From an uncultured Bacillota bacterium (lineage in GTDB: Bacteria; Sysuimicrobiota; Sysuimicrobiia; Sysuimicrobiales; Segetimicrobiaceae): 64,000 nucleotides of DNA. Below are positions 1-64,000 of this stretch, piece by piece (positions within the stretch are counted from its first letter, which is position 1; each line of letters opens with the position of its first letter). Both the position numbers and the translations under genes were made by a program. The stretch is taken from contig CAWDRG010000009.1 of assembly GCA_963804645.1 (NCBI GenBank), positions 1-64,000 of the forward strand. Direction: 5' to 3'. The notes under the pieces are model-generated. The model searched no databases. It worked only from the letters and a program-made list of their open reading frames with translations, and was not told the DNA's origin.

Positions 1-1290
1 GGACTGTAATGAAACTACTTGACTATTTGCGCATCCGCCCCGGTAAAATGCTATAGTTCCAATCGCCGTGGAAGGCGTCAGGCCGTAGCGTGATGGCGTT
101 CATCTGTTCGGCGGTCGGGGTCTGATTCTTCGGATACTTGCGGGTGTCGAGGACGCACCGAACCGCCAGCCCCGTAGCCGTTTTGGTGGCGGCAATGAGA
201 TTGACGATCGCCGCGTGCGTGAGCAGCGGACGGCCGCGCCACGTATGCGAGATGAAAGCGAACAGACGATGCTCAATCTTGTTCCACTTACTCGTTCCCG
301 GCGGGAGATGACAGACGGAGACCACCACCCCGGTGTCCCGGGCGAACTTGTGCAGCTCCCATTTCCAGAGGCGAAGGCGCGCGCCATTGCTCCCACCGCT
401 GTCGGCGGTGATGAGGAGCGAAGTGGCGCGCGGGTAATGTTTCCGTCCCTGGTCATGCCACCACCGCCGGATCGTGGCGACGGCAAATGTCGCGGTGTCG
501 TGATCCACGCCGACACTGACCCAGCCGAGGTTCCGCTTGAGATCGTACACGCCGTAAGGAATCGCCTTGCCCCGGGCGGCAGTGAGGAAGTCATGGACCT
601 TGACCGGTTCCGGTTGGCCCTGCGGCCGCCACGCGCGCCCGCCGTTCTTGAAGCGGCCCACCAGCTCTTTCTTCTTGGTGTCCACGGAAATGGCCGGCTG
701 CCCCCGCGCCAACTGCGCGGTGACGGCGGCGTTGATGTGCTCAAACTGCGCATTGCGATCAGGATGGCTGGCACCCTCCAACGTCTTTTGGTTCGCCTGC
801 AGACTATAGTCCAAGTCATGGAGCAGATGGGTCACCAACGTGTGGCTCACCGTATACCCGTGCGCCGTCAAGTCCGCCGCCAAGCGCCGCGTGCTCTTGC
901 ACGTCCAGCGCAGCGGGGACTCGGGGTCGCCCCGCGTGACCGGCTCCACCAACGCCTCCAGGGCGGCGGCCAGGCCCGGGACGAGAACGGTCAGCCGCTT
1001 CCGGCCCCCGCCCGCGCGTCTCACCCGTGTCGGCGCGAGCGCGGGTTTCTGCCGGATCTCTGCGAGCCCCCGCACAATCGTATTGCGAGCTAACCCGGTC
1101 GCCCGCGTAACCACCGCGATCCCACCGCGCCCGAGCGCCCGCGCTTCCGTCCCAGCCCACATACGTCGGTGCCTCTCGTTCATCGTCGGGAACAACGCGC
1201 GGTACTTCGTCCTGATCGCACGCTCAGCGTCCACATCATCAGTATCGGGGAAAAGAGAACAATAATCAAGTTATTTCGTTACGATCCCTC
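1..1290 (-). mobile_element. ISAzo13-family insertion sequence (left end probably runs a few bp off the window)
   Basis: Imperfect terminal inverted repeats flank the transposase: 1-27 GGACTGTAATGAAACTACTTGACTATT versus the reverse complement of 1261-1290, GAGGGATCGTAACGAAATAACTTGATTATT (21/27 match). Confidence 0.88.
23..1234 (-). CDS. ISAzo13-family (Rhodopirellula-type) DDE transposase
   Basis: 403 aa with family motifs GDPESPLRWT, ISVDTKKKE, TADSGGSNG, PPGTSKWNKIEHRLF and FHGDWNY. Confidence 0.95.
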   Translation of the reverse strand: MDAERAIRTKYRALFPTMNERHRRMWAGTEARALGRGGIAVVTRATGLARNTIVRGLAEIRQKPALAPTRVRRAGGGRKRLTVLVPGLAAALEALVEPVTRGDPESPLRWTCKSTRRLAADLTAHGYTVSHTLVTHLLHDLDYSLQANQKTLEGASHPDRNAQFEHINAAVTAQLARGQPAISVDTKKKELVGRFKNGGRAWRPQGQPEPVKVHDFLTAARGKAIPYGVYDLKRNLGWVSVGVDHDTATFAVATIRRWWHDQGRKHYPRATSLLITADSGGSNGARLRLWKWELHKFARDTGVVVSVCHLPPGTSKWNKIEHRLFAFISHTWRGRPLLTHAAIVNLIAATKTATGLAVRCVLDTRKYPKNQTPTAEQMNAITLRPDAFHGDWNYSILPGRMRK

Positions 1291-1410
1291 GACGGTGCAA
1301 CTGGCGATGCGCTTCGTGAGGAGGAACGCCTCGACGGCCTCACTCAAAGGGTGTGTATAGGCTTTATCAGCGGTTTCCGAGTCAGGCGCAACGGCTGAAA
1401 CCCGCGTCAC
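1291..1410 (-). pseudogene. N-terminal fragment of a probable tyrosine integrase, interrupted by the IS
   Basis: Manual translation VTRVSAVAPDSETADKAYTHPLSEAVEAFLLTKRIASCTV ends at the IS IR. LSEAVEAFLLxKR resembles helix 1 of the integrase SAM-like core-binding domain. It starts 8 nt after a tRNA 3' repeat. Confidence 0.6.
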
Positions 1411-1418
1411 AACTGGAC

Positions 1419-1470
1419 TGGCGGGCCCAGGTGAATCGAACACCCGACCAGAGGCTTAGGAGTCCCCTGC
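1419..1470 (-). repeat. tRNA-Arg(CCT) 3' fragment, att-like copy 4
   Basis: Matches 7516-7568 with one substitution and one deletion. Confidence 0.93.
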
Positions 1471-1759
1471 GCGGTGAACTTCAGGCGACGGACGACGGCC
1501 TACACCGATTCTGTAAGGGGTTCCACCGTCTCGACCCGCCCCGAGGCTGGTGCCGAAGAATAATGCGCCGGCTCATTCGCCGGCAGTCATGGCACAGTTC
1601 CAGCCCAACCTCGTGCGTTGTCCCGATCCCGCTACGAGCGCCGCTGGAATGAGTGAGCACCGGTACGTCCGGCGCTCTGTCGGCGAGGTAGAGGGGCCCG
1701 CGGAGACGCGGGCGAACGGCTCCTTGGTAGTGTAGCTCCAACTGCCCCTGGGAGACGCC

Positions 1760-3751
1760 GTGCACGACGCTTCCAACCCATCCGTACCCCCTCGCGAGTT
1801 ATCTCGCGCGGGCAAGATCATTCTGCTCTTGCTGGTGGCGTACGGCGTCGCGGTCATCTTGCCCGATACACTACGCCCTACCGCACTGTATCAGATGGCC
1901 TATTACCTCGAGGGGCTGCCGGAAGCGGTGACCAACGCGCGGCCCTCGGCTCCGCACCCGACGCCGGTTGGCTGGTACCCATTGGGGACGCTCGGCTTCA
2001 CGGCGAACAACGACGGCACCGTCACGTCCGTGGACGACTGCGGGGGTACACAACCCTGCGATGTGCCCGCGTGGAACACGCTGCAGGTGGGCGACCGGAT
2101 CGATCTCAAGAGAACGGGGATCAGCGATCGCCGAGCGGTGAACCAGATGGTGTTTGTCGCTCACGATCGGCCCGTAGTTCTCCAAGTCGCCCCCACACCA
2201 AACGGCGCCCCGGCGCGCGCGATCACTCTCATGCCGAGTTCCGAGGTGCTGCGATTCTTCACCAGCTCGTCGTCGCTCGAGGCCTGGACCCTCCTGCTTG
2301 ATCAACTGGGGGGCCTCTTCTTCATTGGACTTGCGGCGCTTTGTGTCTGGCGGCACCCCACGCGCATGGCCTGGGGATTGCTCCTGTACGCCGTGTGGTA
2401 CAACTCCGGACAGTACTTCGTGTGGTACGCAAACCTTCCCGTCGGAGCTCTTCGCTGGTTTGACTGGCTCCAGGCGATCGCTTCCGGCGCTGGCCTGACC
2501 GGGCTCTTGATGTTCGCCCTGCACTTTCCCCGCGATACGGTCGTGGGGTGGCGGCGACGCGTGGAACCGTGGCTTTTCGTACCGTTTCTAGCGCTGACAG
2601 GGCTGAGCCTATGGTCGTTTCGCAACTTCACCGCAGGCGTCCAGACCGAGCGCGCCTACGATGTCTACTACTATCTCACCTTCGCCATCTACTTGGCGGT
2701 CTTCGCCTTGTTCTTCCATACGTACGTAACCCAGCCCAAGGATCGACCCCGGATCCGGTGGGTCATCGTAGGCGCGCTGTCGGGTCTCCTGTGCTTCTTG
2801 TTCGCCGACGTCTATGAGGCGACGTCGATGCTCAACTGGCTTCCCTTCGCGCTCCCCGAGTGGGTGTTACAGGCACTCTACGCAGTAAACGTGGCCTTCC
2901 CGCTGACCGTCGCCTATGCGATCAGGCGTCACCGGGTGATCAATGTCCGATTGGTGCTCAACCGCTCGTTCGTCGTGGTCGTGAGCCTCGTCCTCGCCAG
3001 CGTTGCGCTAGCGGGGTTCGATCTCGCGTTTCACGCGCAAGTCGGCCGAAACGCCCCTTGGATCGCAGGCATCGCCGCGATCATCGGCGGAATGGTTCAT
3101 GAACGCCTGCGCGGGGTCGAGGACATCGTGGACTGGCTCTTTTTTCGGCGCTGGTATGTCGCCGAGCACGATCTGAAGAACACCGCGGAAGAGTTGGCCC
3201 AATCCACCAGCGTGGAGGAAGTCAACCGCGCACTGATCGATGTGCCCGCGGCCGAGCTCAACCTCACCACCGCAGGCTTGTTTGAGCGTCAAGCGGACGA
3301 GAGCTTCCGACGTGTGCATGCCACCGCGTCCTGGCCGGACACGTTCCTGCCGTCGCTCTCGGCGGGCGATCCGCTGATTACCCTCGTGAAGGACGTGCCC
3401 CTGGCGCTCCCCGATCGCTACTGGGAGCGCCAGATGCCGCCGTCGTCCCCCACGCTCGCGCCGGTACTCGCAGTACCGGTGGCCATCCGAGGGATGCTGA
3501 ACCGGATCGCGTTCTTCGGCCCCCACACCAACGACGAAACATTCGATCGCGATGAGTTGAATATCATCCGCAGGGTGGCGCGAGCTGCAGCCTTCGCCTA
3601 TACGGCATTGGACGCCGACGCACTGCAGGTCAAGAACCGGAAGCTCGAGGAGCAGTTGCGAGAAGCCCAAGCTTCAATGCTGGCCCAAAGTGACCATCGG
3701 GACACACCGCATGCTACCACCCCGAGCGCTGACGGCCAACCCGACGCGTAG
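1760..3751 (+). CDS. Multi-pass membrane protein with PDZ-like extracytoplasmic region and C-terminal GAF-like domain
   Basis: N-terminal TM, PDZ-like LQVGDRID motif, ~8 hydrophobic helices, and a GAF-like C-terminus (VLAVPVAIRG...GPHTNDETFDRDEL). Confidence 0.7.
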   Translation: MHDASNPSVPPRELSRAGKIILLLLVAYGVAVILPDTLRPTALYQMAYYLEGLPEAVTNARPSAPHPTPVGWYPLGTLGFTANNDGTVTSVDDCGGTQPCDVPAWNTLQVGDRIDLKRTGISDRRAVNQMVFVAHDRPVVLQVAPTPNGAPARAITLMPSSEVLRFFTSSSSLEAWTLLLDQLGGLFFIGLAALCVWRHPTRMAWGLLLYAVWYNSGQYFVWYANLPVGALRWFDWLQAIASGAGLTGLLMFALHFPRDTVVGWRRRVEPWLFVPFLALTGLSLWSFRNFTAGVQTERAYDVYYYLTFAIYLAVFALFFHTYVTQPKDRPRIRWVIVGALSGLLCFLFADVYEATSMLNWLPFALPEWVLQALYAVNVAFPLTVAYAIRRHRVINVRLVLNRSFVVVVSLVLASVALAGFDLAFHAQVGRNAPWIAGIAAIIGGMVHERLRGVEDIVDWLFFRRWYVAEHDLKNTAEELAQSTSVEEVNRALIDVPAAELNLTTAGLFERQADESFRRVHATASWPDTFLPSLSAGDPLITLVKDVPLALPDRYWERQMPPSSPTLAPVLAVPVAIRGMLNRIAFFGPHTNDETFDRDELNIIRRVARAAAFAYTALDADALQVKNRKLEEQLREAQASMLAQSDHRDTPHATTPSADGQPDA

Positions 3752-4216
3752 ACGCGCTATGGGGACGGACTGCTAGGCCCAAGCTAATCCAGTCGAGCCG
3801 TCATGCGCGACCGGCGATACCGACGGGCGGCGCCGCCAGAAGGCCCATTCTGTAAGGCGCTCCACCCATCTCGACCCGATCGGGGTGGACCCGAAACGAC
3901 CTGCCAAGACCCCTTAGTCCGGCTCATCACTCGGTGGGTTGTCCCGTTCATGCCGCGCCAAGGCGCTCAGCGCCGCTTCCGATCACCTCAAGGCGGTCCG
4001 CCACCGCTGGGGGGTGAATTCACACGATTGGAACTGCGTCATCCTCTCCCGCAGTCTTTGGGACCGTCTCCCGGCTTAATCGGCGTGTACCATCGCTCGC
4101 GTCACCTTGGAACCCCGTCCCCCCACCGCACGCCGAAGCAGGAAGACGTGGCGGAGATGTGCAAGGACGAATCGTGCGACCAAGGTTGCGATGCGGTCTG
4201 GCGCGGGCATAACCTC

Positions 4217-5296
4217 GTGGTGCGATGGATCGTTAGCCTCATGCTAGCTTCGACGCTGCTCCTTGCAGTCGTCCTGCCCGTGTTCCCCGCGTCGTCAAGC
4301 CTTGCCCCGTTGCTGGCCGGGGTGACGCAGTCCGTCGCGCTCGTGCTGGCGAAAGATGCCAATGGAGAAACCCTTGCGTCTGGGACGGCGTTCGTCGTGG
4401 ACCGTAGCGGCCTTCTCGTCACAGCTTTGCACGTCGTCGACGCCGCACCCCAGGTTGTCTTGGTGCTGCCCGGGTCTCCTCCTCTCCGCGCGGACGTGCT
4501 TGGAATCAACGCGGAGCATGACGTGGCCCTGCTCCGCGTCTCGGGCGCGCCCCGCCAGGACCTGCCCCCACTGGCGCTGAGCGATGTCAGCGCGGTGCGC
4601 GTCGGCGACGGCGTTGTCGTGCTCGGGTATCCGCTACCTTCTCCGCAGAACCCTGCGCTCACGGTAACGCAGGGGATCGTCAGCGCCCTCCGGACGCAGG
4701 AGGGATTGATCCAGATCGACGCGGCCGTAAACCCCGGCGACAGCGGGGCGCCTGTGCTCACGCTCGACGGTCGGGTGATCGGCATCGTCGACGCGTCGGT
4801 GAAAGGGGCGCAGCAGCTTAATCTCGTCGTCCCCATCAACTTTGCGCAACCCCTGATCGAGCGCGCGGCCACCGCCGGGGCGCTCGTCACCCCTATGACG
4901 TTACCGCTCACCCGGCTGACTCCGGTGACCCTAACGTACCAGAGTCAGGAGTTCGGCTTCGGCGCGCGCCAAGCGCTGCTGGGCGTGGCCTGCGCCACAC
5001 CCTCGCCTGACGCCCTTCTCCTGGAAGACGTGAACGTGGCGTTCGAGGCGCAGGGGGCGCTTCACGTGATCACGTGGCTCTCGTGGGGGAAGGGGGCCCC
5101 TCTAAACAGTCCATTGGCGTTCGCGCGGTTGGATGGGACTTCGGTCAGGAAATACACGGGGACCTTGACTCAGCTCAGCGTTCGTCCTGCCATCGTGTGC
5201 CTCAACTACGAGGCCTGGAACGACACCGCTCCGGTCGGGCTGACGTTCAACGTGGTGTTCATGCTAGGGTACCGGAGCTTCACCATCCCGCCGTAG
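4217..5296 (+). CDS. Secreted trypsin-like (S1C/HtrA-type) serine protease; start codon approximate
   Basis: Signal peptide and catalytic motifs TALHVV, HDVALL, NPGDSGAP. The ORF-track extension to 3803 looks non-coding. Confidence 0.85.
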   Translation: MVRWIVSLMLASTLLLAVVLPVFPASSSLAPLLAGVTQSVALVLAKDANGETLASGTAFVVDRSGLLVTALHVVDAAPQVVLVLPGSPPLRADVLGINAEHDVALLRVSGAPRQDLPPLALSDVSAVRVGDGVVVLGYPLPSPQNPALTVTQGIVSALRTQEGLIQIDAAVNPGDSGAPVLTLDGRVIGIVDASVKGAQQLNLVVPINFAQPLIERAATAGALVTPMTLPLTRLTPVTLTYQSQEFGFGARQALLGVACATPSPDALLLEDVNVAFEAQGALHVITWLSWGKGAPLNSPLAFARLDGTSVRKYTGTLTQLSVRPAIVCLNYEAWNDTAPVGLTFNVVFMLGYRSFTIPP

Positions 5297-5394
5297 CCGC
5301 GCTCACGCGTCCGGCGCGGGTGCTCCGCCGAGACGTCGGGTGCGGCCGGTGGGTCTCATGCTTCCACTGAAACGTAGATCAGGGCGCCGCGCCC

Positions 5395-5485
5395 GAGGAA
5401 ATGCCTCCATAGCCTCGGCAATGGGGTGAGCAGGGGCTTTCCCGGCGGTTTCCGAGTCAGGCGGAACGGCTGAAACCCACATCAC
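5395..5485 (-). pseudogene. Second eroded integrase N-terminal remnant
   Basis: VMWVSAVPPDSETAGKAPAHPIAEAMEAF is homologous at DNA and protein level to 1321-1410 and also starts 8 nt after a tRNA repeat. Confidence 0.55.
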
Positions 5486-5493
5486 CACTGACT

Positions 5494-5548
5494 TGGCGGG
5501 CCCGGGGTGAATCGAACACCCGACCAGCGGCTTAGGAGGACCCTGCTC
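5494..5548 (-). repeat. tRNA-Arg(CCT) 3' fragment, att-like copy 3
   Basis: 52/55 identical to 7516-7570. Confidence 0.95.
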
Positions 5549-5588
5549 ACCTCGCTTCGACCCAACAAGTACACGTCGGATTAGGCTA

Positions 5589-5627
5589 TTCAAGAATCTT
5601 GAACGCATAGCGCGCGTGTGATACAAT
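5589..5627 (+). promoter_or_regulatory. vapBC promoter with palindromic operator
   Basis: TTGAAC (5599-5604)-N17-TACAAT (5622-5627) with TG extension. The perfect inverted repeat TTCAAGA-A-TCTTGAA (5589-5603) overlaps the -35. Confidence 0.65.
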
Positions 5628-5656
5628 TAGATTCATTCGTACTACAATCGGGAGGT

Positions 5657-5941
5657 ATGCAAGTGCCCAAGAGCGTGCGGCTCACGCCCGAGCTTGAGGT
5701 CACCCTGGAGCGTGCGGCTGCCTCCAAGGGGGTGCCGGAATCGCAGGTCATCCGTGAGGCGCTACAGCAGTATTGCGAGGCAGCACTCGGCCAGCAACCA
5801 TTGCGCGAGCGTCTGAGGTATGCGATCGGAGCGATCCAGGCCAAGGGTCGCCCGGCTCAAGGAACCAGCAAGCCCGTGCCCCGATCCCGCTGGGAAGGAA
5901 AGGAATTCGTCCGGCTCCTTCGCGCCCGGGGCGAGAAATGA
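5657..5941 (+). CDS. vapB: Ribbon-helix-helix (CopG-like) antitoxin
   Basis: KSVRLTPELEVTLERAAASKGVPESQVIREAL RHH pattern, GGAGGT RBS (start may be GTG 5663), ATGA overlap with the PIN toxin. Confidence 0.85.
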   Translation: MQVPKSVRLTPELEVTLERAAASKGVPESQVIREALQQYCEAALGQQPLRERLRYAIGAIQAKGRPAQGTSKPVPRSRWEGKEFVRLLRARGEK

Positions 5942-6345
5942 CCCTGGCTGATACAGGCCCCCTAGTCGCACTGATCGACCCAAGAGATCCGAATCACCGG
6001 CTATGCGTAGACGCACTTGAACGGTTGTCGTCGCCATTTGTCACCACATGGCCCGTTTTCACCGAGGCAATGTACTTCCTCGGCGACGCGGGTGGCTGGG
6101 CCGGTCAAGTTCCGCTCTGGCAGATGCTCCGACGGGGCGACCTCACCATTGTGGAAAGCTCGAAAGCAGCCATGCGGCGCACGGAAGCGTTGATGGAGAC
6201 GTATCGGGATCTCCCAATGGATCTAGCCGACGCATCGCTTGTAGCCCTCGCCGAGGAACGCGGATTCATGAGGATCTTTACCCTCGATAAACATTTCCAA
6301 GCCTATCGTCTCCATGGTCGCAAGCGCTTCGCCGTTATTCCCTGA
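5938..6345 (+). CDS. vapC: PIN-domain toxin
   Basis: MTLADTGPLVAL...VFTEAMY...MDLADASLV...IFTLDKHF carries the PIN acidic residues. Confidence 0.93.
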   Translation: MTLADTGPLVALIDPRDPNHRLCVDALERLSSPFVTTWPVFTEAMYFLGDAGGWAGQVPLWQMLRRGDLTIVESSKAAMRRTEALMETYRDLPMDLADASLVALAEERGFMRIFTLDKHFQAYRLHGRKRFAVIP

Positions 6346-6375
6346 CGGGGTGATTCAAATCCATCAAACAACTAC

Positions 6376-6430
6376 TGGCGGGCCCGGGGCGAATCGAACA
6401 CCCGACCAGAGGCTTAGGAGGCCTCTGCTC
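6376..6430 (-). repeat. tRNA-Arg(CCT) 3' fragment, att-like copy 2
   Basis: 52/55 identical to 7516-7570. Confidence 0.95.
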
Positions 6431-6657
6431 ATCCGCCCCTCGGGACGCCTTGATTGACACGGGTTCTAGCGGGGCGAGCATGGACTTTCGTGCGTCTTGA
6501 TCGACTCCTATCACCTCCCGATCGGATTGCTGCTCTTGCCGCGACCTTGTCGGGCACGGTAGGCTTTCTGTTGTCTCCTCCATGCACATCGCTTGGAACA
6601 GTAGCGCGCGTATCTTCGGAGCGGCGGTGACCCGCAGGACGTGACTCCGTTCCGCGA

Positions 6658-7503
6658 TTAGGCCAATCCGTGGCGATCCAGCGCTTCCCGCATCTGGCTG
6701 AGGAACTCTGTGCCCATTCGGCGCCCGTTCGGGAGTTGGTCGTCCCGGTCCCAGCGCCACGTTGCGACCATCGCCAACATCAAAACCCGGCACTCGCCAA
6801 GCAGGTCTTGATTAGCAGCCAGATAGTGCTCGCTGACCTCTTCGGGCGCATGGGCGACATCGAACTCAACAGGCCCACGGCAACAGGTCTCGAGGTCTAC
6901 CAACAGCAGCCCTTTCTTCGTCCTGAGCAAATTGCCCGAATGCGGCTCGCCGTGCAGCAACTGCTCGTCGGCGCCGCGGTCGCCGATCGCGCGCCTCAGG
7001 CTGCGCAGCGTGTTGCTTAGAAGCTCCCGGTCCGCATCTCCGAGCTCCGGAGTCTGGGCGCGGTTGCCAACCAGCCACTGCGCCTCCGCGACTCGATCCG
7101 TGAAGTGCGGCGCAGTCACATCGATCCGCCGCATGCCAGCGTGCAGCCGCTCGAGTGCCTGCGCATACTCGGCTGGCGAGACGTCTTGATGGGATACAGG
7201 CTCGTAGTAGGTCCACAGCGTGACCGCGAACCCGTCACGCACGTAGACGCGCGGCTCCACCCGAGGCTCAAGCTCAGCCACCGGGCTATCGGTTTCCGCG
7301 AGCCGCCGACCGACCTCGACTTCGAACTCTGCGCCAGCCTGATGTACTACATGCGCGACCCGAGCAAGAACGTCACAAGGCAGCAGGCGCACAGCGAGCC
7401 GGTTCGAGTCGTGAAGAACGACCGCGTCATCGACCCCCAGGTCAAGCGCTGAGGCAGTCGACATAGCGGCACCCACCGCACGCGGAACTTCTGATGCCTT
7501 CAT
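6658..7503 (-). CDS. Aminoglycoside phosphotransferase-like (APH family) kinase
   Basis: LHGEPHSGNLL and VDLE motifs, GAGG RBS. Confidence 0.88.
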   Translation of the reverse strand: MKASEVPRAVGAAMSTASALDLGVDDAVVLHDSNRLAVRLLPCDVLARVAHVVHQAGAEFEVEVGRRLAETDSPVAELEPRVEPRVYVRDGFAVTLWTYYEPVSHQDVSPAEYAQALERLHAGMRRIDVTAPHFTDRVAEAQWLVGNRAQTPELGDADRELLSNTLRSLRRAIGDRGADEQLLHGEPHSGNLLRTKKGLLLVDLETCCRGPVEFDVAHAPEEVSEHYLAANQDLLGECRVLMLAMVATWRWDRDDQLPNGRRMGTEFLSQMREALDRHGLA

Positions 7504-7515
7504 CGTCGCCTCGGT

Positions 7516-7591
7516 TGGCGGGCCCGGGGTGAATCGAACACCCGACCAGAGGCTTAGGAGTCCCCTGCTCTATCCACTGAGCTACGGGCCC
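7516..7591 (-). tRNA. tRNA-Arg (anticodon CCT)
   Basis: GGGCCCG TAGCTCAGTGGATAGAGC A GGGGA CTCCTAA GCCTC TGGTC GGGTG TTCGATT CACCC CGGGCCC GCCA; cloverleaf with encoded CCA. Confidence 0.96.
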
Positions 7592-7600
7592 GTCGCACGT

Positions 7601-7609
7601 ATTATAACA
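7601..7609 (-). promoter_or_regulatory. Extended -10 promoter of tRNA-Arg(CCT)
   Basis: TGTTATAAT, 9 nt upstream of the tRNA 5' end. Confidence 0.7.
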
Positions 7610-7736
7610 TCGATCCACGGCAGGCCCGGCAGGCAAAATCGGTCTGGCGGAACGGTCCACCGCGCCCTAATCGAACACACGCGACGCCACGCGCGTTCCA
7701 CTGTCACGCGGGCGTCAGCATAGATCACGCAGCGTG

Positions 7737-8195
7737 CTATTGACCGTTCAGGTGCTCCGGCTGCGTCGGCTCTTCCATCTCATCATCCGTCGGAAGACCG
7801 TGGTCACCGTTTCGGCTCGCGCGCGCCGGTCGTGGAATTGCCTCAATCCGAGGCGTCCGCGCAGCCGCGCGGCTCCCCTGGCGCCGTACGCGGACCGCCT
7901 TCGGGCGACCATCTTTCCCGGGAGCGATCTCAAACGACACGGCATCGCCGGCCTCGAGCGACCGAAGACCGGTGCCTTCGATGTCGCTGAAGTGGACGAA
8001 AAAGTTTCGGTTCATCGCCTCGCACTCGATGAAGCCCCATCCATGCTCAAACCTGGATACCACACCGGTGTAGCGTGTGTCGTCTCCCGCCACGGCATCG
8101 CCGACCGTAACGCCCACCTGCGTAGCGTCGCCTACCCCAAGGTGCGCACACAGCGCGCGAAGCATTTGCTCAATACGGTCGATCTGAGTTGACAT
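7737..8195 (-). CDS. Cold-shock domain protein with N- and C-terminal extensions
   Basis: RNP1 GWGFI, RNP2 FFVHFSDI, and SLEAGDAVSFEI...GRPKAVRV; GGAGG RBS. Confidence 0.88.
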   Translation of the reverse strand: MSTQIDRIEQMLRALCAHLGVGDATQVGVTVGDAVAGDDTRYTGVVSRFEHGWGFIECEAMNRNFFVHFSDIEGTGLRSLEAGDAVSFEIAPGKDGRPKAVRVRRQGSRAAARTPRIEAIPRPARASRNGDHGLPTDDEMEEPTQPEHLNGQ

Positions 8196-8524
8196 ACTAT
8201 GACCTCCAACGGCGATGTTACATGCAAGGCAGTGCGTACGGGGATCGGGCGACTGGCGCGGCTTTCAATAAAATACTGCGGAATTCACGCCGACGCGCAC
8301 AGCATTCGTTCCCGATAACTATCGTACCCAGATCTGCCAAGTTTCACCCCCGTATTGTCCACAACAGGTCTTGTGGCGTCAAGGGTGAACTCTGGATCTC
8401 AAGAACGCCCAGCGCGCAAGAAAATTCACCACGCGTAGTGTCGAAGGGAATCTCCGGTTCCGCGGCGTACCTCATCGGCGGGCCCGGATCACCATTCAGG
8501 ATACGTGATGGGAGGTCGAGCGCA

Positions 8525-8761
8525 ATGTCAGACAAGGTGGATGTCTCGATCGAGTACTGCACGAGCTGAGGGTATCTCTCAAACGCCGTCCGTGTGACGG
8601 AAGAGCTACTCAAAGCAAAGGCCAGCGAAATTGCGACGCTTCGGTTGATTCCATCGTCCGGTGGCGTCTTCGAAGTCACCGCCGCCGGTCGGACGATCTT
8701 CTCAAAGAAGCAGACGGGACGCAAACCCGAGCCGGGCGAGGTGCTGGCCGCGTTTCCGTAG
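8525..8761 (+). CDS. Rdx-family (SelW/SelT/SelH-like) selenoprotein with CxxU motif
   Basis: MSDKVDVSIEYCTS-UGA(8567-8569)-GYLSNAVRVTEELL...LIPSSGGVFEV...IFSKK. Rdx similarity continues in frame after the UGA; GGAGGT RBS. Confidence 0.92.
8570..8605 (+). promoter_or_regulatory. Candidate bacterial SECIS element
   Basis: Hairpin CCGTC-CGTGT-GACGG (8586-8600) with a G-containing apical loop ~21 nt after the UGA, plus a lower CTCT/AGAG stem. Confidence 0.65.
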
Positions 8762-8790
8762 CGGGTCCGCGGCGCCGCCGCAGACCCGCT

Positions 8791-9405
8791 TCAGTACCAG
8801 GCCGCCGCGACGCTTTCGAGCTCGATGTCGACGCCCTGCCCGCGATCCACGAACACGCGCCATTCCGGCAGCACGCGGTTGACGTCGCCCACAACGGCCT
8901 GCGCGTTGCCGACACACCCATAGTTGACGCGCATGCCCGCGATCGCCGCGGTCGCTCCCGTCAAGAAGACGCAGCGAACGCCGTTCCGCAGCTCGAGCGC
9001 CCAGGGCAGGCCGCCTCCGATGTCGCCCTGGTTGGCCAAGTTGTCCGCAGGGGCGTTCGTGGGTGTCAAAAGTGTCACCCGCGATGTCCAAGGGGTCTCC
9101 GGACAGGCCATGACCACCTGCGTGCCCTGAAACCCTTCAAAGCAGGGGTCCAAGATGCGGTTGCCGGTCATGCAGCGCCATGCGTCATCGCGGGACTGAT
9201 CGGCCACCGACGAGGCGAAGCACGTCCCCGCCACCCGGCCGGTCACCTCGACCCCCGGCCGCAACGCACCGGGACCGAACGCGGCGTAGACGTGTATCGC
9301 CGTCGGACCGGCGGACTGCTGCGCGCGCAGCGGCGCGGATGGACCCGCGACCAACAACACCGTCGCCAAGAGCCCTGTGCTCACGTGCGCAATCACTCGC
9401 CGCAT
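8791..9405 (-). CDS. Secreted cysteine-rich hypothetical protein
   Basis: Signal peptide (MRRVIAH...LRAQQ) and multiple Cys (DAWRC, ILDPCF, RVNYGC). Confidence 0.75.
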   Translation of the reverse strand: MRRVIAHVSTGLLATVLLVAGPSAPLRAQQSAGPTAIHVYAAFGPGALRPGVEVTGRVAGTCFASSVADQSRDDAWRCMTGNRILDPCFEGFQGTQVVMACPETPWTSRVTLLTPTNAPADNLANQGDIGGGLPWALELRNGVRCVFLTGATAAIAGMRVNYGCVGNAQAVVGDVNRVLPEWRVFVDRGQGVDIELESVAAAWY

Positions 9406-9618
9406 TCGTGATGCTCCTGGGATCGCGCCATCCATCTCGAGTGCAGAATACGCGCGTCCCCCGGCCGTTTCCTCTTAATAATTAAATAATATAAGTGGAC
9501 ACGCGCAGACATCCGCGTGCGTTGATCGTACCGATCACGTCACGGGGCCGTGCACACATGTTCCCTCTTGCCAATCCCACCAGGACTCAACTAGACTGGT
9601 CAGAACACACACACCATT

Positions 9619-10677
9619 ATGCGCACGCGCATCGATCGACTCATTTGGATCCTCATCGGCCTCGTCCTCGTGCTCGTGGTCGGCGGCGTCATCGTCCTGC
9701 AGCAGTCTCAGCTGCACGCCGCCGCGCCGGCACCCGGGCAGGGATCCGCGCCGACCTCGCGCGAGGTCCTCGTCCCCGACCCGATTGACGGAGAGCCTGT
9801 GTCCACTCAGATCGCCGCCCGGCGGCCCATTGCGATCATGATCGACAACTTCCCGCAAGCTCGTCCTCAGTGGGGATTGTCGGCCGCGTCCCGCATCTAC
9901 GAAGCCATCACCGAAGGTGGAATCACGAGATACATGGCGGTCTTCAGCTGGCAGGACGCCGACCGCGTGGGACCGGTCCGGTCGGCCAGAACCCAGTACA
10001 TCGATTATGCCTTGGAACTCAACGCCAGCCTCGGCCACGTCGGCGGCAACGCCGATGCCCTCAGTGAGATCGGGCACCTGCCGGTAAAGGACCTCAACGA
10101 ATTTCGCTACGCCGATGGGTACCGCCGGATCCCGACGCCGCACGTCGCGTTCGAGCACACGATGTACACATCGACGCCGGTGCTGCGCTCCCTGATCGAT
10201 CAGCAGGGACGCGACGACGACGCGACCGCCTCCAAGCAGACGTGGAAGGACGACGCGCCGCCGTCGCAGCGTCCGGCCGAACAGCGCGTGCAACTCGACT
10301 TCTCGTCGGCCGAGTACGCCGTCGCCTGGGGCTACCGTCCCGCGACGAACGATTACGCGCGGATGCTCGCCGGGGTCCCTGATGTCGACGCGGCGACCGG
10401 ACATGTGCTGACGGCACAAACGATTGTCATCATCGTCGTCCCGCGAACGCACGGCCGGACGACGATCGGGGAGGACACCTGGACGTTTGCCGACCTCGGC
10501 TCCGGACCGGCGTGGGTGGTCCAGGACGGCGCCGTCGTCACGGGAACGTGGGACAAGCCATCGCGGACCGACCGGCTGCGCATCCTTGACGACACCGGCC
10601 GCGAGGTGGCGTTTAACCGCGGTCCTCAATGGGTCGAGATTATCCCTCCCGAGGTCACGCCGTCGTTCACGCCGTAG
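9619..10677 (+). CDS. DUF3048 (YerB-like) membrane-anchored protein
   Basis: RPIAIMIDN...ARPQWGL...EGGITR...GPVRSAR motifs. Confidence 0.9.
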   Translation: MRTRIDRLIWILIGLVLVLVVGGVIVLQQSQLHAAAPAPGQGSAPTSREVLVPDPIDGEPVSTQIAARRPIAIMIDNFPQARPQWGLSAASRIYEAITEGGITRYMAVFSWQDADRVGPVRSARTQYIDYALELNASLGHVGGNADALSEIGHLPVKDLNEFRYADGYRRIPTPHVAFEHTMYTSTPVLRSLIDQQGRDDDATASKQTWKDDAPPSQRPAEQRVQLDFSSAEYAVAWGYRPATNDYARMLAGVPDVDAATGHVLTAQTIVIIVVPRTHGRTTIGEDTWTFADLGSGPAWVVQDGAVVTGTWDKPSRTDRLRILDDTGREVAFNRGPQWVEIIPPEVTPSFTP

Positions 10678-10715
10678 GCGCCCGAGCGTCACCGCAGGCC
10701 GAGCGGCGGGTGAAC

Positions 10716-11252
10716 TCAGCGGGATCCGCGCCCGGGAGTCTCCGCGCGAAAACGCTCCCACGACTCGATGATCGTACGGTGCGCCTCCTCCCGATCTAAC
10801 CAGCCGCCGACCGTCACGGACTTCCCTTCGAGGTGCTTGTAGGTCTCGAAGAAGTGTTGAATCTCGCGGCGCGTGTGGTCGTTGACGTCGTGGATCGTCC
10901 GCATATCGGCCACGCGTGTGTCTCGAACCGCCACGCCGATGATCTTCGAGTCCCGCCCCGCCTGGTCGCGCATGTCCAGGATGCCCACGGGCGCGACCTC
11001 GAGCACGCAGCCCGGAAACGTCGGCTGAGAAATGAGCACCAGGATATCGAGATGGTCCCCATCCGGCGATCGCGTCTGCGGAATAAACCCGTAATCGGTC
11101 GGATAGTAGACCGGGGAGAACAGCACGCGGTCGAGGCGGATGACCTCGAGGACCTCGTCGTACTCGTACTTGTTGCTCAACCCTTTCGGGATCTCAACGA
11201 TAGTGTTCACGACCTCGGGGACGCGATCGCCGATCGGCACGCGGGACAGCAC
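10716..11252 (-). CDS. ppa: Soluble inorganic pyrophosphatase (family I); start approximate
   Basis: EIPKG..NKYEYD, YPTDYGFIP, DGDHLD, HFFETYK. Confidence 0.95.
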   Translation of the reverse strand: MLSRVPIGDRVPEVVNTIVEIPKGLSNKYEYDEVLEVIRLDRVLFSPVYYPTDYGFIPQTRSPDGDHLDILVLISQPTFPGCVLEVAPVGILDMRDQAGRDSKIIGVAVRDTRVADMRTIHDVNDHTRREIQHFFETYKHLEGKSVTVGGWLDREEAHRTIIESWERFRAETPGRGSR

Positions 11253-11413
11253 GGAACACCTCGGTGGCGGCACAGACGTTGTCGAAGGGGTTCGCCTCGC
11301 GCACCCGCGCTCCCCGCCGCCAGGCGAGCGCGGTGGCCGCGCCCGACAGCGCCACGAGCGATCCTACCCAGAGTCCCGGAGCGCCACGAACCGGTTCCGC
11401 GCGCGGGCGCCGG

Positions 11414-12409
11414 TCAGGACGTCGCCCCCACGAGCAGCGCGGCCGCTCCGTGGAGGTCGCCGGCTCGGAGCGTCTCGAGGGCCAGGTTCGCGGCCTCGAG
11501 AGGGAACGACCGCACCGTGGTGCGCACGGGGATCGTCGGCGCCAGCGCGAGGAACTCCTCGGCGTCGAGGCGCGTGAGGTTGGCGACCGAGCGGAGCACT
11601 CGTTCCCCCCACAGAATTTCGTACGGAAACGCGGGGATGTCACTCATGTGAATGCCGCCGCACACGACGACGCCGCCTTTCGCGACCGCGCGCAAGGCGG
11701 CCGGTACCAGGGCGCCGACGGGCGCAAAGATGATCGCGGCGTCCAGCGGGCGGGGCGGCGCCTGCGAGGAATCGCCCGCCCACACGGCGCCCAGCGACCG
11801 CGCAAAATCCTGCGCGGCCGCGTCGCCGGGGCTCGTGAACGCATAGACACGACGGCCCTGGTGTCGGGCGACTTGGGCGACGATGTGCGCGGCGGCGCCG
11901 AACCCATACAACCCGAGGTCCTCGCCTTCCCCGGCGAGCTTGAGACACCGGTAGCCGATCAGCCCAGCGCACAGCAGCGGGGCCGCTTGCAGATCCGCGT
12001 ACCCCGCGGGCAGCGGGAAGCAGAAGCGCTGGTCGGCCGCGGTGTACTCGGCGTAGCCGCCGTCGATCTGATACCCGGTAAATCTGGCCGCGTCGCACAG
12101 GTTCTCACGGCCCGATCGGCAGTAGCGGCAGCGCCCGCAGGTCCATCCCAACCACGGCACGCCCACGCGGTCGCCGACGGCAAACCGTTCCACCGCCTGG
12201 CCAACCGCGGCGACGGTGCCGACGATCTGATGCCCCGGCACGAGCGGAATCTTGGGATTGGGAAGCTCGCCGTCCACGAGATGCAGATCCGTTCGGCAGA
12301 CGCCGCACACCTGGACCCGGATCAACAGCTGCTCGGGACCGGGAGACGGAACCGGCCAGTCGACCGATCGCAAGGGAGCGCCAGGAGTCTCGAAGACCAT
12401 CGCGCGCAT
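11414..12409 (-). CDS. Zinc-dependent alcohol dehydrogenase family protein
   Basis: CGVCRTDLH, PGHQIVG, CGRCRYC..GRENLC, GLYGFG. Confidence 0.93.
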   Translation of the reverse strand: MRAMVFETPGAPLRSVDWPVPSPGPEQLLIRVQVCGVCRTDLHLVDGELPNPKIPLVPGHQIVGTVAAVGQAVERFAVGDRVGVPWLGWTCGRCRYCRSGRENLCDAARFTGYQIDGGYAEYTAADQRFCFPLPAGYADLQAAPLLCAGLIGYRCLKLAGEGEDLGLYGFGAAAHIVAQVARHQGRRVYAFTSPGDAAAQDFARSLGAVWAGDSSQAPPRPLDAAIIFAPVGALVPAALRAVAKGGVVVCGGIHMSDIPAFPYEILWGERVLRSVANLTRLDAEEFLALAPTIPVRTTVRSFPLEAANLALETLRAGDLHGAAALLVGATS

Positions 12410-12568
12410 GCGTGCTCACCGCCCGCGGGGCGCCGGCTGCGCCGGCCGCCGAGATACTGTTTCCGCCGCGCCCGATCGCGGCACCTGCTGCGTCGACGAA
12501 CGCTCAGGAAGCGGCGCCGCCCGGCCGCCGGCAGGCGTCGCTGCGAGCGGCCCGAAGGTAGCAACACC

Positions 12569-13486
12569 ATGGTGCGCGTCTGCGTGGTCGGCAGTCTGAA
12601 CATGGACCTCGTGGTCAAAACGTCCCGGCTGCCGCGGGTCGGCGAAACCGTATCCGGCGGCACGTTCTCGACGTTTCCGGGCGGCAAGGGCGCGAACCAA
12701 GCGGTGGCTGCGGCGCGCCTCGGGGCCGCGGTGGCCATGGTCGGGCGCGTCGGATCGGACGCATTCGGGCGCCAGCTCGTGCACGGCCTCACGCGCGACG
12801 GCATCGATGCGGCGCACGTGCAGGCGGACACTGAGGCGGCCACGGGCGTGGCGTTCATCGGGGTCGACGAGGACGGAGGCAATATGATCATGGTCGCGCC
12901 GGGTGCCAACGAGCGCGTGCGGCCGGCAGACGTGGACGCGGCTCGGGACGCGATCGCCAGTGCGCGCATCCTGCTCCTGCAGTTGGAGGTGCCCGTCGAC
13001 GCGGCGCTGCGCGCCGCCTCGATTGCCAAAGCGGCCGGCGGCCTGGTGTGTCTCGATCCCGCTCCGGCGGCGCCCATTCCCGAGGCCCTGTACGCGCGCC
13101 TCGACGCGATCACCCCGAATGAGCTCGAGGCGCAGACGCTGACCGGCGTGGAAATCCGCTCGATCGCAGACGCGGAGCGTGCCGCCGCCGTGCTGCGGGA
13201 GCGGGGCCCGCAGATCGTGGTGGTCAAACTGGGATCCCGGGGCGCGTTCTATCTCGCGCCGAACGAGCGCGCGCACGTTCCGGCGATCTCAACGCGCGCG
13301 GTCGACACCACGGCAGCGGGCGACGCCTTCACCGCCGGGATGGGAGTCGCGCTCGGCGAGGGGCGAACGGTCGCCGACGCCGTGGTGTTCGCGACCCGCG
13401 TCGCGGGAATCAAGGTGACCCGATTGGGCGCACAGGCGGGGATGCCGACACGCGCCGAGGTGGACGGCACCGCGGACCGGCCGTGA
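12569..13486 (+). CDS. rbsK: Ribokinase
   Basis: VVGSLNMDLV, PGGKGANQAVA, DTTAAGDAF. Confidence 0.93.
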   Translation: MVRVCVVGSLNMDLVVKTSRLPRVGETVSGGTFSTFPGGKGANQAVAAARLGAAVAMVGRVGSDAFGRQLVHGLTRDGIDAAHVQADTEAATGVAFIGVDEDGGNMIMVAPGANERVRPADVDAARDAIASARILLLQLEVPVDAALRAASIAKAAGGLVCLDPAPAAPIPEALYARLDAITPNELEAQTLTGVEIRSIADAERAAAVLRERGPQIVVVKLGSRGAFYLAPNERAHVPAISTRAVDTTAAGDAFTAGMGVALGEGRTVADAVVFATRVAGIKVTRLGAQAGMPTRAEVDGTADRP

Positions 13487-13596
13487 CCATCCGCCGCCAA
13501 CCGCACCGCGCGAGTCGCGCCGAGAGGCAGGAAGGAACGTCGCACCATACCTGGAAGTCCGGAGCGGGCTCAAACTCGGCGTTCGGGAGGCGTGCG

Positions 13597-14007
13597 GTGG
13601 CACACGAGAACCGAGCGAGCGCACGCGACTTTGCGTTTCTCTGCCTCAGGATCGGTTTGGGGGCGTTCTTCCTGCGGGCCGGGTGGGCAAAGGTCGAGCA
13701 CATCTCGGGGGTCGTCGGGCTGTGGCAGAGGCTGCACCTGCCGCTGCCCGGATTCTTCGGGCCGATCCACGCCGCGGTGGAATTCGGCGGGGCCCTCCTC
13801 ATCCTGCTCGGCCTGTTCACCCGTCCCGCCGCGATCTTGTTGGCCGTGGACATGTTGGGTGCGCTGTTCCTCGTCAAGATTCACACGCCGACATTTTTCA
13901 GCCAGGAGTGGCTCGCGTTCTGGATCAGCCTCGCGCTCCTGCTGGGAGGCGCGGGGACGTGCTCCCTGGACGCGATGCGCCATCGGAATAGCAGAGGCGC
14001 CGGGTAA
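13597..14007 (+). CDS. DoxX family membrane protein
   Basis: LRIGLGAFF...EFGGALLILLGLFTR...GAGTCSLD; GGGAGG RBS before the GTG. Confidence 0.88.
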   Translation: MAHENRASARDFAFLCLRIGLGAFFLRAGWAKVEHISGVVGLWQRLHLPLPGFFGPIHAAVEFGGALLILLGLFTRPAAILLAVDMLGALFLVKIHTPTFFSQEWLAFWISLALLLGGAGTCSLDAMRHRNSRGAG

Positions 14008-14123
14008 CACCGTCCGTGCACGCGGGGCTCGAGCGACACCGGTACCCGGCGCGCTGCTCCGGTGACGGCTGGAAGCGGCAGAACAAGAGCATAACAGAGG
14101 CGGGCACAACACATCGTGAGAGA

Positions 14124-14199
14124 TGGCGCGCCCGGAGGGATTTGAACCCCCGACCTACGGATCCGTAGTCCGACGCTCTATCCGCTGAGCTACGGGCGC
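14124..14199 (-). tRNA. tRNA-Arg (anticodon ACG)
   Basis: GCGCCCG TAGCTCAGCGGATAGAGC G TCGGA CTACGGA TCCGT AGGTC GGGGG TTCAAAT CCCTC CGGGCGC GCCA. Confidence 0.96.
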
Positions 14200-14424
14200 G
14201 TACAAGCAACCGACAGCGTCCCCATAGTAGCAGATCGTGCGCCCTTTCTCTAGACGCTTGACCCGCGGCCGACCGCAGGGTGAACCGGATCGCGGGAATA
14301 TCGAACCTGCGGGCGCTCGTTGGCCACAACAGCGTGCCGGGCGGCGTGATCGGAATCGCCGTCGATGGAGAGGATGCATCGAGGGGATATGATGGATAGG
14401 CGGGTCGAACGAGGAGGGACAATC

Positions 14425-14982
14425 GTGCGGCGGATCATCGGGACGGGCGTAATGCTGCTGTTCGTCGCGTGGGCGGGAACCGCGGCGCTCGCACAGGGGA
14501 CGGCGGCGGCCGGAACGACTGGTGCCATCTCCCCTGGGCAGGCGATCGGTTCATTTCATCTCGGGCAAGACGTCACCCAAGTCGTGACGTCGCTCGGCCC
14601 GATCCATTCCGAGGACGACATCCCTGGCAGCAGCCTGACGGGCTACTACTGGCCGCTTAAGCGCATCGGCGCGATCGCCGACAAGACGACGAACAAGGTG
14701 GTCGCGCTCATCGTCTCCCTTGACGACGGTTATCGCACGGACAAGGGTGTGAGCGCCGGCACCGATATGGACGCGGTCCGCAGCGCGTACGGGAAAGAGG
14801 ACAGCGTGGACAGTCACGAGGACGACGACACGCTGGTCTACGACACCCTCGGGGTCGCCTTTCTCGTCGACAAGTCGGGTGCGCTGGGCAGCCGCGTCTC
14901 GGCGATTTTCGTCTTTGGCTCCGGCCAATACAAGAACATCTTCGAACAGGACGACAGCTCAGACGACAACAGCGGCAGCTGA
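14425..14982 (+). CDS. Secreted acidic hypothetical protein
   Basis: GAGGAGG RBS, signal peptide ending ALAQ, Asp-rich mature region. Confidence 0.75.
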   Translation: MRRIIGTGVMLLFVAWAGTAALAQGTAAAGTTGAISPGQAIGSFHLGQDVTQVVTSLGPIHSEDDIPGSSLTGYYWPLKRIGAIADKTTNKVVALIVSLDDGYRTDKGVSAGTDMDAVRSAYGKEDSVDSHEDDDTLVYDTLGVAFLVDKSGALGSRVSAIFVFGSGQYKNIFEQDDSSDDNSGS

Positions 14983-15003
14983 CCGCCGCGTCCGGTGAGG
15001 ACT

Positions 15004-15038
15004 GGCGACGCCCGCGGAAACCTCCCGCGGGCGTCGCC
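15004..15038. terminator. Perfect 14-bp GC hairpin between convergent genes
   Basis: GGCGACGCCCGCGG-AAACCTC-CCGCGGGCGTCGCC; no U-tract. Confidence 0.55.
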
Positions 15039-15174
15039 GTTCCAGGCGTGACGGGGCTCACCCGTGCGTACGGCCTCCTGCCCCCGCACCCGGCCGCCTG
15101 CGCGCCCGAGAGATCGCATCCTCGTTCCGCCGAGCACACCGAGACGCACGACCGATGCCCCCGCGCGGGCGGAG

Positions 15175-16071
15175 CTATCGCGAGCCGACGTCGAGCGCGT
15201 CACGGAGCGCGTCGCCCACAAAGAACACGGCGACGACCGTCAGCGTGACGATGGCACCGGGAGCGATCACGAGCACCGGGTTGGAGGTCAGGTAGTCTTC
15301 GGCTTGCGTCATGAGGTTGCCCCACGTGGGGATGTCCGGGGGCAGGCCGAAGCCGAGAAAATCGAGCGCGGCCTCCGCCAGCATCGCGCCCGCGACCGCG
15401 AACGCCGCCTGCACCAAGACCGGCGCCATCGCGTTCGGCAGAATGTGGCGGAAGACCACCCGGCGCACGCCCGCGCCGCTCGCACGGGCCGCCTCCACGA
15501 ACTCGTGCGCCCGAAGGGACAGATACTCCGCGCGCACGATCCGTGCCAAACCGGTCCAGCCGAACAGTCCTAAGTACCCCACCATCATCAGCACCGGGGC
15601 GCGCCCGCCGGTCCAGTTGAGAAGGATCAACAGCAGAAAGATCGCTGGAAAGCTCAACACGAGATCGACCAACCGCATGATGACGGTATCCACCCAGCCG
15701 CCGAGATAGCCCGCGAGGGACCCGAGCGCGACCCCGATGAGGCTGCCGAGGAGCATGGCGGTCACCCCGACGAGGAGGCTCACGCGCCCGCCGTACAGCA
15801 CGCGCGCCAGCTCGTCCCGCCCGAGATCGTCCGTGCCGAGCGGATGCCGCAGGTCCGGGTGCAGGAAGCTGTGATCGGGATCCAACGCCGTGGGGTTGTA
15901 GGACGTGAGCATCGGCGCGCACACCGCACTGGCGACCACCACCGCCAACGCCGCGATCCCGAACACCGCCATCCGGTGCCGCCGAAACCGCCTCCACGCG
16001 AGGCTCCACGATCCATAGCCCCGCGCCGCGGGCTGACGCGGCGCGTCGGCGACTCCCGCGCGGGTAATCAT
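15175..16071 (-). CDS. Peptide/nickel ABC transporter permease (DppC/OppC-like)
   Basis: HPLGTDDLGRD, EFVEAARASGA, PTWGNL. Confidence 0.93.
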   Translation of the reverse strand: MITRAGVADAPRQPAARGYGSWSLAWRRFRRHRMAVFGIAALAVVVASAVCAPMLTSYNPTALDPDHSFLHPDLRHPLGTDDLGRDELARVLYGGRVSLLVGVTAMLLGSLIGVALGSLAGYLGGWVDTVIMRLVDLVLSFPAIFLLLILLNWTGGRAPVLMMVGYLGLFGWTGLARIVRAEYLSLRAHEFVEAARASGAGVRRVVFRHILPNAMAPVLVQAAFAVAGAMLAEAALDFLGFGLPPDIPTWGNLMTQAEDYLTSNPVLVIAPGAIVTLTVVAVFFVGDALRDALDVGSR

Positions 16072-16157
16072 CGGCGGTGAGCCCGGCGGGCCTCGGACCG
16101 CGCCCCGGGGCCTTGTTCGAGTCCCGCGCGCTCCCCGAGCGGCCGGCGCCCGCTCAT

Positions 16158-17108
16158 CTACGCGTACCGGATCCGCGGATCGAGCGCCGCGTAGGCGAGA
16201 TCGGCGAGTAGGTTGCCGAACACGAGCAGCGCCGCGCTGAGCAGCAACCCGGCCATCTGCACCGGGTAATCGCGGTTGTTGAGCGCCTCAAGGAAGAGCC
16301 GCCCCATCCCCGGCCACCCGAAGATCGATTCGGTGATCACCGCGCCGCCGAACAGCGCGGGGAGCTCGAGGCCGATGAGCGTCACCACCGGGATCAGGGA
16401 GTTGCGCACGATGTGGCGGGAGAGCACGCGGGCTCCGGGCAGGCCCTTCGCGCGGGCCGTTCGGACATAGTCGCGCGAGAGCACCTCGAGCACGCTGCTC
16501 CGAAGATACCGGCTCCAGCTCGCGATCGCGCCCAATCCGAGCACCACGGCGGGCATCACCAGATGGCGCAGCAGGTCCGCCGCGGAGGCATCGCCGATCT
16601 CGTGCATGCCCGCGACGGGAAGCAGCCGCAGGTGCACCGCGAGCACGAGCTGGAGCATCAACCCGAACCAGAACGTGGGCATCGCCCACGCGAAGAACGA
16701 CCCGAACGACAGCAGATTGTCGCCCCACGTGTATTTGTGCGTCGCGGCGAAGATGCCGAGCGGAAACGACAGGCCGAGCGCGAGCGCAAACGCGCTCAGC
16801 ATGAGGACGATCGTGGCCGGCAGCCGCTCGCCGATCATCGCGAGCACCGGCCGGCCCGTATAGTACGAGTCCCCCCACTGTCCCCGCACGATCGCCCCGA
16901 GCCAGGTCAGATACCGCGCGTACCACGGTCGATCGAGGCCGAGCTGATGCCGCAGGACCACGATGCGGTCGGGGGTGACCTGAGGGTTATGCAGGTAGAC
17001 CGCGAGCGGCCCCCCCGGAGCGACGTTCATGATCGCGTAGCTGACGCACGACACCAGGAGCAGCAGCACCGCCGCCTGCACCGCCCGGCTCGCGACATAG
17101 CCGCCCAT
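16158..17108 (-). CDS. Peptide/nickel ABC transporter permease (DppB/OppB-like)
   Basis: DYVRTARAKGL, ITESIFGWPGMG, LDPRIRY. Confidence 0.93.
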   Translation of the reverse strand: MGGYVASRAVQAAVLLLLVSCVSYAIMNVAPGGPLAVYLHNPQVTPDRIVVLRHQLGLDRPWYARYLTWLGAIVRGQWGDSYYTGRPVLAMIGERLPATIVLMLSAFALALGLSFPLGIFAATHKYTWGDNLLSFGSFFAWAMPTFWFGLMLQLVLAVHLRLLPVAGMHEIGDASAADLLRHLVMPAVVLGLGAIASWSRYLRSSVLEVLSRDYVRTARAKGLPGARVLSRHIVRNSLIPVVTLIGLELPALFGGAVITESIFGWPGMGRLFLEALNNRDYPVQMAGLLLSAALLVFGNLLADLAYAALDPRIRYA

Positions 17109-17155
17109 CAGGCCCTATCCGCCGCGCCCAGGGGGATGGGACCGCGGCAGTCCCG

Positions 17156-18736
17156 TCACCGCAGGCTCCACGTTTCCGGGAGCGTCGTGCCGAACGTCGT
17201 CACCTCGTAGCCGCGCACATTGGCCGCGACCGCATCGCTGCTCACGTGCCAGAGCAGAAAGATCACGGGCACATCCCGGTACTCGAGCTGTTGAATGCGG
17301 TCGTACACCGCACGCCGCCGCGCGGGATCGACCGCGCGGTCCGCCTCGTCGAGCAGCGCGTCCATCTCCTGATTGCTGTAGCGCTCCGAGTTCTCGCCGG
17401 GACTGTTGGCGTCCTTGGGAATGTACGCGGTCGCCCAGTTGATGCGGTTCTCCGGGAACACGCCCTGCCCCCAGGCGAAGATCAGCGCCGCGTCCTGGCC
17501 GTTCCACTGAGGCCCGTTCTGCCCGAACAGCGCCGCCGAGCTCACGGCGTGGGTATCGGTGGCCACGCCGAGCGCCCGCCATGCCTGCGCGATCACCTGC
17601 ATCGCCTGCACATAGTAGGACCGCGACGATACGGTCCACAGCGGCACCTCCAGGCGCTTGCCTCCCTTGACGAGCACGCCTCCGGCACCGGGGACGAATC
17701 CGTCCGCGAGCAGCAGCGCACGCGCGCGGGCCGGATCGTACGGCCGCGGCGTCAGGCTGCGGTCGGCCCACGGCCCGTTCGGCACCATGTCGCTCACGGC
17801 CGGCTGCGCTTCGCCGCGCATCACGTCCTTGATGATCGGCGCCTTCGGCGTCGCGAAATCGAGCGCCTGACGGACCTGGACGTCCCGGAGAAACCCGAAC
17901 TCGTCCAACTGCACCAAGGCGTACACGGGCGAGAGGTAGCGAATGAGCGTGACTCCCGGAAACCGGCGGACGTCGTCGAGTCGGGCCGGCGGCACGCCGC
18001 CGAGCACGCTCAGCTCGCCGGCCTGCAGGAGGTTCACCTGCGTGTTCTGATTCGGGACGATCCGCACGATGATGCGCGCGAGCGCGGGCGCGGTCCCCCA
18101 GAAGTCCCGGTTCGGCACAAGCGTCACGTGATCGTCGCTCACGAACTCCGACACCGCAAACGGGCCCGTGCCGATCGGCTTCTGGTTGAACGGAGCGCGG
18201 TTGATCTGGTCGCCCGTCATCCCGGCGAAGACGTGCCGCGGCACGATCGGCGCACCCACCACCTGCTCCCGAAACGGCGCGTATGGTTCCTTGAGATGAA
18301 ACTCGACCGTCCCGGGCGACGGCGCGTCGACGCGTGCGATCTTGTCGAACCCGGTCGCATAGCTGATGTGCACGTCCTTGTTGGTCACCAACTGCCACGT
18401 ATACACGACATCGGCGGAGGTGAACGGCTGTCCGTCCGACCAGCGCACGCCGGGCCTGAGACGATAGGTCCACGTCAGCCCGTCCGGGCTGACGCGCTCC
18501 CCGACCGCCAGCGCGGGCTCCCACGCGCCCCGCAAATTCACCCGGTAGAGGCTGTCGAACACGTATCGGTACACCTGCTCGCTGTCGAGCAGACTGTGCA
18601 GATAGGGGTTCAGGTTGTCGGGGTTATCGGAGATGACCGTGACGAACGAGGCTGGGGCAGATTGCGCGGCCGCGAGCCCCGCGGGCATTCCCATGAACAC
18701 CGCACAGAGTCCCAGCCAGAGAAGCGTATGACGCAA
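17156..18736 (-). CDS. Peptide ABC transporter substrate-binding protein (family 5)
   Basis: TTG start after GGGAGG, signal peptide, WSDGQPFTSADV and PIGTGPF. Confidence 0.92.
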   Translation of the reverse strand: MRHTLLWLGLCAVFMGMPAGLAAAQSAPASFVTVISDNPDNLNPYLHSLLDSEQVYRYVFDSLYRVNLRGAWEPALAVGERVSPDGLTWTYRLRPGVRWSDGQPFTSADVVYTWQLVTNKDVHISYATGFDKIARVDAPSPGTVEFHLKEPYAPFREQVVGAPIVPRHVFAGMTGDQINRAPFNQKPIGTGPFAVSEFVSDDHVTLVPNRDFWGTAPALARIIVRIVPNQNTQVNLLQAGELSVLGGVPPARLDDVRRFPGVTLIRYLSPVYALVQLDEFGFLRDVQVRQALDFATPKAPIIKDVMRGEAQPAVSDMVPNGPWADRSLTPRPYDPARARALLLADGFVPGAGGVLVKGGKRLEVPLWTVSSRSYYVQAMQVIAQAWRALGVATDTHAVSSAALFGQNGPQWNGQDAALIFAWGQGVFPENRINWATAYIPKDANSPGENSERYSNQEMDALLDEADRAVDPARRRAVYDRIQQLEYRDVPVIFLLWHVSSDAVAANVRGYEVTTFGTTLPETWSLR

Positions 18737-18852
18737 TGAACCCTCCCGCAGCGTGGATGACCGGCCGCGAACCTTTCCCCATTTTAGATGGGGTCGGTGG
18801 CCACCGCAACCACGCGGGATCACCCCGACGCACCACGCCGGGATTTGTTCGC

Positions 18853-18881
18853 TTGCCAGAACCGACCCGGCCCGATAGGAT
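18853..18881 (+). promoter_or_regulatory. sigma70-type promoter of tRNA-Ser
   Basis: TTGCCA-N17-TAGGAT, 7 nt before the tRNA. Confidence 0.65.
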
Positions 18882-18888
18882 AGCAGGC

Positions 18889-18979
18889 GGAGGGGTGGCC
18901 GAGCGGTCCAAGGCAACGGTTTGCTAAACCGTGACTCCTTAACCGGGGTCCGTGGGTTCGAATCCCACCCCCTCCGCCA
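18889..18979 (+). tRNA. tRNA-Ser (anticodon GCT)
   Basis: GGAGGGG...ACGGT TTGCTAA ACCGT, long variable arm, GTGGG TTCGAAT CCCAC CCCCTCC GCCA. Confidence 0.96.
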
Positions 18980-19210
18980 CGCAGCCCCCGCAGGCGATCG
19001 CCGAGCACCACGGTTACTCCGCGGCACACCAGGCCGAGGGTCGCCTTGCGACTGCCGATGCCGCGACACCCTCTCTCCGCGCTGCACTCGAGTTCACGGT
19101 AATCGTCTGGCCCGCTTCGCGCCGGCTGAGGAGTTCCCGGCCTAACGCGCGCCCGCACCTCCCCCACCCCTGATCGACGCCGGCCGTCAGCGCCGGCGCG
19201 CGCCCGCGTG

Positions 19211-19408
19211 TACGATCCGGAACATCCCGGCCAGGCGGGCACGCCGGACAAGGAAGGCTCTCCGAACACGCTGACGCTGGACATCGACACCTCCAAAGTC
19301 GCGCAGGCGAACATCGCGCACACCGCGCTCGTGGAGGTTGAGAGATACGCCGGACCGACGCCGGCGCCGGTCACCGCCTACATACCGCTGGCTATCAAAT
19401 CGTCGTAG
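19211..19408 (+). pseudogene. Orphan C-terminal fragment of a TorA/BisC-type molybdopterin oxidoreductase
   Basis: YDP...[31 protein letters not shown] resembles the TorA/BisC C-terminus (recalled as GNPNVLTxDIGTSxLAQ..AHTxLVEIEKY). No upstream body is present. Confidence 0.8.
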
Positions 19409-19520
19409 TGCGGCGACCGCGCGCTTGACCCAGCGGGGCGGCACGAATGTGTGCCGCCCCGTGCACGTCGCGCCTGTCTCTTGCCGACGAACTCAGCGTG
19501 GCCGATAATGGGGAGTGGCC

Positions 19521-20138
19521 ATGCTGACACGCCCACGGAGAGTGCTCAGGTCCCCGTCCCACGCCCGACCGCGTGCCGGGAAGCGTAGACCGAAGCAGAG
19601 CGGCCCGCCGTCGAGGTTCCGCATCCGGCCGGCCACGTCGAAGGACGCGCCGACGGTCTTCGCGCTCGTCCGCGGCCTGGCCGAGTACGAACGGCGACGC
19701 GTCGCGGGCAACGTCACCGCGGCCCGGCTGCGGCGTGACGGGTTTGGACGCCACCGATACTTTCAGGCCCTGCTGTGTCTCGAGGGACGAACGCCCGTGG
19801 GATTCGCGCTGTACTTCTACGCGTATTCGACGTTCCTCGGCCAGCCGATCCTCTACCTCGAAGACCTCTTCGTGGTCCCACGCGCGCGCGGACGCGGCGT
19901 GGGCAGGGCGCTGCTGGCCGCGGTCGCCCGCGTCGCCGTCGAGAAGCACTGCGTCCGCATGATGTGGTCGGTCCTGCGGTGGAACGCGCCGGCGTTCCGC
20001 TTCTACCGGCAGCTCGGCGCCACCATACCCGAACCCACCTGGAAGTCGATGTGGCTCGCAGGCCCGGCGCTTCGCCGGCTCGCACGCGGGAACGGCACGC
20101 GCCTCACGCCGTCGCGCCGCCCCCACGCCGGCGCCTGA
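19521..20138 (+). CDS. GNAT N-acetyltransferase (diamine acetyltransferase-like)
   Basis: GFALYFYAYSTF...LYLEDLFV...RGRGVG...WNAPA..FY. Confidence 0.9.
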   Translation: MLTRPRRVLRSPSHARPRAGKRRPKQSGPPSRFRIRPATSKDAPTVFALVRGLAEYERRRVAGNVTAARLRRDGFGRHRYFQALLCLEGRTPVGFALYFYAYSTFLGQPILYLEDLFVVPRARGRGVGRALLAAVARVAVEKHCVRMMWSVLRWNAPAFRFYRQLGATIPEPTWKSMWLAGPALRRLARGNGTRLTPSRRPHAGA

Positions 20139-20187
20139 GGCGGGCCCCGGAAGGAACGCGCGCGGCACGATCGAACCTTCCGCCGGG

Positions 20188-21276
20188 ATGGGCCGCGGCC
20201 GCGCGCGTGATCTCGGCATCGTCATCGGGCAACTGCCGCCCGGATCCCACAACGCCATCACCGACGTTCCCGGAGTCCTCGTCGGCCACTGCACACTGAT
20301 CGCCGACACCCCCCGCACGGTGCGCACCGGCGTCACCATGATCGTGCCCCGGGCCGGCGCGATCTGGACCGATGCCGCCTTCGCCGGCGTGCACGCGTTC
20401 AACGGATGCGGCGAGATGACGGGCGTCGCATGGATCGACGAGTCGGGAATGCTCGAGACGCCGATCGGGATCACGAATACGCACGCGGTCGGCGTGGTGC
20501 GGGACGCGCTCGTCGCGTACGGCGTGGCCCACGGCCACGTGCCCCGGTTCACCCTGCCGGTCGTCGCGGAAACCTACGACGGCTGGCTCAACGACATCAA
20601 CGCGTTCAGCGTCACGCAGGCGCACGCGCTTCACGCGCTCGAGGCCGCCCGGGGCGGCCCGGTCGACGAGGGCAACGTCGGCGGCGGCACCGGCATGCGG
20701 TGCCACGGGTTCAAGGGCGGCATCGGCACGGCGTCCCGGATCGTCGCCGTCCGGAGCGGCCGATACGCGGTCGGCGCGCTGGTCCAAGCGAACTACGGCC
20801 TCATGCGGCACCTGCGCATCGACGGGGTTCCGGTCGGCCGGGAGCTCGATCCGAGCGGAGCGCCGCCTGATCCCGCCGGGCCGGGCGGATCCATCATCGC
20901 GATCGTCGCGACCGATGCGCCGCTCTTGCCGATCCAATGCCGGAGACTCGCCCGGCGCGCGACCGTGGGGCTCAGCCGCGTCGGCGGGCTCGGCCACAAC
21001 TCCAGCGGCGATCTATTTCTCGCGTTTGCGACCGGGAACTCCCTGCCCGCCGATGCCCCCGAGGCGTACCGCGTACGCATGCTGCCGCACCCCGAGCTCG
21101 ACCTGTTCTTCGAGGCGGTCGCCGATGTCGTCGAAGAATCGATCTTGAACGCCCTGGTGGCGGCGGAGACGATGCCGGGGTTCCAAGGAACGCTTCGCGC
21201 CCTTCCTCTCGACGACGTGCGCACGATCATGGCGCGCTACCGGCCGGACATCCGCCGCCGGAATTTGGAATCGTGA
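20188..21276 (+). CDS. DmpA/P1-family (S58) aminopeptidase
   Basis: NAITDVPGV, EGNVGGGTGM, KGGIGTASR, G|SII self-cleavage site, SGDLFLAF. Confidence 0.93.
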   Translation: MGRGRARDLGIVIGQLPPGSHNAITDVPGVLVGHCTLIADTPRTVRTGVTMIVPRAGAIWTDAAFAGVHAFNGCGEMTGVAWIDESGMLETPIGITNTHAVGVVRDALVAYGVAHGHVPRFTLPVVAETYDGWLNDINAFSVTQAHALHALEAARGGPVDEGNVGGGTGMRCHGFKGGIGTASRIVAVRSGRYAVGALVQANYGLMRHLRIDGVPVGRELDPSGAPPDPAGPGGSIIAIVATDAPLLPIQCRRLARRATVGLSRVGGLGHNSSGDLFLAFATGNSLPADAPEAYRVRMLPHPELDLFFEAVADVVEESILNALVAAETMPGFQGTLRALPLDDVRTIMARYRPDIRRRNLES

Positions 21277-21280
21277 CGAC

Positions 21281-21294
21281 CGAACATGTGTTCG
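21281..21294. promoter_or_regulatory. LexA (Cheo-type SOS) box
   Basis: CGAAC-ATGT-GTTCG is a perfect match to CGAACRNRYGTTYG and is intergenic. Confidence 0.65.
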
Positions 21295-21364
21295 CTGCGC
21301 CGCCGCATGAAATCGGGCCCCTCTATGGTATGCAGATCGCGAACGGGGGTACGTAGTAACTGAC

Positions 21365-24300
21365 GTGATGCCTCTTTCTCGAGGGACCATCCCAACCGGC
21401 GCGGGTGGGACTGGGGAACTTCTGCGGCGCATATCCGGCTCGGAGATATGGGCGGTGGTCTGCGCCATCCTCATGCCGATCTGCGTCACGCTCGCGGGTC
21501 AATTGATACGCCTCGGCCTTCCCCGCGCGGGCTTTTCGTTCGTGTACATACCGGCAACCGCGCTGGTCGCGTACGTCTACGGGCGCCGCGCCGGCGTCAT
21601 CACCGGCACGCTGTCGCTGCTCCTGGCCTGGCGTCTGTTCATCGGGCCCGGCTACTCATTCGCGCTGGACGCAACGGCGCTCATCACGCTCGGGCTCTAC
21701 GGCGCCTCGCTGTTCTCCGTCGTCATCGGCATGGAACACATCGCCGGGCAGCGGGAGTCGAACGAAGTGGCCGCGCGGACGCAGTCCCGCCTCGCGGTCA
21801 TCGTCGAATCGTCGAACGACGCGATCCTGAGCAAGACGCTCGACGGCGTAATTCTGACCTGGAATGCGGCGGCGGCACGGCTGTTCGGGTACACCCCGGC
21901 CGACGTCATCGGCCGGTCCGTGACCATGCTTGCGCCCCCGGACCGTGTTGGAGAAATCCAGGGGATTCTTGCGCGCCTCCGGCAAGGACAGCACATCGAC
22001 CACTACGAGAGTGTCCGCGTACGAAGAGACGGGACGCGTCTGGATGTCAGCCTCACGATCTCGCCGATCCGGGATTCCGCGGGGCACGTCGTCGCCGCCT
22101 CAACGATCACGCGGGATATCTCGGACCGCAAGCGCATCGAGCGGCAGCAGCGGCTGATCATCGAGGCGACGGAGGCGCTCACGGAGACGCTCGATCTGCG
22201 CGCCCGGGTCGAGTCGTTCGTGGCGCGCCTGGTACCGGCGATGGGCGACTCGTGCGGCATCGCGCTCGCCGACGAGGACGAACGCCACGACATCGTCGCC
22301 GCGTACCGCGACCCCGAACACACGGAACTCGTACGCCGGGTCTCCGTGGGTCAACCGTGCCCCGACGCATCCGTCCCTGCGCACGTGATCCGTACTAACC
22401 GCGCCGAGCTGTACCCGGACGTCGCGGACACGCTCCTCGAGGCGATCGTGCCGGACGAGGACCACCGCGCCGCCCTGCGCCGGCTGCGCGTGCGCTCCGC
22501 GCTGATCGTCCCCCTCACCGCGAGGGGGCGGACGCTCGGCGCGATGACGTGGATCGCCTGCGAACCGCGGAGCCGGTACGACGCGGCGGATCTGGTGTTC
22601 GCCGAAGAGCTGGCCAGCCACGCCGCGCTCGCGGTCGACAACGCACGGCTGCATGAAATCGCGCAGCAGCAGCGCGCCGCGGCCGAGCGCGTCGCGGATC
22701 GCCTCGGACGGCTGCAGACGGTGTCCGCCGCGCTGTCCGAGGCGCTCACGCTGCACCAGGTCGCCGATGTCGCCACGGGGCACGCGGTGCACGTGCTCGG
22801 CGCCCGGGCGGCGGCACTCTCGCTGTTCACACCCGACGGCGCGACGCTCGAGCTCATCCGCTCCGTCGGTTATCCGGCGGAGCTCATCGCCCGCTGGCGG
22901 CACTTCGAGCCTCAGGAGATCGAGGTGATCGCGGACGCGATCGACGACGGCAAGGTCGTGTGCCACGAGAGCCAGAACGTGTTTCGGACGCGGTATCCTC
23001 GGCGCGGCGAGCCGCTCCCGCCCGGGCTCGCGGGGGGTGCGCGCGCCGCGGTCCCGCTGATGTCGCGCGGGCAGGCGATCGGTGTCTTGTACATGAACTT
23101 CACGGACCCGCGCGGATTCGCCCCGGACGATCTCGATCTGATGCTGACGCTCGGACGCCTGTGTGCGCAGGCATGCGAGCGCGCGCGGCTCTATGAGCAG
23201 GAACATCGGGTCGCCGAGACGCTGCAGCACGCGTTTCTGCCGGCCGCGCTGCCGCAGATTCCGGGCGTCACGCTCGACGCGGCGTACCGGCCGGGCGTAC
23301 GAGACACGGCGCTCGGGGGCGACTGGTACGACGTATTCCAGCTGCCCGACGGACGCGTGGCCTTGTCCATCGGAGACGTCGTCGGACACGGGCTCCGCGC
23401 CGCGATCGTGATGGGGCAGGTCCGGCAGTCGATCCGCGCCGCGGCGCTGGAGGACTCCCGCCCCTCCCGGGTCCTGAGGCGGGCGAACGAAGTGCTGCGG
23501 CTCACGTACTCGCTGGAGGGCATGGCGACCGCGCTGTTCGGGATCTTCACTCCGGCCACGTCGACGTTTACCTACGCCGCCGCCGGCCATCCCGCGCCCG
23601 CGTTGATCGGGGTGGATCGCGAGCCCGAGATCCTCATGTCGGGTGGTGTGCCGCTGGGCTACATCGGCGTCGAGGACCCGCCGTCGCACACGCTGACGCT
23701 CCCCGCCGGCACGCTCCTCGCGTTCTACACCGACGGGCTCACGGAGACCGCGCGCGACCCGGTCGCCGGGGAAGCGGCGCTCATGGATGCCCTGCGGCGC
23801 GAGATCGCGACCCCGTCCACGAACCACGCCGCGGCGATCGTCGAGCGCGTGCTCGGCGCGCGCGACGCCACCGATGATATCGCCGTAATCACGCTGAGCG
23901 TCCACGAGGTCCCGCTCGAAGAGTTCGAGCTGACCCTGCCCGCGGAACCGGCGAGCGCCCCGCTGATGCGGCAGGCGCTCCGCAAGTTGATCGCGGCGAT
24001 CGGCAGCGACGAGCAGGAAGCTGCCGCGATCACAGTCGCGACCGGGGAAGCGGTGAACAACGCGATCGAGCACGCGTACGGCGCGGCAAGCGGCGTGGTG
24101 CGCATCCGAGCCCGGCATGACGGCACCCACCTGCACGTGGACGTCGAGGACGAGGGCACGTGGCGGCCCGGCCGGGCGCCGGACGGCGGCGGTCACGGCC
24201 TCTCCCTCATGAGGGCGCTCGTCGACAGCGTCGACGTCATCACCTCACCGACGGGGACCCGGGTCTCGCTTGCGACCGCCATCCGCGCGTCGCGGCCGCT

Positions 24301-24865
24301 GCCCGTCTGGGCCCGCGTCGAGGTCGACGACGCGCCATCGCGCGCAACGGCACTGAACGGCGCGGCGCCTCCGGCCGGGGCGAAGGCCGGCGGCCCGCGC
24401 CCCGGGGGCCCGGGCGATGACCGGCGCCCACGCCCAACGGAGCCGGCTGGCGGTGACCCGGCCGCGGAGGATGTACCACATCGTCCGGCCACGTTCGAGA
24501 TCGCTGAACTCAATCACATCCCCGTCGTGGCGGTCTCCGGCGACCTCGACATGACCGGGTCGGACCGGTTCCGAGACACGCTGGAGCGCGCGGCGCGCAC
24601 GGAGTCCACGGCGGTCGTCGTCTCGCTGGCCGGGGCGTCCTATCTCGACAGCCACTCGATTCGGACGCTGTTCCAGTTCGGACGGCGCCTGGCGACCAAC
24701 CGGCGGTGCCTGGTGCTGGCCGTGCCCCCCGCGCTGCCGTTCGACCGGGTGCTGCGCGTCGCAGGGCTGGATCGCGCGTTTCGGGTCGAGGAGTCGCTCG
24801 AGCAGGCCGTCGCCTGCATGGCCATCCCGAGCGTCCCGCCCGACCTGCCCCGCAACGGCGCCTAA
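21365..24865 (+). CDS. Membrane sensor (DUF4118-like)-PAS-GAF-GAF-SpoIIE phosphatase-HATPase (RsbW-like)-STAS fusion protein
   Basis: TM block; PAS (IVESSNDAI); two GAFs; PP2C motifs GGDWYD, GDVVGHG, YTDGL, DDIA; EAVNNAIEHAY/GGHGL; STAS VSGDLD...YLDS. Confidence 0.9.
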   Translation: MMPLSRGTIPTGAGGTGELLRRISGSEIWAVVCAILMPICVTLAGQLIRLGLPRAGFSFVYIPATALVAYVYGRRAGVITGTLSLLLAWRLFIGPGYSFALDATALITLGLYGASLFSVVIGMEHIAGQRESNEVAARTQSRLAVIVESSNDAILSKTLDGVILTWNAAAARLFGYTPADVIGRSVTMLAPPDRVGEIQGILARLRQGQHIDHYESVRVRRDGTRLDVSLTISPIRDSAGHVVAASTITRDISDRKRIERQQRLIIEATEALTETLDLRARVESFVARLVPAMGDSCGIALADEDERHDIVAAYRDPEHTELVRRVSVGQPCPDASVPAHVIRTNRAELYPDVADTLLEAIVPDEDHRAALRRLRVRSALIVPLTARGRTLGAMTWIACEPRSRYDAADLVFAEELASHAALAVDNARLHEIAQQQRAAAERVADRLGRLQTVSAALSEALTLHQVADVATGHAVHVLGARAAALSLFTPDGATLELIRSVGYPAELIARWRHFEPQEIEVIADAIDDGKVVCHESQNVFRTRYPRRGEPLPPGLAGGARAAVPLMSRGQAIGVLYMNFTDPRGFAPDDLDLMLTLGRLCAQACERARLYEQEHRVAETLQHAFLPAALPQIPGVTLDAAYRPGVRDTALGGDWYDVFQLPDGRVALSIGDVVGHGLRAAIVMGQVRQSIRAAALEDSRPSRVLRRANEVLRLTYSLEGMATALFGIFTPATSTFTYAAAGHPAPALIGVDREPEILMSGGVPLGYIGVEDPPSHTLTLPAGTLLAFYTDGLTETARDPVAGEAALMDALRREIATPSTNHAAAIVERVLGARDATDDIAVITLSVHEVPLEEFELTLPAEPASAPLMRQALRKLIAAIGSDEQEAAAITVATGEAVNNAIEHAYGAASGVVRIRARHDGTHLHVDVEDEGTWRPGRAPDGGGHGLSLMRALVDSVDVITSPTGTRVSLATAIRASRPLPVWARVEVDDAPSRATALNGAAPPAGAKAGGPRPGGPGDDRRPRPTEPAGGDPAAEDVPHRPATFEIAELNHIPVVAVSGDLDMTGSDRFRDTLERAARTESTAVVVSLAGASYLDSHSIRTLFQFGRRLATNRRCLVLAVPPALPFDRVLRVAGLDRAFRVEESLEQAVACMAIPSVPPDLPRNGA

Positions 24866-24895
24866 CCGCCCCGTCCCGCCGCAACACAGGAGGCG

Positions 24896-25681
24896 GTGCG
24901 CCGCCGCAAGAAGTCCCTGCACACGATGAGCATCTATCGACGGTTCGCGGAAGCGTACGCCAAAGCCGGGCGCGGCCGGTTCAGCTTGGAGCTTGTCCCA
25001 TGGGTCACCGCGGTGTTCGAGCGGTTCGGGGCCGCGCCCACCTCACTGGTCGACGTCGCGTGCGGCGCCGGCGAGTTCGCGCTGGCGATGGCGCGGAGCG
25101 GGATCGCGGTGACCGGCGTGGACCAGTCGCCTGAGATGCTGGCCCTCGCGCGGCAGAGCGCTGCGGCGAGCGGCGTGCCGATCACCCTGCTCGAGCAGGA
25201 CATGCGCGAGCTCGTCGTCCCGGCGTCCGTCGACGCGGCCACGTGCCTGTACGACAGCCTGAATTATCTCGTGGACGAGGCCGAGTTCCGGCGCACCCTC
25301 GCGGCCGTTGCCGTGGCCCTCCGGCCGAACGGCCTGTTCCTCTTCGACATGATCACGCTCCGAGGCCTCGCCGAACGATGGGGCAACCGGACCTGGATCA
25401 TTCAGGACACGGACGACGCGTTTGAAGCCGACCAGAGCCATTTCGACTACGACACGGGCATCGCCACGCTCCGGGTGAACGCGTTCCTGCACCGGCGGGA
25501 AGGCCTCTATGAACGGATCGAGGAAGTCCACCGCGAGCGGGGATATCCCGTCCCCGTGATCGACGCGGCGCTCGCGGCAACCGGATTCGAGCGGCTGGGC
25601 TGCTGGAGCAGCCCCACGTTCGATGCGGTGACGCCGGACACGGCCCGCGTCTTCTACGCGGTGCGCCGCGGCCGCGCCTGA
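24896..25681 (+). CDS. Class I SAM-dependent methyltransferase
   Basis: VDVACGAGE, GVDQSPEML, QDMREL, YDSLNYL. Confidence 0.9.
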   Translation: MRRRKKSLHTMSIYRRFAEAYAKAGRGRFSLELVPWVTAVFERFGAAPTSLVDVACGAGEFALAMARSGIAVTGVDQSPEMLALARQSAAASGVPITLLEQDMRELVVPASVDAATCLYDSLNYLVDEAEFRRTLAAVAVALRPNGLFLFDMITLRGLAERWGNRTWIIQDTDDAFEADQSHFDYDTGIATLRVNAFLHRREGLYERIEEVHRERGYPVPVIDAALAATGFERLGCWSSPTFDAVTPDTARVFYAVRRGRA

Positions 25682-25697
25682 GCCCCGGCGGACGCGC

Positions 25698-26633
25698 TCA
25701 CCCCTCGACGCCCCCAAGCAGCGCCTGGAGCGCCAGCGCATTGTGCGCCATGTTCCCGCGGACGTGGTTGTTGAACATCACGAAGACCCGCTCGGCGCGC
25801 GCGCCGAGGCGATCGGCGACCGCGGCCCACCCGCGCAGCTCGTCCGCCCCGTACGCGTAGTCGTACCGCTCATCGGTGCTGGCGCCGGCGCGCGCCCACC
25901 CGTCCCGATTCCGCCCGTGCAGCCGCACCACGGCCCAGTCCGACGTCACCGCCTCCACGGGCGGCATCAACCAGGGCAGATCCGGAAGGTCCACCATGAC
26001 GTAGGCGCACCCCTCACGCGACAGCCGTTCGAGCGCCTCCGGATGGCGCGACCACTCCCGGTGGCGAAACTCGACAGCGACGTGGCAGCCGGGCAGCTGC
26101 TGCGTCCACCCGTGCACCTCGTCGAGCACCGCCTCGGAAAACCGGGTGCTCGGCGGCAGCTGGAACAGCACGTATCCCAGCTTGCCGCGTTCCGCCAGCG
26201 GGGCGAGGAACTCCCGGAACTGATCCCAGCACGCGTTCACGAACTCCTCCGGCGCATCGCGGAGCCGGAATTCGGGCGCCTGCCTGACGCGCTCCGGGAG
26301 CAGATCGGCGAGGCCGCGGGGCAGCCGCGGTGTCGCGACCGCGTGCCCGGTAAACAAGCCGAACGCCTTGGCGTGCATCACGAACTCGGGCGGCGTCTCT
26401 TCCGCCCAGCGCCGGCTGTACGACGGCGGAAGGAGCGCGAAGTATGACGCATCGACCTCCACGGCGGGGAAGCGCGTCGCGTAGAACCTGAGGCGGTCGG
26501 ACGCGCTCCGGACCGTCCGCGGGTAGAAGTCGCTCCGCACAAACGACTTCTCCGCCCAGGAACATGTGCCGACGTAGATGCGGCCCCGGATCGGCTTCGG
26601 CCACGCCTGGTCGAGCAGCGAGAGCTGTCCCAT
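25698..26633 (-). CDS. DUF72 (YecE-like) protein
   Basis: IYVGTCSW, VEVDASYF, LFQLPP, AVEFRH, VRLHGRN, MFNN. Confidence 0.92.
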   Translation of the reverse strand: MGQLSLLDQAWPKPIRGRIYVGTCSWAEKSFVRSDFYPRTVRSASDRLRFYATRFPAVEVDASYFALLPPSYSRRWAEETPPEFVMHAKAFGLFTGHAVATPRLPRGLADLLPERVRQAPEFRLRDAPEEFVNACWDQFREFLAPLAERGKLGYVLFQLPPSTRFSEAVLDEVHGWTQQLPGCHVAVEFRHREWSRHPEALERLSREGCAYVMVDLPDLPWLMPPVEAVTSDWAVVRLHGRNRDGWARAGASTDERYDYAYGADELRGWAAVADRLGARAERVFVMFNNHVRGNMAHNALALQALLGGVEG

Positions 26634-26638
26634 CCCCG

Positions 26639-27352
26639 TCACCCGATGCCGGAGGAGACCGCGCCGGGATCCGCGGCGAGCCGGATCACCGGCAGGCGCC
26701 CGTGCGGCAGCCGCGGAGGCACCGCCAGCGCGCCGGCGCGCACGTCCGCCAGGCCGTCGAGCAGGCCCGCGACATCGATCCCGTGCGCCGCCGGCGCGTA
26801 GGGCCGCAGGTTCACGATCGCCTTCGCGAGCAGCGCGTCCGTGCCGTGCACGTTTCCCTTCTCGAAGTGGTAGCAGCCGGCCGCCGCCTGGATCAGCCCG
26901 TGATAGAATGCGCGGTCCCCGCGGTCCGCGGCCCGCCACGGCCGCTCGAGATACTCGTGGCACTCGAAGAACAGCCCGGCGTTGAACAGGACCACCGCGC
27001 GCCAGACGACGGCGGAAAGCCCCTGCGGCGCCGGACCGCGCAGCACGCGCACGGCGTCGGCCGCGCGCGCCGTCTGCCGCGCGGCGTACGCCGCGTGGGA
27101 GGCGAAGATCGGATCGAGACCGACAAGACGCGCGCCTCCGGCTTCCACGCACACGCCGGTCGCGAGCAGGCGGCGCCGGACTTCCTCGGGAGTCAGCCCG
27201 GCCGCGCGGGCGAGATCGTCCACGGGCGCGGAAGCGCCGCGGTCGGACGCCGCGCACGCGGCGAGCGCCTCGACCGTCGGCGCCTCCCGGGAATCGTCCA
27301 CGGCCGCAAGCACCGCCGCGGACAGCGCGTGCTTCAGCCTGACGTAGGCCAT
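26639..27352 (-). CDS. DUF309 domain protein
   Basis: LFNAGLFFECHEYLE..W...FYHGLIQ.A. Confidence 0.85.
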   Translation of the reverse strand: MAYVRLKHALSAAVLAAVDDSREAPTVEALAACAASDRGASAPVDDLARAAGLTPEEVRRRLLATGVCVEAGGARLVGLDPIFASHAAYAARQTARAADAVRVLRGPAPQGLSAVVWRAVVLFNAGLFFECHEYLERPWRAADRGDRAFYHGLIQAAAGCYHFEKGNVHGTDALLAKAIVNLRPYAPAAHGIDVAGLLDGLADVRAGALAVPPRLPHGRLPVIRLAADPGAVSSGIG

Positions 27353-27369
27353 GCCGGTGCGCGGGTCGG

Positions 27370-29460
27370 CTACGCCGCCGGCGCCCGGCCGAACGTGCGG
27401 ATCTCGGCCTCGAGCACCCGCGGGTCCGTCGCCGGGGTCGCGCACGCGCTGGCGGTGCAGACGTACGCACGGGGCGAGTCCGCTCCGCCGGCAAGCGCGG
27501 CCGCAGGAGCCGGGAGGCCGCCGGCGGCGTGCGCCGGATCGTAGAGGTGCGCGACGGCCCCGTACCGGTAGGCGCCGAGGGCGGCCGCGTGAAGCGCCCG
27601 GGTCCTCTGATCCTCGCGCGCGCCGACCACGATCACGTGCAGCGGCGGCTCGAGGTGCAGGTCCAGGGCGAGCGCCAGCGTGGCGGCGAACAGCCCCTGC
27701 GCGAGCGTGCCCGGCGCGCTCGCGCGCAGCGCGCGCTCCGCGGCGTCCCGGTAGTGCGTTCGCCCGGTGAGCACGGCGAGCCGGTCGAGGACCAGGATCG
27801 CGACCGCGTTGCCGGACGGCGTCGGCGTATCCTGCACCGGCACGTACGGCACCGCGAGCCCCTTCGGACCGCGGGCTTCCCCGCCGGCGACGTCGTAAAA
27901 CGCTCCCCCCGGCGCACCAAACTCGGCCAGGACGTAGTTCACCGCGTCTTCCGCGATCTCGAGATACCGCTCGATCCCGGTATGCTCGTACGCATCGACG
28001 AGCGCGCGCGCCACATGCACCTGATCGTCGAGCAGGCCCGCGACCGTGCCGTCGCCCCCCACGGTGTGCCGGAAGCCGCGGCCCGGCTGGTACGCGTCCG
28101 CCACGACCCGGTCCAGCGCGCGCAGCGCCGCGGCGCGCGGGGCGTCCTCCCCCAGGCCGCGCGCGGCATCGAGAAACGCGGAGGTCATCATCCCGTTCCA
28201 TCCCGCGTAGAGGCTTCGGTCCACGAACGGGGCCGGCCGCGCCGCGCGCGCGTCCCGCAGCCGGCGCAGCGCGCCGTCGAGGAGCCGCCGGATCTCCTCC
28301 TCCGGCCGCCCGAGCCGCGCCGCCGCGGCCGCCGGCTCCTCCGCGAGATACAGCACGTGCCGGCGCGGATCGTGGTGCATCTCCCCCTGGCCGTCGAGAT
28401 GGTACACGACTTGGACGACGCGCAGCTCGTCCGGCGGCAGGACCGCCGCCGCCTCCTCGACCGTCCACGTATAGTAGTCGCCGTCGTCCTCCAGCGAGAT
28501 GTCCGCGTCCTGGCTCGCATAGAAGCCGCCCCGCTCCGCGTCCATCAACGTCCCGGAGACGTACGCGACGATCCCGCGCGCGACCTCGCGAAACCGCGCC
28601 GCCCCGGTCGCCTGGTAGGCGTGCACGTAGTTCCGGAGCAGCTCGGAGTTGTCGTAGGCCATCTTCTCGAAGTGCGGCACCGTCCACGAGGCGTCGACCG
28701 AGTACCGGTGGAATCCGCCGCCGACCTGATCGTACACGCCGCCCCGCGCCATCGCGTCGAGCGTGCGGGTCGCGATCGCGAGCGCCTCGGGATCCTCGGT
28801 ACGATCGTGCCGGCGCAGCAGCAGCTCAACCGCGCCGGCGTGCGGAAACTTGGGCGCGCCGCCGAAGCCCCCGTAGCGGCCGTCGAAATCCCGGACGCAT
28901 GCCGCGACCACGCCGTCGACGAGTGATGGGGTCAGCGTATCGTCCGAGGACCGGGCGTCGCCGAGCCGCCGCAGCGCCTGGTGGAGTTCGTCGGCGTACG
29001 CGTGCGCCTGGTCGCGCTTGGTCCGATAGAACTCCGCGACCGCGGCCAAGATCTGCTTGAATCCGGGCCTGCCGCCGGCGGCGTCCGGCGGGAAGTAGGT
29101 CCCCCCGAAAAACACCGTCCCGTCCGGTGTCAGGAACGCCGTCAGGGGCCAGCCACCCTGCCCGCTGATCGCGTTGACCGCCTGCTGATAGCGGATGTCG
29201 ACGTCCGGCCGCTCGTCCCGGTCCACCTTCACCGGGACGAAGTGGGCGTTGATGATCTCGGCGATCGTGGGGTTCTCGTACGACTCGCGGTCGATGACGT
29301 GGCACCAATGGCACCAGACGGCCCCGATGTCGAGCAGGATCGGCCGGTCGTGCTCGCGTGCCCGCGCAAACGCCTCGTCGCCCCACGAATACCAGTCGAC
29401 CGGCTGGTGTGCCGCGGAACGCAGGTACGGGCTGCCAGCCCCGGCGAGACGGTTGGTCAC
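27370..29460 (-). CDS. Thioredoxin-domain/six-hairpin protein (DUF255, YyaL/SSP411 family)
   Basis: NRL..SPYL, WCHWCHV, KVDRDERPD, GGWPLT, PHFEKM. Confidence 0.93.
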   Translation of the reverse strand: MTNRLAGAGSPYLRSAAHQPVDWYSWGDEAFARAREHDRPILLDIGAVWCHWCHVIDRESYENPTIAEIINAHFVPVKVDRDERPDVDIRYQQAVNAISGQGGWPLTAFLTPDGTVFFGGTYFPPDAAGGRPGFKQILAAVAEFYRTKRDQAHAYADELHQALRRLGDARSSDDTLTPSLVDGVVAACVRDFDGRYGGFGGAPKFPHAGAVELLLRRHDRTEDPEALAIATRTLDAMARGGVYDQVGGGFHRYSVDASWTVPHFEKMAYDNSELLRNYVHAYQATGAARFREVARGIVAYVSGTLMDAERGGFYASQDADISLEDDGDYYTWTVEEAAAVLPPDELRVVQVVYHLDGQGEMHHDPRRHVLYLAEEPAAAAARLGRPEEEIRRLLDGALRRLRDARAARPAPFVDRSLYAGWNGMMTSAFLDAARGLGEDAPRAAALRALDRVVADAYQPGRGFRHTVGGDGTVAGLLDDQVHVARALVDAYEHTGIERYLEIAEDAVNYVLAEFGAPGGAFYDVAGGEARGPKGLAVPYVPVQDTPTPSGNAVAILVLDRLAVLTGRTHYRDAAERALRASAPGTLAQGLFAATLALALDLHLEPPLHVIVVGAREDQRTRALHAAALGAYRYGAVAHLYDPAHAAGGLPAPAAALAGGADSPRAYVCTASACATPATDPRVLEAEIRTFGRAPAA

Positions 29461-29565
29461 GCGTCACCTCGCGCGATCGCTCTTCCGATTGTGTGAGATC
29501 TCCACCGAGACCGCCGCGTCAGCCCTTGCAGTCTCGCGGGCGGCCCGGGGGATGTGGGCGGGCGC

Positions 29566-29985
29566 TCAGCCGACCTTTTGAGAGGCGTAATTCACTTGAC
29601 CCGGGTTCGGACCGAGCAGCACCAGCAAATCCCAGCCCGGTTGCGCCCAGGTAAAGTCCAACTCGACGAAATCGACCGACTGCGCGTCGTTCGTATTGTC
29701 AAAGGCGCATTGATTGAACGCGGAGTTGGGATTAAGGCGCAGCCACGCGTTGCCCGTGCCGTGCCACGTGACACCCTCGTTGGCCGTCGCGCCCCAAAAA
29801 TACGCGTATCTGTTGACCGTTTGCAGGTCGACATTCCAGAGATTGAGGGTCTGATAGGGGTCGATCTGCCACCACCCCAGTTTTCGGAAATTCTGATTGG
29901 CCGTCCCGCAGCTCGGGTCGTAGTACGCGAACGCGATCCACACGGGCTGCGGCTGCGCCAACACATTGGAAAACAGAAGGGCCAT
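29566..29985 (-). CDS. DUF1036-like protein
   Basis: VWIAFAYY...GWWQIDP...NRYAYF...W.G pattern. Confidence 0.7.
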   Translation of the reverse strand: MALLFSNVLAQPQPVWIAFAYYDPSCGTANQNFRKLGWWQIDPYQTLNLWNVDLQTVNRYAYFWGATANEGVTWHGTGNAWLRLNPNSAFNQCAFDNTNDAQSVDFVELDFTWAQPGWDLLVLLGPNPGQVNYASQKVG

Positions 29986-30260
29986 GTCACTCCACCGTCT
30001 TCGGCAGGTCTTGCATTTGAGAGATGCGTTGAGATGCGCCGGGCGGCGTCGGCGTGGTTTGCACGAGGCGCGCCTCGGACGGGTGTATGGATTTCATCAG
30101 ATTGGCCATGGCCGGCTTGCGGAGCACTCCGAATGCGCCATCGGGCGCGGTGGGCGGTGGTGTCGGCACGTTCGCTCCCTTCCATCCCGGATTTCGGTGC
30201 GGGCCTGCGGTATTCATCATACCTTTTCTCCCGACCTCGATCCAACGAAACAACGGATGT

Positions 30261-30600
30261 CCCCGGCACGGTCCCGGGGGCACCGCATCATCGCGCGTGC
30301 GCCGCGTCGGGCAGGACGTTCGAAGCCTCCCGGGGTCCGAGCACAGCCTGGCGGATACCCCGAGTATATCCGGGCTCGCCGAGCACGAATGTGGAGCGGG
30401 AGAAGCGGTCGATGCGGGAAAAATACGGGAGGCGCTCACCCACCGGCGTCTCACCGTCTTCGGCCCTCGCCGCCGGTGCCTACTGCCCGTCAGCCGTTCT
30501 CCGGAGTTACCCCCGAAGTACACTTGACCAGCTTTCGGCGTCCACGTGCGCGAGCGTTTGAGTCGGCTACCTTTGCCGGAGGATTTGCGCCTCCGGTAAC
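30261..30600 (-). ncRNA. Candidate structured non-coding RNA, family not recognised
   Basis: Dense helices, including a GNRA-capped hairpin and crossing pairings, downstream of a sigma70-like promoter (see findings). Boundaries are approximate. Confidence 0.5.
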
Positions 30601-30601
30601 A

Positions 30602-30630
30602 GTTGTATCACACCCCCGCGCGCCCGGCAA
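30602..30630 (-). promoter_or_regulatory. sigma70-like promoter
   Basis: TTGCCG-N17-TACAAC with TG extension. Confidence 0.5.
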
Positions 30631-30654
30631 TCCGGAAACTCAGTTCGAGCAAAC

Positions 30655-30697
30655 TCCGGATAATGTGGATCGTAACATGTGGATAACCCGTGGATAC
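30655..30697. promoter_or_regulatory. Cluster of DnaA-box-like 9-mers
   Basis: Perfect TGTGGATAA at 30678-30686 plus three co-oriented 2-mismatch copies at 30655, 30664 and 30689. Confidence 0.6.
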
Positions 30698-30710
30698 GCG
30701 TGAGTGCCCC

Positions 30711-31100
30711 TCAGGAACTGCTTTTCTCGACGAAATTCACGCGCAGATTGGTCAGCAGCGTCTCCATTTCACGGCGCGGACTTTCGTCGATCCCTTCGCG
30801 CACGAGCACAAACACCGCCGCGTACGCATCGATCGCCAGACGCGCGCCGTCCAGATTCTTCGCCACCGCACCACTCGCGGGATTCGGGACGAGCCCCATG
30901 CCCTCCCACGCCTTCGCGGCAAGGACGCTGAGACACCAGATGAGGATATCGCGCGTCTCGAGCGCGTGCAGCGGCACCGCGCGCGCCTGCGCGTTGCGGT
31001 CTTCGGGCGCGGGCGCCCCAGCATCGTCCGCGGGCGCCTGCGGGGCGTCTTCGGGACGCGGTTCCTCAGCGGCGCCGCTCCAATCAACCATCGTCATCAC
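30711..31100 (-). CDS. DUF1844 domain protein
   Basis: LAAKAWEGMGLVPNP...NLDGARLAID...LLTNLRVNFV. Confidence 0.85.
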   Translation of the reverse strand: MMTMVDWSGAAEEPRPEDAPQAPADDAGAPAPEDRNAQARAVPLHALETRDILIWCLSVLAAKAWEGMGLVPNPASGAVAKNLDGARLAIDAYAAVFVLVREGIDESPRREMETLLTNLRVNFVEKSSS

Positions 31101-31134
31101 CTCGCCTCGTCATCGGCGCACCGCGCGCGCCGCG

Positions 31135-32370
31135 CTACGCAGCCCGACCCCGGTCGATCCGCTCGATCGCGCGGCACAGGACCTGCGCGCCCCGCGCCAC
31201 GTCGTCCCACGCCGTTCGCTCGCGGGGCGAGTGGCTCACCCCGTCGACGCTCGGGACGAAGATCATCCCGCTGGGAACGACCGCGCCGAGAATCTTGGCG
31301 TCATGACCCGCCCAGCTCGACATGCTCACGAGCGGCCAGCCGAGGTCGTGCGCGGCCGCCTCGATCTCGTCGTGAATGCTGCGGTTGAGGGGGACCGGCG
31401 CTTCCATGCGCCACGCCCGGCTTTCCAGCCCGAGCCCGTACCGCCGCGCGCACGCGCGGCACTCACCGTCCACGCGCTCCCGGAGCGCCGCGAGCAGCCG
31501 GTCGTCGGAGCTGCGGAGCTCCACCACGAGCTCGACGCGGCCCGGCACCACGTTCGTGGCGCCCGGGGACACCACCAGGCGTCCGACGGTCCCCACCGCG
31601 CGGCCCCCGGTGTCCCGCACCAGCGAGCGCACCGCGGAGACCAGGTCCGCGGCGCCCCACAGCGCGTCACGGCGCACGTCCATCGGCGTCGTCCCCGCGT
31701 GATTCGCTTCCCCGACGAACTCCAGCGTCAGGCGCGAGATGCCGACGATCGCGTCGACCGAGGCGAGCGGCGTCTCGCGGGCGGCGAGCGTCGGGCCCTG
31801 CTCGATGTGCAGCTCCAGATACGCGGCCATCGGCATCGGCACGGTACGCTTCGGCAGTCCGGTATCGAACGCCCGCAGGGCGTCGGCCGCGGACCGGCCG
31901 CCGGCGTCGTGCAGGGCCTCCGGCGCCGGCGCGCGGCCGACGACGCCCAGCGACCCGAGACACCCGACGCCGTACGAGGTCCCCTCCTCCTCGGCGAAGC
32001 CCACCAGCAGCAGCGGGTGCCGCGGCCGCGCCCCCGCGTCGTGAAACGCCGCCGCGACCTCCACCGCCGCGAGCACGCCGAGCGCCCCGTCGAAGATGCC
32101 GCCGTTCGGGACGGTATCCAAGTGGGACCCCGACGCCACCGGGGGAAGCGTCCCGGCATCACCGGGGACCACGCCGAACAGATTGCCCCACGCGTCGACG
32201 GCCGGCTCGGCGCCGGCCTCACGCATCCACCGGGCGGCGAGCCGCACCGCGGCCGCGTGCTCCGGGCTGTACGAGAACCGGCTGACACCGCCGTCCGCAG
32301 TCCGGCCGATGGCCGCCAGCTCCTCGAGCCGGGCCCTCAGCCGCTCGCCGTTGATCCGCGCAGACGCCAC
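31135..32370 (-). CDS. M20 Zn-dependent amidohydrolase (allantoate/N-carbamoyl-amino-acid hydrolase family)
   Basis: GSHLDTVPNGG.FDG, EEEG, ELHIEQGP, NHAGTTPM, AGHDA, SHSPRE. Confidence 0.93.
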   Translation of the reverse strand: MASARINGERLRARLEELAAIGRTADGGVSRFSYSPEHAAAVRLAARWMREAGAEPAVDAWGNLFGVVPGDAGTLPPVASGSHLDTVPNGGIFDGALGVLAAVEVAAAFHDAGARPRHPLLLVGFAEEEGTSYGVGCLGSLGVVGRAPAPEALHDAGGRSAADALRAFDTGLPKRTVPMPMAAYLELHIEQGPTLAARETPLASVDAIVGISRLTLEFVGEANHAGTTPMDVRRDALWGAADLVSAVRSLVRDTGGRAVGTVGRLVVSPGATNVVPGRVELVVELRSSDDRLLAALRERVDGECRACARRYGLGLESRAWRMEAPVPLNRSIHDEIEAAAHDLGWPLVSMSSWAGHDAKILGAVVPSGMIFVPSVDGVSHSPRERTAWDDVARGAQVLCRAIERIDRGRAA

Positions 32371-32484
32371 CCGCGTGCCTCCGGCGCCGCCCCAGCACTC
32401 GCGGCGACGCGCTCACTCAAATGATAGCGACGAAGCGGCACCTGAGACAAGGGGGGAGCCGCATCACGGGGGGCGCCGGAGACG

Positions 32485-33375
32485 TCAGCGCGTCCGGGGG
32501 TCCCAGATCTCCCGCAGGCCGTCGCCCGCGACATTCACGGCGAACACCGTCAGCGCGATCGCCGCGCCGGGCCACAGGGCGAGCCAGGGCGCCTGCGTCA
32601 GGTACTGCTGGGCCCCGTTCAGCATCGAGCCCCAGGACGGCGTCGGCGGCTGCGTGCCGAGCCCGAGAAAGCTCAGCGTCGCCTCGGTGATGATCGCCCC
32701 GGCGATGTTGAGCGAGCCCTGGACTACGATCGGCGCCATGCTGTTCGGCAGCAGGTGCCGCCAGATGATCCGCCGGTCCCACGCCCCGAGTGCGCGCACC
32801 GCCTCGATGTACTCGCGCGCGCGCTGCTGCAGGACCTGCGCGCGGGTGATGCGCATGAACACCGGCGTGAGCACGACTGCGATCGCGATCATCGCCTTCG
32901 CGAGCCCCGGCCCGAGGACCGCCGCAACCGCGAGCGCGAGGATCAGCGGCGGAAACGCGAGCATCGCGTCGGTGAACCGCATCAGCACGTCCCCGATGAA
33001 TCCGCGGTAGTAGCCCGCCGCCAGCCCGAGCGGCAGTCCCACGGCGATCGCGAGCCCGACCGAGATCACCCCCGCCTCCAGCGACGCGCGGGTCCCGTAG
33101 ATGAGGCGGCTCAGCACGTCCCGTCCGAGCTCGTCGGTCCCGAGCACGTGGGCGCCGCCCGGCGGCCGCAGATACGCCGCGAAATCGGTTTTGATCGGCG
33201 AGTACGGGGCGAGCCACGGCGCGAACACCGCGGTCAGCACGATCGCGACGAACACGATCAGGCCGATCGTGGCGAGGCGGTTCTGCGCGTACCGGCGCAG
33301 CAGGTACCCGAGGCCGCGGTGCGAGACTCGCGCCGCGTCCCCACCCCCGACCGCGCCCCGGATCGCCAGGCTCAC
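32485..33375 (-). CDS. Peptide ABC transporter permease (DppC-like)
   Basis: LGTDELGRD, EYIEA, PTPSWG; overlaps the upstream gene's stop codon. Confidence 0.92.
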   Translation of the reverse strand: MSLAIRGAVGGGDAARVSHRGLGYLLRRYAQNRLATIGLIVFVAIVLTAVFAPWLAPYSPIKTDFAAYLRPPGGAHVLGTDELGRDVLSRLIYGTRASLEAGVISVGLAIAVGLPLGLAAGYYRGFIGDVLMRFTDAMLAFPPLILALAVAAVLGPGLAKAMIAIAVVLTPVFMRITRAQVLQQRAREYIEAVRALGAWDRRIIWRHLLPNSMAPIVVQGSLNIAGAIITEATLSFLGLGTQPPTPSWGSMLNGAQQYLTQAPWLALWPGAAIALTVFAVNVAGDGLREIWDPRTR

Positions 33376-34328
33376 GACAGCTCCTCCGACAGCTTGATGC
33401 GGGGGTCGATGAGCGAATACACGATGTCCACGAGGAGATTGACCAGGAGAATCGACAGCGCGCTGAACATCACGACGCCCTCGAGCATCGGCGAATCGCG
33501 GTTGTAAATGGAGTTGACCGCGAGCTGGCCCAGGCCCGGGACCGCGAAGATCGTCTCGGTGATCACCGCCCCCCCGAGCAGCGTCCCCATCTGGATTCCC
33601 ATGACCGTGATCACCGGGATGACCGCGTTGCGCAGGGTGTGCCGGATCAGGACGACCCGCCCGCCCAGCCCCTTCGCCTTCGCGGTGCGCACGAAATCGG
33701 CGCTCAGCACTTCGATCATGCTGCTGCGCAGCTGGCGCATCACCACCGCCGCCAGCACGAGCCCAAGGACGCACGCGGGCATCACCATTGCGCGGAGGTT
33801 GCGGGATACGTCCTCGGTGAGCGGGACCCAGCCCGACGCCGGCAGCCAGTGCAGATGCACCGCGAACAGGTAGATCGCCATGATCCCGAGCCAGAAGTTG
33901 GGAACGCTCAGACCGATGAGGGCCGCCGCGGACGCGCCGTAGTCGGTGAGGGTGCGCTGGCGCCACGCCGCCACGATGCCCGCCGGAATCGCGATCAGCC
34001 ACGCGATGCAGAGCGCGAGCACGGTCAGCTCGGCGGTCACCGGAATCTTCTGGAGCAGCGTCGGGAGCACCGGCGTGTTGTCCTTGAACGACTTGCCGAA
34101 GTTGCCCTCCACCATCCCGCCGATCCAGCGCGCGTACTGCACCGGGAGCGGCCGGTCCGTGCCGAGTACGTGCCGCAGCGTGGCCAGGGCCTCCGGCGTC
34201 GCCTCCTCGCCGAGGAGCACCCGCGCGGGATCGCCGGGGATCACGTTGATGAGCACGAAGATGATGAGGCTGACAAAGAACAGCACCGGGATCATCTGGA
34301 GGAGGCGGCGGGCGAGGAAACGCAGCAC
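33372..34328 (-). CDS. Peptide ABC transporter permease (DppB-like)
   Basis: PGDPA, DFVRTAKAKGL, IDPRI. Confidence 0.93.
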   Translation of the reverse strand: MLRFLARRLLQMIPVLFFVSLIIFVLINVIPGDPARVLLGEEATPEALATLRHVLGTDRPLPVQYARWIGGMVEGNFGKSFKDNTPVLPTLLQKIPVTAELTVLALCIAWLIAIPAGIVAAWRQRTLTDYGASAAALIGLSVPNFWLGIMAIYLFAVHLHWLPASGWVPLTEDVSRNLRAMVMPACVLGLVLAAVVMRQLRSSMIEVLSADFVRTAKAKGLGGRVVLIRHTLRNAVIPVITVMGIQMGTLLGGAVITETIFAVPGLGQLAVNSIYNRDSPMLEGVVMFSALSILLVNLLVDIVYSLIDPRIKLSEELS

Positions 34329-34344
34329 GGGGCGGGGTCGTCGA

Positions 34345-34373
34345 CGGCCGGGCGGGATCGTCCCGCCCGGCCG
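34345..34373. terminator. Perfect 13-bp intercistronic hairpin after the SBP gene
   Basis: CGGCCGGGCGGGA-TCG-TCCCGCCCGGCCG. Confidence 0.5.
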
Positions 34374-34380
34374 CCTTCCC

Positions 34381-35967
34381 TCAGGCCAGCGAGACCGCTT
34401 GGAAGCGCATCATGCCGTCCGGCACCTGCACGAACCCACGCACCTTGGTCGACACCAGCTTGTACTCCTTGGGGAAGTACGTCCACGCGTACGGCATGTC
34501 GTCCGCGAGAATCTTGGTGACCTGGCTGTACGCCCGCACCCGCTGGTCCATGTTTTGGAGGACGCGCGCCGCGTCGAGCAGCGTCTGGACCTGATCGTTC
34601 ACGTACCCCGCGTAATTGAAGTCCGGGATGCCGGACTTGGTGACGAAGGGATAAATGTCGGCGTCCGGGTCGGGGCGCCCGCTCCACCCCACGGCGCCCG
34701 CCTGGTAGTTCCCCTTGCTGAACGCGTCGAGCATCGTCCCGAACTCCACGATCTGGATGTTCATCTTGATCCCGGCCTGCTGGACCATCGCCTGGGTCGC
34801 CTGCGCGAGCGACGCCGCGACCTGCCCCGGGACGGTGGTGTAGGTGCACTCGAACCCGTTCGGTTGGCCGCCGGCCGCGAGCCGCTCCTTGACCATCGGG
34901 AGGTTCTGCGCCGGGACCTTCCACGTCGGATCGTACGCCGGGGTCCCGTTGGGGAAGAACGAGTAGGCCGGGTACGCGGTCCCCTGGAGGATCTGGTTCG
35001 CGAGCGCGTACCGGTCGATGGCCGCGCTGAACGCCTGGCGCAGCGCCTTGTTGTTGAACGGCGGCTTGGTCATGTTGAGCCAGATCCCCTGGGACTGGAA
35101 CGCGCCGTGCTCCAAGAGGCGGAACGCCGCGCCGGGCGCCTTGGAGTCCACCGTCAGCTGCGGGATCTGCGGGGCGGGGACGATGTTAATGATGTCGAGG
35201 TCTCCCGACCTCAAGTTTGCAACCCGCGCGTTGTCGTCGGGGAACGACCGGAAGATGACCCCACCGAGATGCGGCAGGCCTTTCTGCCAGTAGTTGGCGT
35301 TCCGCGTCAGCGTGACGTGGTCTTGCGGCACCTTCTCGACGAACGAGAACGCGCCCGTCCCCACCGGATGCAGGGCAAAGTCCAGGACCAACTTCTGCGC
35401 CGCGGTCGGCGACACCATCATCCCGGCGCGGTCGGTCAGGACGTACATCAGCGGGCTGTACGGGCGATCGAGCTTGATCTGGATCGTGTAGGCGTCGGTC
35501 GCGGTCACGGACGTGATCGGTCCGATCTCCGAGCGCCTGGCGGACGGGAACTTCGGGTCCGCCATGCGGGTGAAGTTGTACACGGCCGCCTGGGCGTTGA
35601 ACGGGGTGCCGTCGTGGAACTGGACGCCCTGCTGCAGCTTCAGCGTGTACACCGTCCCATCGGACGAGATCGACCACGACGTCGCCAGCATCGGCACGAT
35701 CTTGAGGTTCGCGTCCAGGTCGACCAGCTTGTCGAAGAGGCTCTGGAACACTTGGCGGTCCACCGCGGCGGTGGACCGGTGCGGATCCAGGTTCGGCGGG
35801 TCGGAGTCGAGGCCGGCCCGCAGCACGCGGCCGGTCTGCGCGGAGGCCCCCGGCACCAAGTCGGAGGCGCCCCACAGGCCCGCAGCCGCGGCGCCGGCGG
35901 CGCCGTACCGCAGCAGATCCCGCCTCGTCAACCGATCCCGTTTCGTTCGCTCGCCTTGCGATGCCAC
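34381..35967 (-). CDS. Tat-exported peptide ABC substrate-binding protein (family 5)
   Basis: TRRDLL twin-arginine signal, FHDGTPFNA, PVGTGAF. Confidence 0.93.
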   Translation of the reverse strand: MASQGERTKRDRLTRRDLLRYGAAGAAAAGLWGASDLVPGASAQTGRVLRAGLDSDPPNLDPHRSTAAVDRQVFQSLFDKLVDLDANLKIVPMLATSWSISSDGTVYTLKLQQGVQFHDGTPFNAQAAVYNFTRMADPKFPSARRSEIGPITSVTATDAYTIQIKLDRPYSPLMYVLTDRAGMMVSPTAAQKLVLDFALHPVGTGAFSFVEKVPQDHVTLTRNANYWQKGLPHLGGVIFRSFPDDNARVANLRSGDLDIINIVPAPQIPQLTVDSKAPGAAFRLLEHGAFQSQGIWLNMTKPPFNNKALRQAFSAAIDRYALANQILQGTAYPAYSFFPNGTPAYDPTWKVPAQNLPMVKERLAAGGQPNGFECTYTTVPGQVAASLAQATQAMVQQAGIKMNIQIVEFGTMLDAFSKGNYQAGAVGWSGRPDPDADIYPFVTKSGIPDFNYAGYVNDQVQTLLDAARVLQNMDQRVRAYSQVTKILADDMPYAWTYFPKEYKLVSTKVRGFVQVPDGMMRFQAVSLA

Positions 35968-36062
35968 ACTCCCACCCCCTCGCGATGCGATCGCGTTCCC
36001 CCGTATTCACGCCGTCCCGGGAAAATCCTCCAGCCCCCGCGGCGTCGTGTTCGTTACACGCA

Positions 36063-36899
36063 CTACGGCCCCGTCGCGCGAAAGTTCTGCCGGCAGAACT
36101 CGCGGGCCCGGGCCAGCCGCTCCGCCACGACGCGGTCGTTCCCGGCGCCGAGCGCCTCGGGGACGAGCTCAACCGTGATGACCCCGCCGAACTCCCGCCG
36201 GCTGAGCCGCTGAAGAAACGGTCCGAGCGGAAGCCGGCCGGCACCCGGGAGACAGTGCTGTGTGCCGTCGTAGTCTGACAGGTGGACGTGCGCGATGCGG
36301 TCCCCGAGCGCCTCGGACGCGGCCAGGAGATCGACGTCCCAGGTGCCGAGATGCGTCGTATCGAGCGCGACCGCCGGCACCTCCAGCAAATCTCGCACGC
36401 GGCCGAGTTCGAACAGGTTCACGGACCACGACCCGGCGACCTGGTGCCGGGGCATGTTCTCGACCGCGATCGTGACACCCGCGGCGGCCTGATACGCCGC
36501 CAGATCGGTCTCGAGCCAGCGCAGATAAGGCGATCGCTGCCTGAACGGCGTCAGGAACGACGCGTTCAGGAATGGGACCCGGCGGACGCTGATCCAGCGG
36601 TAGCGCACCGGGGGGTGCACGATGACGGTGCGGGCGCCGACCGCCTGTGCGAGGGCCACCGCCCCGCGCACCCGCTCGACCTCATCGCCCCACGGGGCCG
36701 AGCCGCCCCGCGAGGGGGCGTGGATGGCGAGGATGGGCAGCGAGACGTCGCGCGCCATCCGGGAGAGGTACGCGGGGTCGCGGGTGTCCCAGCGCTGGTC
36801 CACCATGATCTCGAGCCCGTCAAATCCCGCGTCCGCCGCGAACCGGGCGGTCCGCGCGGTCCCGTACGTGTAGAGCGAACCCGTGGACAGGGCGATCAT
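36063..36899 (-). CDS. Sugar phosphate isomerase/epimerase (xylose-isomerase-like TIM barrel)
   Basis: GFDGLE, AVENMP, LDTTH, HVHLSD, H..PG.G. Confidence 0.88.
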   Translation of the reverse strand: MIALSTGSLYTYGTARTARFAADAGFDGLEIMVDQRWDTRDPAYLSRMARDVSLPILAIHAPSRGGSAPWGDEVERVRGAVALAQAVGARTVIVHPPVRYRWISVRRVPFLNASFLTPFRQRSPYLRWLETDLAAYQAAAGVTIAVENMPRHQVAGSWSVNLFELGRVRDLLEVPAVALDTTHLGTWDVDLLAASEALGDRIAHVHLSDYDGTQHCLPGAGRLPLGPFLQRLSRREFGGVITVELVPEALGAGNDRVVAERLARAREFCRQNFRATGP

Positions 36900-36986
36900 C
36901 GGGGCCGCGCGCCCGGGTGTCAGGACGCCCGGTGTCCCTCCGGGGGAACGAGCCGCCCGCCGTGAAGCATGGGGGGCCGCGTGACG

Positions 36987-37967
36987 CTAGGCCTCTCGCG
37001 CCGCGGCGATGGCCGCGCGAATGTTCGCCTCGGGCGTATCCACCGGCATGACGCAGCCCGTCGTCACGATGTGGCCGCGGCCCCCGGTGTCGGCGATCGC
37101 GCTCCGCACTTCTTGGGCCACGGCCTCCGGGCCGGCCTTGGCCAGCGTGTTCCACGCGTTGATCCCACACGCCAGGCACGTGGACACGCGCGCCCGGGCG
37201 TCGGCAATCGTCGGCGGGGTCTCCCGGGCATGCCAGTTGAGGATCTGGATCGGATAGTTGCTCACCAGATCGAACATCACGTGCTCGCCGTGGAGGTGCA
37301 GGAACACGAGACCCCCGTCCACCGCGTCCAGGATCCGCAGGTCGTAGGGACGCCCGAACTCTTCGTACTCCTCCTCGGTCAACAGCGAGGTCGTCGCCAT
37401 CTGGGTCGAGAAAAAGATGCCGTCGGCGCCCGCCGCCATGACCGCCCGCACGAACTCCGCGGTCGCATCCGCGATGATCTCGAGGCCGTTGTGCAGCGCC
37501 TCGGGATCCTCCCGCAGATACCGCACGGTCGCGTGCTCCCCGGCGAGCGTGCGCGCCACGCTGAGGGGGCTGAACACGGTTTCGAACACCGGCACCTCGC
37601 GGCCGACCGCCTCGGCGACGAGCCGGAGCGCATGCACCTCCCGCCCGTGCGCGCCCTGGCTCACGTCGAGGACCTTGAGCCGCTCCCAATCCGAGGGCTT
37701 CTTAATCGGCCGCTCGCCGTACGTGCGGACGCCCTCGCGGTTCGGCTTGTATCCCGCGCGCAGCCCCCAGTCGTCTCCGTAGTAGCCGCTCGCGGGGGTC
37801 ACCTTGAGCAGGTCCGGATCGTAGGCGCGGTAGAAGGCGATGTGCGCCTGCGCGAGCTTCTCGGCGCGCTGATCGTCCTCGGGAAAGTGGCGCCACAGCG
37901 CGACCGGCACGAGGTCCGGCCGTTCTCCCCGCACGGCGGCGTCGATCCGTTCACGGTGCGTCATCAT
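36987..37967 (-). CDS. Uroporphyrinogen decarboxylase-family protein (non-HemE type)
   Basis: ERI.AA..GE.PD.VPV, AGADGIF, LHLHG, TGCVMP. Confidence 0.85.
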   Translation of the reverse strand: MMTHRERIDAAVRGERPDLVPVALWRHFPEDDQRAEKLAQAHIAFYRAYDPDLLKVTPASGYYGDDWGLRAGYKPNREGVRTYGERPIKKPSDWERLKVLDVSQGAHGREVHALRLVAEAVGREVPVFETVFSPLSVARTLAGEHATVRYLREDPEALHNGLEIIADATAEFVRAVMAAGADGIFFSTQMATTSLLTEEEYEEFGRPYDLRILDAVDGGLVFLHLHGEHVMFDLVSNYPIQILNWHARETPPTIADARARVSTCLACGINAWNTLAKAGPEAVAQEVRSAIADTGGRGHIVTTGCVMPVDTPEANIRAAIAAAREA

Positions 37968-39019
37968 TCAGCCTCCTTTTGGTCCTCGCCGCGGAGCATC
38001 GCGGCGACGGCCTGGACGCGCGCGGCATCGGCGTAGATCTCGTGCAGGGTCTCCAGGGTGATGTTGCCGCCGCTCAGGACGAGCACGACGGTCTTCCCCC
38101 GCAACTGCCCGCCGAGACGCAGCGCGGCCGCGGTGCTGGCCGCGCCCGCACCTTCCGCGGTCTGCCGCACCACTTCCGCCAGCATCAGGATCGCGCGCCG
38201 GATTTCCTCGTCGGTCACCAGCACGATCTCGTCAAGAGCACGGCGCAGGATCGTCATCGGCAGGGCAAACGGCACGCGGGTGGCGATGCCCTCGGCGAAC
38301 GTCGCCATGCGCTCCAGGCTCACCATCCGGCCCTCGCGCAGCGAGCGCTCGACCGGATTCGCCCCCTCGGCCTGGACCCCGATCACACGTGCGCGCGGGC
38401 TCAGCGCCTTCGCCACGATGCAGTGACCGCACGCGCCGCTGCCGGCGCCGATCGGCACGATGATCACGTCCACCTCGGGCAGGTCCTCGAGCACCTCGAG
38501 GCTGGCCGTGCCGACCCCGGCGATCAGGAGCGGCTCGTTGGCCGAGTGCACGTACCGAAGTCCTTCCGTCCGGGCCGTCCGCTCGGCCCACACGCGCGCC
38601 TCGTCGAAATCCCGCCCTTCGAGCACCACCTCCGCGCCGAGCGCGCGCATGGCGGCGACCTTCAGCGGATTGTTGCCCCGCGGCGCGACGATCGTCGCGC
38701 GCACGCCGAACGCCCGGGCCGCGTACGCGATCGACTGGCCGTGGTTACCCGTGCTCGCGGTGATCACCCCGCGGCGCCGCTCGTCCGCCGACAGCCCGTG
38801 GACGAGATTCAGGCCCCCGCGGATCTTAAACGCCCCGGTCGGCAGCACATTCTCGCATTTGACGTACACCCGCGCGCCGAGCACCCGGTCGAGCGCGGGC
38901 GCGTGCACGAGGGGCGTGCGCGGCAGGTGGGCGGCGATCACGCGCCGGGCCGTGAGGACGTCGTGAACCGTCGGCAGCGGTCCGGCCCAGGCCTCGTCGA
39001 GCCCCATCGATGTACTCAT
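37964..39019 (-). CDS. PLP-dependent threonine/serine dehydratase family protein
   Basis: KCEN..PTGAFKIRG, ASTGNHG, PIGAGSG, LSGGN. Confidence 0.92.
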   Translation of the reverse strand: MSTSMGLDEAWAGPLPTVHDVLTARRVIAAHLPRTPLVHAPALDRVLGARVYVKCENVLPTGAFKIRGGLNLVHGLSADERRRGVITASTGNHGQSIAYAARAFGVRATIVAPRGNNPLKVAAMRALGAEVVLEGRDFDEARVWAERTARTEGLRYVHSANEPLLIAGVGTASLEVLEDLPEVDVIIVPIGAGSGACGHCIVAKALSPRARVIGVQAEGANPVERSLREGRMVSLERMATFAEGIATRVPFALPMTILRRALDEIVLVTDEEIRRAILMLAEVVRQTAEGAGAASTAAALRLGGQLRGKTVVLVLSGGNITLETLHEIYADAARVQAVAAMLRGEDQKEAE

Positions 39020-39068
39020 GCGGCGCGTCTGCCTGGTTTCGGCGTGCGCGTCCCGGTCTCCCGCACGG

Positions 39069-40343
39069 TCAGCCGCCCCCGGGCAGGAACTGTGAGACGA
39101 CGAGGGCGAGCGTGAGCGCGATCATCACGATCGTCGCGGTCCACGCGATGATGTTGAACGTGCGGGAGTTCGTGTAGGCGCCCATCAGCTTCTTCTGGTT
39201 CACGAGCAGCAGCATAAAGACGAGGATGAACGGCAGCAGAATGCCGTTGGCGACCTGCGACAGAAACAGGATCTGCAGGAGCGGGGCCCTGGGCAGCAGC
39301 ACGACCGCGCACGCGATCACGATCAGCCCGATGTAGAGCCCGTAGAACACCGGCGCCTGGCGGATGCTCCGGTCGATTCCCGCCTCGTACCCGAGCGCCT
39401 CGCAGACGTAGTGCGAGGTGGCGAGCGGGAGTACCGAAGCCGAGAACAGCGAGGCGTTGATCAGCCCGAGCGCGAACAGCGCCGACGCGTACACCCCGGC
39501 CAGCGGCCGCAGGGCCAGCGCGGCGTCCTGGACCGTCTCCACGTGGATGTGGTGGGCGAAGATCGTCGCGCCGCATGCCACGATGATGAACCACGCGACG
39601 ACGTCGGTCATGATCGACCCGATGAGCACGTCGGTCCGGGTGTAGCCGTACTCGCGCGTCGTAATCCCCTTTTCCACCACGGCCGACTGCAGGTAGAACT
39701 GCATCCACGGCGCGATGGTTGTCCCGATCACGCCCACGAACATCAGGAGGTAGGCGGACTGGAAGCTGAAGCTCGGTGTCACCGTCGCGCGCAGCACCTC
39801 ACCCCAGTTCGGATGCGCGAGGACGCCGGACACGATGTACGCGATGTAGAATGCGCTCGCGATGAGAAACACCTTCTCGACCGACCGAAACGTGCCTTTG
39901 ACGACCAGCAGCCACACGGCGAGCGCCCCGATCGGGACGAGGATGTACTTCGAGACGCCGAAGATCTCGCCCCCGGCCGCGAGCCCCGAGAACTCCGCCA
40001 TCGTGTTCCCCAGGTCGGCGAGCAGCAGGCCGAGCATCGCCCACGCCATCGCGCGTACGCCGAACCGCTCGCGGATCAGGTCGGCCAGGCCGTTGCCGGT
40101 GACGGCCCCTAACCGCGAGGCCATCTCCTGGATCACGTACAGCGCGATGGTGATCGGAATCATCGTCCACAGCAGCGTGTAGCCGAAGCCGGCGCCCGCG
40201 AGCGAATAGGTGGTGATCCCGCCGGCGTCGTTGTCCACGTTCTGCGTGACGATGCCCGGCCCCATCACCGCGAGAAAGATCATCAGGCGGCTCATGGCGG
40301 CGCCGCGCGTCGCGCGCCGCAGGACCGGCAGCGTGAGCTTCAT
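39069..40343 (-). CDS. NRAMP-related divalent cation (probably Mg2+) transporter
   Basis: MGPG...DNDAGG and GTTIAPWM motifs, ~11 TMs. Confidence 0.9.
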   Translation of the reverse strand: MKLTLPVLRRATRGAAMSRLMIFLAVMGPGIVTQNVDNDAGGITTYSLAGAGFGYTLLWTMIPITIALYVIQEMASRLGAVTGNGLADLIRERFGVRAMAWAMLGLLLADLGNTMAEFSGLAAGGEIFGVSKYILVPIGALAVWLLVVKGTFRSVEKVFLIASAFYIAYIVSGVLAHPNWGEVLRATVTPSFSFQSAYLLMFVGVIGTTIAPWMQFYLQSAVVEKGITTREYGYTRTDVLIGSIMTDVVAWFIIVACGATIFAHHIHVETVQDAALALRPLAGVYASALFALGLINASLFSASVLPLATSHYVCEALGYEAGIDRSIRQAPVFYGLYIGLIVIACAVVLLPRAPLLQILFLSQVANGILLPFILVFMLLLVNQKKLMGAYTNSRTFNIIAWTATIVMIALTLALVVSQFLPGGG

Positions 40344-41641
40344 CCGCGCCCCGGCGTGCCCCGGGCCTCCCGCCGGCGGAGCAGATCCACGGCGCCGCCG
40401 AGCTTCCGCGGGCCGTAGTGCTCCACCAGAATGTCGATCACCTGATCCACGGTGACGATCCCAGCCAGCCGCCCGTCGTCGTCCACCACCGGCACCGCGA
40501 GGAGATCGTACTTCACGAGGGCCGCCGCGACGTCGTCCGCGCTCGTGTCGAGGGGGACGGTCAGCACGTCCCGGCGCATCAGCGCGGCAACCGGCGTGCC
40601 GGGCTGGGCCACGATCAACCGGCGGATCGACAGCACGCCGACGAGGCGGCCGGCCTCGTCGACGACGTACAGATAGTAGATCGTCTCCTCGTCGGGCTGG
40701 GTCTCGCGGAGCCGCGCCAGCACCTGCTCGACCGTCATCGTCTCCGGAAGCGCGATGTACTCCGTGGTCATCTTGCCGGCGGCGGTCTCGGGCGGATACT
40801 GGAGGAGCCGGCTGACCTCCTCCGCCTTGTCGTCCTCCATCAGCGAGATGAGCTCCTCGGCCCGCTCCTCCGACAGTTCGCCGAGCGCGTCGGCCGCCTC
40901 GTCGGGCGCCATCTCGTCGAGGATGTCGGACGCCCGCTCGCTCGGCAGCTCCTGCAGGACCGCCGTCTGGATCTCCGGCTCCGCTTCCTCGAGCACATCC
41001 GCGGCCCGCTCGTCGGGCAGCGCGGTCATCATCTCGACCCGCTCGTCCCGGGCGAGCTCCTCGAGCAGGTCGGCGAGGTCGGCGGGGTGGATATCCTTCA
41101 GCTTCTCCCGCGAGATGCTGAGCTTGAGCGGCGTCATCGTGCCGCCGAGGACCGCGACCAGATTCCACGGAATGATGCGCGACGCCAGTGGACGCCCGAT
41201 CCCTGCGAGGGCGCGGACCACCAGGGGCTCGAGCCCCAGCCGGCGGAGGATCGCCTGCGTGCTGATGTCGGCGCCGGCGACCCGCACCTCCGTGCCGGCC
41301 TGCCGCAGCTCGATGTCGTTCACGCGCACGACCTTGATGTCGTCGGTATCCACGACCTGGCCGTCCAGGACGTCGTCGCGCAGGAGGATCTCCTCCGGCT
41401 GCAGCGGCCGCGGCGTCAGGAGGCGGCGCTCGACCCGGAGCCGGATACCGGAGGCGCCGAACTCGGCGACCTCGTCCCACGGGATGATCGCGACGCGGCT
41501 GCGGTCGCCTTTGAGGAGCACCCCGGTGATCCGCGGAAACCGCTCGGTCCCGTGGTAAATGACCAGATCCGCCACGGTGTCGAACGCCTCGCCGGCGGCG
41601 TCGGTCACAGGCTTCCCGATCACCTGACTGAGGTACAGCAT
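40340..41641 (-). CDS. Soluble MgtE N-terminal/CBS-pair protein with PRC-barrel-like repeats
   Basis: IHPADLADLLEEL, MAPDEAAD, TAAGKMTTEY, CBS pair; no MgtE TM domain. Confidence 0.9.
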   Translation of the reverse strand: MLYLSQVIGKPVTDAAGEAFDTVADLVIYHGTERFPRITGVLLKGDRSRVAIIPWDEVAEFGASGIRLRVERRLLTPRPLQPEEILLRDDVLDGQVVDTDDIKVVRVNDIELRQAGTEVRVAGADISTQAILRRLGLEPLVVRALAGIGRPLASRIIPWNLVAVLGGTMTPLKLSISREKLKDIHPADLADLLEELARDERVEMMTALPDERAADVLEEAEPEIQTAVLQELPSERASDILDEMAPDEAADALGELSEERAEELISLMEDDKAEEVSRLLQYPPETAAGKMTTEYIALPETMTVEQVLARLRETQPDEETIYYLYVVDEAGRLVGVLSIRRLIVAQPGTPVAALMRRDVLTVPLDTSADDVAAALVKYDLLAVPVVDDDGRLAGIVTVDQVIDILVEHYGPRKLGGAVDLLRRREARGTPGRG

Positions 41642-42123
41642 CACCGGGCCCCCGCCGTCCATTTCATCCGGTACATGTACGTGGTGAACCCGTGGCGTTC
41701 CCAGAACCGAACGGCCTCGGGGTTGCGGACCGCGACCGTCAGCTCGATGAACGTGACCCGGCGCTGGCGGAACCACGCGAGCAGCGCCTCCACCACCCGC
41801 CCGCCGATCTGCTCGCGGCGCCGCTCCGGCACGGTGAACACATCCTGGATCCATCCCCGGCGCGGCTCACGAAATGGGAGCGGCAGCACATGGATGCGCC
41901 CGAGCGCGTAGCCGATCGCGCGGTCGCCGTCGAGGCCCAGCATCACGCAGGCGTTGGGATCTCCGATCGTGTCCCGCAGAAACGACGCGTACTCGCGGAC
42001 CGCGTTCCGCTCGACCGACAGGGCGGGATCGAGCGCCCCGTGGTGCTCGGCGAGCGCCTCCCACAGGGGCAGAATCCGCGGAATGTCGCGCGCCGTCGCG
42101 GGCCTGACCTGGACATCGGACAT
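41641..42123 (-). CDS. GNAT N-acetyltransferase
   Basis: VRPAT..D, DVFTVPERRREQIG, N..AVRFW...GF. Confidence 0.88.
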   Translation of the reverse strand: MSDVQVRPATARDIPRILPLWEALAEHHGALDPALSVERNAVREYASFLRDTIGDPNACVMLGLDGDRAIGYALGRIHVLPLPFREPRRGWIQDVFTVPERRREQIGGRVVEALLAWFRQRRVTFIELTVAVRNPEAVRFWERHGFTTYMYRMKWTAGAR

Positions 42124-42229
42124 GGGTGTGCCGCTCGCGCGTTACATTTCCGCCCGACCGAGCGCGCTCCTGCCGCCTCCGGGCGCGTGCTCGGGGCTCA
42201 GGAGACGGCGGTGCGGCGCGGCCGGCCCC

Positions 42230-42868
42230 TCAAGGGCGATCGCGGGTCACGGCGTAGGTGGCCAGCTCGACGCGGTTCCGAAGGTGGAGCTTCGCCAGGA
42301 TGTTCTGCAGATGGCGCTTGACGGTACCCTCGACGATCCCGAGGCGCGCCGCGATCTCTTTGTTCGCCAAGCCGCGGGCCACGAGCCCGAGAATCTCCTC
42401 TTCGCGGGACGTCAGGGTCGGCAGGGCGCCGCGCGGCGCCGCGCCGGGCCGCACGAATTCCCCCAAGATTCGGTCCGCGATCGCCCGGGAGATCCGGGTG
42501 TCGCCCTGGACGAGCGCCCCGAGGTACTCCAGCCAAATGTTGGGTTCCACGTTCTTGATGAGATAGCCCTGCGCTCCGGATCGGATCGCTTCGAAAAGAT
42601 CCTGGGGATCGTCGGAGACGCTGACCACGACGACGATCGCCGCGGGAAGCTCTTCCTTAATCAGCCGGATCGCCTCGAGTCCGCCGAGGCCGGGCATGCG
42701 AAGGTCCATCAGCACCAGGTCCGGCGCGAGCATGCGTGCGCCGGCGAGACCCTCTTCCCCGTCGGTCGCCTCGCCGACGACCTCAAACTGCGGCGAGGCC
42801 CCGAGAATGGCGCGAATGCCGCGGCGTGCCAGCTCGCTGTCGTCGACGATCAGCGTGCGGGTCGTCAC
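42230..42868 (-). CDS. NarL/LuxR-family response regulator
   Basis: LIVDD, DLVLMDLRMP, GYLIK, LTSREEEIL..NKEIA..TVK.H. Confidence 0.93.
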   Translation of the reverse strand: MTTRTLIVDDSELARRGIRAILGASPQFEVVGEATDGEEGLAGARMLAPDLVLMDLRMPGLGGLEAIRLIKEELPAAIVVVVSVSDDPQDLFEAIRSGAQGYLIKNVEPNIWLEYLGALVQGDTRISRAIADRILGEFVRPGAAPRGALPTLTSREEEILGLVARGLANKEIAARLGIVEGTVKRHLQNILAKLHLRNRVELATYAVTRDRP

Positions 42869-43758
42869 GCGTGGTCCCCGTTCGCGTAGGGAAGCCGGAA
42901 CGAGACCACGGTCCCGCCGAGCCCGGCGGGCGCCACGCTGACGCTGCCGCCGGCGGCGCGCGCGTGCTCTCGGAGCGCGGCGAGGCCGTACCGTCCCTGC
43001 GCCAACCCAGGAATCGGATCGGGCACGCCCCGGCCGTCGTCGACCACGGCGACCGTGAGGTGCGTCACCCCCCACTCGAGGCCGACCGCGATCGTCTTGG
43101 CGCCGGCGTGCTTCGCGACGTTGTGGAGGGCCTCGCGGGTCATCGCCATGGCATGCAGCGCGTGCGCGAGAGGCAGCTCCGTCTCGGCGCCGGTCTCGTC
43201 CACCGCGCCCACCAGCCCGTGGATCTCTCCAAACCGCTTGACGTAGCCTCGCACCCAGGCCCCAAAAGGCTGCCCGGGCTCTGGCCCGGTGCGCAGATCG
43301 AAGATCGCATCGCGCACGCGCCCCGAGGTCTCCTCGAGCGCCTGCGTGATCTCCCGGGCGGCGGCCCGGGTCGTCTCCAGATCCAGCGCGTCCAGCGCGC
43401 TGTCGAGCGCCCTCGCCTTGACCCCGAGGAAGAACAGTGCCTGGGAGATGCCGTCGTGCAGCTCCCGCGCCAACCGCTCGCGCTCGTCGGACACGGCGCG
43501 CTCCACCTCGGCGGCATGCAGCTGGTCGTCCGCGGCCTCCAGGCGTCGGTAAATCGGGATGAGGATCAGCGCAGCGGTGCTGAACGCGATGGCGCCGGTC
43601 ATCACATTGCCCCACATCTCCGGGACCACATCGTGCAGCACCTCGTGGCGGAGGTATTCCACCCCAAACACTACCACCGCCGGGAGCAGCACGGTCGCCA
43701 CCCGGAAGACGCCGTGCCAGCCGCGCCAGATGTGAGGCGTCGACCCCGAGCGTTCCAT
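42865..43758 (-). CDS. HisKA_3-type intramembrane sensor histidine kinase
   Basis: 2 TMs, ERERLARELHD, EALHNVAKHA, DDGRG, GL. Confidence 0.92.
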   Translation of the reverse strand: MERSGSTPHIWRGWHGVFRVATVLLPAVVVFGVEYLRHEVLHDVVPEMWGNVMTGAIAFSTAALILIPIYRRLEAADDQLHAAEVERAVSDERERLARELHDGISQALFFLGVKARALDSALDALDLETTRAAAREITQALEETSGRVRDAIFDLRTGPEPGQPFGAWVRGYVKRFGEIHGLVGAVDETGAETELPLAHALHAMAMTREALHNVAKHAGAKTIAVGLEWGVTHLTVAVVDDGRGVPDPIPGLAQGRYGLAALREHARAAGGSVSVAPAGLGGTVVSFRLPYANGDHA

Positions 43759-43782
43759 GGCTCCATTATATAAGCGGCGGCC

Positions 43783-43809
43783 GTCCCGCGGCGGACGCCG
43801 CCGCGGGAC
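43783..43809. terminator. Perfect 12-bp hairpin
   Basis: GTCCCGCGGCGG-ACG-CCGCCGCGGGAC, between the secreted-protein gene and the kinase gene. Confidence 0.5.
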
Positions 43810-43835
43810 AACCGGGCCAGCCGCGCCGCGACTGG

Positions 43836-44297
43836 CTAGCCGACGACCGTGCAGGTGACGGTGTGTACCGGTCCCACCGTATTGTGTGTCTTGTTGTCGG
43901 CCCAAAACACTTTGATGGTATGCGGCCCGGACGACAGATGGCCGAACGTGTACCGGTAGCGATCCTGCCCCGCGCTGACGAGCTGGCTGGCCGCGGGCAT
44001 GAGCACGTGGCCGTCGACCACGATGTGCAGATGCACGCTCGGTCCCGCGCCGCTCATACTTCCCATACTATTCATGCTCGCGCCCATGGTGAGCTGCGCC
44101 ATGTCCCCGGTTGTCTCGAGCACGACCGACACAGGATTCCTGACCTGCGACTGAGGGGTCGGGCTGACGATCGACAGAGGCGGCGGACCCGCCATCGCGC
44201 TCGACATCGAGGCCGCGGACGTCCGATCAACGCCGCCGCCCGCCCACAGGACGGCCAGCGCCAGCGCGCAGACCCCTGCCAAACTCCGCATCCCCAT
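43836..44297 (-). CDS. Secreted Met/His-rich Ig-like protein (DUF4399-like)
   Basis: Signal peptide, Met-rich loop, HLHIVVDG, GPHTI.V..AD..H. Confidence 0.75.
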   Translation of the reverse strand: MGMRSLAGVCALALAVLWAGGGVDRTSAASMSSAMAGPPPLSIVSPTPQSQVRNPVSVVLETTGDMAQLTMGASMNSMGSMSGAGPSVHLHIVVDGHVLMPAASQLVSAGQDRYRYTFGHLSSGPHTIKVFWADNKTHNTVGPVHTVTCTVVG

Positions 44298-44512
44298 GCC
44301 GCCACCTCCTCGCCCGCGCCCGGGCCGCCCCCACACGGCGCGCGCCTGGCGACCACGATACCATCCCGTGCGTCACCGCGGCAATGTACCGAAAGTAGTA
44401 CAGACAGCCCGGACGGTCCTCCGTATGATGGCCGAAGACGGCGGCGGCAGTCCGGCCGCGGCAGGGCTGCGGGCAGACCGGTGCGTACACGCTTGCTCAA
44501 TGGAGCCGGGAA

Positions 44513-45637
44513 ATGAACAGACGCACGTTCCTGGAACGGGCCGGGCTGGTGCTCGGCGGATTGGTACTCGGCTCGGTACCGCGCGCGAGCGCCGCAGCGG
44601 CGTCAGAGAAGATCTCGGTGGTCGACGCGGCCGGACGGACCGTCAGCGTCACCATCCCGGTCCAGCGAGTGGTGCTGATGTTTGACTATGAGGAGTTCAT
44701 CGCCGTGGGCGGGTCCCACGCGTTCGACCGGGTCGTCGGCTACTCGAAGACGGTCTGGTACGATTGGCGCCGCTCGATTTGGGAACGATACGCCGCGGTC
44801 ATCCCCAACCTCGCGCAGCTCCCGGACGTCGGCTACACCGACGACTCCACGTTCAGCGCCGAGAAGGTGATCGCGCTGCGGCCGGACGTGTTCATCACAC
44901 CGCGCTGGGAGTTCACGTCGATGCAGCAGGGGGCGTCGCAGATCGCCGCCGCCGGGATTCCGATCGTGGTCATCGACTACAACGCCCAGCAAGTCCCGAC
45001 CCACGTCGCCAGCACGCTCGTGATGGGCCAACTCTTGGGGATGGACGCGCGCGCGCGCCAACTCGCAGCCCTCTACGGCGCCAAGGTCGCGGACGTGCAG
45101 GCGCGCGTCGCCCGCGCCACCACGCCGCGCCCCAAGGTGTACGTCGAGCTGGGCCAGGGCGGCCCGTCGGTCTACGGCAACTCGTACAGCGACGACCTGT
45201 GGGGCCCGCTGATCGAGACGTCGGGGGGGATCAACATCGCGAAGGGCAAGGTGAACGACTCCCCGCTGAGCCCGGAGTACATCCTGGCCTCGAACCCCGA
45301 CTATATCTTTATCACGGGCTCGACGTGGCCCAACTCCCCGCAAGCCGTCGAAATGGGGTTCGGCGTCGCACCGGCGCTGACGAACGCCCGGCTCAAGGCC
45401 TACCTCGCCCGCCCCGGGTGGAGCGGCCTGTCGGCGGTCAAGAACGGCCGCGTCTACGCGATCCACCACGGCATCGCCCGGACGCTCTTCGACTACTCGG
45501 GCATGCAGTTCTTCGCGAAGGCGATGTACCCGGCGCAGTTCACCGACATCGACCCGGAGGCGTCGCTGCGCGACTACTTCAGCACGTGGCTCCCCGTGCG
45601 GTACGACGGCACCTGGATGCTGCAGCTCCAGCGATGA
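44513..45637 (+). CDS. Tat-exported iron-complex/cobalamin ABC substrate-binding protein
   Basis: NRRTFL signal, DAAGRTV, EKVIALRPD, AVKNGRVY. Confidence 0.9.
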   Translation: MNRRTFLERAGLVLGGLVLGSVPRASAAAASEKISVVDAAGRTVSVTIPVQRVVLMFDYEEFIAVGGSHAFDRVVGYSKTVWYDWRRSIWERYAAVIPNLAQLPDVGYTDDSTFSAEKVIALRPDVFITPRWEFTSMQQGASQIAAAGIPIVVIDYNAQQVPTHVASTLVMGQLLGMDARARQLAALYGAKVADVQARVARATTPRPKVYVELGQGGPSVYGNSYSDDLWGPLIETSGGINIAKGKVNDSPLSPEYILASNPDYIFITGSTWPNSPQAVEMGFGVAPALTNARLKAYLARPGWSGLSAVKNGRVYAIHHGIARTLFDYSGMQFFAKAMYPAQFTDIDPEASLRDYFSTWLPVRYDGTWMLQLQR

Positions 45638-46701
45638 TTGCGGACGCCGGGGAGGCGGCCGCGCCAACCGAACACTACCTCAGGACCTACCGGACCGCGG
45701 CGGCGCGGCGTATCGCGATCATCACCGCGGCCCTCGCCGTCTTGGCCGTCACGTTCACCCTCGACGTCCTCACCGGACCGGCGGAGCTCAGCCTCCGGCA
45801 GGTCGTCTCCGCGATCACCTCCCCGGCGGCCGCCGCTCCGACCACGCACGTCATCGTGTGGACGCTCCGTCTGCCGATGGCGCTCATGGCGCTCGTCGTC
45901 GGGATTGCGCTCGGCGCGGCAGGGGCCGAGGTACAGACGATCCTCGACAATCCGATCGCCGATCCCTACACCTTGGGGCTCTCGGCCTCGGCCGGCCTCG
46001 GCGCCGCCGCGACCATCCTCTTCGGCGCGTCGCTGCCGATCGACCCGGCCTATTCGTCGACGGTCGCGGCGTTCTGCTGCAGCCTCGTCGCGGCGTTCGT
46101 CATCATGGCCGTCGCCCGGCGCCAGGCGACGGTCGAGACGATGGTCCTGACCGGCATCGCCCTGCTGTTCCTGGCGCAGGCGTTCTTGTCGCTGCTCGAG
46201 TACCTCGCGTCGCCGGAAGCGCTGCAGACGATCGTGTTCTGGCTGTTCGGCAGCCTGGCGCGGGCGGACTGGAGCAAGGTCGCGGTCGTGGCGGCCGTGC
46301 TCGCGCTGCTCCTGCCGGTCCTCTCCAGGGACGCGTGGCGCTTGACCGCGCTCCGGCTGGGGGAAGAGCGTGCCAGGAGCCTCGGCGTCAACGTCTCCGC
46401 GCTTCGGCTGCGCGTCTTCACCATCATCGCCCTGCTGACCGCCGTGGCCGTCAGTTTCGTCGGCACCATCGGATTTGTGGGCCTCGTCGCCCCTCACGTC
46501 GCGCGCATGTTGGTGGGCGAGGATCAGCGCTACCTGCTCCCGATGTCCGCGATCTGCGGGGCGCTCTTCCTCTCCGCGGCGTCGGTGGTGGCGAAGATGG
46601 TGGTGCCCGGCGCGCTCTTCCCCATCGGAATCGTAACGTCGTTGATCGGGGTCCCGTTCTTCTTCGCCCTCATTCTCCGGACCCGCCGCGGCTACTGGTG
46701 A
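45634..46701 (+). CDS. FecCD/BtuC-family ABC permease
   Basis: LRLP, NPIADPYTLG, GTIGFVGLVAPH. Confidence 0.93.
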   Translation: MIADAGEAAAPTEHYLRTYRTAAARRIAIITAALAVLAVTFTLDVLTGPAELSLRQVVSAITSPAAAAPTTHVIVWTLRLPMALMALVVGIALGAAGAEVQTILDNPIADPYTLGLSASAGLGAAATILFGASLPIDPAYSSTVAAFCCSLVAAFVIMAVARRQATVETMVLTGIALLFLAQAFLSLLEYLASPEALQTIVFWLFGSLARADWSKVAVVAAVLALLLPVLSRDAWRLTALRLGEERARSLGVNVSALRLRVFTIIALLTAVAVSFVGTIGFVGLVAPHVARMLVGEDQRYLLPMSAICGALFLSAASVVAKMVVPGALFPIGIVTSLIGVPFFFALILRTRRGYW

Positions 46702-47474
46702 AACTTACCGTCTCGCAGCTGTGCGTGGAGTACCACCGGGTCCCGGCGCTGCGGGACGTGCACCTCGAAGCCGCGCCCCGCAGCATCACGGCGCTCATCG
46801 GTCCCAACGGCGCCGGCAAGTCGACCCTCCTCCGGTGTGCGTACGGGCTCGTCCCGTACCGGGGACGGATCTTCCTCGGCGGCACGGACGCGCGGACCCT
46901 CGACGGCCGCCGGCTCTCACACATCGCGGCGTACCTGCCGCAAGATCTCCACGCCCGGTCGAGACTGACGGTCCTCGAGGTCGTGCTGCTCGGGAAGCTC
47001 GGGTCGCTCGGGTGGCATGTCCAGGACGGCGACATCGCGCGCGCACGGGCGAGCCTGGAGGACGTCGGGATCGGAGACACGGCGGACCGCCCGCTCGTCG
47101 AGCTGAGTCTCGGCCAGCGCCAGCTGGCGTTCGTCGCGCAGGCGCTGGTTCGCGAGCCGCGCGTGCTGCTGTTCGACGAGCCGACCAGCGCGCTCGATCT
47201 CCGCCACCAGTTGGAGCTGCTGGTGCTGATCCGGCGGCTCGTCGAGGAGCGCGGCGCGACCGCGGTGATCGCCCTGCACGATCTCAACCTCGCCTCGCGG
47301 TTCGCGGACCGGATGGTGCTGCTCGCGCGCGGGCGCGTGCACGCGGCCGGGACGCCGGCGGAGGTGCTCACGTGTGAGACGATCCGGGGGGCCTACGGCG
47401 TGGACGCGGAAGTGCAGCGGCGGGACGACGGGGTGATCTCGGTGACCCCCCTGAGAGCGCTCCCCCTTCCGTAG
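46698..47474 (+). CDS. Iron-complex ABC ATP-binding protein
   Basis: GPNGAGKST, LSLGQRQ, DEPTSALD, LHDLNLA. Confidence 0.93.
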   Translation: MKLTVSQLCVEYHRVPALRDVHLEAAPRSITALIGPNGAGKSTLLRCAYGLVPYRGRIFLGGTDARTLDGRRLSHIAAYLPQDLHARSRLTVLEVVLLGKLGSLGWHVQDGDIARARASLEDVGIGDTADRPLVELSLGQRQLAFVAQALVREPRVLLFDEPTSALDLRHQLELLVLIRRLVEERGATAVIALHDLNLASRFADRMVLLARGRVHAAGTPAEVLTCETIRGAYGVDAEVQRRDDGVISVTPLRALPLP

Positions 47475-47533
47475 CCGCGGGCGGCCCGCCCCCGGGCGGA
47501 GTTTTCGGTGCGTCCGTCGAACCGTTTCCTTCG

Positions 47534-48367
47534 ATGCTCCCGTTCTCCGCTCACACGCTTACGGCGCTGCGCGCGGCGTCCGCCGCCGCGGCGATCCAGC
47601 GCGCCCTCTTCGGCCGGCTGACCCGCATCGAGTACAAGGGCCCCCAGGACCCGGTGACCGAAGCCGACCGCGCATCCGAGGAGGCGATCGTCGGCACGCT
47701 GCGCGACGCGTTCCCCAGCCACGCGTTCGTCGGCGAGGAGGGCGGCCGCCGCGGCGACTCCGAGCACACGTGGTTCATCGACCCGCTCGACGGCACCCAC
47801 AACTACGCGCACGGCATTCCGTGGTTCGCGGTGAGCATCGCGCTGCGGCACCGCGGCCAGACGATCGCGGCGGTCATCCTCAACCCGATGCTCGGAGAAG
47901 TCTACGCGGCCGAGCGAGGCGCGGGTGCACACCTGGCGGCGGCCCCGCCGGGGCAGACCCAGTGGACGGGACGCGAGGAGTGGCGGCGGATCACGGTCTC
48001 CCCGATCGATCAGCTCGAGGACGCGACGCTGACCTCGGGGTTCCGCCATCCGCTCGGCGACTCACGGCTGAACCTCGATCACTTCACGAACGTGCTCGTG
48101 CGCGCGGCCAGAGTGCGGGAATGGGGAGCCGCCGCGCTCAGTCTTGCCGCGGTGGCCGCGGGGCGGATCGAGGGATACTGGGAAATTGGCCCGCGTGAGT
48201 GGGATCTCGCCGCCGGCCTCCTGTTGCTCGAGGAAGCCGGCGGCCGCGGCAGCGACCTGCGCGGCCGCACAGCCGTGCTGGACCACCGGCAGATCCTGGC
48301 GACGAACGGCGCGATCCACGATCAGATGGTGGCCGTGCTCGCGCTCGGGCGGAGCGGACTGGACTGA
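47534..48367 (+). CDS. suhB: Inositol monophosphatase family protein
   Basis: VTEADRASE, WFIDPLDGTHNY, WDLAAG. Confidence 0.88.
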   Translation: MLPFSAHTLTALRAASAAAAIQRALFGRLTRIEYKGPQDPVTEADRASEEAIVGTLRDAFPSHAFVGEEGGRRGDSEHTWFIDPLDGTHNYAHGIPWFAVSIALRHRGQTIAAVILNPMLGEVYAAERGAGAHLAAAPPGQTQWTGREEWRRITVSPIDQLEDATLTSGFRHPLGDSRLNLDHFTNVLVRAARVREWGAAALSLAAVAAGRIEGYWEIGPREWDLAAGLLLLEEAGGRGSDLRGRTAVLDHRQILATNGAIHDQMVAVLALGRSGLD

Positions 48368-48539
48368 CGCGCCGGGGCCGGCGCGCTAAATGCCTCGCCG
48401 GTCCCAGGGATGCCGCAGGCCCGACGAGTGGCGAGGCCCCTCAACCCGGGAGGGGTCGGCTCCCGGAGCAAAGAACTCCTCGTCACGCTTGAGAGAGCAC
48501 CACGATCGTCCCGGTCTTGAGGTCAGGCACGGGGGCATC

Positions 48540-49196
48540 ATGGTGAAAGCGCCGCGTTGGATCATCCTCCCCATCGTTCTGTTGCTGCTGACCGGTGTCG
48601 CCGGGCCCCTCGGCCGCCCGGCCCACGGCGCCGGTCTCTCTTTCCCGACCGGGGCGCTCGTCACCGGCGATCAGACTGCATGGCACGAGATCGCCGCCGC
48701 AGTATCGAAACAGCGCACGATTTCGTATCGCGAAAAGGATTCGGACGGCACGACCGTCGAGTACTCACCGCCCGATTCGACCCATACGGTCACGGAACGC
48801 ATCGAGGAAATCGTGGTCGGCCACGACAGGCGCTATCGCTACCGCACAAACGCAGGAGGGGCGCCAGGCAAGTGGTTGTGCGATTCCGCGCCGCCGAACG
48901 GCCCCGAACCTGGGAAGCTGCTTTCAGAGCTTCACATATCCTACGAGGCCTCCCGGGAAGCCGCCACGGTGATCGACGGCACCCCGGTCCATACGTACTC
49001 GATCATCGTCTCGCTGGGCGCGGGCGGGCAAAGCATCGCGAGCAAGTATACCTTCTACATCGACAGTCGGACCGGGCTGCCTCGCCGCTGGGTTGGTCCC
49101 GCAACGCTGGGGAATCCGGTCCCCCAGATCGTTGCGGACGACTACGACTACGGCGCCCCGATTACCATCGTCCTGCCCGCGTGCGGCACGTCGTAG
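48540..49196 (+). CDS. Secreted hypothetical protein
   Basis: Signal peptide; YIDSRTGLP and DYDYGAPITI.LP beta-rich pattern. Confidence 0.7.
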   Translation: MVKAPRWIILPIVLLLLTGVAGPLGRPAHGAGLSFPTGALVTGDQTAWHEIAAAVSKQRTISYREKDSDGTTVEYSPPDSTHTVTERIEEIVVGHDRRYRYRTNAGGAPGKWLCDSAPPNGPEPGKLLSELHISYEASREAATVIDGTPVHTYSIIVSLGAGGQSIASKYTFYIDSRTGLPRRWVGPATLGNPVPQIVADDYDYGAPITIVLPACGTS

Positions 49197-49211
49197 CCGG
49201 GCCGTGGACCC

Positions 49212-50318
49212 TCACCCGGCGGGCACCACGTGGATGTCCCGCGGCAGCCGGCTGAATACGTGGGCGCCGTCCGGGCCGACGTACACGATCTCCTCCAGGC
49301 GTAGTCCAAACTCCCCGGGGATGTAGACGCCGGGCTCGACTGAAAACACGAACCCTTCATCTATAGGAGTCTCATTCAAGTGCGTCACGCTGGGCGGCTC
49401 ATGAACGGAGATCCCGAGGCCGTGGCCGACCCGATGGATGAAGTACTCGCCAAATCCCGCGCGCTCGATCACACCGCGCGCCGCGAGATCCACGTCTTTG
49501 AGCGGCACCCCGGGGCGGATCGCCGCCAGCGCCGCCTGCACCGCGGCGTCGACCGTCCGGTGCACCTCCCGATACTTCGCGCCGGGCGCGCCCACGCAGG
49601 CCACGCGGGTGATGTCCGAGGCGTAGCCGTCGAGCATCCCGCCGAGATCGAGCGTGACCGCGTCGCCCACCGCGAGCCGCCGTCCGGACAGGCTGTGGTG
49701 GGGGAACGCCCCGTTCGGCCCCGAGGCTACGCCGGTGAACACGACCTCCTGTGACCCGGACCGGCGGAACGACGCCGCGGCGGCGTCGGCGATCTCCTGC
49801 TCCGTCGCACCCGCGCGACAGGCCGCCCACGCGTCGCGGATCGCCTGGTCCGCGTGCATGGCGCTGCGCCGCAGCGCCTCGATCTCCTCGGCGGACTTCC
49901 GCATCCGGAGATAGGCCAGCACGTCCGACGCGAGCGCGAGCTGCGCATCGGGGAACACACCCGAGAGCAGCAGGACGAAGTCGGCGCGCATCGTGTCGCC
50001 GAGTGCGAGGCGCGCGGGGGAAGCGCCGCCGAGCGCCTTCTTGGCGGCGTCGAGCGCCGCGGCCGGTCCGTCAGCGTCGGTGTAGACAAACGTGGGCACC
50101 GGGATGTGGGGGGCGGACTGGGTGGCGTTCAGGCTTGGGACCACGAATGCCGCGGTGCTCGCCGCCAGCAGCAGGAAGCACGGCCGCTCGTCCGGGTGGG
50201 GCGAGAACCCGCACAGGTATCGGAGATCATCGCCCGGCGCGACCGCCAGCAGGTCGATCCGCTGTATGGCCATCCGCCGCCGCGCCTGGTCAACTCGCGC
50301 CGCGTAATCCATCGCCAT
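49212..50318 (-). CDS. M24B Xaa-Pro peptidase family protein
   Basis: LRMRKS.EEI, PHH, DLG..GYASDITR, HRVGHGLG..HE, EPGVY, RLEE. Confidence 0.93.
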   Translation of the reverse strand: MAMDYAARVDQARRRMAIQRIDLLAVAPGDDLRYLCGFSPHPDERPCFLLLAASTAAFVVPSLNATQSAPHIPVPTFVYTDADGPAAALDAAKKALGGASPARLALGDTMRADFVLLLSGVFPDAQLALASDVLAYLRMRKSAEEIEALRRSAMHADQAIRDAWAACRAGATEQEIADAAAASFRRSGSQEVVFTGVASGPNGAFPHHSLSGRRLAVGDAVTLDLGGMLDGYASDITRVACVGAPGAKYREVHRTVDAAVQAALAAIRPGVPLKDVDLAARGVIERAGFGEYFIHRVGHGLGISVHEPPSVTHLNETPIDEGFVFSVEPGVYIPGEFGLRLEEIVYVGPDGAHVFSRLPRDIHVVPAG

Positions 50319-50478
50319 CCTCCGAGGATCGCTCCTCAACCGGGAGCGGAAAAGTAGCCGGGCGGGCTACACTCCCACGGGAGCGCGCGCGACTCCTGCC
50401 CCGATCCCCGCTCGCGGCCCGGGCGATCAAATTGACACCTTCCCCGGGCTCGCGGTACAGTGAATCCGTGAATCCCCG

Positions 50479-51318
50479 GTGAGCAGTCCCCGCGCCGCCC
50501 GCGCACCCGCGCCGCGCTCGAAGGCAGCGGCGGGATCGCGCCCGCGCCGCCGTTCGGCCCCCGCGGCGCTCCCGCGCGAGACACCCGCGGCGCGGGCGCA
50601 GCGCGCGTTGGAGATCGTCCGCAGGCTGCGGGCGCGGTATCCCGACACCCAGCTCCCGCTGCGCCACCGCAACCCGCTGCAGCTGCTGATCGCGACGATC
50701 CTGTCCGCCCAGTCGACGGACGCGCAGGTCAACCGGGTCACGCCCGCCCTCTTCACGCGGTACCGCACGGCCGCCGACTTCGCCGGCGCGCGCACGAGCG
50801 AACTGGAAACGTACGTCCACAGCACCGGCTTCTTTCACGCGAAGGCGCGCGCGATCCAGCGGGCCACACGCGTGCTCGTCGACCGGTACGGCGGGCGCGT
50901 CCCGCGTACGCTGGAGGAGCTGGTGCAGCTGCCTGGCGTGGGCCGGAAGACCGCGAACGTGGTACTGAGCGGGTTCGGGGTGCCCGGGATCGTGGTCGAC
51001 ACGCACGTGCGGCGCCTGTCGAGGCGCCTCGCGCTCACCGCCCAGCACGACCCGGACAAGATCGAGCAGGACCTGATGCCCCTCATCCCGCGCGAGGAAT
51101 GGAGCGCGTTCTCGCTCAGGCTGATCTTTCTCGGCCGCGAGATCTGCTTCGCCAGGCGGCCGCGGTGCCCGACGTGCCCGCTGCGGGACCTCTGCCCGTC
51201 GAGCCGGTACGGCGGGATGCCGCCGTGGATGACGCCCGCCGGCACGGGCGCCTCGCGCGCGGCGGGCCGGACGCCGCCGCGCCCCACCCGGCGCGCCGGC
51301 ACGGGAGCGCGGTCGTGA
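50479..51318 (+). CDS. nth: Endonuclease III
   Basis: LIATILSAQSTD, HhH LPGVGRKTAN, VDTHV, C-x6-C-x2-C-x5-C. Confidence 0.95.
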   Translation: MSSPRAARAPAPRSKAAAGSRPRRRSAPAALPRETPAARAQRALEIVRRLRARYPDTQLPLRHRNPLQLLIATILSAQSTDAQVNRVTPALFTRYRTAADFAGARTSELETYVHSTGFFHAKARAIQRATRVLVDRYGGRVPRTLEELVQLPGVGRKTANVVLSGFGVPGIVVDTHVRRLSRRLALTAQHDPDKIEQDLMPLIPREEWSAFSLRLIFLGREICFARRPRCPTCPLRDLCPSSRYGGMPPWMTPAGTGASRAAGRTPPRPTRRAGTGARS

Positions 51319-52085
51319 GCGGCCTGCTGGAGGGCCGGACGGCGCTCGTCATGGGCGTCGCGAACCGCTGGAGCATCGCGTGGGCTGCGGCGCGGGCGTT
51401 TTCGCGCGAGGGCGCCCGCGTCGTCTTCACCGTGCAGACCGCGCGCCTCGAAAAGGACGTGCGCGAACTGGCCGGGGCGCTGCCGGGCTCGATCGTGCTG
51501 CCCTGCGACGTCGCGCAGGACGCGCAGCTCGACGCGCTCGCCGCCTCGATTCGCGAGCAGACCGGCGGGATCGATACCGTGCTCCACAGCATCGCGTTCG
51601 CCCAGCGGGAAGATCTCGGCGGGGCGTTCGTCGAGACCTCCCGATCCGGGTTCGCGCTCGCGCTCGACGTGAGCGCATTTTCGCTGGTCGCGGTCGCGCG
51701 CCACCTGCTGCCCGTCCTCAACCCGCAGGCGAGCCTGACGACGCTGACCTACATCGGCGCGACCCGCGTGATGCCGAACTACAACGTCATGGGCGTCGCG
51801 AAGGCCGCGCTCGAGTCGAGCGTCCGGTACCTCGCGAGCGACCTCGGACCGCGCGGCATCCGGGTGAACGCCATCTCCGCGGGGCCGATCAAAACGGCGT
51901 CGGCGCGGGCGGTGCAGGGGTTCAGCCGGATTCTCGAGGTCATGGAGCAGCGCGCGCCGCTCCGGCGCAACACGGACCCCGACGAGGTGGCCGACGCCGC
52001 GGTGTTCCTCGCGAGCCCGCTCGCGCGCGGGATCACCGGCGAGGTGCTGTTCGTCGACTGCGGGTTTCACGCGACCGGGCTCTAA
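51315..52085 (+). CDS. fabI: Enoyl-ACP reductase
   Basis: GVANRWSIAW, HSIAFA, YNVMGVAKAALE, SAGPIKT. Confidence 0.95.
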   Translation: MSGLLEGRTALVMGVANRWSIAWAAARAFSREGARVVFTVQTARLEKDVRELAGALPGSIVLPCDVAQDAQLDALAASIREQTGGIDTVLHSIAFAQREDLGGAFVETSRSGFALALDVSAFSLVAVARHLLPVLNPQASLTTLTYIGATRVMPNYNVMGVAKAALESSVRYLASDLGPRGIRVNAISAGPIKTASARAVQGFSRILEVMEQRAPLRRNTDPDEVADAAVFLASPLARGITGEVLFVDCGFHATGL

Positions 52086-52094
52086 CGCCCGGGG

Positions 52095-52778
52095 TCACTC
52101 CGCCGCGTCGGGCATCGGGTACGACGCGCACCCGCGGGCGACCGGGCACCCCCGGCACCGCGGCCGGCGCGCCGTGCAGACCGTGGCGCCGAGGTCCATA
52201 AGCCCCTGGTTGAAGTCGTACGCGCGCCCCGGCGGCAGAACGTCTTCGGACAGCGCCCACAAGGCGCGCTCCGACGGCCGCGCGCGCTCGCCCGCGAACA
52301 CACGCCGTAGCACGCGGCGGACGTTGGTATCGAGGATCGGCGCGTCTTCCCCGAACGCGAAGCTCAACAGCGCCCCCGCGGTATACCGGCCGATCCCCTT
52401 GAACGCGAGGAGCTGCTCCCGTGTCCGCGGCAGGCGTCCGCCGTGCCGGCGCACCGCCGCGCGCGCGATCTCCCGCAGCCGCAGCGGACGCACGTTGTAC
52501 CCGAGCGGGTACCACGCCTCGCGCACCTCGCGCACGCCCGCCTCCGCCAGCGACTCGATCGACGGGTAGCGCCGCAGCCACTCCCGGTACTTCGGGATCA
52601 CCCGGGGCACCTGCGTCTGCTGGAGCATGATCTCCGACACCAGGATGTGATACGGATTGCGGGTGCGCCGCCACGGGAGCGCCCGCCCCTCCCGGCGGTA
52701 CCAGGCGAGCAGGCGGCGCTGGAACGCCCGCCGAGCGGCGGGCGCGACCGCGATCCGGTCCTTGGGGCGCGCCGTCAC
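52095..52778 (-). CDS. mutY: A/G-specific adenine glycosylase, short form (227 aa)
   Basis: VSEIMLQQTQV, GIGRYTA, DTNVRRV, NQGLMDLGATVC...C..C.....C; no C-terminal NUDIX-like domain. Confidence 0.85.
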   Translation of the reverse strand: MTARPKDRIAVAPAARRAFQRRLLAWYRREGRALPWRRTRNPYHILVSEIMLQQTQVPRVIPKYREWLRRYPSIESLAEAGVREVREAWYPLGYNVRPLRLREIARAAVRRHGGRLPRTREQLLAFKGIGRYTAGALLSFAFGEDAPILDTNVRRVLRRVFAGERARPSERALWALSEDVLPPGRAYDFNQGLMDLGATVCTARRPRCRGCPVARGCASYPMPDAAE

Positions 52779-53938
52779 CGGGGCTCCCAGCGCGCGTACT
52801 CGACGACCGACCGTCCGCCGCCGGTGTGCGTCCACACGACCGCGGCGGCCGCCCCGTCGACGGCCACGCTCGGGTACGAGTTGCCGCCGTCCGTCGTGAG
52901 CCGCACCGCGGGCGCCCAGCCCCCGGCGTACCGCCTGAGGTAGATCTGGCCGTCGTCCGCGTCCCAGACCGCGTACAGGACCCCGGCCGCCGCGGCGGCG
53001 AGCGCGGGATGGCGCGCCGCCGGCGCGGGCGCCGAGAGCGCGACCGGCCCCTGCCACCCTCGACCCGACCGGCGCGCGTACACGATGTCGGAGTTGAGAT
53101 CGTCGTGGTGCTCCCACGCGAGCGACACGACGCCGGCCTGGTCGATCGCGATGTCGGGGTTGAACTCGTCGGACGAGGAGTGGGAGACGCTCTCGGGCGC
53201 GCCCCACGCCCCGTCGCGCTCGGCGTACCGGACCTGGTAGACGCGTCCGTCGAACTGGTACCACACCGCCGCCGTGCGCCCGGTCGGGCTCTCGGCGATC
53301 GCCGGGTTCACGGAGTCCGGCACCCCGGTCGAGATGAGGACCGGCTCAGACCACGACCGCCCGTCGAATCCGGTGTAGTAGATCTCATAGATCGACCCGT
53401 GCCGCGTATAGAGCAGCGTCCCGCCCTCGCGGATCCCGTACCACACGACCTGGGGGCGGCCGGACGGGTCGACGGCGAGCCCCGGGAATCCGGCGTAGCC
53501 CACCGCGGGTGAGATCCGCTGCTGCGGACCGGTCCAGGCGCCGGCCCAGACCCGGTAGTAGATCTTGCCGACGCCGTCGTCGTAGCGCGTCCACATGACG
53601 TGCAGCCGCCCCGCGCGGTCGAGCGCGACCGCTGGGAGGCGCGACGCCGCGGGGCCGTCGCTTGCCTGGGCCAGCCGCGTCCAGTGCGCCCCGCCGTCCT
53701 GCGACCTCGCCAAATACACTTGTGCGCCGCCCGCGCCGGCCCCCACGTAGGCGAGGATGAGCCCGGCGGCCGTGCGCAACAGCTTGACCTGGTTGTTTGA
53801 CGCGGTGGCGTCCTCGGTGGCGTCCGCCGCGGCGATGACGGGACCCCCCGGCGGCGCCGCGGCGGCGATCGGACCGATCGACGGCGCGGACACCATGACG
53901 ACGGCCGCCAGCACTGCGAGCGTTCGGAGGACGGGCAC
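52775..53938 (-). CDS. Secreted BNR/sialidase-like beta-propeller protein
   Basis: Signal peptide, Asp-box SQDGGAHW, repeated P.IA.D..G...VVW...IYY..W blades. Confidence 0.8.
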   Translation of the reverse strand: MPVLRTLAVLAAVVMVSAPSIGPIAAAAPPGGPVIAAADATEDATASNNQVKLLRTAAGLILAYVGAGAGGAQVYLARSQDGGAHWTRLAQASDGPAASRLPAVALDRAGRLHVMWTRYDDGVGKIYYRVWAGAWTGPQQRISPAVGYAGFPGLAVDPSGRPQVVWYGIREGGTLLYTRHGSIYEIYYTGFDGRSWSEPVLISTGVPDSVNPAIAESPTGRTAAVWYQFDGRVYQVRYAERDGAWGAPESVSHSSSDEFNPDIAIDQAGVVSLAWEHHDDLNSDIVYARRSGRGWQGPVALSAPAPAARHPALAAAAAGVLYAVWDADDGQIYLRRYAGGWAPAVRLTTDGGNSYPSVAVDGAAAAVVWTHTGGGRSVVEYARWEPR

Positions 53939-53939
53939 G

Positions 53940-54661
53940 CTACGAAGGATTGGCGGGGCTGAACGCGGCTCCCTGCCCCGTGAGGCCGCGGCCGATGCGC
54001 CGCGCCGTGTGACGCCGTTCGACGGAGTCGGCGCGGCCCTCGTACGGCGTCGGCATCCACGTATTGTTGATCAGCGTGAAATCGCCCGAGGTCAGCTCGA
54101 TCCTCGTCTCTCCGACGGTCTTGTACCCGGTCCCAGTTGCTTTGATGAAGAAAGATCGCGAATTGGCGCCGCACGGCATGCCCTGCTCCCCGCACACAAA
54201 CCAAATGGTATCCACATAGGGACGCCGGGCGGTGGCTGGAGCCACGACACCGATCCCATCTGTGCGATACGCGGCCCGCAGCGGGTCTACCCACGAGAAA
54301 CACACGGTCTCGATTCTCATGATGCGTCCCGGGAACCGCACCCGGCTCGGCGTCCCGATACACCGGTAATAGAAATGCAGGTCGTTGTGGGCGGTCGACC
54401 GGACGACCCGGTTTGGAGTTGACCCTCGCACAGCACCGTTGTGTTGGCCGCGTTCTTGACCTGGAACGGGATCACCGCGCCGTGGATGACCGGACCGGCG
54501 AGGTCCGGCTCCGTCGCCTCCGTGGTCGCCGGCAGCGCGATCGTTGCCCCGTTTGCGAGCACCGCAGAGACCGCGCCGGCCCGCGCGGCAAGCCGCCCGA
54601 CACCGAGCACGGCCGCCGCGAGAACAAGCGGCGCGCGCCAGTTCAACCGCCGATGTTTCAT
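53940..54661 (-). pseudogene. Frameshifted secreted hypothetical protein
   Basis: The signal-peptide ORF (MKHRR...EGQLQ) continues plausibly as NRVVRS...HFYYR in another frame at ~54413. Confidence 0.6.
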
Positions 54662-55000
54662 CGGAATCCCTCCATCGCCCCAGGGCTCGGCCGCCGATCC
54701 CAAGGGTGCCGCGATGCTGTACCAGCTGGCGGCCCGAATCGACCCGTCGTGGAGCGACCTCGCGACCCAGCTCGGCCCGCCCAGCAACTGGCTCGCCCTG
54801 TGTCTTCCCCGTTAAACCGCACCAGCCGCGCGTCTGCCGAGCAGGGAGACCAAGCGCCGCGCCGGCGCGATCCCGGATACACCGCGGGCGAGACTTTCAC
54901 AGAATTCTGTTGTACGCTAGTTCCGCCCACGCGCCACGCCCGCAGTGGCGCGCGTCGTGATCGGTTCGATTCAGCGATTTCGCGAGACAGGGGGACCGCA

Positions 55001-56623
55001 GTGACCGGCCAGGGACGCAGCATCACGTTTGCGCAGCGCGGCATGATCGCCACGGACCACACCCTCGCGTCGGCCGCGGGGCTGCAGGTACTCCAACGCG
55101 GCGGCAACGCCATCGATGCGGCGACCTGCGCCGCCGCGGTGCTCGGCGTCGTCCTCCCGATGATGGGAGGCCTCGGCGGCGACACGTTCATCGTGTACTA
55201 CGAGGCGGCGTCCGGACGTGTGGGCACGATCGTGGGCTCCGGGGCCGCGCCCCGCGCCGCCACGCTAGACTACTTCACCTCGCGGGGACACCACGTGATG
55301 CCGCCGCGCGGCATGCTGTCCCCGTCGGTGCCAGGGGCCGTGGACGCGATGGCCGTCTCGCTCGCGCGGTGGGGCAGCGGCCGGTTCACACTCGGGCAGC
55401 TCCTCGAGCCCGCCATCGAGTACGCCGAGAGGGGCTTTCCGGTCGCCGAAAACGAGGCCGGCTGGTTTGCCGCGGGTGCGGAGACGCTCTCCCGCTATCC
55501 GTCGTCGGCCCGCGTGTACCTCGCGAACAGCCGCGCGCCGCGCGCCGGCGAGATCCTGGTCCAGGCGGACCTCGGCCGCTCGCTGCGCACGATCGCCGAG
55601 CAGGGCGCGCGCGCCCTCTACGAAGGCGATCTCGCGGCCCGTCTCGCCGAATACGCGCGCGAGCACGGCGGTCTGCTCGACGCGCACGATCTGGCGGCCC
55701 ATACCACGGAGTTCGCGGAGCCCGCCTCGACGACGCACCGCGACTTCACGATCCACACGGCCCCACCGCCGTCCCAAGGCTTCGTGATGCTCGAGATGAT
55801 CAACATTCTCGCGCAGGACGACCTGGGCGCCCTCCCGTGGGGATCGCCGCAGGCGATCCATCTCGCCGTCGAGGCGAAGAAGCTCGCATTCGCGGACCGC
55901 CTCGCGTACGTCGGCGACCCGCGGTTCATCCAAAACCCCCTGCCCCGGCTCCTCAGCGCCGACTACGCGCGGCATCGGCGGCGCGCCCTCGATCCACTGC
56001 ACGCGCAGGACACGGTTGCCGCGGGCGCGATCCACGAGCAGGTCGGCGAGACCACGGCGTTCGTCGTCGCCGACGCCGCCGGCAACGTCTGCAGCTACAT
56101 CACCAGCCTCTCGAACGGGTTCGGGTGCGGCGAGGTCGCCGACGGCACCGGCATCCTGCTGAACAACCGCGCGGGCCGGGGCTTCTCCCTCGTCCCGGGC
56201 CACCCGAACGCCATTGCCCCCGGCAAGCGCACGATGCACACGCTGATGGCCTTTCTCGCGACGCGGCAGGGCCGCCCCTTCCTCGCGTGGGCGACCCGGG
56301 GGGGCGACGGGCAGGCGCAGTGGGACTTCCAGGTGTGGAGCGACGTCGTCCACCACGGCATGAACATCCAGGAGGCCGTGGAGCGCCCCCGCTGGCTGAG
56401 CTTTCCCGCGAGCGACCCCTCCACGATCGAGGCACCGTACGAGCTGCGCATGGAGGCGGGATTTGCGCCGGAGACGTACGAGGGCCTCAGGCGGCTGGGC
56501 CACCGCGTCGTCGCGCCCCGCCCGAGCGACGGCGGCGTGCAGGTGATCATGCGAGATCGCGAGGAACGCGTGTACGGCGGCGCATCGGACCCGCGCGCCG
56601 ACGGCTGTGCGATCGGGTTCTGA
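55001..56623 (+). CDS. ggt: Gamma-glutamyltransferase family protein
   Basis: GGNAIDAA, GLGGD, E|TT nucleophile site, LNNR, PGKR, GASDPR.DG. Confidence 0.92.
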   Translation: MTGQGRSITFAQRGMIATDHTLASAAGLQVLQRGGNAIDAATCAAAVLGVVLPMMGGLGGDTFIVYYEAASGRVGTIVGSGAAPRAATLDYFTSRGHHVMPPRGMLSPSVPGAVDAMAVSLARWGSGRFTLGQLLEPAIEYAERGFPVAENEAGWFAAGAETLSRYPSSARVYLANSRAPRAGEILVQADLGRSLRTIAEQGARALYEGDLAARLAEYAREHGGLLDAHDLAAHTTEFAEPASTTHRDFTIHTAPPPSQGFVMLEMINILAQDDLGALPWGSPQAIHLAVEAKKLAFADRLAYVGDPRFIQNPLPRLLSADYARHRRRALDPLHAQDTVAAGAIHEQVGETTAFVVADAAGNVCSYITSLSNGFGCGEVADGTGILLNNRAGRGFSLVPGHPNAIAPGKRTMHTLMAFLATRQGRPFLAWATRGGDGQAQWDFQVWSDVVHHGMNIQEAVERPRWLSFPASDPSTIEAPYELRMEAGFAPETYEGLRRLGHRVVAPRPSDGGVQVIMRDREERVYGGASDPRADGCAIGF

Positions 56624-56663
56624 CAGGACGGAGACTGGACTTAACCCACCGGTGGAGGCGCGC

Positions 56664-57275
56664 ATGCACGAGATCCGGCACGAACGCACCCTGATCCTGA
56701 TTAAACCCGACGGCGTCCAGCGGGCGCTCGTCGGCGAAATCCTGGCCCGCCTGGAGCGGGTTGGCCTCAAGCTCGTCGGCCTCAAGCTCGTGCGCGCCAA
56801 CCGTGCGGTCCTGGAGCGGCACTACGCGGACGACGAGGCGTGGATCCGCACGATCGGCGACAAGACCCGAGAGGCGTTCGAGAGCTACAAGATGGATGTC
56901 ACGCAGATGATGGGGACCGACGACCCACTCAAGATCGGGCGCCAGGTACGCGAGTGGCTGATCGAGTTCATGCAGACCGCCCCGGTCGTGGCGGCGGTCT
57001 TCGAAGGGGTCCACGCCGTCACCGTCACGCGCAAGATCGTCGGGAGCACGCTGCCGGTGTTCGCGGCGCCGGGAACGATTCGCGGAGATTTCTCCGCGGA
57101 CGCGCCGACGGTCGCCAACGCGGCGCGCCGGCCGGTTCGAAACTTGATCCACGCGTCGGGCACCGTCGAGGAAGCGGCCCACGAGATCGGCCTCTGGTTC
57201 ACCCCGGACGAGCTCCACCCCCACCGGCGCGCGGACGAAGGGGCGATGTTCGGAGACGCACCCGCGCACGCGTAG
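56664..57275 (+). CDS. ndk: Nucleoside diphosphate kinase, long form
   Basis: ERTLILIKPDGVQR, PGTIRGDF, NLIHASG. Confidence 0.93.
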   Translation: MHEIRHERTLILIKPDGVQRALVGEILARLERVGLKLVGLKLVRANRAVLERHYADDEAWIRTIGDKTREAFESYKMDVTQMMGTDDPLKIGRQVREWLIEFMQTAPVVAAVFEGVHAVTVTRKIVGSTLPVFAAPGTIRGDFSADAPTVANAARRPVRNLIHASGTVEEAAHEIGLWFTPDELHPHRRADEGAMFGDAPAHA

Positions 57276-57386
57276 GACCGGACTCGAGCCCGGGTCGGCA
57301 TCGTCCTCGTCGGGGCGGCCCTGTACCTGAGCGCGCCTCGCGGGATGGAGTCGTTCGGCTTCGATCCACCACCGCCGGGCCGCCGA

Positions 57387-58160
57387 TTATTCTTTACGCG
57401 CCTCGAACGCGCAGTGTAGCGGGATCTGCGCGATCCACGGGGCCTGGGCGGACCCCGCGGCAAATTCCTCGGTCGGTTCGGGCTCCTCGATCGCCGTCAC
57501 GACGAACCCCGCCGCGCCAAGCGTGCGCACGTACCAGGAGAGAGGCCGGTGGTAGATCGCCGTGTGCAGGATTTGCCCGGACGGACCGCGCCACGGACAC
57601 ACCCGTGCGGCGATTTCCCGATACCGGCTGACCTTGCGCCACACGGTGGTCGCGAAGTCCACCGTCTCCACCACCCACGCCGAGGCGTTGGGCACGTCGA
57701 AACACGGATGGGGAATCGTCGCGACGAACCGGCCGCCGGTCCGCAGCACCCGGCCGGCCTCCCGGATCGCGCCGGCCGCGTCTTCGATATCCATCAACGC
57801 CATGTTGCACACCACGACGTCAAACGAGCCGTCCCCGAGCACGTCCAGGCGCGACGCATCCGCCACGTGGTACGCGATTCCGAGCGGGGCGTCCGCCTCG
57901 CGGCGCAGCGCCAGCGCGATAATCGGGGCGGACGCATCCACGGCCGTCACGCGGGCTCCCATTCGCGCGAACCGGCGCGCGAGATACCCGTTGCCGCAGG
58001 CCACGTCCAGCACGCGCAGCCCGGTCACGGAGCCGACCAGGCGGAGCAGCGGCGGGTCGATCAGCGATCGATGCCAGAGATCACCCTCGTCGCCCTGCTT
58101 CTCGTCGTACCAGCCCGCGATGTCTTCCCACCCCGTCGTGGTCACGGCGGCCGCCTCCAT
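57387..58160 (-). CDS. Class I SAM-dependent methyltransferase
   Basis: VLDVACGNG, FDVVVCNMALMD, HPCF, YHRPLS.Y. Confidence 0.9.
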   Translation of the reverse strand: MEAAAVTTTGWEDIAGWYDEKQGDEGDLWHRSLIDPPLLRLVGSVTGLRVLDVACGNGYLARRFARMGARVTAVDASAPIIALALRREADAPLGIAYHVADASRLDVLGDGSFDVVVCNMALMDIEDAAGAIREAGRVLRTGGRFVATIPHPCFDVPNASAWVVETVDFATTVWRKVSRYREIAARVCPWRGPSGQILHTAIYHRPLSWYVRTLGAAGFVVTAIEEPEPTEEFAAGSAQAPWIAQIPLHCAFEARKE

Positions 58161-58314
58161 CCCGTCAAGTGAACTCCGCGCCTATTTTTGCGCGGCGGCG
58201 CGCCGGTTCCTCGTGGCGCGGCCCCGGTTCGCCCGCCGGCTCCGGAGCGTCTCACGAGCGCGGCCCGACGCGCACGCTCAAGGGGCGGTACGACGGGCTG
58301 TCGAAGGACCTCCT

Positions 58315-59559
58315 GTGAATCGACGGGTCCTGGCCGCGCTCAGTTACGCTCATTTCGCCACCGATCTTCCGCAGGGCGCGGTTCCCGCGCTCCTCCCGGT
58401 GTTTCAAGCGCAGTACCATCTCTCGTACGTGCAGCTCGGGTTCATCGTGCTGCTCTCGAACATCAGCTCGTCCGTCATTCAACCGGCGTTCGGCGTCATC
58501 AGCGACCGCGTCAGCATCGCGTGGATGATGCCGGTCGGCACTCTCGTCGCCGGCATCGGGATGCTGATGACGGTGCTCACGCACTCCTATGCGGTGCTGA
58601 TCGCGATGATCTTCGTCGCGGGGGTCGGCGTCGCGGCGTTCCACCCGGAGGGATACAAACTCGCCGGGCTCGCGAGCCAGCAGCGGCGGGCGACCGGCAT
58701 GTCCTATTTCTCGGTCGGGGGAAACGTCGGCATCGGCCTGGGCCCGGCCGCGGTGAGCATCGCCGTGGCGACCTATGGCGCGTTAGGATTTTCCTATATC
58801 ATCCCGATCTCTGTCGCGGCGGCGGTCGTGCTCTGGTTCATGGTCCTCCCATGGGCGGCGGCGCAGCCCCGCGTCCAGTTCCGCGCGCCGGCGGCGGCCG
58901 GGGGCCGCGTCGCCGCATCCGCGTCGATCGCCACCGGCGCCGTCGCGGCCCTCGTGCTGCTCGTCGGGTACGTGGTCCTGCGCTCGTGGGTCTCGACCGG
59001 CACGTCCAATTTCATCCCGCTGTATTTCACGGGCGTCCGGCACCTCACTCCGACGTACGGCGGCATCGTCGCCAGTGTCTTCCTCGGAGCCGGGGCCATC
59101 GGCACGCTGCTCGGCGGCATCGCCGCCGATCGGTGGGGACACCGGGCCATGCTCATCGCGTCGATGGCGATCCTGCCCCCGTTTTTGTGGTTGATCCCGC
59201 ACGGGACCGGGGTGTGGCCGATCGTCGGCTCGGTGATCGGGGGCATGGCGGCGGTCAGCAGCTTTGCCGTGGCCATGGTGATGGCCCAGTCGCTGATCCC
59301 CCACCGGATCGGCCTGACGTCGGGGCTCGTCATCGGGTTCGCGGTCGGCACCGGCGGCATCGGCGCCACCGCCCTCGGCGCGGTCGCGGACCGCTGGGGC
59401 GTGGTCTCGGCGATGAACGTGACCGCGCTGCTGCCGCTGGCCGCCCTGGCGGTCGCGCTCTTCCTCCCCAAAGATTCGGCGTCGCTTCGGAACCCGGACC
59501 GCGGCGCAGCACGTACCTCTAGCAGCGGCGGGGAATCGCAAGCGGGAGGCGATGCATGA
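58315..59559 (+). CDS. MFS transporter (Fsr-like)
   Basis: HF.TD..QG, QPAFG..SDR, AFHPEG, GGNVG; ~12 TMs. Confidence 0.9.
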   Translation: MNRRVLAALSYAHFATDLPQGAVPALLPVFQAQYHLSYVQLGFIVLLSNISSSVIQPAFGVISDRVSIAWMMPVGTLVAGIGMLMTVLTHSYAVLIAMIFVAGVGVAAFHPEGYKLAGLASQQRRATGMSYFSVGGNVGIGLGPAAVSIAVATYGALGFSYIIPISVAAAVVLWFMVLPWAAAQPRVQFRAPAAAGGRVAASASIATGAVAALVLLVGYVVLRSWVSTGTSNFIPLYFTGVRHLTPTYGGIVASVFLGAGAIGTLLGGIAADRWGHRAMLIASMAILPPFLWLIPHGTGVWPIVGSVIGGMAAVSSFAVAMVMAQSLIPHRIGLTSGLVIGFAVGTGGIGATALGAVADRWGVVSAMNVTALLPLAALAVALFLPKDSASLRNPDRGAARTSSSGGESQAGGDA

Positions 59560-60470
59560 CGATCAACCCATTCGACGGCACGCCGAGGCGGCTCGGCCGG
59601 CGGGCGATGCTGCGCCAATGGTGCGCGCTCGCCGCGGCCGCATCCCCCCTCACCGCGGGGATACTCGCCAAGGCCGCCTGGGGCGCCCCGGCCCCCGCCC
59701 CGCCCCCCGGCCCGCCCGGCTCGCCGCCCGACAAGACCACGCCGGGCGGCGTGACGGTCCCACCGACCGATCCCGCGATCTCGGCGCAGGCGGTGCAGTA
59801 CCCCGGCGGGGTCATCGCCACCGAGCTCGGCTACCTGTCGGCGCCCTCGGGCGGGCAGGTCTATCCCGGCATCATCGTGATCCATGACGCGATCGGCCTG
59901 ACGGAGCACAACCGCGACATCACCCGGCGGTTGGCCCGCAACGGATACGTCGCCCTCGCGCCGGATCTGCTGTCGGGGGTCGGCGGCACCGGGAAGTTCA
60001 GCACCCCGGCCGACGCCCTGACCGCGATGCAGACTGTCTCCCAATTCGACTTGATGAGCCAACTCAACGTCTCGGTCCGGTATCTCGAGGCGCAGCCGCT
60101 CGTCCAGAAGACGCGAATCGGGGTCCTCGGGTTCGGCCTGGGCGGCAACCTCGCCTGGGAGCTCCTCGGCAGCAACGCGGACATCAAGGTCGCGGTCATC
60201 TTCGACGCGGAGGCCCCCGACCCAGGGGTCGCCACGCAGATCTCCACACCGATCCTGGTGATCGACGGCGAAACGGATACCGGGAATACCGACGGCCTCA
60301 AGCAGCTGGACGACGCGATGAAGGCGGCCGGCAACCCCTGGCAGTCGAAGATCGAGCCGAAGGCCGGCCGCGCGTTCTTTGACGACTCCCGCACGCCCTA
60401 CGTCGCCGACGCGGCCAAGGACGCGTGGAAGCTGACGGTGGCGTGGTTCGACAAGTACCTGCGCGGCTGA
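59556..60470 (+). CDS. Tat-exported dienelactone hydrolase-family protein with degenerate active site
   Basis: GRRAML signal; VIHD..GL, GYVALAPDL, GVLGFGLGG, AGRAF, AW. Confidence 0.85.
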   Translation: MTINPFDGTPRRLGRRAMLRQWCALAAAASPLTAGILAKAAWGAPAPAPPPGPPGSPPDKTTPGGVTVPPTDPAISAQAVQYPGGVIATELGYLSAPSGGQVYPGIIVIHDAIGLTEHNRDITRRLARNGYVALAPDLLSGVGGTGKFSTPADALTAMQTVSQFDLMSQLNVSVRYLEAQPLVQKTRIGVLGFGLGGNLAWELLGSNADIKVAVIFDAEAPDPGVATQISTPILVIDGETDTGNTDGLKQLDDAMKAAGNPWQSKIEPKAGRAFFDDSRTPYVADAAKDAWKLTVAWFDKYLRG

Positions 60471-60508
60471 GACCGATCAGAGGACGGCACGCAGCACGGG
60501 GGGAAGCC

Positions 60509-61666
60509 GTGAAGATCACCGACGTCCGCATCTATGTAATGGGATCCGCGTGGCGGAACTTCGTCATCGCGCGCGTGCGCACCGACGACGGGCTGGAGGG
60601 GGTCGGCGAAGCGCGCCCGGTCAACCGCGAGGAAGCGGTCGCCGCCTACCTCGAGGCCACCGTGCGGCGCTACGTGCTGGGCAGCGACCCGTTTGAGGTG
60701 GAGGCGCTCGTCCAGCGCGTCACGCGGGACGACTTTGAGATCTCGGGCGCCACCGAGATGACCGCGCTGGCGATCCTCGAGATGGCCTGCTGGGACCTGA
60801 TCGGGAAGGCGGTCGGCCAGCCCGTGTACCGCCTGCTCGGCGGCGCGTGCCGCGGCCGGATCAAAGCCTACGCGAACGGCTGGTATCAGGTGGGACGCAC
60901 CCCGGACGAGTTCGCCGCCGCCGCGCGCCGCGTCGTCGCGCGCGGCTACCGCGCGATGAAGTTCGATCCCTTCGGGCCGGGTGCGGGCGAACTCGAGCGC
61001 GAGGAACGCCTCCGCTCGGTCGCGCTCGTCGAGGCGGTGCGGGACGCTGTCGGGACGGACGTCGAGCTGTTCGTCGAGATGCACGGCCGGTTCACGGCGG
61101 CGCAGGCGGCCGCCCTGGCGCGCGACCTCGAGCGGTTCGCGCCGGGCTGGCTCGAGGAACCGGTGCCGCCGGACCAGCCGGCGGGACTCCGGCACGTCGC
61201 GTCGCAGACCGCGGTGCCGATCGCCGCCGGGGAGCGGCTGCACACGCTCGCGTCCTTCCGGGACCTCCTGGCGCTCGAGGCCGTCGACATCCTGCAGCCG
61301 GACCTGACCCACTGCGGCGGTCTGCTCACCACCAAGAAGATCTCGGCGATGGCGGAGGCGCACGGGCGCCTCGTCGCGCCGCACAACGTGAGCGGGCCGG
61401 TCGGCACCGCCGCGGCGCTGCACCTGGCCGCGTGCATTCCGAACTTCAAGATCCAGGAGTACTTCAACGACTTCACGGAGCCGTTCGTCGCGGACGCCGC
61501 GCGGGGGCTGCCCGCGGTCGTGGACGGCCACTTCCCGCTGCCGCCGGGCCCGGGCCTCGGGGTCGTGCTCAACCTCGACGTGGTCGAGGCGCACCCCTAC
61601 CGGCCGCTGCACTTCAATCTGTTCGCCGACAACTGGCAGCGCCGTCAGGCGACGACGCCCTCATGA
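60509..61666 (+). CDS. Mandelate racemase/galactonate dehydratase-like enolase
   Basis: WDLIGK..GQPVY.LLGG, YANGWY, KFDPFG, EMHGR, EEP, GER, APHN. Confidence 0.9.
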   Translation: MKITDVRIYVMGSAWRNFVIARVRTDDGLEGVGEARPVNREEAVAAYLEATVRRYVLGSDPFEVEALVQRVTRDDFEISGATEMTALAILEMACWDLIGKAVGQPVYRLLGGACRGRIKAYANGWYQVGRTPDEFAAAARRVVARGYRAMKFDPFGPGAGELEREERLRSVALVEAVRDAVGTDVELFVEMHGRFTAAQAAALARDLERFAPGWLEEPVPPDQPAGLRHVASQTAVPIAAGERLHTLASFRDLLALEAVDILQPDLTHCGGLLTTKKISAMAEAHGRLVAPHNVSGPVGTAAALHLAACIPNFKIQEYFNDFTEPFVADAARGLPAVVDGHFPLPPGPGLGVVLNLDVVEAHPYRPLHFNLFADNWQRRQATTPS

Positions 61667-62325
61667 GCGGCACGATGCGCGCGGCCGACGCCCTGACGGC
61701 GATCCTCCGCGAGAAGGTCGTGCCGATCATCCGCACCCACTCGACGGAATGGGCGCTCGAGGTGGCGGAGATCCTGGCGGCGTCGGGGCTCAGCGTCATC
61801 GAGGTCACCTTCACCGTCCCGGACGCGCCCGCGGTGATCCGAACGCTGCGCGAGAAGTTCCCGGAGATCCTGATCGGCGGCGGGACCGTGACCGACGCCG
61901 CGACCGCGCGCACGGCGGTGGAAGCCGGCGCGCAGTTCCTGCTGAGCCCCGCGCTGTCGCCGGAGATGGTGGAGGTCGCCAGGCGGCACGGCGTGCTGGC
62001 CGTGCCCGGGGCCTACACCCCCACCGAGGTGCTCGCGGCGCTCCACGGCGGCGCCGAGCTCGTCAAGATCTTCCCGGCCGAGTCCGGGGGCCCCGCCCAC
62101 ATCCGGGCGATCCTCGGCCCGCTGCCGCACGCGCGGCTCCTCCCCACCGGAGGGGTCCGGCCCGACAATATCGGGGAATGGCTCGGCGCCGGGGCCGCCG
62201 CGGTCGGCATCGGGTCGGCGCTCGTCGGCCCCTCGAACCGGCCGGTCGACGTCGGCGCGGTGCGCGCGCGGGCGGAGACGATCCGGGCCCAAGTCGCCGC
62301 GGCCCAGCGCGGAGGCGCCGCGTGA
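61663..62325 (+). CDS. eda: KDPG/KHG aldolase
   Basis: IEVTF, GGGTV, PGAYTPTE, KIFPA, PTGGV. Confidence 0.9.
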   Translation: MSGTMRAADALTAILREKVVPIIRTHSTEWALEVAEILAASGLSVIEVTFTVPDAPAVIRTLREKFPEILIGGGTVTDAATARTAVEAGAQFLLSPALSPEMVEVARRHGVLAVPGAYTPTEVLAALHGGAELVKIFPAESGGPAHIRAILGPLPHARLLPTGGVRPDNIGEWLGAGAAAVGIGSALVGPSNRPVDVGAVRARAETIRAQVAAAQRGGAA

Positions 62326-63290
62326 GCGCCGCCCGCGTGCCCGCGGTCGTCGGCATCGGCGAAGCGCTCGTCCGCCTCGCGCCGACCGGGAACGAAGTGC
62401 TCGAGACGGCGGCCACCTACGCCGTGCACGTCGGGGGGGCGGAGGGCAACGTCTGCGCCAACCTCGCCGCGCTTGGGGTGCGCACCGCGTGGATCTCCCG
62501 GCTCCCCGCCAACCCGCTCGGCCGCCGTGTCGCGAACACGTTCCGGAGCTATGGGGTCGATACCGACGGCGTGCTCTGGGTGCCGCGCGGGCGCGTCGGG
62601 GTGATGTTCATCCAGCCGGGTGCGGCGCCCCGGGCGGGCGAGATCCTCTACTACCGGCGGGACTCCGCGTTCGCGGAGATCGAGCCGGACGAGGTCGCGT
62701 GGGACGCCCTCGACGGGGCCGCGGTCGTGCACCTGACCGGCATCACCCCGGCGCTCGGCGACGGCCCTCGGCGGCTTGTCGAGCGCGCGATCGCCGAAGC
62801 GCGGCGGCGGGGCGTGAAAATCTCGTTCGACGTCAACTACCGGGCCACGCTGTGGACGCCGGACGCGGCGCGCGCGGTGGTGGAACCGCTGCTGCGGGGC
62901 GTGGACCTCGTGTTCCTCAACGAGCGCGACGCGCGCGGAGTGTTCGGGGCGGACGGCGAGCCGGAGGACATCGCCCGCTCGCTGCGCGACCGGTTCGGCT
63001 GCACCACCCTGGTGCTCACGCTCGGCGAGCGCGGCGCCCTTGCGCACAGCGGCCGTACGACGGCCCGGCACCCGGCACACCGCACCGAGATCGTCGACCG
63101 GGTCGGACGCGGAGACGCCTTCGCCTCGGGATTCCTCTACGCGTATCTGCGCGGAGACGAGGAGGCGGGACCGCGGTACGGCAACGCCCTCGCCGCGCTC
63201 AAGCAGACCTACCCCGGCGACGTTTGCCACGCGACGCTGCCCGACGTGGAGGCCGTGCTCGCCGGACAGTCGGGCGGCTTCCTCCGCTAG
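62322..63290 (+). CDS. kdgK: 2-keto-3-deoxygluconate kinase (PfkB family)
   Basis: IGEALVRL, GGAEGNV, HLTGITPAL, FDVNYR..LW, DRVGRGDAF. Confidence 0.88.
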   Translation: MSAARVPAVVGIGEALVRLAPTGNEVLETAATYAVHVGGAEGNVCANLAALGVRTAWISRLPANPLGRRVANTFRSYGVDTDGVLWVPRGRVGVMFIQPGAAPRAGEILYYRRDSAFAEIEPDEVAWDALDGAAVVHLTGITPALGDGPRRLVERAIAEARRRGVKISFDVNYRATLWTPDAARAVVEPLLRGVDLVFLNERDARGVFGADGEPEDIARSLRDRFGCTTLVLTLGERGALAHSGRTTARHPAHRTEIVDRVGRGDAFASGFLYAYLRGDEEAGPRYGNALAALKQTYPGDVCHATLPDVEAVLAGQSGGFLR

Positions 63291-64000
63291 CGGGACGCTT
63301 GCGCGCGGCCGCCCGCGCGCCCACCGCGAGCGCCGCCAAACACGCCTCGACGCACGCCGCCGCCCGCTGGGCCGCATCCGCAACCGCGTTGTGCGCGCGG
63401 ACGAGATCGACCCGCAGGAACCTTCCGGCGTCGCTGTCGGGTCCAAGCACCGCCAGGCGCGCGACCTCTCGCAGCCGGGGCAGGAACGGGGTCTCGAGCG
63501 CCGGGTCGTGGGCGTACGGACCGGCGGCGGTATACGTCGCCGGCACCAAGATCCGGCCGAGCTCGTGGAGGCAGGCGTTGATCGCCGCGGCCCGAGCCCC
63601 GCCGTCCGCGGCCGCCGCGGCGCGCGCGAGTTTGCCCGCGAGCGTCTCCAAGCGCGAAGCGGCCGCGATCGCCGGCGACAGATCGAGCGCCGATCCCCCC
63701 GTCTTGGCGATCGCCTCGAGGCTCTCTCGGAGGTCGGATCCCGCCGCCGCGTAGTCGAACGGCACCACCGGATCGGTGAGCAGACGCTCGAGCGCCAGCA
63801 CGAAGATCTTCGTGTCGCGCACCAGCCGCGCGGGGTCGACCTTGTCGAGGGTGTCGTACGGGGTGTGCCACCACCACCCCAGGCTGTGGTCCGCCTGCCG
63901 CGAGATCGCGCCGAGGATCGACGGCATGCCAACGCCGAGGAACGATTGGTCGGAGTTGCGCCCGAGGCGGTGGGCGTCGAGCTCCGCGTTGGCGACCTGG
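63199..64000 (-). CDS. M28-family peptidase, C-terminal part (5' end off window)
   Basis: RNSDQSF.GVG.PS and WWWHTPYDTLDKVD motifs. Confidence 0.8.
   Translation of the reverse strand, partial: QVANAELDAHRLGRNSDQSFLGVGMPSILGAISRQADHSLGWWWHTPYDTLDKVDPARLVRDTKIFVLALERLLTDPVVPFDYAAAGSDLRESLEAIAKTGGSALDLSPAIAAASRLETLAGKLARAAAAADGGARAAAINACLHELGRILVPATYTAAGPYAHDPALETPFLPRLREVARLAVLGPDSDAGRFLRVDLVRAHNAVADAAQRAAACVEACLAALAVGARAAARKRPASGGSRPTVRRARPPRRAASRGKRRRGRSA

Follow-up and report, generated by a model that had tools for sequence, protein, structure and literature searches.

How a row of gene-sized units, each bounded by pieces of one tRNA gene, comes to stand in a bacterial chromosome, and whether such units still move, is the question raised by the first kilobases of the window studied here, a stretch of 64,000 nucleotides from an uncultured Bacillota bacterium. 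A first-pass annotation had read this locus as serial site-specific insertion of small units at one tRNA, which our results support, and had proposed that these units are non-autonomous cassettes functioning like those of an integron, a proposal that found no support. In our reading, to which we assign a probability of about 0.7, the locus is a fossil: small integrase-borne elements stacked in tandem, now reduced to residues resembling CIMEs (cis-mobilizable elements).

Results

An intact tRNA-Arg(CCT) and its displaced 3' fragments

A repeat search of the window recovered four co-oriented copies (1417-1472, 5493-5548, 6375-6430 and 7515-7570) with spacings of 4076, 882 and 1140, in agreement with the unit lengths of about 1140, 882 and 4075 bp given previously; further, ARAGORN, Rfam and blastn bore out that these copies correspond to one intact tRNA and three repeats of its 3' part, at 6376, 5494 and 1419 (Table 1). 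Blastn with the tRNA aligned 60 nt at 93.3% identity (6376-6434), 55 nt at 94.5% (5494-5548) and 53 nt at 96.2% (1419-1470). In a chance control, a 45-nt pattern allowing ≤3 mismatches had 3 matches in the window and 0 in 100 shuffles, a count that leaves out the copy at 1419, which has an indel. Every unit is flanked by tRNA-derived repeats, i.e., putative attL and attR sites. Extending the search outside the window (blastn and nhmmer), as the annotation had advised, revealed two more fragments near the end of contig C10 (C10:202356-202403 and C10:196644-196694), for a total of six co-oriented copies on C9 and C10, one intact tRNA and five fragments. The units described in the window stand, as part of a longer array that appears to continue to the left into the last ~10 kb of C10, the two contigs being joined only by synteny with a same-genus genome.

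At 6376-6448, ARAGORN calls a 73-nt 'tRNA-Arg(CCT)', whereas the Rfam search found no tRNA there at E≤1, and this segment was consequently treated as a pseudo-tRNA fragment; tRNA callers can misread such fragments, an error class that is the subject of PMC9897764. The 60 nt located 5' of fragment f2 (6435-6494) form a conserved element end that recurs in two other sources, beside tRNA-Arg fragments and with different cargo, and this region aligned at 82% over 119 nt with L134 and over 116 nt with G013 (L020). A 20-nt similarity between an integrase stub (see below) and the region 5' of f2 was too short for interpretation. The left edge of identity varies among the aligned fragments, as expected if each incoming element supplies the sequence 5' of the crossover.

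A seventh, eroded fragment between the 663-aa membrane protein gene and the protease gene (~3757-3811) was considered and rejected, as the fragment profile had no match there. A 35-nt motif at 1505-1538 and 3843-3878 is significant (score 43, where the best of 500 random genomic pieces scored 29) and has no further occurrence in the genome, and it may be regulatory because it lies upstream of both + strand genes.

Table 1. Features of the tRNA-Arg(CCT) array in the window.
Feature	Position	Strand	Evidence
ISAzo13-family insertion sequence (transposase ORF 23-1234)	1-1296	-	Pfam PF07592 2e-135; NCBIfam transpos_ISAzo13 562 bits vs cut-off 200
Xer-like tyrosine integrase 5' stub, ~first 53-60 codons (..HPLSEAVEAFLLTKRIASC), IS-cut	1297-1418	-	translation, tblastn
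Putative att fragment f4: tRNA-Arg(CCT) anticodon stem to CCA, one indel	1419-1472	-	repeat search, blastn, nhmmer E 3.6e-17
663-aa multi-pass membrane protein, no assigned family	1760-3751	+	no Pfam or NCBIfam match
Trypsin/HtrA-like serine protease ORF	3803-5296	+	Pfam Trypsin_2 8e-28
Degenerate 5' stub of this integrase family (..HPIAEAMEAF.., followed by unrelated sequence)	5400-5493	-	repeat, blastn, translation
Putative att fragment f3	5494-5548	-	repeat search, blastn, fragment profile, chance control
vapBC-like toxin-antitoxin pair: RHH antitoxin-like ORF + PIN toxin (probably 5938-6345)	5618-6345	+	PIN 5e-10
Putative att fragment f2	6376-6434	-	repeat search, blastn
APH-family phosphotransferase	6658-7503	-	Pfam APH 3.5e-13
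Intact tRNA-Arg(CCT), integration target	7516-7591	-	ARAGORN; Rfam tRNA 61 bits

Cargo genes

The gene content first assigned to the units was retained for the APH kinase, the PIN toxin and the protease, all recognized by Pfam, and had to be weakened for the other two proteins: the antitoxin match (RHH_1, E 0.0035) is under the Pfam cut-off, with a weak RelB-like match in NCBIfam, and the GAF domain of the 663-aa protein is a lead, present in 10-28% of members in the nearest Atlas clusters, this protein having no Pfam and no NCBIfam match. Its gene displayed 76.9% nucleotide identity over 2006 nt to L014 (2916-4904), and a homologue is located near the same tRNA in G004, a genome of the same genus. 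The true start of the protease is probably well downstream of 3803, and paralogues of it are encoded on C21, C13 and C17; the vapBC-like pair has no second copy in the genome. The GC content of the array is 0.59-0.69 (genome, 0.69), and no relaxase or conjugation genes were found among the scanned ORFs.

The APH gene, whose start codon is 12 nt beyond the tRNA end, has a second copy, 86.5% identical, that is a pseudogene in a tRNA-Lys array (C9:482772-483652); the two copies differ in orientation relative to their own tRNA, and have in common the gene alone, not an att-to-att unit. A search of 93 other genomes of the order did not recover the gene, and more than 385 relatives with 68-87% amino acid identity occur in other phyla. 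From 80 such loci, 5 have a tRNA within ~4 kb; T-arm-like motifs were found within 400 nt of the gene at 4 loci, being followed by a CCA-type tail in three of the four, and in the Chloroflexota MAG L068 the gene comes directly after a tRNA-Gln-like 3' half. APH is often island cargo and is not bound to a single att site. Genes close to fragments also occur elsewhere in the genome, as an aldo-keto reductase in a tRNA-Thr array starts ~20 nt past a fragment.

Integrase stubs and their intact relatives

No intact integrase is present in the window, as previously annotated: of the 11 PF00589 matches in the genome, not one falls within the first 64 kb of C9. Integrase 5' stubs, which the annotation had overlooked at 1419 and 5494, stand directly after three of the five fragments (1419, 5494 and C10:196644), and no stub follows the intact tRNA, f2 or C10:202356, the APH and vapBC units showing no integrase trace by tblastn. 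The fourth unit, described as running off the window, is real, but it begins with one of these stubs, cut by the ISAzo13-family element that fills the first 1296 positions; the bounds of this element were set by ~85% identical copies on C15 and C19, its terminal inverted repeats were read, and its outer end is exactly the start of contig C9.

The IS-cut stub aligned with residues 1-62 of the intact L019 integrase (45%, E 3e-5, tblastn) and had 83-85% nucleotide identity to stubs at 5424-5546, C10:196535 and in G004. The stub at 5400-5493 was detected as a 107-nt repeat (D2, 77%) and by its 84.6% identity with the stub at 1349-1470 (123 nt aligned); tblastn with the L019 integrase gave no match to it. 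Damage to the three stubs is diverse (one cut by ISAzo13, one internally deleted, one truncated), and one of them fuses integrase residues ~35-73 to ~282-302 (tblastn). The remainder of the IS-cut integrase was absent from the whole assembly (tblastn), the end of C10 shows no integrase, and no intact copy of the stub's family was present in the assembly, which is 96.8% complete. The u3, u4, C10a and G004 stubs end within ~35-60 nt of each other, which suggested that truncation has a hot spot or that a P' arm is retained; this was rejected as an ascertainment effect because break points spread across more copies: one of 12 family copies in genomes is intact, and the others break anywhere from query residue 51 to 293. 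The 182-nt query behind the suggestion could show just the first ~120 nt of the integrase gene.

Intact relatives of the stubs have 291-332 aa and carry PF13495 and PF00589 (core-binding and catalytic domains), without an arm-binding domain. The 332-aa integrase of L019, from another genome of the order, abuts tRNA-Arg(CCG), and in metagenome contig L126 the integrase gene adjoins a tRNA-Arg(CCT) that is 100% identical, with a DUF3854 gene next in line. Neither reaches the XerC/XerD NCBIfam equivalog cut-off of 335 (170 and 159 bits, respectively), and the family, as judged from its domains, is Xer-like in architecture only. Because of the stubs, and of intact relatives beside tRNA-Arg, the units at 1419, 5494 and C10:196644 are considered to have arrived with their own integrase; these three read as residues of ordinary islands, an outcome that the annotation itself had set against its cassette proposal.

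As in integrons, the array consists of a row of small units, some with one gene, between short recombination-site repeats, and an intact relative of the integrase weakly matches the integron-integrase model TIGR02249 (62 bits), so a true integron-like platform, in which a single resident recombinase would serve one primary site followed by promoterless, co-oriented cassettes, was weighed. That score is far under the cut-off of 265, nothing comparable occurs in the window, and no intI is nearby. Unlike integrons, the locus has no IntI, attI or Pc, its repeats are tRNA halves and not imperfect palindromes of the attC type, orientation is mixed (of the four genes or gene pairs, a single one shares the direction of the tRNA), and the stubs indicate that units once had their own integrases; the cassette reading is also opposed by the second APH copy with its opposite orientation. 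An integron-like platform is already contradicted by the features tested, and we hold it to be very improbable. Since several inserts keep an integrase stub, the locus is best read as a familiar tRNA hot-spot scar and not as a new integron-like system.

Assembly support

Repeats collapsed or misjoined by the metagenome assembler could mimic an array, and the assembly consists of 22 contigs with 4.2% contamination, C9 begins exactly at an IS end, and IS presence varies among contigs (L135 is without one). Against such an assembly or binning artefact, several substitutions distinguish the fragments from one another, a typical read is longer than a fragment, and three independent metagenome contigs, L131 (2048-5597, 99.2%), L136 (5290-6567, 99.9%) and L129 (6622-9366, 97.9%), cover f3, f2 and the junction of tRNA and APH with the same arrangement as the window, which speaks against the misassembly raised at first as a concern; a Logan contig likewise spans f2 (6021-6468). 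An artefact thus seems hardly credible. Among the Logan matches listed, which are short contigs with a depth of 2-10 only, none held a clean att x att joint. Two Logan joints with extra letters (1381 to 5492, and 6442 back to 5423) were considered as excision products and discarded, since both match an L134-like relative instead.

Related genomes and the genome-wide picture

The locus varies among relatives: the sequence downstream of the tRNA was different in all five same-genus genomes compared. The tRNA-Arg(CCT) of G004 and G002 is 100% identical, and G004 carries beside it a stub, amidohydrolase and GFO/IDH genes, and one fragment 2.8 kb away. Furthermore, about 16 of 50 tRNA genes in this genome have such fragments, with 91-100% identity to their tRNAs; among 30 tabulated units genome-wide, none has an intact integrase and two have catalytic-domain remnants.

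These data bear on whether CIME-like or 'lox-like' cassettes are still mobile, with a newcomer's integrase excising, reinserting or co-transferring units between att sites made of tRNA fragments. The APH and vapBC units, which have no stub and are nearest to the tRNA, would have arrived or moved that way, and any unit between two such sites may be movable in trans because the integrase has no arm-binding domain, its intact relatives being Xer-like in size and domains. The live-looking integrase of L126 stands beside the identical tRNA in a contig series whose other members (L121-L123) are 96.5-99.5% identical to G000 over shared stretches. Over the C10:196644 fragment and a shared glycosyltransferase (GT) gene, L123 is 99.3% identical to G000; the unit adjoining this stretch differs, and L123 carries an extra fragment and stub. 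The L123 breakpoint, however, is ~60 nt upstream of the gene start, with roughly 290 nt between it and the fragment, and so misses the att site. Similarly, the element end 5' of f2 recurs with different cargo, and APH follows a tRNA half in L068, whereas the second APH copy lies reversed at a different tRNA with only the gene in common. The nearly complete assembly has no intact integrase of the stub's family, and arrays at 16 tRNAs are beyond the reach of one trans-acting integrase. Taken together, continued mobility is an unlikely explanation.

Discussion

In the fossil array that we favor, small elements with a two-domain Xer-like tyrosine integrase would have inserted serially into tRNA-Arg(CCT), with a crossover within or close to the anticodon loop, and every insertion would have restored the tRNA and left a displaced 3' fragment behind. 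Integrases and other backbone genes would later have been lost via IS insertion, internal deletion and truncation, so that one or two cargo genes per unit remain between att scars, in an array running leftwards from the tRNA at 7591 through the window. We infer the order of these events, as well as integrase loss, and not original absence, in the APH and vapBC units; these two stub-less units could have arrived or moved in trans. Three observations run against a fossil: the tRNA-proximal units, the youngest under push-down, are without integrase trace and the distal ones keep stubs; the cargo genes appear intact, some very near att ends; and the fragments are still nearly identical to their tRNAs though whole integrase genes have been lost. 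In addition, a simple ordered history does not fit, because the homologue of the 663-aa gene sits beyond the last fragment of G004.

A bolder proposal takes the arrays at ~16 tRNAs, mostly made of one-to-few-gene units, as a working gene-capture system and not as graveyards only, in which tRNA halves serve as lox-like sites for short Xer-like integrases from transient elements, and single-gene units could leave as circles, change their order and spread although they carry no integrase. We consider this doubtful, with the odds clearly against it; if it were true, the arrays would be a counterpart, in function, of integron cassettes based on tRNA halves, and single genes would have a new route of movement. 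A limited literature search returned no account in which integrase-free arrays of single-gene cassettes, built on tRNA halves, are described as functioning.

As a fossil array, the locus provides an example of an uncultured peat bacterium accumulating accessory genes behind tRNAs (a kinase, a toxin-antitoxin pair, a protease and a membrane sensor-like protein), and of how quickly the delivering integrases disappear. Integrase-based island finders would probably miss such units.

Several known systems resemble this array. By definition, a CIME descends from an ICE or IME and is moved in cis by an accreted ICE. CIMEs arise by tandem accretion, through repeated insertion at the 3' end of one target gene, older elements losing integration and transfer genes and keeping att sites, according to the portion of PMC5704250 that describes them. 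As in the CIMEs related to ICESt1 of Streptococcus thermophilus, units here are att-flanked, with integration genes reduced to stubs; unlike those, no conjugation or mobilisation genes were seen, units have one or two genes, the target is the anticodon-to-CCA segment of a tRNA, and the integrase is short and Xer-like, all known here from sequence alone. At the ssrA gene of Dehalococcoides, a single small-RNA gene is followed by many direct repeats of the target 3' end, the islands form tandem, strain-specific arrays, and the part of that work cited here considers that 15 islands lacking an integration module may be CIMEs or may be fixed (PMC3146451); judging from that part, a serine recombinase, a 20 bp repeat and tmRNA are involved there, in contrast to the tyrosine recombinase, ~55 nt repeat and tRNA of our locus. 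In the tycheposon islands of Prochlorococcus, tRNA-targeted elements stack, newcomers push older ones inward, and fragmented integrases and partial tRNAs are scattered, as outlined in sections of 10.1101/2020.12.28.424599; the phylum and habitat are different, and a DUF3854 gene was seen beside the intact L126 integrase. Finally, the locus displays an intact tRNA at one end, a co-oriented 3' fragment at the far end of each unit and variable content, as in a tDNA island array of the Islander type; where such an array would have an integrase gene beside the tRNA or fragment, the locus itself has only broken stubs, at three of five fragments, and intact relatives occur in L019 and L126.

The array and its genes

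An intact tRNA-Arg(CCT) and three co-oriented fragments of its 3' end (f2, f3 and f4, at 6376, 5494 and 1419) had been described in the first-pass annotation, and were confirmed by ARAGORN, Rfam, repeat search, blastn and a shuffle control (Table). The repeat search of the window returned four co-oriented copies, namely the tRNA and the fragments, at spacings of 4076, 882 and 1140 nt, and a 45-nt tRNA pattern allowing up to 3 mismatches gave 3 matches in the window versus 0 in 100 shuffles. ARAGORN also reports a 73-nt tRNA-Arg(CCT) at 6376-6448, which was rejected as a real tRNA and is considered a pseudo-tRNA fragment, since Rfam reports none in this interval at E<=1 and its 5' half is unable to pair with the acceptor 3' strand. 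The identity block of the fragments extends from the anticodon stem through the CCA end, each fragment having its own 5' edge.

Among the genes first assigned to the units, the APH-family kinase, the vapBC-like pair, the protease and the membrane protein are present, the RHH match being under the Pfam cut-off and the GAF assignment an Atlas lead only. The reported lack of an intact integrase was borne out, as no integrase catalytic domain was found in the window. The units in the window are also real, but the array is longer than proposed, with two further co-oriented fragments on another contig, C10 (202356-202403 and 196644-196694), 4-10 kb from its end. A 35-nt motif (minus-strand core CCTTACAGAAT), with just two copies genome-wide (1505-1538 and 3843-3878), lies a few hundred nt upstream of the plus-strand genes for the 663-aa protein and the protease, and may be a regulatory site common to both or an element-end relic.

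The APH unit

The APH gene with about 12 nt on either side (6645-7513) has an 86.5% identical, frameshift-broken copy at C9:482772-483652, on the contig of the window. This copy lies inside a tRNA-Lys(TTT) array (C9:482398-498090), in which no integrase was found and fragments occur after 2.6, 6.4 and 6.5 kb; unit 1 holds the frameshifted copy and an acyltransferase, unit 2 a glutamate dehydrogenase and an isochorismatase-family gene, and the APH orientation relative to the tRNA is opposite to the window's. The two arrays have a gene in common rather than a cassette bounded by att sites.

The APH gene was not found at E<=1e-20 in any of the order's 93 other genomes and has more than 385 relatives elsewhere; the 80 loci kept (68-87% protein identity) belong to Actinomycetota, Chloroflexota, Dormibacterota and others, and the gene looks like widely traded cargo. 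A tRNA lies within about 4 kb in 5 of these 80 loci. In a Chloroflexota MAG (L068, 1118-2070), the homologue (78% aa) starts 22 nt past a tRNA-Gln-like 3' half, an arrangement matching that of tRNA-Arg and APH in the window, and T-arm-plus-CCA fragments lie at most 400 nt from APH in loci L045 and L051. The 60 nt located 5' of f2 (6435-6500 region) are 82% conserved beside tRNA-Arg fragments in two other sources (L134 and genome G013, L020) with differing cargo, which makes the distal end of unit 1 a genuine element end. Within this end (L134 60-140; window 6435-6500; L020 8774-8833) are an inverted repeat and 20 nt similar to part of the integrase stub described below.

Decay of an integrase family

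Directly after the CCA end, the fragments at 1419, 5494 and C10:196644 share a stretch of about 100 nt (77-85% identity among copies), which translates as ..(K/E)KA..HP(L/I).EAVEAF(L/F)LTKR(I/V)A.. and is the stub of an integrase gene. A truncated 257-aa ORF with a Phage_int_SAM_4 domain occupies the equivalent position in G002, of the same genus, and genome G031 (L019) carries an intact 332-aa integrase (PF13495 and PF00589) abutting tRNA-Arg(CCG). In size and domains the family is Xer-like, but it scores far under the XerC/XerD and integron-integrase cut-offs.

With the L019 integrase as tblastn query, no intact copy was found in the assembly under study (G000). Window 1294-1479 matched residues 1-62, in a copy cut by an IS; C10:196486-196602 (residues 35-73) and C10:196471-196527 (residues 282-302) form an internally deleted copy; and contig C11 holds a C-terminal piece besides a near-full frameshifted copy. 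By tblastn the stub at 5400-5493 was missed, being too degenerate, but its DNA is 84.6% identical to that at 1349-1470. Neither translation nor tblastn revealed integrase-like sequence after the intact tRNA, f2 or C10:202356. Across the fetched loci breakpoints are scattered, and 1 of 12 copies is intact; a truncation hot spot was dropped as an explanation, as the wider sample shows many break points. The TGA in G025 is a reading of the alignment, and the ORF list of that genome has no full-length frame there; its element (L016, C7 6943-15215) spans 8.2 kb at tRNA-Ala(TGC) between 49-nt att repeats that are 100% identical. Close to the distal end of this element there is another integrase (41% identical).

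Array features in the window, and copies of the integrase family (residues numbered on the L019 integrase)
Feature	Location	Strand	Remark
Intact tRNA-Arg(CCT)	7516-7591	-	ARAGORN; Rfam 61 bits
f2	6376-6434		blastn 60 nt, 93.3% to tRNA
f3	5494-5548		blastn 55 nt, 94.5% to tRNA
f4	1419-1470		blastn 53 nt, 96.2% to tRNA
APH-family kinase	6658-7503	-	
RHH-like and PIN pair	5618-6345	+	
Trypsin-like protease	3803-5296	+	
663-aa membrane protein	1760-3751	+	
Integrase copy	G031:C24		to residue 51
Integrase copy	G004		to residue 60
Integrase stub	G000 window, at 1419		to residue 62 (IS)
Integrase copy	G026		to residue 74
Integrase copy	G037		to residue 84
Integrase copy	G013		to residue 105
Integrase copy	G002		to residue 167
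Integrase copy	G000 C10		73 joined to 282
Integrase copy	G038		161 joined to 281
Integrase copy	G000 C11		frameshift near 293
Integrase copy	G025		apparent in-frame TGA near codon 61
Integrase copy	G031:C33 (L019)		intact

Population evidence

The runs containing the stretch are peat metagenomes, which gave only short Logan contigs over it. The JGI metagenome contigs L131 (2048-5597, 99.2%), L136 (5290-6567, 99.9%) and L129 (6622-9366, 97.9%) reproduce the arrangement at f3, f2 and the tRNA-APH junction, and L121 and L135 confirm the C10:202356 fragment; that the array is an assembly artefact is thus highly improbable. L135 lacks a frameshifted IS (L001 11508-12786). L123 is 99.3% identical to G000 across a glycosyltransferase gene and the C10:196644 fragment, with differences on either side. 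Upstream lie an unknown 436-aa ORF as well as a further fragment and a stub; 12.6 kb of IS and intron DNA (C10:183382-195955) are missing; and the breakpoint sits some 60 nt before the gene start rather than at the fragment. This contig, with at least one strain-level unit difference, keeps alive the reading that the units are CIME-like and mobilisable in trans, as do the stub-less units nearest the tRNA, the intact cargo genes tight against att ends, the well-preserved fragments and the simple Xer-like recombinase; we regard it as unlikely.

In L126, an integrase that is apparently intact (71% to L019) and a DUF3854 gene come after a 100% identical tRNA-Arg(CCT), and live elements of this family therefore exist in such communities. 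In run X3, one Logan contig (depth 7) has IS end 1287 fused directly to 1455, in the f4 anticodon loop, without the stub and most of f4; the population would appear to include a variant with a deletion beside the IS.

Extent and relatives of the array

The window makes up the opening 64 kb of C9, and an ISAzo13-family IS fills 1-1296, its outer end being the exact contig start. Because a single contig of the same-genus genome G004 runs from homologues of C10:159-166 kb directly into homologues of C9:1.7-16 kb in the same orientation throughout, we infer that the C10 end most likely adjoins the C9 start, possibly through intervening contigs; given this join, the DNA between conserved flanks would measure about 48 kb in G000 versus about 8 kb in G004. 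The region C10:187000-206814 (L001) is a junkyard: besides two transposases of the IS110 family and an IS4-like element, it contains the reverse transcriptase of a group II intron, an ISAzo13 copy with a frameshift, and a PatG-like subtilase split over three ORFs (S8, PatG_D, PatG_C).

The tRNA or stub query matched 30 of 41 genomes (G000 and 40 relatives, including the unpublished G034), G000 having the most matches (6). In G004 the tRNA is identical and is followed by a stub, an amidohydrolase, a split GFO/IDH gene and, 2.8 kb off, one fragment. Past this fragment there are genes for a methyltransferase and a DUF5666 protein, and then a counterpart of the 663-aa gene (76.9% nt identity). In G001, G002, G003, G004 and G006 the tRNA-upstream side is syntenic with G000, and past the tRNA and stub nothing is common to the window array save the 663-aa gene in G004. 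This gene lies within the array in G000 but past the last detectable fragment in G004; therefore the history is not a simple ordered stack, and insertion at distal fragments, or fragment loss, must be allowed.

Arrays across the genome

Co-oriented partial copies (>=85% identity, >=28 nt) lie near 16 of 50 tRNAs (51 ARAGORN calls less the pseudo-tRNA). We tabulated 30 units in 15 arrays, counting Arg unit 3 as one and leaving out the tRNA-Val(TAC) case and the contig-gap unit; their median length is about 4.0 kb, 9 are under 2 kb, and 2 hold PF00589 remnants, none intact. In the tRNA-Thr(TGT) array (C6:87595-95956), four fragments set off units of 3.5, 1.7, 1.1 and 1.8 kb, with a beta-lactamase-fold protein, an S41 peptidase, an aldo-keto reductase and a gene of unknown kind; three of these fragments share sequence beyond the CCA end, and in a single-gene unit the aldo-keto reductase starts about 20 nt past the fragment. 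In the tRNA-Ala(TGC) array, units 2 and 3 are 98.9% identical over 3.6 kb from the first base, which points to a tandem duplicate or double insertion. Three other tyrosine recombinases of the genome appear intact, with only 27-30% identity to the stub family.

Discussion

The anatomy of the array, with identity from anticodon stem to CCA, a fragment-specific 5' edge and an integrase directly 3' of the target, fits classical tDNA integration and would place the site in the anticodon-loop class, reportedly typical in the 2002 survey by K. Williams. Successive insertions, with subsequent loss of integrase and backbone, account for most features, and we favor a fossil array of integrative elements (probability roughly 0.7). 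The integron-like platform first suggested, in which tRNA fragments stand in for attC sites, fails each defining feature tested and is very improbable. Serial insertion with backbone loss matches patterns already published: in Prochlorococcus islands, stacked tRNA-targeted elements come with fragmented integrases and partial tRNAs (10.1101/2020.12.28.424599); 15 islands of the Dehalococcoides ssrA arrays are without an integration module (PMC3146451); and CIMEs, or cis-mobilizable elements, are without integration genes and retain att ends (PMC5704250).

Follow-up and report, generated by a model that had tools for sequence, protein, structure and literature searches.

Tandem islands at tRNA and tmRNA genes are formed by accretion through tyrosine integrases, the islands at the Dehalococcoides ssrA gene being one example (PMC3146451; general features in PMC2704930). 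The window analysed here, a stretch of 64,000 nucleotides (C9:1–64000), opens with a locus that compares closely with these systems, and with a probability of roughly 85% the first 7.6 kb of the contig represent a tandem array at tRNA-Arg(CCT) of integrative elements that have decayed to remnants (Table 1). As in the accretion islands outlined in both papers, direct repeats of the 3' end come after an intact target gene, the units between the repeats occur with or without an integration module beside the repeat, integrases may be cryptic and insertion sequences (IS) lie inside. This locus differs in its long repeat of 52–56 nt, which spans the anticodon arm to CCA, in two tiny units of 0.83 and 1.08 kb, and in that every copy of the integrase family in this genome is broken. 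Such an array is ordinary genomic debris, explained by known biology, and will not surprise specialists in mobile elements; the translation start of the integrase family is the sole point of some interest. For annotation, the two stubs are best entered as integrase pseudogene fragments, the ARAGORN tRNA at 6376–6448 as an att-type fragment, and the region as an island array that has decayed and that carries a currently mobile IS.

Table 1. Features at the tRNA-Arg(CCT) locus, in window coordinates.
Feature	Position	Strand	Evidence
ISAzo13-family insertion sequence; transposase ORF 23–1234	1–1288	-	PF07592 E 2e-135; NF033519 562 bits (cut-off 200)
Left integrase stub, ~40 codons, (V)TRVSAVAPDSETADKAYTHPLSEAVEAFLLTKRIASCTVE, ends at IS terminus	1291–1410	-	
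tRNA-Arg(CCT) 3' fragment no. 3, att-core copy, ~52 nt, 1-nt deletion	1419–1470 (repeat search 1417–1472)	-	no Rfam tRNA match
Multi-pass membrane protein of 663 aa without a Pfam family; lies between fragments 3 and 2 as a cargo or flank gene	1760–3751	+	
Trypsin-like serine protease gene (Trypsin_2), convergent with right stub	4202–5296	+	PF13365 E 4e-28
Right integrase stub, ~30 codons, VMWVSAVPPDSETAGKAPAHPIAEAMEAF	5395–5485	-	
tRNA-Arg(CCT) 3' fragment no. 2	5494–5548 (repeat search 5493–5548)	-	direct repeats
Ribbon-helix-helix antitoxin and PIN-domain toxin, VapBC-type pair	5654–6345	+	PF01402 E 0.0027 (weak, below cut-off); PF01850 E 1.8e-10
tRNA-Arg(CCT) 3' fragment no. 1	6376–6431 (repeat search 6375–6430)	-	direct repeats; no Rfam tRNA match
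APH-family phosphotransferase gene	6658–7503	-	PF01636 E 3.5e-13
tRNA-Arg(CCT), intact, integration target	7516–7591	-	ARAGORN; Rfam RF00005 61 bits (threshold 29)

The direct-repeat search found the 3' part of the tRNA in four copies of 56 nt, one of them (7515–7570) within the intact gene. The resulting set of one intact tRNA-Arg(CCT) and three 3' copies of 52–56 nt, all in the same orientation, is the arrangement that marks an accretion array. Among the four copies Rfam scores only 7519–7591 as a tRNA. ARAGORN additionally calls a tRNA-Arg at 6376–6448. This call, which Rfam does not make, joins a 3' fragment to a 5' part of foreign origin. Mis-calling of attR-type tRNA gene fragments as tRNA genes is described in PMC9897764, and the call here is the same phenomenon in another lineage with no notable difference. 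At contig level, the public contigs compared contained no joint between two tRNA copies of the array and no excision or integration product.

The original prediction described the two stubs as homologous, as lying 8 nt after a tRNA repeat and as starts of a tyrosine integrase, and our analysis bears out all three points. Compared without gaps and leaving aside the tRNA part, the stubs agree at 49 of 60 and at 71 of 98 nucleotides, the value of 71 being reached by none of 10,000 mononucleotide shuffles. Their proteins are 63% identical over 41 amino acids (tblastn E 3e-10 against the whole genome), and the direct-repeat search recovers a 107-nt pair of 77% identity (1325–1431 and 5400–5506). 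Homologous GTG codons occupy 1408–1410 and 5483–5485 and the neighbouring tRNA copies begin at 1419 and 5494, leaving the same 8-nt gap to the attachment-site copy in both. The left stub reads to ...KRIASCTVE and then directly into the IS end. The right copy is a stub by its integrase homology but not a clean one: homology is lost after ~5395, and a 107-aa open frame continues in unrelated sequence to a stop at 5303. Judged by homology, the stubs are the 5' ends of tRNA-associated tyrosine integrase genes, as gene remnants rather than working members. They extend through the leader and ~10 residues into the SAM-like DNA-binding domain and, as both end before the catalytic domain, lack the R...HxxR...H/W...Y pattern; neither can encode a recombinase. 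A profile search for an integrase domain was proposed with the original prediction; a Pfam search of the stubs alone gave no match in either, because they are too short. A candidate hairpin within the stub (GCGGGTTTC-N18-GAAACCCGC) was rejected, as 73.0% of cells pair compared with 72.7% in shuffles and 97 of 500 shuffles matched or exceeded its covariation score.

Assignment of the stubs is carried by their full-length relatives. Stub homologues at E ≤ 0.01 occur in 15 of 41 genomes, G000 included, with a best match to relatives of E 9e-13. All 28 related loci examined (11 taken automatically and 17 picked for N-terminal coverage) have a same-strand tRNA immediately upstream, the types being Arg (15), Gly (5), Ala (3), Glu (2), Ile, Val and Pro. 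Where the frame is intact, stub homology runs on into an Xer-like tyrosine integrase of ~300 aa (PF13495 and PF00589). In two such relatives, L005 and L006, PF00589 matches at E 7e-32 and 4e-31 with the R, HxxR, H and Y motifs visible, and PF13495 in L005 starts at residue 55, at the residues aligned with AVEAFLLTKR of the stub; the stub is homologous to the N-terminal end of genuine members of the family. The best NCBIfam matches of both relatives are XerC, XerA and XerD, with integron integrase weaker, and their scores of 154–170 bits compare with a cut-off of 335 for XerC and are far below the equivalog cut-offs. The relatives resemble Xer-like recombinases and integron integrases in combining SAM-like and catalytic domains, but unlike XerC, XerD and integron integrases their genes lie beside tRNA genes and not at dif or attI. 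This location therefore indicates element integrases rather than chromosome-dimer resolvases. For this uncultured peat and soil lineage, the result is a tRNA-adjacent Xer-like integrase family with many tRNA targets that is often broken.

Elsewhere in the genome, a third stub on C10 aligns to residues 43–93 of a relative and then to 315–335, which amounts to an internal deletion, and a fourth copy, the C11 paralogue, is frameshifted and split over two frames. No intact integrase of the stub family was found in the assembly. A search of this 96.8%-complete assembly for the integrase remainder, using tblastn with the C11 paralogue and two full-length relatives and a PF00589 search, did not find it and returned only the C11 copies and unrelated recombinases, with nothing at any contig end. 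In the C10 and G004 copies the break follows KR(V/I)A immediately and in the left stub it comes four codons later, so that three ends fall within ~15 nt. As a truncation hot spot this cluster is given low weight and was rejected, since partial-match ends elsewhere in the order are scattered, for example at query residues 80, 96, 107, 120, 151, 164, 204 and 233. An IS scar common to the G004 stub was likewise rejected, its alignment score being reached by 796 of 5,000 shuffles for the whole segment and by 1,626 of 5,000 for the IS part. Synteny was not decisive as a guide to the neighbouring contig, G004 pointing to C10 (140–177 kb) and G002 to C2. An ISAzo13-like remnant is present at C10:198833–199569, in the probable continuation of the array.

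The IS at the start of the contig matches the ISAzo13 transposase model above its cut-off and is typical of that family (NF033519, PF07592) in its single DDE transposase ORF of ~400 aa and in imperfect inverted repeats beginning GG(G); the short target duplication of the family is seen at a copy on C15, where TTA(G) is found on both sides. Its terminal inverted repeats of 27 nt (1–27 and 1261–1287) are 78% complementary, and the same ends recur in the C15 copy, L016 and L017. The left stub does stop at the IS as predicted, but the terminus is at 1288, as placed by comparison with the C15 and metagenome copies, and not at 1290. The copy at 1–1288 departs from the family pattern in lying at a contig start, where contig base 1 is no more than 1–2 nt from its left terminus, and in that the only flank it shows is TCG(A); at three other right junctions in this IS family the sequence opens with TTAG. 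A flank unlike TTA(G) therefore does not support a simple insertion at the left stub. One Logan contig (X3, record 17) reaches 197 nt left of window base 1. Two metagenome contigs carry copies that are 99.4% and 99.7% identical with different flanks, and a variant without the stub, in which the IS end is joined to window 1455/1456, where the anticodon loop of the tRNA fragment has its TTA (1456–1458), occurs in Logan contigs of 2 of 4 runs (X1 and X4) and in metagenome contig L016. The IS is recent, polymorphic and still mobile in the population, and its junction with the left stub is probably the work of a transposase.

How this junction arose bears on what silenced the array. An insertion into the last working integrase gene, with the remainder just beyond the IS and the array immobilised by the event, would suit a stub frame that stays unbroken as far as the IS terminus itself, the result that a transposase-made junction should give, and a match to intact relatives through ...KRIASCTVE, four codons past the C10 and G004 breaks. 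Such an insertion is nonetheless unlikely, as the assembly holds no such remainder, the left IS flanks in the two metagenome contigs correspond to C22:174145 and C17:309313 and not to an integrase (these contigs may be chimeric across the IS), the flank is TCG rather than TTA(G), and the IS is polymorphic with one variant lacking the stub. An interrupted gene depends on one junction, because the integrase part beyond the IS was not found. The prediction that the IS froze the array also falls, given that other copies died by deletion or frameshift, that the tRNA-proximal units hold no remnant and that the IS is a recent, polymorphic arrival. A possible account, though one short of probable, is that the junction is secondary, an IS-mediated adjacent deletion or rearrangement or an IS-to-IS recombination having removed the rest of a possibly already dead integrase, with the stub-less variant a further 167-nt adjacent deletion from the same IS end. 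Such an origin agrees with the non-canonical flank, with the joining of the same IS, in the same orientation, to a canonical TTA(G) 167 nt deeper in L016 and in contigs of X1 and X4, with the L016 flanks (..CTAA / TTAG..), which map to different contigs and form no target duplication, and with the ISAzo13-like remnant on C10. However, contigs built from short metagenome reads can be chimeric where a repeat is 1.3 kb long, and the left–right pairings in L016 and L017 therefore prove little. It is highly improbable that the junction is itself an assembly chimera and that the stub lies beside the IS in no cell. The contig starts at the IS, which occupies several sites in the population, and among the records listed 1288/1289 is present only in this assembly and is bridged in this form by none of the public contigs, all of which a chimera would explain; yet the terminal base of the IS is precisely where the join lies, a k-mer-overlap artefact is unlikely because the IS end and stub share at most 1–2 nt, and the X2 and X3 contigs stop at 1284, as expected with several real right flanks.

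Our favoured reading, a decayed tandem array, would begin with elements of one family that each carried an Xer-like tyrosine integrase gene starting a few nucleotides 3' of their tRNA copy, the copy comprising the last ~50–56 nt of the gene from anticodon arm to CCA. Each integration, presumably by the standard attP × attB route, would have rebuilt the tRNA and moved its 3' fragment outward, which we infer to have produced the order tRNA – unit – fragment – unit – fragment – stub/unit – fragment – stub. At the right stub a deletion took away the rest of the gene, and the IS would be a late arrival rather than the cause of the array's immobility. An orthologue of the 663-aa membrane-protein gene, of 77% DNA identity, is located near the same tRNA locus in G004 and outside the outermost tRNA fragment of that genome; the array is therefore no simple insertion stack and some rearrangement is needed.

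Conservation immediately after the tRNA raises the question of a role at the DNA level. Across elements targeting tRNAs of several amino acids, GACGCGGGTTTCAGCCGTT recurs as a conserved block at a constant distance from the end of the tRNA, and it is translated in two different frames. In most members of the family no canonical start codon lies in frame between the tRNA and the conserved HPL..AVEAFLL motif, and an ACG conserved in the family is ATG in two copies. That the ~60 nt after the tRNA act as a DNA-level control or arm element of the integrase family, and are not plain debris, is rather improbable; if true, it would imply non-canonical or tRNA-coupled integrase initiation, or an att arm that lets integrase-less units move in trans. 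It is very doubtful that the stubs themselves are kept by selection, with ~110 nt after the att core serving as an integrase-binding arm through which cis-mobilisable, integrase-less units are moved in trans. The clustered ends of the C10, G004 and left stub copies and the retention of the block at different tRNAs would fit such selection, and cis-mobilisable integrase-less tandem islands are known elsewhere (PMC3146451). However, partial matches in the order end at many positions, the stub is missing from the two units closest to the tRNA, the genome yielded no intact integrase of the family that could act in trans, and the inverted repeat in the block is without covariation.

The VapBC-type pair makes up the whole of the 0.83-kb unit that separates fragments 2 and 1, and the APH gene is the sole gene of the 1.08-kb unit adjoining the intact tRNA; these two units, nearest the tRNA, are without an integrase remnant. 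That such small units are mobile cassettes found elsewhere was rejected, as a DNA search of 40 relatives gave no unit-length match to either and yielded only tRNA-sized or short weak matches and an APH paralogue in the same genome. This paralogue is situated at C9:482772–483652 and is 86% identical.

The left and right stubs are homologous remnants that each begin 8 nt past a tRNA repeat, as the original prediction held. A repeat search pairs 1325-1431 with 5400-5506 (107 nt, 77% identity), and when the tRNA part is excluded 71 of 98 ungapped positions remain identical, a score equalled in 0 of 10000 shuffles. Their predicted proteins align over 41 aa with 63% identity, and the distance from tRNA copy to aligned GTG is 8 nt in both. 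The left stub does end at the ISAzo13-family insertion sequence (IS), but the IS terminus lies at 1288 and not at 1290 as had been proposed. Its frame reads ...KRIASCTVE up to that terminus, where intact relatives read ...KRVAGCTxxTLxxY.... The right stub is likewise a homologous remnant, but its open frame is not stub-sized and extends through unrelated sequence to 5303; the stub joins this sequence approximately 100 nt from a convergent protease gene. Both stubs are without any catalytic domain.

Relatives provide the identity of the truncated gene. When 41 genomes, its own among them, were searched with the 40-aa left stub, 15 held a match at E <= 0.01. Among 28 related loci, 11 fetched automatically from this search and 17 picked since the match covered the N-terminus, from a separate tally that, like the DNA search of the small units, included the unpublished genomes G034 and G062, a tRNA gene lies directly upstream on the same strand in every case (Arg 15, with five anticodons, Gly 5, Ala 3, Glu 2, and Ile, Val and Pro 1 each). 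Relatives with an intact frame continue for approximately 300 aa. PF00589 is present in locus L005 (E 7e-32) and in L006 (4e-31), with the SAM-like domain PF13495 in L005 starting at the residues aligned to AVEAFLLTKR of the stub. Full-length relatives contain the motifs ...GLRANE..., HPHALRH, LLGHES and TLRY, and NCBIfam models place them as Xer-like, far below the XerC/D cut-offs. Because the homologues sit beside tRNAs and run on into PF00589 proteins, the stubs are the first 30-40 or so codons of a tRNA-adjacent element integrase. The stub observation is real, and its interpretation as the start of a tyrosine integrase was right. One relative (L003, G025:C7:21031-21945) is an otherwise full-length integrase with two in-frame stops, one of them a TGA precisely at the Gly codon of KRVAGCT; no evidence of recoding was found in this locus, which is most likely a pseudogene.

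No canonical start codon is conserved in this family of tRNA-adjacent integrases. The distance between the tRNA CCA and the HPL motif is fixed across the family, and a block, GACGCGGGTTTCAGCCGTT, is kept among elements at different tRNAs. The block is read in two frames, L005, L007/L030 and L023 using the different one, and an inverted repeat within it shows no covariation. Between the tRNA end and HPL, an in-frame ATG, GTG or TTG occurs in only 4 of the 24 copies aligned. Across 17 loci, a count without L003 and L034, which were dropped by the anchor pattern, a canonical start never occurs in more than 4 at codon positions -48 to +36, and the first majority is at +40 (10/17). Where the family conserves an ACG, L019 and the right stub have ATG instead.

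The IS encodes a transposase of the ISAzo13 family at 23-1234 (-) (PF07592, E 2e-135; NF033519, 562 bits) and has terminal inverted repeats of 27 nt. A scan with the IS end recovered copies 99.4% and 99.7% identical in two metagenome contigs, whose left flanks correspond to C22:174145 and C17:309313; neither is an integrase, and both sites are uninterrupted by the IS in this assembly. TTAG follows the right end of the IS in the copy on contig C15 and in metagenome contigs L016 and L017, and also precedes the left end of the C15 copy, while the window IS is flanked beside the stub by TCG(A). In L016 and in Logan contigs from two of four peat-metagenome runs (X1 and X4), the IS end is instead joined to window 1455/1456, at the anticodon-loop TTA of the tRNA fragment. 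This stub-less variant skips 167 nt, comprising the whole left stub and 36 nt of the tRNA fragment. The contigs of X2 and X3 end at 1284, as expected of a branch point, and none of the Logan contigs listed bridges 1288/1289 as this assembly does. That the join in this assembly falls exactly on the terminal base of the IS nevertheless argues for a real, transposase-made junction rather than a k-mer artefact. The IS is polymorphic in the population, given the stub-less join and the other sites in metagenome contigs. In L017, a 123-nt sequence (2023-2145) flanks the IS on the right; the assembly contains it unchanged at least five times (C9:314039-314161, C19, C13, C6), and it is probably where some other repeated element ends.

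An IS-centred history, in which the insertion cut the last integrase copy and so froze the array, is not supported. No remainder of the integrase was found in the whole assembly, either by tblastn with three integrase queries or in a PF00589 search, and the non-integrase metagenome flanks and the TCG(A) beside the stub also speak against the cut. The remaining family copies in the genome, namely the right stub and those on C10 and C11, are all broken without this IS. The C10 copy (196525-196691) is a third stub 8 nt after a tRNA-Arg fragment and aligns to residues 43-93 and then 315-335 of a relative, an internal in-frame deletion, and in the C11 paralogue, 3.3 kb from a tRNA-Arg(TCG), the coding sequence is divided between two frames. 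The units nearest the intact tRNA, of 1.08 kb (APH-family kinase) and 0.83 kb (RHH and PIN pair), hold no integrase remnant. Since divergence among the stubs is 20-28% at the DNA level but stays below 1% among population copies of the IS, the IS appears to be a late arrival.

In the 5.3-Mb assembly (22 contigs, 96.8% complete), the window covers the opening 64 kb of contig C9, base 1 of the window being base 1 of the contig, and the assembly holds no sequence further left. Alignment and repeat search identify one intact tRNA-Arg(CCT), whose 3' 52-56 nt (anticodon arm to CCA) recur three times in the same orientation. ARAGORN calls the intact gene at 7516-7591 (-) and a second tRNA-Arg(CCT) at 6376-6448. 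Rfam recognises only 7519-7591 among the copies (61 bits), with no tRNA match for the 6376 copy at E <= 1. The 73-nt second call joins a 3' fragment to a foreign 5' part and is an annotation trap.

Coordinates of the array features and of the regions compared
Feature	Position	Orientation	Basis
IS	1-1288	(-)	
Left stub	1291-1410	(-)	
tRNA-Arg(CCT) 3' fragment	1419-1470	co-oriented with intact tRNA	alignment, repeat search
Right stub	5395-5485	(-)	
tRNA-Arg(CCT) 3' fragment	5494-5548	co-oriented with intact tRNA	alignment, repeat search
tRNA-Arg(CCT) 3' fragment	~6376-6431	co-oriented with intact tRNA	alignment, repeat search
Region of start-codon and block comparison	1342-1421, 5417-5496; relatives L003-L034		

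The stub and array structure is of a well-described kind and already known. Williams 2002 is reportedly among the works on islands bounded by tRNA/tmRNA 3' ends. PMC3146451 describes tandem islands bounded by such 3'-end repeats, with or without integration modules, and with cryptic integrases and insertion sequences; features of these islands appear likewise in PMC2704930, and the array here is the same kind of structure. The second ARAGORN call resembles the attR-type fragments mis-called as tRNAs that PMC9897764 describes. A similar array is probably carried by another genome of the order, as tRNA-Arg(CCT)-like copies occur at least four times on one of its contigs (G038:C98; 7095, 17782, 25354, 28429).

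Synteny suggests how the array extends. In G004, of the same genus, a stub lies directly beside the same tRNA, with a tRNA fragment 2.7 kb further, then a membrane-protein orthologue and beyond it DNA syntenic with C10:140-177 kb. C10 carries near its end two tRNA-Arg fragments, a stub and an ISAzo13-like remnant. Together these make C10 the probable continuation of the array beyond C9 base 1, which is only a lead because G002 has another flank at the array, corresponding to C2. Around the C10 stub (L035, 196525-196694), the further tRNA-Arg fragment is 5.7 kb away (202356-202403) and the ISAzo13-like remnant (198833-199569) has 68% identity. Given that the window has the membrane-protein gene within the array and G004 has it outside the outermost tRNA fragment, the history of the array is more than a simple stack of insertions. 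A stretch of approximately 170 nt that spans the 5' end of this gene and the region upstream of it is duplicated between window 1707-1877 and C10:177467-177639 (74% identity), where G004 synteny puts the gene; this hints that a rearrangement moved it into the array. The APH-family gene next to the tRNA is matched, over window 6645-7513, by a paralogue of 86% identity that lies 475 kb off at C9:482772-483652, and approximately 4 kb from that paralogue lies a short remnant resembling the integrase N-terminus, AQAVEAFPLARRVAGCT (C9:487818-487868).

Follow-up and report, generated by a model that had tools for sequence, protein, structure and literature searches.

What the minus strand encodes between positions 30261 and 30630 of the window, as the whole 64,000-nucleotide stretch of DNA analysed here is called, is a question raised by an earlier reading of the letters alone. 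That sequence-only reading saw there an unrecognised structured RNA, and this central claim was borne out: the RNA has no match in Rfam, and covariation among its homologues is strong. Positions 30419-30597 (minus strand) very probably form a free-standing gene whose product is a structured non-coding RNA of about 177 nt, and the family to which this RNA belongs is absent from Rfam. The gene, a rod with helices P1-P9, is matched by the covariance model R1 with 189.5 bits, and position 1 of the RNA corresponds to window position 30597.

The 370-nt extent originally proposed did not hold. The fold energy of the 370 nt is ordinary (z -1.07), the further hairpins described down to about 30261 are conserved in the closest relative only, and both the conservation between copies and the model match cease at about 30416-30419. 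The 3' end of the RNA is placed not at 30261 but at a U-rich tract, UAUUUUU (30419-30425, minus strand), which directly follows P1, is kept in the copies of family f1 and is the presumed end of transcription; homology between copies also ends at this tract. A scan for consensus terminators found 0 sites, which is explained by the long range of the stem: the 3' P1 strand just before UAUUUUU has its partner about 150 nt upstream. With the true ends (30421-30597), the minimum free energy (MFE) is -90.8 kcal/mol (z -4.84), which none of 200 shuffled sequences equals, and the single-sequence MFE structure reproduces the comparative fold; the plus strand of the same interval reaches -74.4 kcal/mol (z -2.84). 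The putative promoter lies at 30602-30630 (minus strand) and consists of a -35 element TTGCCG (30630-30625), a 17-nt spacer, a TG (30610-30609) and a -10 element TACAAC (30607-30602). The pattern TTG-N17-TGnTA is conserved in the alignments, and both hexamers that the sequence-only reading had assigned to the RNA's own promoter fall on conserved promoter columns; a scan for the sigma-70 consensus called no promoter at the RNA. The claim that no credible protein is encoded also stands, since no protein-coding frame is kept among the homologues, whose lengths (176-182 nt among 42 copies) differ by 1-2 nt and whose helix changes are compensatory, and a 178-aa open reading frame overlapping the RNA has no Pfam match.

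The comparative fold is a long rod of 53 pairs in which the 5' and 3' ends are paired. RNAalifold, run on 42 sequences, gives 47 pairs, 21 of them compensatory. When the 53-pair rod is counted on 115 distinct copies aligned with MAFFT, 90.9% of its cells can pair, against 41.1-47.1% in slid controls, and changes on both sides are found in 41 of the 53 pairs, which is the covariation that had been called for as a check. Cells with changes on both sides number 564 against 79-144 in the slid controls; that 0 of 500 shuffles reach 564 overstates the support because related sequences are not independent, and the slid control is the fairer one. The rod is closed by P1, in which the 5' strand GGAGGCGC (30587-30594, minus strand) pairs with the 3' strand GCGCCUCC (30428-30435, minus strand). 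This helix 1 of the rod is 98.4% paired, its pair types include AU:62/GC:49, GC:79/AU:31 and AU:50/GC:44, and the copy L017 shows matched G-to-A and C-to-U changes on opposite strands of it. At the other end of the rod stands the apical hairpin CUUCGGGG-GUAA-CUCCGGAG (30499-30518, minus strand), with 8 pairs; the corresponding helix 8 is 92.2% paired and carries compensatory changes such as CG:81/GC:25 and GC:89/AU:14.

This GNRA hairpin with its GUAA loop is the one helical element of the sequence-only reading that the homologues confirm by covariation. The hairpin CCGGAGG/CCTCCGG proposed as helix 1 fails, as GGAGGCGC pairs with GCGCCUCC and not with the neighbouring CCUCCGG, and the predicted pseudoknot, in which helix 3 was to cross helix 2, scores like shuffles over the 115 distinct homologues. 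Taken jointly over the same homologues, the proposed helices 1, 2, 3, 4 and 6 are paired in 64.8% of cells (shuffled mean 64.0%) and have 68 cells changed on both sides (71.6 in shuffles); they are chance G+C pairings. In a mutual-information scan of the RNA, no extra helix, pseudoknot or long-range tertiary pair stands out.

Conservation across the 115 copies reaches 90% or more at about 55 of the 177 positions, and the near-invariant sequence is found in three internal loops and at the base of the apical GUAA hairpin. Neither the comparative nor the MFE structure has an internal loop larger than about 7 by 5 nt. One nearly invariant 5' strand, GCCGACUCAAA (30557-30567, minus strand), comprises P3 and an internal loop and faces the near-invariant stretch A30460 to G30452, contained in CGAAGACGGUG (30462-30452, minus strand); GCCGACUCAAA and the facing columns are invariant or at least 90% conserved in the 115 copies and are retained even in divergent paralogues, which are without the GUAA loop. 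In another internal loop, the strand AGUA (30481-30484, minus strand) faces GAAA at 30533-30536, and conservation is 90% or higher at RNA positions G115, U116, A117, G62 and A63. The AGUA/GAAA pattern is reminiscent of a loop-E or bulged-G internal loop.

The family is uncatalogued, being absent from Rfam. At the gathering score, Rfam 15 finds only three tRNAs in the whole window, and a search of 29900-30900 with E up to 10 yields two chance matches, with E 6.5 and 8.4, which fall at 30044-30186 and not on the RNA. This was the check that the sequence-only reading had itself named, and it came out as that reading expected, with no match to the RNA even at E 10; the divergent paralogues L172 and L173 have no Rfam match at E up to 0.1. 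The further statement that the RNA is not a tmRNA, RNase P RNA, SRP RNA, 6S RNA or common riboswitch is supported by the same result and by the separate 6S and SRP loci described below.

A very divergent version of a known housekeeping RNA (6S, SRP or Y RNA) would explain the size, the paired ends and the rod, as in 6S and Y RNAs, or the apical GNRA loop, as in SRP RNA, and yet it has scarcely any probability. The 6S RNA (RF00013) is likewise about 180 nt long, with ends that pair into a rod, and is stand-alone, abundant and sometimes present as paralogues, but it has a large central bubble, whereas here the 8 pairs of P4 occupy that place. The RF00013 model finds no 6S RNA in the window's genome (G000), which speaks for a disguised 6S RNA; the same model matches only 5 of 14 known genomes in a control. 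Against this, 67 of the 94 genomes of the phylum have a 6S RNA at a different locus, 63 of them above the cut-off, and it occurs alongside the present RNA, as for example in G046, which has both. The 6S identity was rejected because of these separate loci and the missing central bubble. With SRP (4.5S) RNA, the RNA shares an irregular hairpin capped by a GNRA tetraloop and conserved internal loops of non-Watson-Crick type, which in SRP RNA bind protein, but it is twice as long, multi-copy and different in its loop sequences. This identity was rejected as well, the SRP RNA of G000 being located elsewhere (C10:47710-47809, 76.6 bits, RF00169) and no RF00169 match being found at the RNA. Bacterial Y RNAs, the partners of Ro/Rsr proteins, also come as several rod-like paralogues per genome with a conserved end-to-end stem, and a link to stress is a possible further likeness; in Deinococcus, they are induced by DNA damage. 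Here, the tRNA-like module of Y RNAs is missing, there is no Rfam match, and PF05731 (TROVE/Ro) has 0 matches in G000, a genome that is 96.77% complete, so this candidate was rejected too. A looser comparison is offered by raiA, OLE and ROOL, orphan structured bacterial RNAs that are lineage-restricted, conserved in sequence and structure and abundant, and whose function was unknown when they were found. The RNA described here has no homology to them, as judged by Rfam, and also differs in its smaller size, its unbranched fold, its multiple copies and its restriction to a single candidate phylum.

The sequence searches detected the RNA in a single group, the candidate phylum CSP1-3 (Sysuimicrobiota), an uncultured phylum of soil and hot springs without a pure culture. 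By blastn, it is present in 46 of 61 relatives, at several places per genome, and the model R1 detects it in 74 of 94 genomes from the phylum, each with 1 to 8 sites (4 in G000 and 8 in G002). Split by family, it occurs in f1 (22/22), f5 (32/34), f2 (17/22), f6 (1/1) and f7 (1/1), and no copy was found in f4 (0/12) or f3 (0/1) even with lax filters, the best E values there being 0.055 and 0.84. An exact-pattern search of the genomes of 185,579 species gave 66 stretches, whose titles name Armatimonadota, ANGP1, Bacillota, CSP1-3 or Candidatus genera; one study (PMC11604079) names three of the Candidatus genera as Sysuimicrobiota. The viral contigs searched contain 0 matches to the RNA.

The copies include tandem duplicates and diverged paralogues with other promoters. 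Within a given family, the main copy sits in one constant context of housekeeping genes, and its neighbours differ from family to family. Among 82 distinct loci, the neighbours are YjeF (19), DUF255 (17), ACPS (13), DUF1844 (10) and others, and among the loci examined no gene accompanies the RNA throughout. The association with DUF1844 genes that the sequence-only reading had suggested using to collect homologues is accordingly confined to those 10 loci, all of one family. Both type-B copies of G000 are divergent from a molybdopterin oxidoreductase gene; a tie to this enzyme was rejected, as tblastn finds it adjacent to none of 17 further divergent copies, which adjoin a histidine kinase, a LonC-like protease and PFK instead. 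These surroundings also bear on the earlier suggestion of a novel ncRNA, ribozyme or riboswitch-like leader, of which the novel ncRNA with its own promoter was upheld and the leader was not. As a cis-acting leader or riboswitch, the RNA would control the gene downstream, and in several f1 loci a DUF255 gene does lie on the same strand, 107-143 nt downstream. The option was rejected because a U-tract comes directly after the closing helix and because, in one type of synteny, 13 of 13 loci have ACPS as the next gene, encoded on the other strand; moreover, downstream genes vary by family and the extra copies adjoin unrelated genes, which leaves a leader with next to no likelihood.

Upstream of the promoter lies a conserved module. 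A palindrome-like box, GAACTGAGTTTC (30635-30646, minus strand), stands 4 nt upstream of the -35 element, at a fixed position in the promoters, and has the form GAAC-N4-GTT(G/C) in f5 and f2 and GAAC-N4-(T/A)TTC in f1. It resembles the box CGAACATATGTTTG upstream of recA as well as the lexA1 operator, CGAAC-N4-GTTTG in 30 of 30 loci, but has T in place of the G of GTT, a G present in every one of the 30 lexA1 operators; the Cheo-type LexA operator is the palindrome GAAC-N4-GTTC/GTTT. Further upstream, four co-oriented DnaA-box-like 9-mers (30655-30697, minus strand) are conserved across the phylum, namely GTATCCACG (30697-30689), TTATCCACA (30686-30678), CGATCCACA (30672-30664) and TTATCCGGA (30663-30655), all on the minus strand. 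TTATCCACA is a perfect DnaA-box word with 9 copies in G000, of which 4 flank dnaA (domain at C9:436723-437196) and 3 are in the RNA's promoter module; it is not enriched in that genome, about 6 copies being expected from base composition. The exact module pattern has 56 matches in 50 of the 94 genomes, against 0 for a reversed control, and 49 of the 56 are directly upstream of the RNA. The remaining 7 are upstream of nadE in 7 genomes of family f2, where the stretch between the module and nadE contains a different small RNA, whose ends pair and which has a U-tract; because this RNA intervenes, control of nadE by the module is unsupported, and a nadE regulon was rejected. In the 6 loci examined, the 6S promoters of the phylum are without the upstream module, as is the one SRP promoter locus.

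Transcription of the main (type A) copies would be set by proteins reading this module, for which DnaA is a candidate at the 9-mers and LexA or a similar dimer at the GAAC-N4-(G/T)TTC box. Judged from the sequence motifs, there is an even chance that module-reading proteins govern the type A copies, with DnaA and a LexA-like dimer as candidates, and if so, the RNA would thereby be tied to replication status or DNA stress. The distribution of LexA and that of the RNA show no co-occurrence signal, as LexA occurs in 89 of the 94 genomes, including 10 of the 12 in f4, which is without the RNA. The other strand of the 9-mers contains GTGG, and the mraZ promoter of G000 also has GTGG repeats, for which reason MraZ is kept as an alternative candidate reader of the 9-mers.

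Metatranscriptome assemblies of soil and peat contain the sequence of the RNA at very high word depth. Six RNA runs include 40-55% of its sampled words, and contigs from 4 runs of 4 studies lie on 30417-30589, although such contigs give neither strand, ends nor true level and RNA libraries can contain DNA. The word depth, which is a sum over related organisms, is 9,307.7 in X17, a run of 25.2 million letters, 253.8 in X20, 128.3 in X16 and 5.2 in X15. In these four runs, contigs are absent on 30000-30407 and 30612-31000, where lack of coverage proves nothing. Adapter letters abut contigs at 30432-30434 (X17 and X20), 30457, 30506, 30562 and 30581, and these edges may be fragment ends and are not read as ends of the RNA. 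The very high depth in RNA libraries argues against a DNA-level element, such as a dispersed repeat, a MITE or a DnaA-titrating locus, of which the transcript would be incidental. Such an element would account for the multiple copies and tandem duplicates, for the rod as a long imperfect inverted repeat and for the clustered 9-mers upstream. It is nevertheless very improbable, given the constant housekeeping synteny of the main copy in each family and the absence of a transposase or integrase beside the copies examined, together with the lack of viral matches. In addition, conserved G-U pairs (e.g., GU:88 at P3 and UG:87 at P5) and the asymmetry of strand scores, 141-195 bits forward against 22-39 bits in reverse, point to selection at the RNA level.

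As for function, the best guess is a protein-binding RNA that is tied to replication or DNA stress. The RNA would serve as a scaffold or decoy for protein, much as 6S, Y or SRP RNAs do, a role that we favour tentatively, at a little under an even chance, because sequence is constrained in the internal loops, whereas the helices keep only their pairing. The same features can be read differently. As a trans-acting, base-pairing small RNA, it would use a conserved unpaired stretch (UCAAAC or CGAAGA) to pair with mRNAs, and the rod would mainly give stability; the stand-alone gene, the regulated-looking promoter, the U-tract, the multi-copy paralogues with different promoters, reminiscent of Qrr- or Rsm-type RNAs, and the second small RNA behind the same promoter module all fit this. 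However, nearly the whole RNA is paired, the invariant nucleotides are opposed across internal loops rather than gathered in a single open seed, and the number of highly conserved positions exceeds the need of a seed, so that base pairing with mRNAs is unlikely. Less likely still, and on the whole improbable, is the reading as a ribozyme or as a ligand sensor acting in trans, whose catalytic or binding pocket would be built from the invariant loops. Very conserved internal-loop sequence amid covarying helices would suit such a pocket, and the GNRA loop could dock elsewhere in the RNA, but the fold is an unbranched rod, the mutual-information scan gave no sign of a pseudoknot or long-range tertiary pair, the GUAA loop is lost in divergent paralogues and a link to a metabolic gene is absent among the loci examined.

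A central role in the cell is likely, because the RNA is conserved across most of the phylum, structured, multi-copy and of high depth. The phylum reaches up to 22.64% relative abundance in soils, according to passages of the study cited above (PMC11604079), and the main text of the CSP1-3 genome papers checked for non-coding RNA terms uses none. A more specific proposal, which is unlikely, is that the RNA is the RNA subunit or decoy of an undescribed ribonucleoprotein specific to Sysuimicrobiota, the synthesis of which is jointly controlled by DnaA and a LexA-type repressor. If this were true, the cell would report its replication status or DNA damage through an abundant RNA, as 6S RNA reports the growth phase, and through the diverged paralogues further signals would reach the same protein. 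In practical terms, the RNA is a short, specific marker of CSP1-3 activity in metatranscriptomes, its promoter is a testable case of DnaA-box and LexA-like sites before RNA genes, and the invariant internal loops provide a defined target for finding its partner.

The minus strand of the window carries, downstream of the DUF1844 gene (30711-31100), a conserved block some 270 bases long (approximate limits 30416-30688). Of 61 related genomes searched with blastn, 46 contain the block, frequently in several places. A second copy in the same genome, G000 (C15:319884-320150), is 93% identical, and its transcribed part differs by one base up to the closing helix, beyond which the sequences diverge. 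Two successive alignments, one of 22 copies and the next of 21, divide the block into a promoter region that is conserved, a variable stretch of a few bases and an RNA body of about 177 nt (30419-30597), which is highly conserved and ends in a U-rich tract, past which the copies share no similarity. The sequence-only reading had extended the element down to 30261; the stretch from there to about 30416 is conserved in the closest relative only, and the 370-nt unit is unremarkable as a fold (z -1.07). In two genomes the entire unit, promoter and RNA, is duplicated in tandem, head to tail (G021:C33:96037-96551 and G013:C21:20780-21267), with starts about 310-335 bp apart. The later MAFFT alignment comprises 83 main-type copies and 32 diverged paralogues, 115 distinct sequences in all. 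It retains one apparently truncated copy (L153, G010:C177:2303-2474), in which unrelated sequence takes over at the AAGACGG region and fills the 3' third; this copy is probably a decayed pseudogene.

At the gathering score, Rfam finds three tRNAs and nothing else in the whole 64-kb window, so that no family matches at the RNA. With the threshold relaxed to E 10, positions 29900-30900 gave two chance matches, both outside the RNA, and two divergent paralogues gave no match at E up to 0.1; that the RNA is a divergent member of a known family is highly improbable. SRP RNA was rejected, since that of G000 lies elsewhere (G000:C10:47710-47809), as was Y RNA, the TROVE/Ro gene being absent from G000. 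The 6S model (RF00013) has no match in G000, and it matches at other loci, alongside the RNA, in 67 of 94 phylum genomes (63 above the cut-off), so the RNA is not the 6S RNA of the phylum. In the genus of G000, the 6S model matches one of six genomes, below the cut-off (43.9 bits), whereas scores are good in most other genera, and this genus probably has a divergent 6S RNA.

From 42 sequences, RNAalifold predicts a rod without branches; 21 of its 47 pairs show compensatory changes, and refinement by hand brought the rod to 53 pairs. Numbered from window position 30597 as 1, its helices are P1 (4-11 with 163-170), P2 (15-23 with 151-159), P3 (31-34 and 37-38 with 140-145), P4 (43-50 with 128-135), P5 (52-56 with 123-127), P6 (59-61 with 118-120), P7 (66-72 with 107-113), P8 (76-78 with 101-103) and P9 (80-87 with 92-99), the last tipped by a GUAA loop. 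Counted on the 115-copy alignment, which was not fitted to the structure, the rod has 90.9% of its cells paired against 41.1-47.1% in slid controls, 41 of 53 pairs changed on both sides against 24-29, and 564 cells with both-side changes against 79-144. None of 500 shuffles attains the observed value, a figure that overstates the support because the copies are related, the slid control being the fairer comparison. With its true ends, the window's own RNA sequence is likewise predicted to form this rod, with an energy of -90.8 kcal/mol (z -4.84; none of 200 shuffles as good), and the opposite strand reaches -74.4 kcal/mol (z -2.84). On the RNA strand R1, the covariance model built for the RNA, reaches 141-195 bits, against 22-39 bits on the reverse; that the copies are chiefly a repeat at the DNA level is very unlikely.

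The only helix drawn correctly by eye was the GUAA hairpin, which is P9. The other five (helices 1, 2, 4 and 6 and the pseudoknot, helix 3) have 64.8% of their cells paired, where shuffles average 64.0%, with 68 both-side changes against 71.6 in shuffles (115 copies), and a mutual-information scan found no additional helix. The sequence-only reading was thus right in its core call of an unrecognised structured RNA, as the lack of an Rfam match and the covariation across 115 copies attest, and mostly wrong in its drawing. The RNA is a genuine new family.

Among the 115 copies, the internal loops and their flanks bear most of the sequence constraint, at GCCGAnUCAAA opposite AAGACGG, GANA opposite (A/G)GUA, AGUA opposite GAA beside P3, and the base of the apical stem. 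Two of the constrained loops may resemble loop-E or bulged-G motifs. Because the helices preserve no more than their pairing while the internal loops do not vary in sequence, and because these loops persist in paralogues with other promoters, the RNA may, tentatively, be a protein-binding scaffold or decoy. A small RNA acting by base-pairing is a doubtful alternative, and a ribozyme or ligand sensor an unlikely one. A full-text search for CSP1-3 plus structured-RNA terms gave no paper with 'CSP1-3' among the matches listed, and the main text of the phylum genome papers PMC11604079 and PMC11962464 is without the terms noncoding, non-coding, ncRNA and small RNA.

R1 detects the RNA in 74 of 94 phylum genomes, all of one order (72 of 92 without the unpublished G034 and G078, both positive, whose sequences are not part of the alignments). 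By family, it is found in 22/22 genomes of f1, 32/34 of f5, 17/22 of f2, the single genomes of f6 and f7 (1/1 each), 0/12 of f4 and 0/1 of f3; lax filters on four f4 genomes and the f3 genome gave no significant match. Genomes outside f1 have one or two places, and those of f1, counting diverged paralogues, up to eight (G002), with four in G000. The diverged paralogues of G000, L232 (C11:201704-201896) and L233 (C5:276160-276350), retain P1, the invariant loops and the U-tract, and differ from the main copies in a longer apical arm and their promoters. An exact pattern from the invariant columns matched 66 stretches across 185,579 species, with one genome each, and none in viral contigs. All 66 lie in MAGs titled Armatimonadota, 'ANGP1', Bacillota, 'bacterium', CSP1-3 or Candidatus genera, three of which (Fervidifonticultor, Geohabitans and Calidihabitans) are named as Sysuimicrobiota in the text of PMC11604079. 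Five differently labelled records carry the RNA at places coinciding with places in phylum-set genomes.

The genes beside the RNA, surveyed at 82 distinct loci, differ between families. Main copies in f1 follow the order M20 peptidase, DUF1844, RNA, DUF255 thioredoxin-like gene, with DUF255 downstream at 17 loci; DUF1844, the neighbour noted in the window, is indeed upstream there and in just 10 loci overall, all f1 main copies. The upstream neighbour in f5 and f2 is a divergent YjeF-type gene (19 loci) and the downstream one a holo-ACP synthase gene, on the opposite strand in 13/13 loci. Extra copies adjoin unrelated genes. The RNA is a stand-alone gene, not tied to mobile genes, and the cis leader that had been offered as an option can be given almost no credence. 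L232 and L233 are divergent from paralogous molybdopterin oxidoreductase genes (~810 aa), probably through segmental duplication; a search beside 17 diverged copies of other genomes did not find this gene. On the minus strand of the window, two ORFs separate the RNA from the DUF255 gene, one of 77 aa (29987-30220) with a GGGAG ribosome-binding site and no Pfam family, the other weakly DUF1036-like (29566-29985). Since DUF255 follows the RNA by only ~110-140 nt in other f1 genomes, the two ORFs look like an inserted segment, one that the closest relative has too.

Of the words sampled from a 261-nt query, about 70% of which is the RNA, six metatranscriptome runs contain 40-55%. Contigs on 30417-30589 come from four of the six, from four studies: X15 (word depth 5.2), X16 (128.3), X20 (up to 253.8) and X17 (up to 9,307.7, in a run of only 25.2 million letters). 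As contig depth sums over relatives, contigs do not give strand, ends or true level, and RNA libraries can carry DNA, they are consistent with a very abundant stable RNA and are not proof of it.

The promoter, TTGCCG, 17 nt and TG-n-TACAAC, whose two hexamers had been proposed by eye, fits the TTG-N17-TGnTA pattern conserved in the alignments; a sigma-70 consensus scan called no promoter at the RNA. Four bases upstream of the -35 stands a fixed-position box, GAACTGAGTTTC in the window, which reads GAAC-N4-GTT(G/C) in f5 and f2 and GAAC-N4-(T/A)TTC in f1, and further upstream are co-oriented 9-mers (GTATCCACG, TTATCCACA, CGATCCACA and TTATCCGGA in the window). Perfect TTATCCACA occurs nine times in G000, four of them flanking dnaA, two in promoters of the RNA and one in a third module copy (C15:~16989). 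As an exact pattern, the module has 56 matches in 50 of 94 genomes (reversed control, 0), and 49 lie directly upstream of the RNA by comparison of coordinates with R1 matches; it is absent from the 6S and SRP promoters examined. The remaining seven, all in f2, are followed by another small RNA and then by nadE.

This second small RNA family (L221-L227, seven f2 genomes; e.g. L224 ~180 to 330) is ~140 nt long, pairs its 5' GCCAGCGG with its 3' CCGCUGGC before a U-rich tract, and sits between a copy of the DnaA-box/GAAC-N4-GTTC module and the glutamine-dependent NAD synthetase gene. L221, L224 and L225 gave no real Rfam match at E up to 0.1, the sole match, of L225, being a chance RNase MRP (17.7 bits). 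The third module copy in G000 (L228, C15:~16880-17007, minus) has no RNA of the present family behind it; what follows is an ORF of 188 aa outside any Pfam family, a truncated ORF for an SOS-response-associated peptidase (SRAP) and a phage-type integrase. Elsewhere in G000, TATCCACA occurs in six opposite-strand pairs, each exactly 221 bp apart (C6:106408/106629, C16:60/281, C17:855460/855681, C19:113142/113363, C21:1660/1881 and C21:4632/4853), a spacing that points to a dispersed ~230-bp repeat whose ends are inverted, perhaps a MITE or IS end.

Most phylum genomes have two LexA_DNA_bind matches, and the LexA paralogues of G000 differ in their upstream palindromes, CGAACATCTGTTTG for lexA1 (C13:~56295-56320) and GTAC-N4-GTTC-type repeats, AGTACATACGTTCG and CGTACATAAGTTCG, for lexA2 (C9:~347330-347430). 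The lexA1 promoters carry CGAAC-N4-GTTTG in 30/30 loci and recA of G000 carries CGAACATATGTTTG, and by comparison the box of the RNA is LexA-like but imperfect, especially in f1. MraZ is an alternative candidate reader of the 9-mers because the mraZ promoter has GTGG repeats. The RNA is phylum-restricted, multi-copy and strongly structured, with a dedicated conserved control region. Judged from these motifs, there is an even chance that DnaA and a LexA-type dimer control it, which would tie the RNA to replication or DNA stress.
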